DNA from: Methylorubrum extorquens
Lineage (GTDB): Bacteria > Pseudomonadota > Alphaproteobacteria > Rhizobiales > Beijerinckiaceae
NCBI GenBank assembly: GCA_900234795.1
Contig: LT962688.1
Location: forward strand, 4,740,001-4,772,000
Length of the DNA stretch: 32,000 nucleotides
Reading direction: 5' to 3'
Below are positions 1-32,000 of the stretch, in pieces. Every line of letters starts with the position of its first letter. Position 1 is the first letter of the stretch. The translations under genes were made by a program, and so were the position numbers. A model generated the notes under the pieces. It saw only the letters and a list, made by a program, of their open reading frames with translations, ran no database searches and was not told the DNA's origin.

Positions 1-1625
1 CGGTCCGCCTGAAGCACTCGCGGCAGGTCCTCGGTGACCACGTGCAGGATGACGTTGCGGGCATGCAGCACGTGGTTGTGCTTCACGTTGTGCATCAAGG
101 CCCCGGGCGTGTCGCCCGGCGAGCCGGTCAGGAACACGGCCGTGCCCGGTGCCCGCAGGACCGAGCCGGTCTCGGCCATGCGCGTGAAGTTCGACAGGGG
201 AACGCGGCGCCGGTGGATCTCCTCAGCAACCAGGGCCGAACCGCGCCGCCAGGTCCACATGGCCGTCACAAGGGCCGCCCCGATGGTCAGCGGCACCCAG
301 CCGCCATGGAGCAGCTTGAGCGCGTTGGCGGACAGGAACACCAACTCGATGAGCAGGAACGGAGCGATGACCACGGCCGCCAGCACGGGTGACCAGCGCC
401 ATGCCTTCCAGGCAACGATGAAAAGCAGGCTCGCCGTGATGACCATGTCGCCAGTGACCGCAATGCCGTAGGCCGCCGCCAGCGCGCTCGACGACTTGAA
501 CAGCACCACCAGGAACACGACGGCCACGAGCAGCCACCAGTTCACCCGCGGAATGTAGATCTGCCCCTTCTCCGTCTCGGAGGTCCGCTGCACGCGCATG
601 CGCGGCAGCAACCCGAGCTGCATGGCCTGCTGGGTGATCGAGAAGGTGCCGGTGATGACGGCCTGGCTCGCGATGACGGTCGCCACGGTGGCGAGCAGCA
701 CCATCGGCAGCAGGGCCCAGGACGGGTAGAGCAGGAAGAACGGGTTCTCGATGCGCTCGGGATGGGCGAGCAGCATGGCGCCCTGTCCCAGGTAATTCAG
801 GGCGAGCGCCGGCAGGATCAGGCCGAACCATGCCGCACGGATCGGCGAACGGCCGAAATGGCCCATGTCGGCGTAGAGCGCCTCCGCTCCGGTCACGGCC
901 AGGAAGACGGCGCCGAGCGCTAGCAAGCCGGCCGTGCCATGGTTGAGTAGGAAACTGACGCCGTAGGCCGGGTTGAAGGCCGCCAGGATGCTCAGGTCGT
1001 CGGCGAGATGGCTGAGGCCGCCGAGCGCCATGACGACGAACCAGAACGCCGTGATCGGCCCGAAGAAGGTCGCCACCCGCGCCGTGCCATGGCTCTGGAC
1101 CGCGAACAGGCCGATCAGGATAGCAAGGCTGAGGGGCAGCACGTACGGCTCGAAGGCCGGGGTGACGAGCTTCAACCCTTCGACGGCGGACAGCACCGAG
1201 ATGGCCGGGGTGATGATGGCGTCGCCGTAGAACAGGGCGATGCCGACCATGCCGAGCACGATGACGAAACTTCCGGACTGGCCGAGCACCCGCTGGGCGA
1301 GCGCCACCAGGGAGGGCGTGCCGCCTTCACCCTCGTTGTCGGCGCGCATGACGAGCAGCACGTACTTCAGCGTCACGATGAGGATGAGGGCCCACAGGAT
1401 CAGCGAGACGACGCCAAACACCATGTCGCGCGTCGGGGCGTGCCCCCCGCCTGCGGCAGCGTGCAGAGATTCCTTCAGCGCGTAGAGTGGGCTGGTCCCG
1501 ATGTCGCCGTAAACGATGCCGACGGATCCGAGGGTCAGCGCCCAAAAGCTCGTCTTGGAGCCGTGGCCCGCATCGGCCGACGGCGGCGTCTGCAAGGCCG
1601 AGAGTTCAGTTGTGGAACCCGACAT
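1..1625 (-). CDS. kup: KUP/HAK/KT family potassium uptake transporter, 3' end cut by the window edge
   Basis: This minus-strand ORF is absent from the supplied track because it has no stop codon in the window. ATG at 1625 follows an SD-like GGAGGAAG (1632-1639). Translation MSGSTTELSALQTPP...FWALTLGSVGIVYGDIGTSPLYALKESL carries the KUP signature GDIGTSPLY. The frame stays open to base 1 (...VFLTGSPGDTPGALMHNVKHNHVLHARNVILHVVTEDLPRV). Confidence 0.9.
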   Translation of the reverse strand, partial: MSGSTTELSALQTPPSADAGHGSKTSFWALTLGSVGIVYGDIGTSPLYALKESLHAAAGGGHAPTRDMVFGVVSLILWALILIVTLKYVLLVMRADNEGEGGTPSLVALAQRVLGQSGSFVIVLGMVGIALFYGDAIITPAISVLSAVEGLKLVTPAFEPYVLPLSLAILIGLFAVQSHGTARVATFFGPITAFWFVVMALGGLSHLADDLSILAAFNPAYGVSFLLNHGTAGLLALGAVFLAVTGAEALYADMGHFGRSPIRAAWFGLILPALALNYLGQGAMLLAHPERIENPFFLLYPSWALLPMVLLATVATVIASQAVITGTFSITQQAMQLGLLPRMRVQRTSETEKGQIYIPRVNWWLLVAVVFLVVLFKSSSALAAAYGIAVTGDMVITASLLFIVAWKAWRWSPVLAAVVIAPFLLIELVFLSANALKLLHGGWVPLTIGAALVTAMWTWRRGSALVAEEIHRRRVPLSNFTRMAETGSVLRAPGTAVFLTGSPGDTPGALMHNVKHNHVLHARNVILHVVTEDLPRVLQAD

Positions 1626-1726
1626 CCGACGCTTCCTCCGAACACGGGCAGTTCCCGCCAGGATCGGCCTTCAACGGCCAAACGGCTCGGTTCGTTCGCG
1701 GCAAAAGCATCTTGCTCGGGCAAGCC

Positions 1727-2089
1727 TTACCATTCCCACATGCCACCCGAGGGCTGGCTCGGACATCCGAGGAACCATCGCTGCGGCCACTGACCTTCGC
1801 TCCCCGCGCCCGGTGGACTGCCGGGATCCCAGGGAAAGTTTCGGTGATCGGCAAGCCAATCCGACACGCTCGCCGGCGCGGCGGCACCGGCCTGCCCGGC
1901 CACGACCGTATCGACGACGAGCTTGGCGACATAGAGAATCAAGGCAGGGATGGCCGCGCGGGCAAGGCGCAAACCGATACTGGCGAGCGTCAGGGTACGG
2001 CTCGTCGCCCAGGCAAAGTGGAACAGGGCCGGGAGGTGCCGGAACGGACCGATCCGTGCCGCGGCTGCGCGGCGAAGCCGGGCGGTGGC
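1727..2089 (-). pseudogene. Possible remnant of the N-terminus of a fused TMD-NBD ABC exporter; no usable start codon and a non-homologous tail
   Basis: The frame open from the TAA at 2090-2092 reads ATARLRRAAAARIGPFRHLPALFHFAWATSRTLTLASIGLRLARAAIPALILYVAKLVVDTVVAG. This resembles the first TM helix region of ABC exporter permease domains. It then degenerates into Pro/Gly/Trp-rich sequence and stops after about 120 codons. The only start is the TTG at 1972. Confidence 0.3.
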
Positions 2090-2349
2090 TTATGGAAACA
2101 AACGCACTGCGCGCCGCTCGGGCGTTCCCTGCTGTATCGAAGGACAACGAACACGTCCCGTACGGGATTGCCACGCGTTCCGGGGCGGTCACGACACGCG
2201 ACACGATGGCGCCCGCGATCCGGCGGCTGCCCCCTCAACGGAGTCTACCGTCGATGTGCGGGTCGGTCTTCGCGGCCTCACTGAGTCGGCATTGAAGCTG
2301 CGGCATCAGGCTCTGCGCACCACCTCGAACCAAGTCGGCGGCGCATCTG

Positions 2350-3045
2350 TTGGGGCACCATCATCGGCAGCTTCAACGGTGGGCTCTGACCGTGTCTGCA
2401 ACCCGGATCTCCTCGCCCGAACTGCCCGAGCTGCCAGCCGAGGCATTCACGAAACATGACCCCTCGCCCGATTCCCGCTTCTACAGGGAGCCGCGCTTCG
2501 TCACGCATATCGATGAGCCGGCCATTGCCGCGGTGACGCGCCTGTACGCCGAACTACTCCCCTCGGGCGGCATCATCCTCGACATGATGTCGAGTTGGGT
2601 CAGCCACCTTCCCCCGGAGAAAGCCTTCGCGGCGGTGATCGGCCATGGCTTGAACCAGCGCGAACTCGACGCCAACCCACGGCTGACACGACGCTTCGTG
2701 CAAGATCTGAATGCCGACCCGCATCTCCCCATCGAGAGCGCGAGCGTCGACGCGGCGCTGATCTGCGTGTCGGTGCAGTACCTCCAGCAACCGGTGACGG
2801 TGCTGTCGGAGGTTGCGCGCGTGCTCCGCCCAGGATCGCCGGTCATCGTCAGCTTCTCGAACCGCTGTTTCCCGACCAAGGCTGTCGCGATCTGGACGGC
2901 TCTCGATGCGATGGGGCACGCGCAACTCGTCGATCTGTATCTGCGACGCGCAGGTTTTGCGCGAACCGAAACACGGGTCCTGATCCCGGATGGTGGCCCG
3001 AGCGATCCGATGACGGCTGCGGTCGGCTGGTTCGCACCGGAATGA
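2350..3045 (+). CDS. Class I SAM-dependent methyltransferase-like protein
   Basis: 231-aa ORF (TTG at 2350; an alternative GTG at 2392 gives VSATRISSPELPELPAEAF). It has a motif I-like GGIILDMMSSWVSHL and a downstream acidic loop DAALICVSVQYL, typical of type 11/12 methyltransferase folds. Amino-acid composition looks protein-like. Confidence 0.7.
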   Translation: MGHHHRQLQRWALTVSATRISSPELPELPAEAFTKHDPSPDSRFYREPRFVTHIDEPAIAAVTRLYAELLPSGGIILDMMSSWVSHLPPEKAFAAVIGHGLNQRELDANPRLTRRFVQDLNADPHLPIESASVDAALICVSVQYLQQPVTVLSEVARVLRPGSPVIVSFSNRCFPTKAVAIWTALDAMGHAQLVDLYLRRAGFARTETRVLIPDGGPSDPMTAAVGWFAPE

Positions 3046-3317
3046 CGGGCCATTCGGCTCGGGAACGGTAAAACAAGCATCACTTGGGCTTAAACGGCGG
3101 CTTGGGGCCGATGAGGCGGCCGAGGTTCCACGGTCGGCGGGTGGTGCCGCTGGCTGAAGGCATGATGGAACTCCGTTTTGGAAGCCATCAACATCACACC
3201 CCGATCCGCCCGCGCCGCAGCTGCGCGCTTCGAGCTGAAGTCGTGTCGTTGCCTCCGAGCAGGCGTGCCGCCACGAAAGGGCATGCGGTCGGCACCGGCT
3301 CCCCTTAAAAGAGCCCC

Positions 3318-3953
3318 ATGTCCGATGCCCTGTTTTCGCCGGCCGCGGCCCGCAACGCCGCCCCGATCGTCGAGGTCCTCAAGCGCGTTCTCCCGCCCCG
3401 CGGCCTTGTCCTCGAGATCGCGAGCGGGTCGGGCGAGCACGCCGCTCACTTCGCTCGTGCGCTCCCCGCACGCGTCTGGATGCCCAGCGATCCGGATGAG
3501 GCGGCCCGTCGCAGTATCGTCGCCCACGCCCGCGCCGCCGGGCTGGCGAACATCCGATTGCCACTGGCGATCGACGCGACCCGTCAGCCGTGGCCGGTGA
3601 CACGGGTGGACGCGGTTGTCGCGATCAACATGATCCATATCGCCCCCTGGGACGCGACCATCGGGCTGATGGCTGGCGCGGAAGCGACGCTCCCGGAGGG
3701 GGGTATCCTCTACCTCTACGGTCCTTTTCGGGAGGATGGCGCCCACACCGCGCCGAGCAACGCCGCGTTCGACGACAGCCTGCGCGCGAGGAATGCCTCC
3801 TGGGGCGTCCGCGATCTCGAGGCGGTCGCGGCGGCCGGCCGAGCGCACGATCTGCATTTGGTCGAACGCGTCCCGATGCCGGCCAACAACCTCAGTCTGA
3901 TTTTTCACCGAGGGTACCGAGGCTCCGCTGTTGACAGGGAGTTCACGCCTTGA
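3318..3953 (+). CDS. DUF938 family protein (methyltransferase fold)
   Basis: The ATG ORF begins SPAAARNAAPIVEVLKRVLPPRGLVLEIASGSGEHAAHFA and continues INMIHIAPW...LYLYGPF...APSNAAFDDSLRARNASWGVRDLE. This matches my recollection of DUF938 proteins. Its stop overlaps the next gene start by 4 nt. Confidence 0.8.
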   Translation: MSDALFSPAAARNAAPIVEVLKRVLPPRGLVLEIASGSGEHAAHFARALPARVWMPSDPDEAARRSIVAHARAAGLANIRLPLAIDATRQPWPVTRVDAVVAINMIHIAPWDATIGLMAGAEATLPEGGILYLYGPFREDGAHTAPSNAAFDDSLRARNASWGVRDLEAVAAAGRAHDLHLVERVPMPANNLSLIFHRGYRGSAVDREFTP

Positions 3954-4678
3954 CCGCCTCGCGCCAGACCAGCGCGGTCATCGTCGGTGCGTCCGGCGGC
4001 ATAGGCGGGGCCTTGATCCGCGCGCTCGCCGAGTCTGCTGCCTACGCGCCCATCTTCGCGCTCTCGCGCTCGGAATCGTCTGTCCCGCAGGGCGTCCGAA
4101 CCCTCCCGATCGACCTAACCGACGAGGCGACGCTTGCGGCGGCGGCGGTCAGGGTCGGCGAAGCCGGACCGGTCGGCCTGGTCATCGTCGCCACCGGCCT
4201 TCTTCACCGGACAGGCGTCTCGCCCGAGAAGACGGTCAAGGCGCTCGATCCCACCGCGATGGCCACCGTCTTCTCCGTCAACACGATCGGCCCAGCGCTC
4301 GTCGCCAAGCATTTCGTGCCTCTGCTGGCGCAACGGGAGCGATGCGTGTTTGCGGCCTTGTCGGCGCGGGTCGGATCGATCGGCGATAACCGACTTGGCG
4401 GCTGGTACGCCTACCGCGCCTCGAAGTCGGCGCTGAACCAGATTCTGCGAACGCTCGCGATCGAGGTTGCCCGCAGTCGACCGGAGGCGATCGTCGTGGG
4501 CCTGCATCCGGGCACGGTCGCCTCCGGCCTGTCGCGGCCCTTCCGGCCGGACCCGACGGCCGACGGCGTCTTCTCTCCTGAGGAGAGCGCGTCGCATCTC
4601 CTGCGCGTACTGAACGGCCTCAGCGCGGACGACACCGGCGGCGTCTTCGGCTGGGACGGCTCGCCGATCCCCGCCTGA
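3950..4678 (+). CDS. SDR family oxidoreductase (C-factor/CsgA-like short-chain dehydrogenase)
   Basis: The TTG start overlaps the upstream stop. It has a Rossmann motif VIVGASGGIGGAL and the catalytic YRASKSALN (YxxxK). Confidence 0.85.
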   Translation: MTASRQTSAVIVGASGGIGGALIRALAESAAYAPIFALSRSESSVPQGVRTLPIDLTDEATLAAAAVRVGEAGPVGLVIVATGLLHRTGVSPEKTVKALDPTAMATVFSVNTIGPALVAKHFVPLLAQRERCVFAALSARVGSIGDNRLGGWYAYRASKSALNQILRTLAIEVARSRPEAIVVGLHPGTVASGLSRPFRPDPTADGVFSPEESASHLLRVLNGLSADDTGGVFGWDGSPIPA

Positions 4679-4981
4679 GCGCGGTCTCGGCGCGAACGGA
4701 TGCCCTGGGGCGACGCCGTACGATCGTCGGGAGCCGGGCTCGCTTACGACATGCGACACTTCCGGACCTTCGCTCTCGCACGGCAGTCGGTCCGCTGCTG
4801 ACGCGTGAACGGGCGTAAAACGTGTTGATCGCGAGGCGCTTCAGCGATGCGTCTCTTTGCTCGGCGCACGACGGACGCCGCCGATACCGCGGGAAGCGGT
4901 TGCGCTCGCTGAAGGCGAAACAAATCGCGCCCCGCCGTCCTTGTATGTTCATTGGAAGAGGCGGCCTTGGCGGACGCAACC

Positions 4982-6484
4982 ATGCCTGATCTGGAGGAAA
5001 CAGCTCGTTCTAACGCACTGGGCCGCTACGCGATCTTAGACACGGCTCCAGAGCCGGCCTTCGACGACCTTGTGCTCCTCGCCTCGCGGATCTGCGAGGC
5101 GCCTGTCGCACTCATCAGCCTTGTTGGATCAGATCGGCAGTGGTTCAAGGCCCGCATCGGCCTTGCCCCTTCCGAAATGCCCATCGAGCAATCGGTCTGC
5201 CGTCATGCTTTGAAGCAGGCCGGACTCTTCGTGATCCCGGACCTGACGCTCGATCCGCGGACCTCCGGCAACCCTCTCGTCACGGGCGAACCTCACATCC
5301 GGTTCTACGCCGGAGCACAACTGGTGACTTCGGACGGTGTCGCATTCGGCACGATCTGTGTCATCGACACCAAGCCGCGGCCGGAAGGCCTTACGGATAA
5401 CCAGGCCAGCAGCCTTGAGGCCCTCGCCCGGCAGGCCATGTCACAGATGGAGCTCCGTCGCGTGATCGCTGAGCGCGCTGAGACGGCGCTGCGCAGGAGC
5501 GAGGAACGGTTCCAGGCTTTGGCCAACCTTGTTCCCGGCTTTCTCTGGAGCAGTGATCTTGTCGGTCGAGCAACGTGGTTCAGCGAGCGCTGGTACGAGT
5601 ATTCCGGCCAATCTGAACCGGAGGCTCTCGGCTATGGCTGGCAGACGGTGATCCACCCAGACGAGCGCGAGTACACAATCACGGGCTTCCGGGCCGCCAT
5701 GGATCAGGAACGGCCATATAGCCGTGAATACCGCATTCGCGGGAAGGATGGCATCTACCGCTGGTTCATGGTCCGTGCTGAGCCGATACGGGATGCTGCT
5801 GGGCAGATCGATCGCTGCTACGGAGCGGTCACGGACATCCACGATCTGCATGAGCTGCAGCAGCGTCAAGCGGTGCTGGTGGATGAGCTGCAGCACCGCA
5901 CCCGCAATCTGCTCGCCGTGGTGCGCTCGATCGCGCAGCAAACGATGACCCAGACTGGTCCGACCGAACAGTTTTGCGACCGGTTCAACGACCGTCTCGC
6001 GGCGCTCTCACGGGTGCAGGGTCTACTCTCACGTTCCGACAAGGAGCCGATCACCATCCAGGCGTTGATCCAGATCGAGCTCGACGCGTTCGGGGCTGCC
6101 GCGATGCAGGCGCGAGTGGCGCTGAAGGGCCCGCCGGTTCGCCTGCGCAAGGTCAGCGTGCAGACACTCGCTCTCGCTCTGCACGAGTTGGCCACCAATG
6201 CGCGCAAGTACGGCTCTCTCGCCAACGAGCAGGGGAGGCTCTGGGTGAGCTGGGATACCTACAGGGGAGAGGACGAAGAGCGGCGGCTATCGCTGGTTTG
6301 GCAGGAAGAGGGTATCCGCCGGCCCCAGGAAGGCAGTCCGATCCGGCGGGGCTACGGGCGTGACCTGATCGAGAAGGCGCTGCCCTACGCACTGAAGGCC
6401 CGCACGAGCTACGAACTCAGTGAGGCTCAACTGCGCTGTGTCATCGACCTACCGCTCACCGATGGCGCGAAGAAACGGCCTTGA
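4982..6484 (+). CDS. GAF-PAS sensor histidine kinase of the HWE family
   Basis: N-terminal GAF-like segment (RYAILDTAPEPAFDDLVLLASRICEAPVALISLV...FYAG). PAS segment (FQALANLVPGFLWSSD...YRIRGKDGIYRWF). HWE H-box ELQHRTRNLLAVV, N-box HELATNARKYGSL and WxE (LVWQEEG). The longest ORF starts at TTG 4952; the first ATG is at 4982. Confidence 0.85.
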   Translation: MPDLEETARSNALGRYAILDTAPEPAFDDLVLLASRICEAPVALISLVGSDRQWFKARIGLAPSEMPIEQSVCRHALKQAGLFVIPDLTLDPRTSGNPLVTGEPHIRFYAGAQLVTSDGVAFGTICVIDTKPRPEGLTDNQASSLEALARQAMSQMELRRVIAERAETALRRSEERFQALANLVPGFLWSSDLVGRATWFSERWYEYSGQSEPEALGYGWQTVIHPDEREYTITGFRAAMDQERPYSREYRIRGKDGIYRWFMVRAEPIRDAAGQIDRCYGAVTDIHDLHELQQRQAVLVDELQHRTRNLLAVVRSIAQQTMTQTGPTEQFCDRFNDRLAALSRVQGLLSRSDKEPITIQALIQIELDAFGAAAMQARVALKGPPVRLRKVSVQTLALALHELATNARKYGSLANEQGRLWVSWDTYRGEDEERRLSLVWQEEGIRRPQEGSPIRRGYGRDLIEKALPYALKARTSYELSEAQLRCVIDLPLTDGAKKRP

Positions 6485-6658
6485 AGATCTCCGCGGCAAG
6501 CTTGCCGGCACGTCAGCTTTGGACGTTCATCGCGAGCGCATCGAGCTTCCGCTTCCGATCCCTGCGGACATCTCAAGTTTGCGGCGCACATAGACTCATC
6601 TTTCTAAGTGCGGCGAGCGCTAGAAGCGCCGTAGCGACAACGAACTGGGGGCAGGCCA

Positions 6659-7714
6659 CTAGCGCGGCAGCACCTTTGCCTCCTGCAGGCGGCGAATGGC
6701 GGACACCAGCGCCTCGACGCTGTCGACACTCTCGCCGAACCCGGCGCGCCGGATCTTGCCCATGTCGGAGACGAGGTCGAAGTCGCTGTGAAACACGAAG
6801 TCTCCGAAGCCCCAGCCGACCGCACGCTCGTAGGGCATGTCGCTCAAGCCCTGTTCCGCCACCAGCTTCTCCCAGGCCGGCTTCTTGTCCGCCATGTGGG
6901 TGGCGAGGCGCATGGGAACCGGCGGCCCGAGCGGCAGATCGAGCGCGGTGGCGAGCTTCTCCCAGACCCGCCGCCACCGGAAAGGCTCGTGTACGTAGTT
7001 GAAGGCCTCGCCGCGCGCGGCGTCCGCTGTCGCAGCCCAAAGGCTTGCCCGGCCAAGGGCGCGGGCATCTGTTACCTGGGCGAACACGCCCTCGTAGACG
7101 TGCGTGGGACCAGGGAAACGGAACGCTGCCCCTTCCATACGGCACAGGGCGGCGTAGGCGCCGATCACCATGGCGATGTTCATGGCGTTACCGGCTGCGT
7201 CGCCGACCACCACGTCGGGGCGCAGGATCGACCACGCCGCACCGCCGCGCTCCGCCCGACGCCGCAACACGTCCTCCTGCGTGAAGTAGAAGTTCGGCCC
7301 GATGTGGCGCGGGTTCTCGTCTTCGTAGAACGGTGCAGGAACCGGCCCGAGGTGGACGCCATAGACCTTCGCGCCCTGATACAGGACCACGCGCTCCAGC
7401 GGCGCGCCGACGGCGTCCAGCCCGTCGAGGAGGTTGCGCAGCATCGCGCCGTTCACCCGATCCTCTTCGGCGAGGCTCGGATGCGGCGCGAGCGCGGCGT
7501 AGAACAGGTGCGTCGTATCTCGGGCCTGCGCGAGGGCGGCGCGGGTCGTGTGCGGATCGGTGAGATCCGCCGCGATGTCCTCGCTCGATCCGTGCGGTCG
7601 ACGCGAGAGGGCGCGCGCGTGCCAACCATCCGCTGCCGCGAGTTCCTGCATCAGCGCCTTGCCGATGATGCCATTCGCGCCCGCAACCAGGGCCCTTCGG
7701 ATCTCTGCCATCAT
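6659..7714 (-). CDS. NAD-dependent epimerase/dehydratase family SDR (5-beta-reductase-like)
   Basis: 351-aa ORF with the N-terminal dinucleotide motif ALVAGANGIIGKAL and a long extended-SDR-like body. The opposite-strand ORF 6788..8239 is Arg/Gly-rich and implausible. Confidence 0.8.
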   Translation of the reverse strand: MMAEIRRALVAGANGIIGKALMQELAAADGWHARALSRRPHGSSEDIAADLTDPHTTRAALAQARDTTHLFYAALAPHPSLAEEDRVNGAMLRNLLDGLDAVGAPLERVVLYQGAKVYGVHLGPVPAPFYEDENPRHIGPNFYFTQEDVLRRRAERGGAAWSILRPDVVVGDAAGNAMNIAMVIGAYAALCRMEGAAFRFPGPTHVYEGVFAQVTDARALGRASLWAATADAARGEAFNYVHEPFRWRRVWEKLATALDLPLGPPVPMRLATHMADKKPAWEKLVAEQGLSDMPYERAVGWGFGDFVFHSDFDLVSDMGKIRRAGFGESVDSVEALVSAIRRLQEAKVLPR

Positions 7715-7920
7715 CGCTCGCGTGGGTGCCGGGGACCGATGCGCTCTGCTGTGCCGCTGCGGGCCGAACGACGCGCAGCCAACATGCGGTCAACCCACCG
7801 GAGCAAGATCCGTTCGAGAGCCGGAGTCTTCGCGTGCTCGACCGCGCTCCACAGAGGCAGCGCTTGCCTACGGCTCGGTCTTGATGAACTTGGGCCGTTG
7901 AAGGCTCGAAGAGGCGCCTC

Positions 7921-8964
7921 ATGCAGCAGGACGAGGCGGAAGGCGAGGATTGGCGATCCGTCAGCACGCGAGGGCCTGACGAGCGGAGCATCGGCGTCGC
8001 GCTCACCAGATCGCGTGAGCCCAACCGTGGCCGCACGGCTGATCAGCCCACCGACATTCCGGCTCTTGGCTGGCGGGACATCCTCTGGCGGGTCGTCCTC
8101 TCCCTACAGCGCGATCGGGTTCTCGCGACGGCGGGCGGTGTCGCATTCTTCGCCCTGCTCGCAGTCTTTCCCGCGCTCGCCACGATCGTTTCGCTCTACG
8201 GCCTGTTCTCGGACCCGACAGCGATCGGACAGCACCTGAGCCTGCTTGCAGGCGTTCTGCCGAACGGCGTGCTCGATCTGCTGTCGGAGCAACTCGTCCG
8301 CATCGCCCGGCAGAGTACGGGTGCTCTCAGCACCGCCTCGCTGCTCAGCGTGATCATCGCATTCTGGAGCGCGAATTCGGGGGTGAGCGCGCTGTTCGAT
8401 GCGCTCAACGTGATCTACCGAGAGCGCGAGAAGCGATCGCTGGTGGGCTTCTACGTAACCACCTTCCTGTTCACCCTGACCGGCATCGTCTTCGTTCTCG
8501 CGTCGACCGGCATGGTGGTGATCCTACCGATCGTACTGAGCCGCATAGGCTTGGGCGGACTTGCCGATACAGCGCTTCGCATCCTGCGCTGGCCTGCCCT
8601 CCTGCTGCTCGTTAGCATGAGCCTGTCACTGACCTATCGCTATGGCCCGAGCCGACGAGAGGCGAAATGGCGCTGGGTCAGCTGGGGCAGCGTCGCCGCC
8701 TCTCTCTCCTGGGTCTGCACCTCTGTTCTGTTCTCTTGGTACGTGGCCAGTTTCGACAGCTACAACCGTGTCTACGGATCGCTCGGTGCCGGCGTCGGAT
8801 TCATGACTTGGATCTGGCTGTCCGTTGTCATCGTGCTGCTTGGGGCGGAACTGAACGCCGAGATGGAGCGCCAGACTGCCCGTGATAGCACCGCGGGGCG
8901 ACCCAAGCCCCTCGGATCACGCCAAGCCTTCACGGCCGACACCGTTGGTCCGGCCCAGGATTGA
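7921..8964 (+). CDS. YihY/BrkB (virulence factor BrkB / former RNase BN) family inner-membrane protein
   Basis: GWRDILWRVVLSLQRDRVLATAGGVAFFALLAVFPALATIVSLYGLF is followed by several TM helices and a C-terminal GAELNAEMERQ. This is the typical YihY architecture. Confidence 0.85.
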   Translation: MQQDEAEGEDWRSVSTRGPDERSIGVALTRSREPNRGRTADQPTDIPALGWRDILWRVVLSLQRDRVLATAGGVAFFALLAVFPALATIVSLYGLFSDPTAIGQHLSLLAGVLPNGVLDLLSEQLVRIARQSTGALSTASLLSVIIAFWSANSGVSALFDALNVIYREREKRSLVGFYVTTFLFTLTGIVFVLASTGMVVILPIVLSRIGLGGLADTALRILRWPALLLLVSMSLSLTYRYGPSRREAKWRWVSWGSVAASLSWVCTSVLFSWYVASFDSYNRVYGSLGAGVGFMTWIWLSVVIVLLGAELNAEMERQTARDSTAGRPKPLGSRQAFTADTVGPAQD

Positions 8965-9222
8965 AGCACGTGCCGGGCGGTTCCGTTCACAGAGGTGGGT
9001 TGGGTCGCGCGGACCTCCTGCTTCACACCAAATACACCGAATGCGAATTCCTGACCCCGAGCAGCCATTTGCGCCGATGCCGGTCAAGGTCCGGTTGAGC
9101 CGCAAAAGCGGTCTCTCAGTCGTTCGCGGGTGAGTGCGGAACTCTCAAGTCGTGAGCAGATGGGCTGGGCCTTTCAACGAGGTCCAGCGCAAGCGCACCG
9201 GTTCGCAGAAAGCGCGCGAACG

Positions 9223-11100
9223 CTAGGCGACGTGGAGGGACCGGGGTTCAACCGCGGTGGGGCGGTCCGCTCCGTCGCTCTGTGCGGCGAGGTAACCCCA
9301 CCAGCCGCCGTATCGGGTGATATCCGTACCAGAGGCGATCCCCTCGGCCTCGACCAGAAACCCCTTGGGACTGGTACCGTCAGCGAGGTGAAGGGTGCCG
9401 ATGCCGAGTGGGGCCGGGATGGCGGCCACGAAACGGCCGAAGGCGGCCGGCGACAGGGCCCAGACTTCGGCTGCAATGTTCGCGCCCGCACCGGCCGCGA
9501 CTCGCAACAGGCCCGGCCGCCGGGGCGGACCGCCGGGCAGCGCGTAGAGTCGATAATCCGGCCGCGTGGCGCCCATCCGGAGAAAGCGTGCCCCGAGGCC
9601 GGTCAGCTCGCGGTTGAGCGGAAGTCCCGAGAGATGCGCGCCGATCACCGCGAGTTCGATTTCGTCTGGGACCGCGCTCGCCGGCCCGGCCTCCGGCACC
9701 GGCACCGACTCCCCGCTCGTGCCGATCGGGACGCCGGCCGCCGCGTGAAGGCGGGCGCCTAAGGCGGCGAGGAGCCCGTCCCGGCCGCGCGGCGCGATCA
9801 GCGTGAGGCCCGCCGGCAGGCCGTCGGTCCGGAAGCGGCCCGGCACCGCGAGCGCGCAGAGGTCGAGCAGATTGACGAAGTTCGTGTAGGTCCCGAGTTC
9901 GCTGTTGGGGCCGATCGGGTCGACTTCAAGTTCGGCGCAGGCGACCGGCCGCGGGTAGGTCGGCACCACCAGTACGTCGATGTGCTCCCACACGGCGTCA
10001 GCGGCTCGGCGCAGCTCGGCCAACCGGTAGAGGCCAGCGAAGGCGTCAGCGGCAGTAAAGGCCGTGGCCCGGCCGATCACCGCGCGGGTGGTCGGGTGCA
10101 GCGCTTGCGGTGACCTCTCGATGAGCGGACGGATCGCCTGATAGCGCTCAGCGACCCAGGGGCCGTCGTAGTGGAGCGCGGCGATGGCGAACATCGGCGC
10201 GAGATCGACTGCATCGGGCCGTCCGGTGAGGGTAGCGAGGTCGTCGAGTCCCGCCACGAAGGCGGCCTCCGACAGGGGATCGCCGCCGAAGCGAAGGCTT
10301 GCGGCATCAGGCATGCCGACGCGCAGGCCCGGCGGCAGCCCGGGTGGCTGGGTCGGCACGGGTAGGTCGCGGGAGTAGGGATCGGCCGCGTCGTAGCCTG
10401 CCATGATCCGAAACACCCGGTCGGCATCCGCGACCGTGCCAGCGAAGACCGAGACGGTGTCGAGTGTCCGGCAGGCCGGCAGCAGGCCCCGGCTCGACAC
10501 GGACCCGAGCGAGGGTTTCAGCCCGACCACGTTGTTGAGGCCGGCCGGCACCCGCCCGGAGCCCGCCGTGTCGGTGCCGAGCGCGAAGGCGACGAGCCCG
10601 TGCGCCACCGCTACCGCCGAGCCGCTGCTCGACCCGCCGGGCACGAGGTCGGCGTTCAGGGCATTGCGCGGGGCCGGATGGGGCGTGCGAAGGCCAACGA
10701 GGCCCGTGGCGAACTGGTCGAGATTGGTCTTGCCGATCAGGATCGCACCCGCGGCCAGCAGGCGCGCGACGCAAGGTGCGGTCTCGGGCGGCACGAAGGC
10801 GAAGTCAGGACAGGCCGCTGTAGTGGGCAGGCCGGCGACGTCGAGATTGTCCTTGACCGCGAAGGGCACGCCCCAGAGCGGTTTTTCGGTCGGGTCGAAG
10901 GGCCCGAGCGCCGCCGCGGCTGCGAAAGTCTCTGCCTTGGGCAGCAAGGTGAGGAAGATACCCGGATCGTCGATGGCGGCGAGTCGCCGATAGGTCTCGG
11001 CCAGGACTTCTCGCGGGCCGAGACCGCTGGCGTAGGCCGCGTGCAGGGCGGAGATTGTCGGGAAGGGAGGCACGGGTCCGTCCTCGTCGTTAAATGTCAC
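9223..11100 (-). CDS. atzF: Allophanate hydrolase (amidase-signature enzyme with C-terminal AH domain)
   Basis: A GTG start at 11100 overlaps the upstream TGA (GTGA). The protein reads VTFNDEDGPVPPFPTISALHAAYASG...PLWGVPFAVKDNLDVAGLPTTAACPDFAF...GKTNLDQFATGLVGLRTPHP...GGSSSGSAVAVAHGLVAFALGTDTAGSGRVPA, which is the amidase signature. Length is about 625 aa. The tracked 865-aa ORF is an upstream read-through artefact. Confidence 0.9.
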   Translation of the reverse strand: MTFNDEDGPVPPFPTISALHAAYASGLGPREVLAETYRRLAAIDDPGIFLTLLPKAETFAAAAALGPFDPTEKPLWGVPFAVKDNLDVAGLPTTAACPDFAFVPPETAPCVARLLAAGAILIGKTNLDQFATGLVGLRTPHPAPRNALNADLVPGGSSSGSAVAVAHGLVAFALGTDTAGSGRVPAGLNNVVGLKPSLGSVSSRGLLPACRTLDTVSVFAGTVADADRVFRIMAGYDAADPYSRDLPVPTQPPGLPPGLRVGMPDAASLRFGGDPLSEAAFVAGLDDLATLTGRPDAVDLAPMFAIAALHYDGPWVAERYQAIRPLIERSPQALHPTTRAVIGRATAFTAADAFAGLYRLAELRRAADAVWEHIDVLVVPTYPRPVACAELEVDPIGPNSELGTYTNFVNLLDLCALAVPGRFRTDGLPAGLTLIAPRGRDGLLAALGARLHAAAGVPIGTSGESVPVPEAGPASAVPDEIELAVIGAHLSGLPLNRELTGLGARFLRMGATRPDYRLYALPGGPPRRPGLLRVAAGAGANIAAEVWALSPAAFGRFVAAIPAPLGIGTLHLADGTSPKGFLVEAEGIASGTDITRYGGWWGYLAAQSDGADRPTAVEPRSLHVA

Positions 11101-11927
11101 AGGCCCGCGAGGCGGGCGCCTTCTCGGGCGATTGGGCCGTCCGGCGCGATCAGGGCGTCGAGCACCCGAAAATGGTCGACGCCCGGCACGACGTGCAGGT
11201 CGCCAGCGAGGCCCAGCGCCCTGCGGGCGGCGTGGTAATCCTCGGATTGGCGGCACAGCTCGGGCAGCTCGGCCCCGCCATAGATCACCGAGACGGGCGG
11301 CCCGTCCGGGGCGAGGCGGTGGATGGGCGAGAGCTCGGCGACCTCCCCATCGGTGAGGCGCAGCGCGTCGTTGAGTGCGGTCCCGGCGATCGGTTCGAGA
11401 TCGAAGATCCCGCTCACGGCCAGGGCGGCATCGACCGTGTCGGCCGCAAGGGTCGCCATCAGCGCCGCGAGATGGCCGCCGGCCGACCAGCCCGCGACGA
11501 CGAGGCGCGAGGGTCCGATCTTCTGCCGCAGCAGGCGCAAAGCCGCCCCGACTTCCTCGGAGATCCGGGTGAGGCTTGCCTCCGGGGCCAGGGTGTAGCC
11601 GATAAGCGCCACGTCGAGGCCGAGGGCGTGCGGCCCCTCGGCCATGCAGGTGAAGTCTTCGCGGGCGTTGCGCTGCCAGTAGCCGCCATGGATGAAGGCG
11701 AGGCAGGGCGCCCCCGCCGCGCCGCAGCGGTAGAGATCGACGGCCTGCCGCGGGCCGGGGCCGTAGGCCAAGGTCTGCCCCGCCTTGCCTTCGCGGAAGG
11801 CGGTGCTGCGGGCACGCCAACCTGCTACGAGGGCGGCGCTGTCCCGGACCGCCCCCGAATTGTCGTAGGCCCGGGTGAGCGCGGCGCGGTCGAGGTCGCG
11901 CCAGTGTACGGCATCGGCCGCGGCCAT
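11097..11927 (-). CDS. Alpha/beta hydrolase, arylformamidase/esterase-like
   Basis: The ATG at 11927 overlaps the upstream TAA (TAATG). It has the oxyanion motif FIHGGYWQ and the nucleophile elbow GWSAGGHL (GxSxG). The His-region motif PGVDHF lies near the C-terminus. Confidence 0.8.
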   Translation of the reverse strand: MAAADAVHWRDLDRAALTRAYDNSGAVRDSAALVAGWRARSTAFREGKAGQTLAYGPGPRQAVDLYRCGAAGAPCLAFIHGGYWQRNAREDFTCMAEGPHALGLDVALIGYTLAPEASLTRISEEVGAALRLLRQKIGPSRLVVAGWSAGGHLAALMATLAADTVDAALAVSGIFDLEPIAGTALNDALRLTDGEVAELSPIHRLAPDGPPVSVIYGGAELPELCRQSEDYHAARRALGLAGDLHVVPGVDHFRVLDALIAPDGPIAREGARLAGL

Positions 11928-12706
11928 TAGGCGGCCTTCGGCGCGTGGTGGCTGTGGAGCTGGGCCGACAGCATGCGGCGCAGATCGTTGAAGGCAGGGC
12001 TCGACACGTCCCGGCGCCGCGGAAGGTCGACGGTGTGGACGGCCTCGATCCGGCCCGGCCCCGGCGACATCATCACGATCCGGTCGGCGAGGAAGATCGC
12101 CTCCTCGATGGCGTGGGTGACGAACAGCACGGTGAGGCCGGTCCGGGCCCAGAGGTCGAGGAGTTCGTCCTGGAGGCGCTCGCGGGTCATGGCGTCGAGG
12201 GCGCCGAACGGTTCGTCCATGAGGACCATCTCGGCCTCGTTGGCGAGCACCCGGGCAATGGCCACGCGCTGCTTCATGCCGCCCGAAAGCTGGTGTGGAT
12301 AGGCGTCGGCGAAGCGGCCGAGACCGACCAGATCGATGTATCGGCGCGCGGTCTCGCGGACCTCCGCCGCGGGGCGGCCCCGCGATTTGGGGCCGAAGCC
12401 GATATTGTCGCGTACGGAGAGCCAGGGGAACAGGCCGTAATCCTGGAACACCATACCGCGGCTCGGGGCGGGACCGGCGATCGGCTTGTCCCACATCAGG
12501 GCCTGGCCCGAACTCGGCGCCTCGAAGCCGGCGGCGATGCGCAGCAGGGTCGACTTCCCGCAGCCCGAGGCACCGAGCAGGCAGACGAACTCCCCCCGCT
12601 GGACGGTGAGGCCGGCGCCGCGCAGGGCCTCCGTCCGTCGGCCTTGCGCCGTGTAGGTCTTCGAGACGTCCCGGATCGTCAGAATGGGAACGGTGGGCTC
12701 AGCCAT
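11927..12706 (-). CDS. ABC transporter ATP-binding protein (NitT/TauT nitrate/sulfonate/bicarbonate family)
   Basis: Walker A GASGCGKSTLL, signature LSGGMKQRVAIA and Walker B MVLMDEPFGALD. The start overlaps the permease stop by 8 nt. Confidence 0.9.
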   Translation of the reverse strand: MAEPTVPILTIRDVSKTYTAQGRRTEALRGAGLTVQRGEFVCLLGASGCGKSTLLRIAAGFEAPSSGQALMWDKPIAGPAPSRGMVFQDYGLFPWLSVRDNIGFGPKSRGRPAAEVRETARRYIDLVGLGRFADAYPHQLSGGMKQRVAIARVLANEAEMVLMDEPFGALDAMTRERLQDELLDLWARTGLTVLFVTHAIEEAIFLADRIVMMSPGPGRIEAVHTVDLPRRRDVSSPAFNDLRRMLSAQLHSHHAPKAA

Positions 12707-13529
12707 GGGAGGGGCTCCACGAGAGGAGGCGGCGACCGATGCGCATGACGATCCAGTCCGAGACGAAGCCGGCGACGCCGATCACGCCCATGCCGCAGAT
12801 CACAATCTCGGTGCGCGAGAGCTGGCGCGCCTCCATGATGACGGCGCCGAGGCCGGTCTGGACGCCCGTCATCTCGCCGACCACGATCACCACCCAGGCG
12901 AAGCCCAGGCCGAGCCGCAGTCCGGTGAAGATCGAGGGGAGGGCGGCGGGCAGCACCACCCGGAGGAACTGGGCGGGACCCGTGCAGCCCAGCATCGCCG
13001 CCGCCTCGAACAGGCGCGGCTCCACCGAACGCACGCCGAACACGGTGTTGACGAGGATCGGGTAGAAGGCGCCCAGGAACACGAGGAAGAAGGCCGAGGT
13101 GGCCCCGAGCCCGAACAGGATCATGGCCAGCGGCAGCCACGCGGTGACAGGGATCGGGCGCAGGATCTGCAGCACGGGATCGAGGAGGGCCCGGACCAGG
13201 GGCACCCGCCCGATCATCAGTCCGAGCGGCAGGGCCGCCGCGGCGGCCAATGCGAAGCCGCCATAGACCCGCGACAGCGAGGCCCAGAGATGGGCCCAGA
13301 GAGTGGCGCTGAAGGCGTCGTCGTTGATCCCGCCGAACGCCATGTCGCGCAGGGCCAGCCACACTTCAGCGGGAGGCGGGACGAGGCTGTAGGGCCGGTT
13401 CGCGGTGGCGAAGTGCCAGAGCGCAAGGGCCGCCAGCGGCACCACCAGCGCGAGGACAGGGCCGCGCAAGCGGTCGAGGAGGTTGCGGAGCGGGGCGTTC
13501 GGCCTTGGGCTCTGTCCCTGAGCCGGCAT
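12699..13529 (-). CDS. ABC transporter permease (NitT/TauT family, BPD_transp_1 type)
   Basis: Multi-TM protein with an EAA-like loop (EAAAMLGCTGPAQFLRVVLPAALPSI). The first ATG is at 13529. An in-frame GTG at 13580 that overlaps the upstream TGA (GTGA) is an equally plausible coupled start. The tracked 718-aa ORF is a read-through artefact. Confidence 0.85.
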   Translation of the reverse strand: MPAQGQSPRPNAPLRNLLDRLRGPVLALVVPLAALALWHFATANRPYSLVPPPAEVWLALRDMAFGGINDDAFSATLWAHLWASLSRVYGGFALAAAAALPLGLMIGRVPLVRALLDPVLQILRPIPVTAWLPLAMILFGLGATSAFFLVFLGAFYPILVNTVFGVRSVEPRLFEAAAMLGCTGPAQFLRVVLPAALPSIFTGLRLGLGFAWVVIVVGEMTGVQTGLGAVIMEARQLSRTEIVICGMGVIGVAGFVSDWIVMRIGRRLLSWSPSHG

Positions 13530-13576
13530 GGCGGTCGGCAAGGCGGCGGGGAGGGCGGCGCCCTCGATCGCGGCGC

Positions 13577-14533
13577 TCACGCGTCCCTCATGGCATCGAC
13601 GAAGCGGGTGTCGATGAAACCGTCTTCGGGAAGGCGCTTGATCTGCTTTAGTGCCAGCATGCGATCGGCATAAATCTTGGCCTGCCGCACCTCGTCGGGC
13701 CCGAGCTTCCAGGTGAGTTCGACGTTCGGGGCCGAGATCGCCAGCGCCTCGCGCTTCTGGCCGAGCTTGGCCACCGCCATGGCGATCATCGCCTCCCGGT
13801 CCTTGGCGGCGAACTCGGTGGCTTTGCGGTGGATCTGCAGCATGGTGCGCACGAGGTCGGGCCGCTCGGCCAGCGTGTCCCGATGGGCGCCGAACACCAT
13901 GTTGAGCGAGCCCATCTCGGTGCCGTAGGGGTACTCGACGAGCTGCCCGATGCCCGAGGCGAGGCTGACGCCGGGGGCGGGCTCGGCGCCGACATAGGCA
14001 TCGACGTCGCCGCGGGCGAGCGCGAGGTGCATCTCCGAGAAGGAGATGCGCACCGGGGTGATGTCCTTCACGGACAGTCCCTCCATGCGCATCCGCTCCA
14101 GGGCGAACACCTCCTGCGTGCTGCCGGGCCAGATCGCCACGCGCTTGCCGCGCAGGTCCTTGATCGTCCGGATGTCGGAATCCTTGCGAGCGATCACCCC
14201 CATGCCGCGGTTGCAGGTAGAGGCGATCACGACGATCGGCTCGCCCGCCGCGGCCCCGAGCGTCGCTGCCGCGAGCCCGAACGTGCCGAAATCCACCGAC
14301 TTGGTGACGACGGCGTTCTTGCCCTCGGTCGGGCTCTCGAACGGGATGACCTCGACCCGCACGCCTTCGGGCGTGAAGCGTTCGTAGAAGTGGGGCGCGA
14401 TCGAGTGAATGAGCTTGAGCGAGCCCATCCGGATGACGGTCGGAGCGGCCTGTGCCCGCGCAACGCGGCCGGGGAGTGAACTCGCGACGAGGCCGGCTCC
14501 GAGACCGGCGAGGAGGCTGCGGCGGTCGATCAT
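13577..14533 (-). CDS. ABC transporter periplasmic substrate-binding protein (NMT1/THI5-like), Tat signal
   Basis: MIDRRSLLAGLGAGLVASSLPGRVARAQA provides a twin-arginine signal, followed by an SBP-like body. An AGGAG SD lies 8 nt upstream of the ATG. Confidence 0.85.
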   Translation of the reverse strand: MIDRRSLLAGLGAGLVASSLPGRVARAQAAPTVIRMGSLKLIHSIAPHFYERFTPEGVRVEVIPFESPTEGKNAVVTKSVDFGTFGLAAATLGAAAGEPIVVIASTCNRGMGVIARKDSDIRTIKDLRGKRVAIWPGSTQEVFALERMRMEGLSVKDITPVRISFSEMHLALARGDVDAYVGAEPAPGVSLASGIGQLVEYPYGTEMGSLNMVFGAHRDTLAERPDLVRTMLQIHRKATEFAAKDREAMIAMAVAKLGQKREALAISAPNVELTWKLGPDEVRQAKIYADRMLALKQIKRLPEDGFIDTRFVDAMRDA

Positions 14534-14597
14534 CGGGCGGCTCCTGCATGTACCGAGGCCGTGAGCCTAGGAAGCAGGGCTGTTGCCGGGAAGTGCT

Positions 14598-14621
14598 AAT
14601 TCTTGACGGCGCTGTTGAATT
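14598..14621. promoter_or_regulatory. Dyad AATTC-N14-GAATT in the divergent LysR/ABC-operon intergenic region; candidate LTTR operator
   Basis: AATTC (14598-14602) and GAATT (14617-21) are read directly. The left half contains a TTGACG -35-like hexamer. It sits between the divergent starts at 14533 and 14650. Confidence 0.3.
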
Positions 14622-14649
14622 TTTGGCAACACCGTGCGGGAGGACCGGG

Positions 14650-15552
14650 ATGAAGCATCTGCGCAGCCTTACCGCGGTGGCCGAGGTCGCTCGCAGCGGA
14701 TCGATCCGGCGGGCAGCCGAGCGCCTCAACATCACGCCCTCGGCGCTGACCCGGCAGATCCAGGACATCGAGTACGAGCTCGGAACGCCGATCTTCGAGC
14801 GCCTTGCACAAGGGATGCGGCTGAACGCGGCGGGGGAATTGCTGGCGCGGCACATCCGCGACCAGGCCGCGGACCTCGACCGGGTGCGCTCGCAGATCGC
14901 CGACCTTTCCGGCGTGCGCCGAGGCCACGTGGCGCTTGCCTGCAGTCAAGCCTTCGTCACCCGGATGATCCCGGAGGAGGTCGAGACCTACCGGGCACAG
15001 TTTCCCCAGGTCGCCTTCACCGTGCAGGTGCGCGATCATGTCCAGGCGGTGGCCGCCCTCGTCTCGTTCGAGGCCGACCTCGCGCTCATCCTCCAGCCCC
15101 CGCCCTCGGCGGAGCTGCATGCGCTCTATGCCGGCCGTCAGTCCCTTTGCGCCCTCATGCGGGCGAGCCATCCCCTGGCCTCCGAGGACGGGCCGATCCG
15201 GCTGCGCGACTGTCTCGGCCACGCCCTGGCGCTGCCCGACCGTTCGCTCGCCATCCGCCACCATATTGAGCAGGCGCTCGCCCGGCGCGGGGTCGAGATG
15301 CGCGCGACCGTGGAATCGGGATCGCTGGAATTTCTGCGCAACGTCGTCCTGCGGGAGGATGTCGTCAGCTTCCAGGTGCCGAGCGGCATTCCCGACGACC
15401 CGCACCTGCGCAGCCGTCTGATCGATGCCCGCGATCTCGAACCGATGAGTGTCGTGCTGGCGCAACTGCGCGGACGTCTGCTCCCGGTCGCGGCGAGCAA
15501 ATTCGCCGACCAACTCGCCGCACGCCTGAACCGTCAGGTGACCGCAGCCTGA
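14650..15552 (+). CDS. LysR family transcriptional regulator
   Basis: ATG at 14650 follows a GGGAGGA SD. The N-terminal wHTH is MKHLRSLTAVAEVARSGSIRRAAERLNITPSALTRQIQDIEYELGTPIFER, followed by a LysR substrate-binding body. It is divergent from the ABC/allophanate hydrolase operon. Confidence 0.9.
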   Translation: MKHLRSLTAVAEVARSGSIRRAAERLNITPSALTRQIQDIEYELGTPIFERLAQGMRLNAAGELLARHIRDQAADLDRVRSQIADLSGVRRGHVALACSQAFVTRMIPEEVETYRAQFPQVAFTVQVRDHVQAVAALVSFEADLALILQPPPSAELHALYAGRQSLCALMRASHPLASEDGPIRLRDCLGHALALPDRSLAIRHHIEQALARRGVEMRATVESGSLEFLRNVVLREDVVSFQVPSGIPDDPHLRSRLIDARDLEPMSVVLAQLRGRLLPVAASKFADQLAARLNRQVTAA

Positions 15553-16374
15553 CCGACTCTCGAGGATGTCAAAGCCGGGTGGGTTAGGACGGCGTGATTG
15601 TTGGATGGCCGAGGCTGTGAACCGGCTCGAAATGGAATGTCGCGGGCTTGCTGCCCTCCTCGGCATGGGGACGGCATGCGTAGCGGGTTTGGTTGCGCCA
15701 GCAGGCCTCGGCCCCGTGGAGCGCCGTACCGGCGAGGCGGTAGAGGATTAGCGGGCCCCCCGCCCGTGCGGACGCCCGCGGCCACGCCGCTGCTGACCGT
15801 GACGGCCCCGGCGTCGAGCCTGGCTGACAGGCTCCCGAGCAGCGCGCCTGCCGCTTGGACGGCGCTGGAGACTCGCTGCGCCCCGGCCTGGTCTGTGTCG
15901 AGCCGCGAGCCTCTGTCTGATCAGCTGAAGATACAGCTCCGCAAAGTAGGATAAGGTCCGGACTTAGATCATGAACGGATCTTTAGAGGGCAAAGCCGAG
16001 GGTCTGCGAACGGCGCAAAGCCGGACAAGGTGGAGGCGAACGCCTGACCTCTGGCAGACCCTTAAGCCTGCCGGCCGAGACGTCCGCTTGGTCGGAAGAA
16101 GCGAACCTTTAAGCGGCGGTCACGACATCAGGATCTTGTGTCACCCGGCTTGAACATTGCGGGCAGTGGCAGCGTGCGGGACAAGAGCGGCCATTCCAGA
16201 AGCCATGTTTGAAGGTCTGGAAGTGGCGCTTTTTGGACGAGAGAACCGTAACTTGAGGGCCGACAGCTGTTGCTTGGGCGAACGGACCAGACTCGAGCGA
16301 CCCCGGCCTTAGCCTGATTGCCACTGTTGCTGATCCTCACGGAACCACCTGCTGTCCGCAGCGGTATTCCCGGC

Positions 16375-16473
16375 ATGTTCTTTTTCTTCTCCAACCGGTT
16401 GGGCTGTCTTGGCTCGATCCTAATCTCCGTGCTGCTCACGGTCATCCTGGTCGGGATCTTCCGGGGGGTCTGA
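16375..16473 (+). CDS. Candidate 32-aa hydrophobic membrane peptide (below the track cutoff)
   Basis: The ATG ORF reads MFFFFSNRLGCLGSILISVLLTVILVGIFRGV and contains one clear TM helix. There is no obvious SD. It is convergent with the lipoprotein gene 30 bp away. Confidence 0.2.
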   Translation: MFFFFSNRLGCLGSILISVLLTVILVGIFRGV

Positions 16474-16502
16474 GGCCCATTGTTTCTTCGAGCCGTGAAC
16501 GC

Positions 16503-16985
16503 CTATCTGCCGGCACGTTGGCTGTTTAGGCTCCCACCCTCGTAGAGAATAACGGGATGACGGTCAGCGAAGGAGACACCTAAATCGAACTTAGCTGAGC
16601 CAGATTTGGACGTACCCTTGCTAGGATTACTTGCGTCGAAATCAATCGTTGAACGCGCGGCACACTTCAGTGTGGATGCATTGCAATTGATCTTGAGTGT
16701 TCCGGGTCGATGAACGTATTGCCGCACCGGCCACTGACGTATAGCTCGCCGTTTTTCGTCCACCAGATTGGCCTGAGTATACCGTTTGCCGTAGAAAACC
16801 ACTGTTGGTCCGTACATGTATGGCACGCCTGAAATCGGACTCGCATTATTGGCAGACCAAATTTCGAGATAGCGGCTGGCAATGACTGCTGTGCGTTCCT
16901 TCATCTCGGCCAGACTGATGGCCTGCGCGGAGGACGAACATGCAGCAAGCGGAGCCAGAAGCGCTATCAATTTATAAGTTTTCAT
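16503..16985 (-). CDS. Hypothetical lipoprotein
   Basis: The signal peptide has a lipobox, MKTYKLIALLAPLAAC (L-A-A-C). The 160-aa protein has plausible globular composition. It lies in a markedly AT-richer stretch. Confidence 0.6.
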   Translation of the reverse strand: MKTYKLIALLAPLAACSSSAQAISLAEMKERTAVIASRYLEIWSANNASPISGVPYMYGPTVVFYGKRYTQANLVDEKRRAIRQWPVRQYVHRPGTLKINCNASTLKCAARSTIDFDASNPSKGTSKSGSAKFDLGVSFADRHPVILYEGGSLNSQRAGR

Positions 16986-17109
16986 CCGCTATTCCGCCGA
17001 GCAGCTAAAGAAAAATCCATAGGACTGTATTTATTGATGGATGCCATTTAGACGCTAAGCGGTCCTTATATGTCTCGCTCCAGCAGCATCTCTCGGGGTA
17101 ATTGCCGTT

Positions 17110-17712
17110 TTAGAAGCGGGAAGGCTCAATGAGCCACTGCATCACCCCATTAGGCTGAGTCGAGGTGACGTGCTGCCTGGGCTCAGGTATCTCTCTTTTG
17201 GCCGTATCCTCCTTAGTTCCAGCATGGCGCTGTACGCTGAACTGTACCGCTTTCTTGTTTCGAGGAGTGCTATCAGCTTGATTGGGAACAACAATCTTTC
17301 TGACGCGATCTTCGGTTGCAAGCGTACGGGCATTTCGATCGGCTGAGTTCGCGATAATGCGGAAATGCTCTGGTCTGCGGGGGGGCACGGGTACAGCAAG
17401 CCCAGATGCCAGCTTGTTCGCTTGATCAGGAATATCTCGAGGCTCCTCTGTTGGAGCCTCAGCTTGGAATACCAGATTCGGCGAGACAACACCGGCGGCA
17501 TGCTTCGTTGTAGCGGGTTGATTAGGATCTACCCAGCTACCCAAGCCGGACTCGGCTGGAGAGGCAACGGCCGAGGCAGGCAATTTTGCTTCCGTTCCCT
17601 CCTGAGAAGTCATAGTTCTGTCGGACCCGATTGCAATAAAGGCTGCAGTGGAAGCTGCTCCAGCCGCAAATGCTAATGCAATCATAAGGCGTGGCTTCGA
17701 GAAAGCAGGCAT
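17110..17712 (-). CDS. Hypothetical N-terminally anchored or secreted protein, largely low-complexity
   Basis: The N-terminal hydrophobic segment is RLMIALAFAAGAASTAAFIAIG. The remainder is a hydrophilic Pro/Ala/Thr-rich body. It is the only long ORF in this AT-richer segment, and no SD is seen. Confidence 0.45.
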   Translation of the reverse strand: MPAFSKPRLMIALAFAAGAASTAAFIAIGSDRTMTSQEGTEAKLPASAVASPAESGLGSWVDPNQPATTKHAAGVVSPNLVFQAEAPTEEPRDIPDQANKLASGLAVPVPPRRPEHFRIIANSADRNARTLATEDRVRKIVVPNQADSTPRNKKAVQFSVQRHAGTKEDTAKREIPEPRQHVTSTQPNGVMQWLIEPSRF

Positions 17713-17847
17713 CTGCAGTCTTTATGCTACAAGTGAATGAGGGTTCGGGATTCAACACCTGACGAAGAATTTCGGTTCCGGCGACGACGGATGCAGGCGT
17801 CCAAAGTTGAGCAGTATTGGTTCGCAGCTCCAATCACCCGGCCGGGG

Positions 17848-25228: not shown

Positions 25229-25594
25229 ATGTCAGACGCGCATACGACGTCAGCTCCGAGCCACCCGTTCATCGAGAGCAGTCGTGTCGAAGGCACTGCT
25301 GTGTACGACGCAAACGGAAAACAAATTGGGATAATCAAGCGCCTTGTGATTGAGAAGGTAAATGGCAATGTCGCTTATGCAGTCACCTCGTTCAGAAAAT
25401 TTATTGGCGGAAGTTCAGACAGTCACACAATTCCGTGGAATTATCTGCACTACGATTTGGGCCTGCAAGGCTATCGCACAAACATCACGGAGGAGCAGCT
25501 GCATAACGCGCCTGAGTTCTCAAGGCGCGATGATCATCTAATTTCCGGACAGGAGTGGGAACTGCTTGCTGAATATTATGCAGGACCCTTGTAG
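25229..25594 (+). CDS. PRC-barrel domain protein
   Basis: A strong SD (AAGGAG) lies 7 nt upstream of the ATG. SSRVEGTAVYDANGKQIGIIKRLVIEKVNGNVAYAVTSF...HTIPWNYLHYD is the PRC-barrel pattern. Confidence 0.85.
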   Translation: MSDAHTTSAPSHPFIESSRVEGTAVYDANGKQIGIIKRLVIEKVNGNVAYAVTSFRKFIGGSSDSHTIPWNYLHYDLGLQGYRTNITEEQLHNAPEFSRRDDHLISGQEWELLAEYYAGPL

Positions 25595-25965
25595 TGGTTG
25601 CACTTGCCGTCCCTGTGTACGCGAGGAGCTGCTCGGGCATCTCGCAGTTCGACAACCTCATCGTCAGCTACCCTGCATCGGGTCTGCCACCCGCCTGAAA
25701 GCTGTCTCATCGAGCCAAGGCGGGCGGCAGGCAGGCCCATCATGAGCCCGACGCTTTCCGCTTGGTCTACGGCCGGCGCGACCGTTCCCTCGTTCGCGCA
25801 GCCCAGCGCACCCGCGAACCTCCTGAGCCTCGCGCCGACCGATCGATCGAGCGCAGGATATCCATCGGACCGATCACAACGTTCGCTGGGGAGACCCCAA
25901 AGTTGATGCGGGCGCCGTTTGTGAAACGAGCAGGCCGTCAGCTCATTGATCGAATATTGACCCAG

Positions 25966-25997
25966 GGCCGCTTTCGACCCCAGTCGGACCTTCGAGC
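25966..25997 (+). repeat. Copy B of a short dispersed repeat
   Basis: GGCCGCTTTCGACCCCAGTCGGACCTTCGAGC; see copy A at 24799-24829. Confidence 0.5.
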
Positions 25998-26228
25998 AGC
26001 CACATCCCAATGTCTAGAGCTGGTGGAAATCGGAGCCTATGAGTTGAGTTCCGGTCGAGACTTTCGCGCCTTCCAAGAGCCTGACTGGCAGCGCCTACCG
26101 CGAGCCATCCGGAAATCTTGAATTATGAAGTTTCGCCTAGCTGCGCCGCGCCGCTGGCGCATCAGCTTTGTCGGTCAGGTGTGAGTGCTGCGTGCGCGTT
26201 GGGACGAGTTTTGACCGATGGCACGCGC

Positions 26229-26256
26229 AAAAAAGGCCGGGCAGTCGGCCCGGCCT
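26229..26256 (-). terminator. Rho-independent terminator of the Cys-rich peptide gene
   Basis: The minus strand reads AGGCCGGGC-CGACT-GCCCGGCCT followed by TTTTT. It starts 25 nt after the TGA. Confidence 0.75.
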
Positions 26257-26280
26257 GATTGCGGCACGACCTGGCGCAGC

Positions 26281-26487
26281 TCAGGTACGCTTACTCATGT
26301 TGCCGCCGCTCATACTCTCGCAGCAGCAACCACCCTTCTTGCCCTTCTGGGCGTGGTTCATTGCCATGCTGCCTTTCCCGCACATCATCGCGCCCTTGCC
26401 CTTGCTGCCACCGCAGCAACTCATGGCGAGAGCAGGGGCAGCGCTCAGCAGTAGCAAGGCTGTCGCGCTCGCAATCAGGTTCTTCAT
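26281..26487 (-). CDS. 68-aa secreted Cys/Met/Gly/Lys-rich peptide (putative periplasmic Cu(I)-binding peptide)
   Basis: GGAGGA SD lies 8 nt upstream of the ATG. The Sec signal is MKNLIASATALLLLSAAPALA. The mature 47 aa read MSCCGGSKGKGAMMCGKGSMAMNHAQKGKKGGCCCESMSGGNMSKRT (6 Cys, 7 Met, 11 Gly, 7 Lys, 1 His). The gene is bracketed by a MerR-type promoter and an intrinsic terminator. Confidence 0.75.
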   Translation of the reverse strand: MKNLIASATALLLLSAAPALAMSCCGGSKGKGAMMCGKGSMAMNHAQKGKKGGCCCESMSGGNMSKRT

Positions 26488-26517
26488 GGCTTGGTGTCCT
26501 CCGCAGGATGCTGCGTG

Positions 26518-26548
26518 ATTGTGATCCTTCCCATAGGGGGAAGGTCAA
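26518..26548 (-). promoter_or_regulatory. MerR-family (CueR/HmrR-type copper) operator-promoter: TTGACC-N19-CACAAT with dyad CCTTCCC-N5-GGGAAGG in the spacer
   Basis: The minus strand reads TTGACCTTCCCCCTATGGGAAGGATCACAAT. The -35 is at 26543-48 and the -10 at 26518-23, with a 19-bp spacer. The dyad closely resembles the E. coli PcopA CueR box ACCTTCC-N7-GGAAGGT. Confidence 0.6.
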
Positions 26549-26594
26549 GCGCTTGACTACCGCTTCACAAAACCGATGTCGGCCGCCACCGCCT

Positions 26595-26642
26595 TCAGGC
26601 TCTCGGGCTCTCGGGCTCTCGGGCTCTCAGGCTCTCAGGCTC
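26595..26642. repeat. Tandem octanucleotide repeat, 6 copies (TCAGGCTC x1, TCGGGCTC x3, TCAGGCTC x2)
   Basis: Read directly. The array forms the last 16 codons plus the stop of the ORF at 26595..26798. Confidence 0.9.
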
Positions 26643-26798
26643 CCGCTCTTTCCGCTCGCTGTAGCGATCCACTAGGTAGTCAGCTCGCTCGCGGGTCAGC
26701 AGCGTGAACTTTATGAGTGCCTCGCAGACCTCCACCACCCGGTCGTAGGGCGGCCTCGGCCTCTTGCGGCCGGCTTCGTCAAACTCCTTGTAGGCCAT
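26595..26798 (-). CDS. Hypothetical 67-aa protein ending in the octamer repeat
   Basis: ATG at 26798 gives [67 protein letters not shown]. There is no clear SD and I do not recognise a family. Confidence 0.3.
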
Positions 26799-26875
26799 CG
26801 TCACCGAAGACTGATTCGGGGTGGCAATCATCCGCATCCAGCGCCCGAGCACGCGCAGGCTGTTCACGGCGTTGA

Positions 26876-27178
26876 AGCTCTGCGAGCCGCCGGATGCCGA
26901 GCGTGCTGGTCGGGGTGCTCTCGATCCAGCAAGCCCCGGACCTGTCGCCGCTGACCCGCGAACTGATGGTCTACGCCAACCTGATCGGCTGCGATCTTGG
27001 GCCGAAATTCGCGCCCATCGGCAGCCTCGCCACCCTGCTCTGGCTGCACGTGCTGGCGAGCAAGGGCCAGCGCATCACCTGGGGCCAGTACATGAAGGTC
27101 GGCCTGATTATTACGCCGCCGGTGCTGCTGGTTGGATCCAGCTTTGGCGAAGGGCGGTCCGAAGCCGCTCCGCCCTAA
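26876..27178 (+). pseudogene. arsB: 3' remnant (about the last 95 codons) of an arsenite efflux pump ArsB gene
   Basis: [12 protein letters not shown]...[57 protein letters not shown] aligns with the E. coli ArsB C-terminus (NNMPTVLVGALSI...[31 protein letters not shown]). The roughly 330 upstream codons are missing, and an in-frame stop lies at 26873-75. Confidence 0.75.
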
Positions 27179-27627
27179 GCGAGGTCGTATCTGTTTTGTT
27201 CTCCGCGGCATGGGGAGGACGCCGATCAGGCGCCCTCCTTGCCAGTACCGTCCCAAATGTCCGCCAGCTCGCTAGCGATTCAGGACTCGCTAGGTTGAGG
27301 ACTGATAACTGAGCGCATCACATGGCAACCTTCGCCTCGCGCGATGCTCAACTTATGCTCTCATCCACAGTTGCTCCCGGACCCTAAGATCCGCATCCTC
27401 ACCCCCGGGGCTACGCGCGTAGCGAACCCAAAGTTCTGGCCACCGCAGACCCAAACTTCCGCATAGGTATTTAGTCCTAAATGGATCTGAGGTTGAGCGT
27501 CTCGTCGGCCGACACCGCTTTGTGTCTTTCCAGGGTGCTCCCGACACTCCGCGGAACGCCGCTGTCGCGTGTCCGCGAGGATCCTATGGCCTACGACCAC
27601 TCTGCCCGCGCCAATTGATCCGCCCCC

Positions 27628-27635
27628 AGCGGAGT
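27628..27635. repeat. 8-bp target-site duplication (left copy) of the ISL3 insertion
   Basis: AGCGGAGT lies immediately before GGCTCTTCG... Confidence 0.85.
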
Positions 27636-29389
27636 GGCTCTTCGTCGGGTTTGGTGGATCACGCTGCGAGGAGGAAGCGGCGACGCAGGAGGTCGAGCTT
27701 GGCGCGGCCATACATCGAACGCTTCAACAGCTTGAGGCGGTTGACCTGCCCCTCGTCCTGTCCGCTGCTCCAGGGCAGGCGAAGGCCTGCACGAACAGCG
27801 GCTCCATCCTGAGCGAGGCTGACGGCGAAGCTCTCGACCACCCGCACACCGCAGGCACGGGCGTCGGACAACCAAGCGTCGAAGGCGGTGGTGATGCCGG
27901 GCTTGGCCGGCGCGGCGCTGCAACGGCTGCGAACGATTCGACAGAACCGCCGACCGAGCCCGACGACCTTGGCAGCCTCGTCATCCTGCAGCACGCGCGC
28001 GACCAGTGCTGCGGCGTCGGCGTCGAGGTCATCCGGCTCGCGCAGGAGGTGCCACGACAACTGCTTCGGCGAGGGCAGCGGCGGCGACGGGGGCGCGACC
28101 TGCGCCATGGGCGACGGCGTCTGGAGGCGCCAGATCGTGGTCCTGGCGGGGCGCGTGCGCCGCTCGGACAGCCAGCGTCTGACCTGCTTGACGGTGCCGG
28201 GAAAGCCGCGATCCCGCAGCTCGCGCCAGAGCTGCATGGCGTTCTCGCACCCCGCAGCCTGGCGAGCGTGCAGGTGATCGAGATGAGGATCGAGGATGCT
28301 GCGCCCTGGCCCGCGCCCGTCATGGCGCGGGAAGCCCTCGGCGAAGGCGTACTTGCGCACCGTGGCGCGAGCCAAGCCGGTCTCGCGATTGATGAGCCGG
28401 AGCGACTGCCCGGCCGCACGGCGGCGACGGACATCGTCGTAGAGCTCCTCCCACCGACCGACCGCTGCAGCGCGGGCGAGCGTCTCGGCGGGTGCACGCG
28501 GATAGGCTCTGGTGCGCCGGGTCGAAGGCGCTGGCGCCGTGATCGGCGGCAAGAGCTTCAGGCGCGGGTGGACACGGGCGAGCCAACGCTCGATCATCTG
28601 GCGGGTGTTGAGCAGGAGATGCCACCGGTCAGCGACCTGCACGGCCGCCGGCGCGCCAAGCGTGGTGCCGCGGGCATACTCGGTCGAACGATCGCGCGCC
28701 ACGAGCCGGATCTGTGGCTGGCAGCGGAGCCATGCGGCCCAGGTCTCGGCCGAGCGGTCAGGGAGCAGATCGAGAGGGCGATGGCGTTCGAGGTCGACGA
28801 CGATCGTGCCGTAGGTCCGCCCTTTGCGCAGCGCCCAGTCATCGACGCCGACGACACAGGGTCGAGGCGCCTTCGGCAGCGGCACTCCCCGGATCGTCCG
28901 CAGCAGAGTCGTGGCGCTGGACGGCATGGCCAGGTGTGCGAGCAACCGGGCAGCTGGCTGTCCGCCGAGTGCGAGACCGGTCCGGGCCTGCGCCCCGGCC
29001 AGCCGGCGGGTGCGTTGGGCATGGCGGGCGAGTAGCTTCGGGAACCGTTCGGCGAAGGTTCGGCGGGGGCAGGCTGGGTCGCAGCAGTAGAAGCGCCGAA
29101 CCTCCAACTGCAGCCGAACGGCCTTGCCGCTGGCCGGCAAATCGGCAGGCCGTCGCCGATACCGGCTATGGACCGACGTGCTGATGGCTCGGCACGTCGG
29201 GCAGCGGGCGTGGTCGGGCTTCGCTTCGGCGACGAGGGTGAGGGCGGTGGGGCCGTCCCGCGCGACGCGGACGAGGCGGCAGCCAGGCAAAGGGATGAGC
29301 TGGGTCATGCCCCGATCTGCGAGGCTGAACCGACCACGCCAAGACCCCAACCGTCACGCACCTCGATCCACCAAACTCGGCGATGAACC
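27636..29389 (-). mobile_element. ISL3-family insertion sequence, 1754 bp, apparently intact
   Basis: Terminal IRs are GGCTCTTCGTCGGGTTTGGTGGATC (27636-60) and, in reverse complement, GGTTCATCGCCGAGTTTGGTGGATC (29365-89). It is flanked by the perfect 8-bp direct repeat AGCGGAGT and carries a single transposase ORF. Confidence 0.9.
27659..29308 (-). CDS. ISL3 family transposase
   Basis: MTQLIPLPGCRLV...ARCPTCRAISTSVHSRYRRRPADLP is the zf-ISL3 region. VGVDDWALRKGRTYGTIVVDLERHRPLDLLPDRSAETWAAWL...DRSTEYA is the DDE domain. The ATG at 29308 lies inside the tracked ORF 27659..29350. Confidence 0.9.
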   Translation of the reverse strand: MTQLIPLPGCRLVRVARDGPTALTLVAEAKPDHARCPTCRAISTSVHSRYRRRPADLPASGKAVRLQLEVRRFYCCDPACPRRTFAERFPKLLARHAQRTRRLAGAQARTGLALGGQPAARLLAHLAMPSSATTLLRTIRGVPLPKAPRPCVVGVDDWALRKGRTYGTIVVDLERHRPLDLLPDRSAETWAAWLRCQPQIRLVARDRSTEYARGTTLGAPAAVQVADRWHLLLNTRQMIERWLARVHPRLKLLPPITAPAPSTRRTRAYPRAPAETLARAAAVGRWEELYDDVRRRRAAGQSLRLINRETGLARATVRKYAFAEGFPRHDGRGPGRSILDPHLDHLHARQAAGCENAMQLWRELRDRGFPGTVKQVRRWLSERRTRPARTTIWRLQTPSPMAQVAPPSPPLPSPKQLSWHLLREPDDLDADAAALVARVLQDDEAAKVVGLGRRFCRIVRSRCSAAPAKPGITTAFDAWLSDARACGVRVVESFAVSLAQDGAAVRAGLRLPWSSGQDEGQVNRLKLLKRSMYGRAKLDLLRRRFLLAA

Positions 29390-29397
29390 AGCGGAGT
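29390..29397. repeat. 8-bp target-site duplication (right copy) of the ISL3 insertion
   Basis: AGCGGAGT lies immediately after ...GATGAACC. Confidence 0.85.
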
Positions 29398-29440
29398 GGT
29401 CCGCCCTTTAGTATGGCTTTCGAGCCAGGAGGACGGATCG

Positions 29441-29719
29441 ATGTCGAGGAAGCGACCCAAGCCTGAGGAGATTGTCGCGAAGCTGCGCCAAGCCGACGTG
29501 CTGATCGGTCAAGGTACGAGCGTGGCGGAGGCAATCCGGGCGATCGGCGTGAGCGAGGTTACCTACTACCGCTGGCGTCGTGAGTTCGGCGGGCTGAAGA
29601 CCGATCAGGTCCGGCGCATGAAGGACCTGGAGACGGAGAACCAGCGGCTCAGGAAGGCGATTGCAGACCTGACGCTCGACAAGCTCATCCTGCAGGAGGC
29701 GGCACGGGGAAACTTCTGA
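29441..29719 (+). CDS. IS3 family transposase OrfA (HTH)
   Basis: GGAGGA SD lies 8 nt upstream of the ATG. MSRKRPKPEEIVAKLRQADVLIGQGTSVAEAIRAIGVSEVTYYRWRREFGG is followed by a leucine-zipper-like tail. Confidence 0.9.
   Translation: MSRKRPKPEEIVAKLRQADVLIGQGTSVAEAIRAIGVSEVTYYRWRREFGGLKTDQVRRMKDLETENQRLRKAIADLTLDKLILQEAARGNF
29707..29713 (+). promoter_or_regulatory. Candidate -1 programmed frameshift heptamer G_GGA_AAC joining orfA to orfB
   Basis: It fits X_XXY_YYZ in the orfA frame, 4 nt before the orfA stop. The -1 frame continues GKLLSPARRRACVEHIMLTMNVSERR. Confidence 0.55.
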
Positions 29720-29754
29720 GCCCCGCGCGCCGACGCGCCTGTGTCGAGCACATC

Positions 29755-30624
29755 ATGCTGACGATGAACGTCTCCGAGCGGCGCACCTGCCGGGCGCTCG
29801 GTCAGCATCGCTCGACGCAGCGCAAGGTGCCGCGGGGCCGGGAGGATGAGGCCGCGCTCACCGCCGACCTCGTCGCGTTGGCCGAGCGGTATGGCCGCTA
29901 CGGTTACCGCAAGATCTGCGCGCTGCTGAAGGCCGCCGGCTGGTTCGTCAACGACAAGCGCGTCGAGCGGATTTGGCGGCGTGAAGGGCTGAAGGTGCCG
30001 ACCCGCCAACCCAAGCGCGGGCGCCTCTGGGACAACGACGGCTCCTGCTTGCGGCTGCGGCCTGAGCGGCGCGACCACGTCTGGTCCTACGACTTCGTCG
30101 AAGCGCGCACCCACGATGGCCGGAAGGTGCGCATGCTCAACGTGATTGACGAGTTCACCCGCGAGTGCTTGGCGATCCGGGTCGCACGCAAGCTCAAGGC
30201 AGTCGACGTGATCGACGTCTTGTCCGACCTGTTCATACTGCGCGGCGTGCCCGAGCATGTTCGCTCGGACAATGGCCCTGAGTTCGTGGCCAAGAGCGTG
30301 CAGGCTTGGATCATGGGGGTGGGCGCGAAGACGGCCTACATCGCGCCAGGATCGCCCTGGGAAAATGGCTTCGTCGAAAGCTTCAACGCACGGCTACGCG
30401 ACGAACTGCTGGACGGAGAGATCTTCTATAGCTTGCGGGAGGCGCAGATCCTGATCGAGAGCTGGCGGCGGCACTACAACACCGTCCGCCCGCATGGCGC
30501 ACTCGGCTATCGGCCGCCCGCGCCAGAGGTCTTCTTACCCGCCTTCACCGCTTGGCCGGCTGCGCTCACCCCACCGGCTCCGCCGGCCAAGCGACCCGTG
30601 GAGCAAAGGCCAACCGTGCACTAA
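29755..30624 (+). CDS. IS3 family transposase OrfB (DDE integrase core); expected to be made as an OrfAB fusion from 29441
   Basis: WSYDFVEARTHDGRKVRMLNVIDEFTRE...HVRSDNGPEFVA...SPWENGFVESFNARLRDELL...YNTVRPHGALGYRPP is the rve-type DDE domain. The frame is -1 relative to orfA and is open from about 29701. Confidence 0.9.
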   Translation: MLTMNVSERRTCRALGQHRSTQRKVPRGREDEAALTADLVALAERYGRYGYRKICALLKAAGWFVNDKRVERIWRREGLKVPTRQPKRGRLWDNDGSCLRLRPERRDHVWSYDFVEARTHDGRKVRMLNVIDEFTRECLAIRVARKLKAVDVIDVLSDLFILRGVPEHVRSDNGPEFVAKSVQAWIMGVGAKTAYIAPGSPWENGFVESFNARLRDELLDGEIFYSLREAQILIESWRRHYNTVRPHGALGYRPPAPEVFLPAFTAWPAALTPPAPPAKRPVEQRPTVH

Positions 30625-30829
30625 CTCTATGCCTGGACCACCCGGTGGGGGCAGATCAGGGGACGAGAGCGATGCGCCCCCCGGCTTCTCTGATGCGTGT
30701 GCAGCGACGACCGCCGCAGATCACCACCTAAAGGATTTTATTCAGTAACAACCTTAGATAGCTGATGATGCGGAACTTTGGGGTCAAGATCGGATGATTG
30801 GATCCGGGAGCAACAGTAGCACGGCATAA

Positions 30830-32000: not shown

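Follow-up and report, generated by a model that had tools for sequence, protein, structure and literature searches.

The window analysed here, a stretch of 32,000 nucleotides of Methylorubrum extorquens DNA, carries on its minus strand a compact module composed of a candidate metal-responsive promoter, a Shine-Dalgarno sequence, a gene for a small cysteine- and methionine-rich peptide with a predicted signal sequence, and an intrinsic terminator (Table 1). The open reading frame just upstream of the peptide gene, which went unmentioned in the initial annotation, is a relic of arsH, compared here with the full-length arsH of locus L003 and with other strains; it carries an 8-nt tandem repeat at 26598-26642 that shifts its frame. 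Next to it lies the arsB relic that had been reported, a fragment whose family is recorded on an identical gene at loci L030-L033. A tblastn search of the window with CueR, CopA, CopZ, CusA, MauE, DUF4396, Csp and DUF305 as queries returned nothing, in agreement with the earlier statement that no cueR, copA or other cop gene is found in the window; the window copy of the peptide gene is a true orphan.

Table 1. Features of the module and of its immediate surroundings, in window positions
Feature	Position	Strand	Basis or remark
-35 hexamer, TTGACC	26543..26548	(-)	Direct reading; little or no variation across 18 homologous promoters
Putative CueR/HmrR-type operator dyad, CCTTCC-N7-GGAAGG	26526..26544	(-)	Exact match and comparison
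-10 hexamer, CACAAT	26518..26523	(-)	Direct reading; position-2 A conserved at 19-nt spacing in homologous promoters
Shine-Dalgarno sequence, GGAGGA	26497..26502	(-)	9 nt before the ATG; most homologues have GGAGG-like motifs ahead of their start codon
ORF, 68 aa, ATG at 26487	26487-26281	(-)	Direct translation
Codons of the 21-residue signal peptide, MKNLIASATALLLLSAAPALA	26425..26487	(-)	Predicted; AxA pattern across the family
Codons of the 47-residue mature peptide and stop, MSCCGGSKGKGAMMCGKGSMAMNHAQKGKKGGCCCESMSGGNMSKRT	26281..26424	(-)	Predicted cleavage; conserved Cys
Intrinsic terminator, stem-loop and T-run	26229..26256	(-)	Sequence and folding
arsH relic, C-terminal third only (context, outside the module)	26595..26867	(-)	TIGR02690 positions 147-219 of 219
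arsB fragment, 94 aa (context)	26894..27178	(+)	Identical gene at L030-L033 annotated with PF02040

Promoter, gene and predicted product

The minus-strand promoter described in the initial annotation was recovered on re-reading, with TTGACC and CACAAT separated by a 19-nt spacer, TTCCCCCTATGGGAAGGAT. The dyad inside this spacer is an exact match, and can alternatively be described, as it was originally, by perfect 7-bp arms (CCTTCCC-N5-GGGAAGG). The promoter closely resembles that of E. coli copA, PcopA, which reads TTGACCTTCCCCTTGCTGGAAGGTTTAACCT. Both the dyad and the spacing also fit the published CueR/HmrR signal, ACCTTCCC-(5)-TGGAAGGT within a 19-bp spacer (PMC1526738). The window contains a single copy of the composite element TTGACCTTCC-N7-GGAAGG, and none of 100 dinucleotide-preserving shuffles contained one, even with one mismatch tolerated. 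Since a bare dyad with up to two mismatches is common by chance (a mean of 1.74 per shuffle), the significance of the site comes from the -35 hexamer and the exact dyad taken together. Comparison supports its assignment as a putative operator-promoter of the CueR/HmrR type. The Shine-Dalgarno sequence had rightly been placed downstream of this promoter, although it lies about 15 nt after the -10 hexamer and not at the distance of about 25 nt first given.

Translation and composition agree with the initial description of the gene and its product. The predicted mature part holds six cysteines (as CC, C and CCC), seven methionines, a single histidine, eleven glycines and seven lysines, and is strongly cationic, with a net charge of about +7. 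By inspection, the signal consists of an MK n-region, an h-region NLIASATALLLLSAA and then PALA, followed at the putative cut by M; the positive n-region, the hydrophobic h-region and the AxA at -3/-1 are those expected of a signal peptidase I substrate, and the Sec signal ending in ALA that had been proposed is thus consistent with both its n/h/c layout and the family pattern discussed below. AlphaFold2 gave the peptide no confident fold (mean pLDDT 49.8) and no helices in the mature part. The terminator, also part of the earlier description, is a stem-loop at 26256-26234 with nine pairs (eight of them GC) and a 5-nt loop, followed by TTTTT, with a folding energy of -32.6 kcal/mol (z = -2.95). 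No Rfam family matched the window at its gathering score; a sub-threshold hit of SorX RNA to the hairpin (26.7 versus 46.6 bits) was judged a mere terminator resemblance. The antisense frames across the peptide gene are also mostly open. A gene on the opposite strand (plus-strand ORFs 26168-26518 and 26259-26675) was considered and rejected, as frame-specific purifying selection, the Shine-Dalgarno sequence, the signal peptide and the orientation of the terminator favour the minus strand.

The peptide family and its genomic settings

Searches place the peptide in a family of some 100 proteins, with 71 homologues recovered initially and 34 when the search was seeded anew with the divergent branch; every named match comes from Methylobacterium or Methylorubrum. 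Over the 111 members used for composition and motif counts, the mature part is made up of 23% Gly, 15% Met, 15% Lys and 13% Cys, with hydrophobic residues nearly absent; exactly six cysteines are present in 100 members, and the predicted cleavage site is preceded by AxA in 97 and by V/S/TxA in nine more. The family had not been recognised in the initial annotation, and the peptide has no match in Pfam or NCBIfam at E <= 10 and no meaningful one in a PDB sequence search, and members are publicly named only 'hypothetical protein', 'putative exported protein' or, automatically, 'Lipoprotein'. No mention of the family was found in the literature searched on metallothioneins, CueR regulons, Methylobacterium copper or DUF4396, and tblastn of the peptide against PLSDB plasmids gave no match, for which low-complexity masking is a possible cause. 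Judged by these sequence comparisons, the family is multi-copy, lineage-restricted and uncharacterised, and the window peptide is not a one-off; strain CP019322.1 (L043) has a second paralogue.

Substitution patterns are those of a constrained protein, with an overall dN/dS of 0.31 (0.41 in the signal peptide, 0.27 in the mature peptide) as opposed to 1.17 and 1.40 in the shifted frames. This purifying selection, together with the embedding of paralogues in copper islands, establishes the ORF as a real gene. Paralogue loci are organised as cusBA-DUF305-Csp-DUF305-copA followed by the box and the peptide gene; as copZ-cusBA-DUF305-mauE, again with the box before the peptide gene; as a czc/CDF/DUF411 island in which merR, the box and the peptide gene follow one another; as a mauE-DUF4396-peptide operon; or as copZ-cusBA-DUF305-peptide, followed by divergent cueR and mauE-DUF4396. 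The MauE of these neighbourhoods is a MauE-glutaredoxin fusion. DUF4396 was also seen in a betaproteobacterium, within a copper cluster ordered MCO-CusF-Csp-DUF4396-CopA.

The initial annotation had proposed asking whether homologues conserve both the ORF and the box. In addition to the constraint on the ORF, a box with identical 19-nt spacing is present in 18 of the 28 non-redundant regions upstream of homologous genes and absent from the other ten, and this recurrence, along with the agreement with the published signal, favours its description as a copper-type (CueR/HmrR) MerR operator. Across the 18 loci, information content peaks at TTGACC, TTCCC, GGGAAGG and the A of the -10 hexamer, while the flanks and the dyad centre are variable. 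The distance from box to start codon ranges from 38 to 66 nt, so conservation of the box does not simply follow from that of the coding sequence. The full box, sought over about 590 kb of related loci, was found only before peptide genes, before copZ (in the copZ-cusBA operons of L013/L014, L039/L040 and L046) and in a cueR-mauE divergent region. The latter, in L046, adjoins a regulator that scores 163.4 bits against a cut-off of 147.4 for the CueR equivalog TIGR02044. M. extorquens AM1 reportedly has a CueR gene in its copA1 operon (PMC9948745). Other MerR-type regulators in the islands have dyads of their own, either CadR-like (CCTGTAG-N3-CTACAGG) or merO-like (CTGTACC-ATGGTACGG). The MerR protein adjacent to the P0036/P0026 paralogues was rejected as regulator of the peptide gene, having a Cys at the position of CueR Ser77 and a CadR-like dyad in its own divergent region; it scores best against the ZntR and CadR models, below both cut-offs.

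A proposed copper-buffering function and its alternatives

On this evidence, the module probably encodes a CueR-activated, Sec-exported and disordered peptide that would buffer periplasmic Cu(I) by its thiolates and thioethers. As a monocistronic, self-contained member of the copper (CueR/HmrR) regulon, it would be controlled by a CueR dimer occupying the CCTTCC-N7-GGAAGG dyad within the over-long 19-nt spacer. Untwisting of such a spacer by the metal-bound regulator is the established mechanism of the MerR family, and binding of Cu(I) (or Ag(I)/Au(I)) by CueR would in this manner allow RNA polymerase to use TTGACC and CACAAT, giving a transcript that may start near 26511 and end at the 26256-26229 hairpin. 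The 68-residue product would be exported by Sec and cut, most likely after ALA, to yield a Gly/Lys-rich, intrinsically disordered peptide of 47 residues, whose six cysteines (CC...C...CCC) and some seven methionines (in MMC, MAMNH, ESM and NMS) could serve as periplasmic ligands of thiophilic metal, Cu(I) above all. Once induced, the peptide would soak up or buffer the metal; it might in addition donate metal to the Cus, CopA or oxidase systems encoded with its paralogues. Counting against this picture is the tendency of free cysteines in the oxidising periplasm to form disulfides unless metal-bound or reduced. Moreover, the ten regions without a box and the genes that stand in operons behind arsH, a position suggestive of a connection with arsenic, or behind DUF4396 with a merO-like operator, hint that copper may not be the sole or the original cue. 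A more elaborate proposal, possible if on balance doubtful, is that of an unmodified, ribosomally made and Sec-exported peptide akin to a periplasmic metallothionein, in which the six cysteines would form a polynuclear Cu(I)-thiolate cluster (e.g., Cu4S6), the lysines would balance its charge, and the MauE-glutaredoxin fusion and DUF4396 would keep the peptide reduced or accept its metal. Peptide and membrane proteins would then make up an envelope system for copper buffering under CueR control, hitherto undescribed and confined to Methylobacteriaceae.

Several alternatives concern the fate and partners of the peptide. Signal peptidase II could cut between LAMS and C and the first Cys become lipidated, leaving a membrane-tethered peptide of 45 residues with five free cysteines and the same regulation, which might trap metal while bound to the surface or work together with membrane transporters. 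Of the 111 members, about 100 do have LAMS, MAMS, FAMS, MAAG or LAAG just before the first Cys, a small S or G at -1 agrees with a broad lipobox pattern, and an automatic UniProt rule labels several members 'Lipoprotein'. Such processing is nevertheless rather unlikely. A-M-S-C fits only the broad PROSITE-type pattern and has Ala at -3 where Leu, Val or Ile is usual (lipobox [LVI][ASTVI][GAS]-C); in a few members the -1 position is taken by R, T, D or N, which the lipobox does not tolerate; and the AxA (or V/S/TxA) two residues upstream is kept almost throughout. It is also conceivable that the peptide, instead of soaking up metal passively, works in the periplasm together with the MauE-glutaredoxin fusion and DUF4396, the orphan window copy serving partners encoded elsewhere in the genome. 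It might pass metal on to a membrane protein, in the way MerP supplies MerT, or be a redox-cycled thiol substrate countering copper-driven disulfide stress. The gene for the fusion lies upstream of the peptide gene, directly or with DUF4396 between them, in L013/14, L017-20, L022-25, L029, L034-36 and L039/40, three-gene mauE/DUF4396/peptide units stand under MerR-type operators, and DUF4396 and MauE carry an HCGSGC and a C-A-C motif, respectively. A DoxX-type protein is likewise found in bufferin operons, but its gene is dispensable there (PMC11626156), many copies of the peptide gene, the window copy among them, stand alone amid housekeeping genes, and DUF4396 is widespread without the peptide; a partnership of this kind appears unlikely.

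Other alternatives question the ligand, the chemistry or the gene itself. In some relatives the peptide gene lacks the box and is found directly behind arsH sequence, full-length in L003 and recognised only by its 3' end in L007 and L011, which keeps thiophilic metalloids among the possible ligands. The actual ligand might be a thiophilic element other than copper, for example Sb(III), As(III), Cd(II) or Hg(II), the copper-type box having been acquired secondarily. Both the window copy and its nearest relatives come directly after arsH sequence, the boxless L003 gene is separated by only 38 nt from a full-length arsH in front of it, with acr3 and arsC at the same locus, a merO-like operator belongs to one operon, and further copies sit in a czc/CDF island beside a CadR/ZntR-like regulator. 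Most copies, however, have a CueR-type box and not an ArsR, CadR or MerR operator, their commonest neighbours are the Cu(I) systems CopA, CopZ, CusBA and Csp, and Cu(I)/Ag(I) sites are typically rich in Met thioethers, leaving a different element a quite improbable ligand. A bufferin-like precursor, a peptide metallophore with cysteines converted to heterocycles before export, is suggested by the Sec signal of bufferin precursors and by the six conserved cysteines of one class acting in copper defence (PMC11626156). This identity is very improbable, as the peptide matches neither a bufferin nor any other family in Pfam or NCBIfam, AlphaFold2 gives it no fold where bufferins are predicted to fold, and no gene for an MNIO (DUF692), DUF2063 or other RiPP enzyme occurs in any annotated neighbourhood; with no modifying enzyme gene near any copy, RiPP-precursor identity was rejected. 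Finally, long spurious ORFs are frequent in GC-rich genomes and, as the mostly open antisense frames recall, a chance ORF behind a chance promoter-like sequence might arise in a GC-rich intergenic relic. Purifying selection restricted to the peptide frame, a Cys pattern kept across about 100 proteins, conservation of box, Shine-Dalgarno sequence and terminator, and the absence of the composite box from all shuffles have effectively refuted this reading.

Significance and comparison with known systems

Known periplasmic copper buffers include folded Met/His proteins (CusF, CopC, PcoE/SilE), enzyme-modified bufferins and exported Csp1 bundles. A short, unmodified and disordered Cys/Met-rich peptide directly under CueR would, if the preferred Cu(I)-buffer reading is true, be a different and very economical solution. 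Such a peptide also poses the problem of how free thiols persist where conditions are oxidising. Plant-associated, notably copper-tolerant methylotrophs have multiple copies of the family, which could account for part of this tolerance and is unmentioned in the published analysis of the M. extorquens AM1 Cu-resistome. Its small size (some 330 bp) and clear operator make the module convenient for testing how CueR regulates genes in Alphaproteobacteria, and it could find use as a part in metal biosensing or biosorption.

In its proposed role the peptide is reminiscent of the PcoE/SilE sponges, which are likewise small, exported, disordered and metal-inducible, and buffer periplasmic Cu(I)/Ag(I) by Met-rich motifs. 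These are, however, about three times longer, bind by Met and His without Cys, answer to two-component control instead of CueR and have no sequence similarity to the peptide, which has no Pfam match and, in place of their repeated MxxH/HxxM motifs, a single His in one MAMNH motif. Bufferins (BufA1, DUF2282; BufA2, BUF_6/12Cys), taken by their defining features (PMC11626156), share the Sec signal, conserved cysteines (six in BufA2), a DoxX/MauE-like protein in some operons and a role in periplasmic copper chelation, which for the peptide is only proposed. They differ in that MNIO and DUF2063 convert their cysteines to thiooxazoles and the product folds, whereas the peptide has no such neighbours, profile match or predicted fold.

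The high Cys content of the peptide, and the soft-metal thiolate clusters proposed for it, recall the metallothioneins (SmtA/BmtA, MymT) and Csp1/Csp3, of which MymT and Csp are copper-inducible and Csp1 is exported. The metallothioneins are cytosolic and devoid of a signal peptide, while the peptide, which shows no sequence similarity or Pfam match to them, has an N-terminal one and is further set apart by about 15% Met and 15% Lys. With 13-18 Cys, the Csp proteins form folded four-helix bundles; the peptide, lacking predicted helices in its mature part, has no sequence similarity to them and no Pfam match (PF03860), even though a true Csp gene neighbours one paralogue. MerP and CopZ are small metal-binding components under MerR-family operators, MerP being periplasmic and feeding a membrane protein, but the peptide lacks their HMA fold and MxCxxC motif. 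There is also a likeness in the promoter, which shares with CueR/HmrR promoters (E. coli PcopA and PcueO, rhizobial PactP) the TTGACC -35 hexamer, the 19-bp spacer and the centred dyad ACCTTCCC-N5-GGGAAGG, and which, instead of a gene for an ATPase, chaperone or oxidase, would serve that of a tiny stand-alone peptide.

Operator architecture and the neighbouring ars relics

The self-contained arrangement of promoter, intervening dyad, Shine-Dalgarno sequence, 68-aa reading frame and terminator that the initial annotation had proposed is indeed present on the minus strand. The promoter, TTGACC-TTCCCCCTATGGGAAGGAT-CACAAT, has a 19-nt spacer in which CCTTCC-N7-GGAAGG forms perfect 7-bp arms (CCTTCCC/GGGAAGG) set 5 nt apart. 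The composite TTGACCTTCC-N7-GGAAGG occurs once in the 32-kb window and, with one mismatch tolerated, in 0 of 100 dinucleotide-preserving shuffles; the dyad without its -35 (two mismatches or fewer) is not unusual. The Rfam model of the sRNA SorX also hits the 3' end of the gene and its terminator, but below threshold (26.7 bits, gathering score 46.6; E = 5e-4), and this is probably terminator resemblance only.

Coordinates of features in the window and in related loci (L numbers: loci of related genomes holding homologues or paralogues of the peptide gene)
Sequence	Position	Strand	Feature
Window	~24050-25200 (~1.2 kb)		Interval from PRC-barrel gene to ion-channel gene
Window	25229-25594	+	PRC-barrel gene
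Window	26256-26229	-	Terminator: 9-bp stem, 8 GC pairs, then T-run
Window	26229-26287	-	SorX-like match
Window	26487-26281	-	Peptide ORF, 68 aa
Window	9 nt 5' of ATG at 26487	-	Shine-Dalgarno GGAGGA
Window	26548-26518	-	Promoter
Window	26595-26867	-	arsH relic
Window	26598-26642		GAGCCYGA repeat
Window	26894-27178	+	arsB fragment, 94 aa
Window	27659-29350	-	ISL3-family transposase
L030	11260-12450		Unannotated counterpart of window ~24050-25200
L013	3932-6198		MauE-DUF4396 unit
L034	6464-8219		MauE-DUF4396 unit
L046	7220-9330		MauE-DUF4396 unit
L041	131-325		Second peptide gene copy
L041	7053-7409		118-aa protein gene
L041	7420-7470		CadR-like dyad
L037	3532-3897		121-aa protein gene
L039	6300-6665		121-aa protein gene
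L046	6148-6513		121-aa protein gene

The window copy is a true orphan, as had been suspected from the lack of a cueR, copA or other cop gene: tblastn of the 32-kb window with CueR, two other MerR types, CopZ, CopA, CusA, MauE, DUF4396, Csp and DUF305 gave no match, and the neighbours are a ribonucleotide reductase, a PRC-barrel gene, an ion channel and an ISL3 transposase. The ORF directly upstream corresponds to the last third of arsH (TIGR02690 positions 147-219), and beside it, in opposite orientation, lies the arsB relic already recognized. The peptide gene of M. haplocladii (L003) lacks a box and lies 38 nt 3' of a full-length arsH, with acr3 and arsC upstream of arsH on the opposite strand; in L006 and the M. 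extorquens strains the box has been inserted after the arsH stop, ahead of the peptide gene. It seems that the ars cluster was eroded through IS activity and the peptide gene retained.

The arsH relic carries an 8-nt tandem repeat (GAGCCYGA, coding strand) in six copies in the window and L032, eight in L031 and apparently two in L030 and L033; the full-length arsH of L003 is repeat-free. With six copies the reading frame shifts and the relic is cut short, which makes this a strain-variable simple repeat within a pseudogene. The ISL3-family transposase is present also in L032 and absent from the site in L030 and L033, and an IS3-type element takes its place in L031. The interval between the PRC-barrel and ion-channel genes yielded no convincing ORF and no Rfam match at gathering score, and its counterpart is left unannotated in matching public assemblies.

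A lineage-restricted peptide under selection

The mature 47-mer has the composition initially described, with six Cys (CC, C, CCC), seven Met, one His, 11 Gly, seven Lys and a net charge near +7. Among 5.8 billion proteins searched there were 71 homologues of 53-107 aa, the named ones all from Methylobacterium or Methylorubrum. Of 1.84 billion cluster representatives screened exhaustively by profile, just 24 reached E <= 0.001, and a further search that started from the most divergent branch also gave Methylobacterium names only. The identical protein occurs in many M. extorquens assemblies as 'hypothetical protein', 'putative exported protein' or, automatically, 'Lipoprotein'. Commensurate with the initial failure to recognize it, there was no match in Pfam, NCBIfam or PDB, and a literature search found no paper describing the family, which is already annotated, but uncharacterised and lineage-restricted.

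The alignment is (near-)invariant at ...A|MSCCGG-KGKGAMMCGK-MAMNH-KGKKGGCCCEGMSGNMSKR, with exactly six Cys in 100 of 111 members and AxA kept before the predicted cleavage site in 97. Among 27 distinct coding sequences taken from genome loci, the median pairwise dN/dS was 0.31 overall, 0.27 in the mature part and 0.41 in the signal peptide, as opposed to pN/pS values of 1.17 and 1.40 in the two shifted frames; therefore the peptide is translated and under selection, and its mature part is, by these estimates, under tighter constraint than the signal peptide. AlphaFold2 (mean pLDDT 49.8) models only the signal-peptide helix and one three-residue helical turn near residue 57, which would fit a peptide disordered until metal binding.

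Conservation of the box and its probable link to CueR

When 28 non-redundant upstream regions were aligned by start codon, 18 contained TTGACC (or TTTACC/TTGATC) followed in constant register by CCTTCC-N7-GGAAGG with 0-3 mismatches, and had a conserved A as second base of the hexamer lying 19 nt 3'. The -35, both arms and this A carry high information content, the dyad centre and flanks low, and the distance from box to start codon ranges from 38 to 66 nt, a pattern typical of a classical phylogenetic footprint. The box matches the published CueR signal, ACCTTCCC-(5)-TGGAAGGT in promoters with 19-bp spacers, HmrR being the alphaproteobacterial orthologue of CueR (PMC1526738). Outside peptide promoters, the full box appeared in two settings only within ~590 kb of fetched loci: before copZ genes, including those leading copZ-cusBA operons (L013/14, L039/40, L046), and in the region from which mauE-DUF4396 and a CueR-like regulator gene diverge. 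The product of the latter reaches 163.4 bits with the CueR equivalog model TIGR02044 (cut-off 147.4) and has the Ser77-type and C-x7-C features. The same islands hold a CadR-like dyad (CCTGTAG-N3-CTACAGG) adjoining a MerR-family regulator with Cys at the CueR Ser77 position, and a merO-like dyad (CTGTACC-ATGGTACGG) belonging to another; since these regulators own distinct dyads, the box type is informative. Together, these data bear out the copper-type (CueR/HmrR) operator originally assigned. In M. extorquens AM1, CueR is reported within the copA1 operon in a paper that does not mention the peptide (PMC9948745).

Paralogues occupy islands such as cusBA-DUF305-Csp-DUF305-copA-[box]-peptide, copZ-cusBA-DUF305-mauE(Grx fusion)-[box]-peptide, and copZ-cusBA-DUF305-peptide followed by divergent cueR and mauE-DUF4396, as well as mauE-DUF4396-peptide operons. 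Others lie in czcCBA/CDF/DUF411 islands with merR-[box]-peptide, among them a second copy in another M. extorquens strain (CP019322.1), which carries the window's peptide too. More box-bearing copies are solitary amid housekeeping genes, and operator, peptide and terminator therefore form a recurrent, portable cassette.

A MauE-DUF4396 unit, with or without the peptide gene, is itself conserved divergently from a MerR-type regulator gene, its MauE-family membrane protein having an N-terminal glutaredoxin-like domain (CPYG/CPFG) and DUF4396 an HCGSGC motif. In L013 its operator is merO-like (TTGACCCTGTACCATGGTACGGACCTTATAT), and the regulator is MerR(Hg)-like in its aligned N-terminal region and CueR-like in its C-x7-C loop, with Cys absent at the third MerR position. 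Next to the czc/CDF island of L041, a ZntR/CadR-like regulator has its own CadR-like dyad (CCTGTAGCCACTACAGG), and this island contains a second, box-less peptide gene 7.7 kb off. Conserved 121-aa proteins inside cusBA-DUF305 operons and a 118-aa protein adjoining czcC, without Pfam or NCBIfam match, are further uncharacterised members of these islands.

Proposed function and relation to known systems

We consider it fairly probable that Cu(I)-loaded CueR switches on the suboptimal promoter, giving a monocistronic mRNA whose product would be exported by Sec, cleaved after ALA, and sequester Cu(I), probably with other soft ions, through thiolates and thioethers in the periplasm. The peptide would then be an inducible sponge and possibly a metal donor to Cus, CopA or oxidase systems; speculatively, its fixed six Cys and many Lys might lend themselves to a compact anionic cluster of Cu(I) and thiolates.

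Several readings would replace or merely refine this one. Signal peptidase may instead cut before Cys (LAMS|C), yielding a lipoprotein; the site matches a lipobox in the broad sense, but Ala occupies -3 and a few members deviate at -1. Frequent adjacency to mauE-Grx/DUF4396 genes raises the possibility of partnership in metal hand-off or thiol redox cycling, although DUF4396 is widespread and elsewhere copper-linked without the peptide. A reading in which the primary ligand is another, e.g. As(III) or Hg, draws on the link to arsH and on the operon with the merO-like operator. A bufferin-like RiPP precursor is disfavoured, as the annotated neighbourhoods of the copies hold neither MNIO nor DUF2063 genes and the peptide matches no profile, and a chance ORF or promoter is excluded.

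The preferred reading, a putative CueR-regulon periplasmic copper-binding factor, would overturn nothing and is of moderate interest, as a compact, testable system and possibly a new strategy for keeping thiols and copper in the envelope. Its regulatory half is a textbook example of CueR/HmrR promoters, while the peptide may be likened in working mode to PcoE/SilE, bufferins, exported Csp1 and metallothionein, without being a member of any of them.
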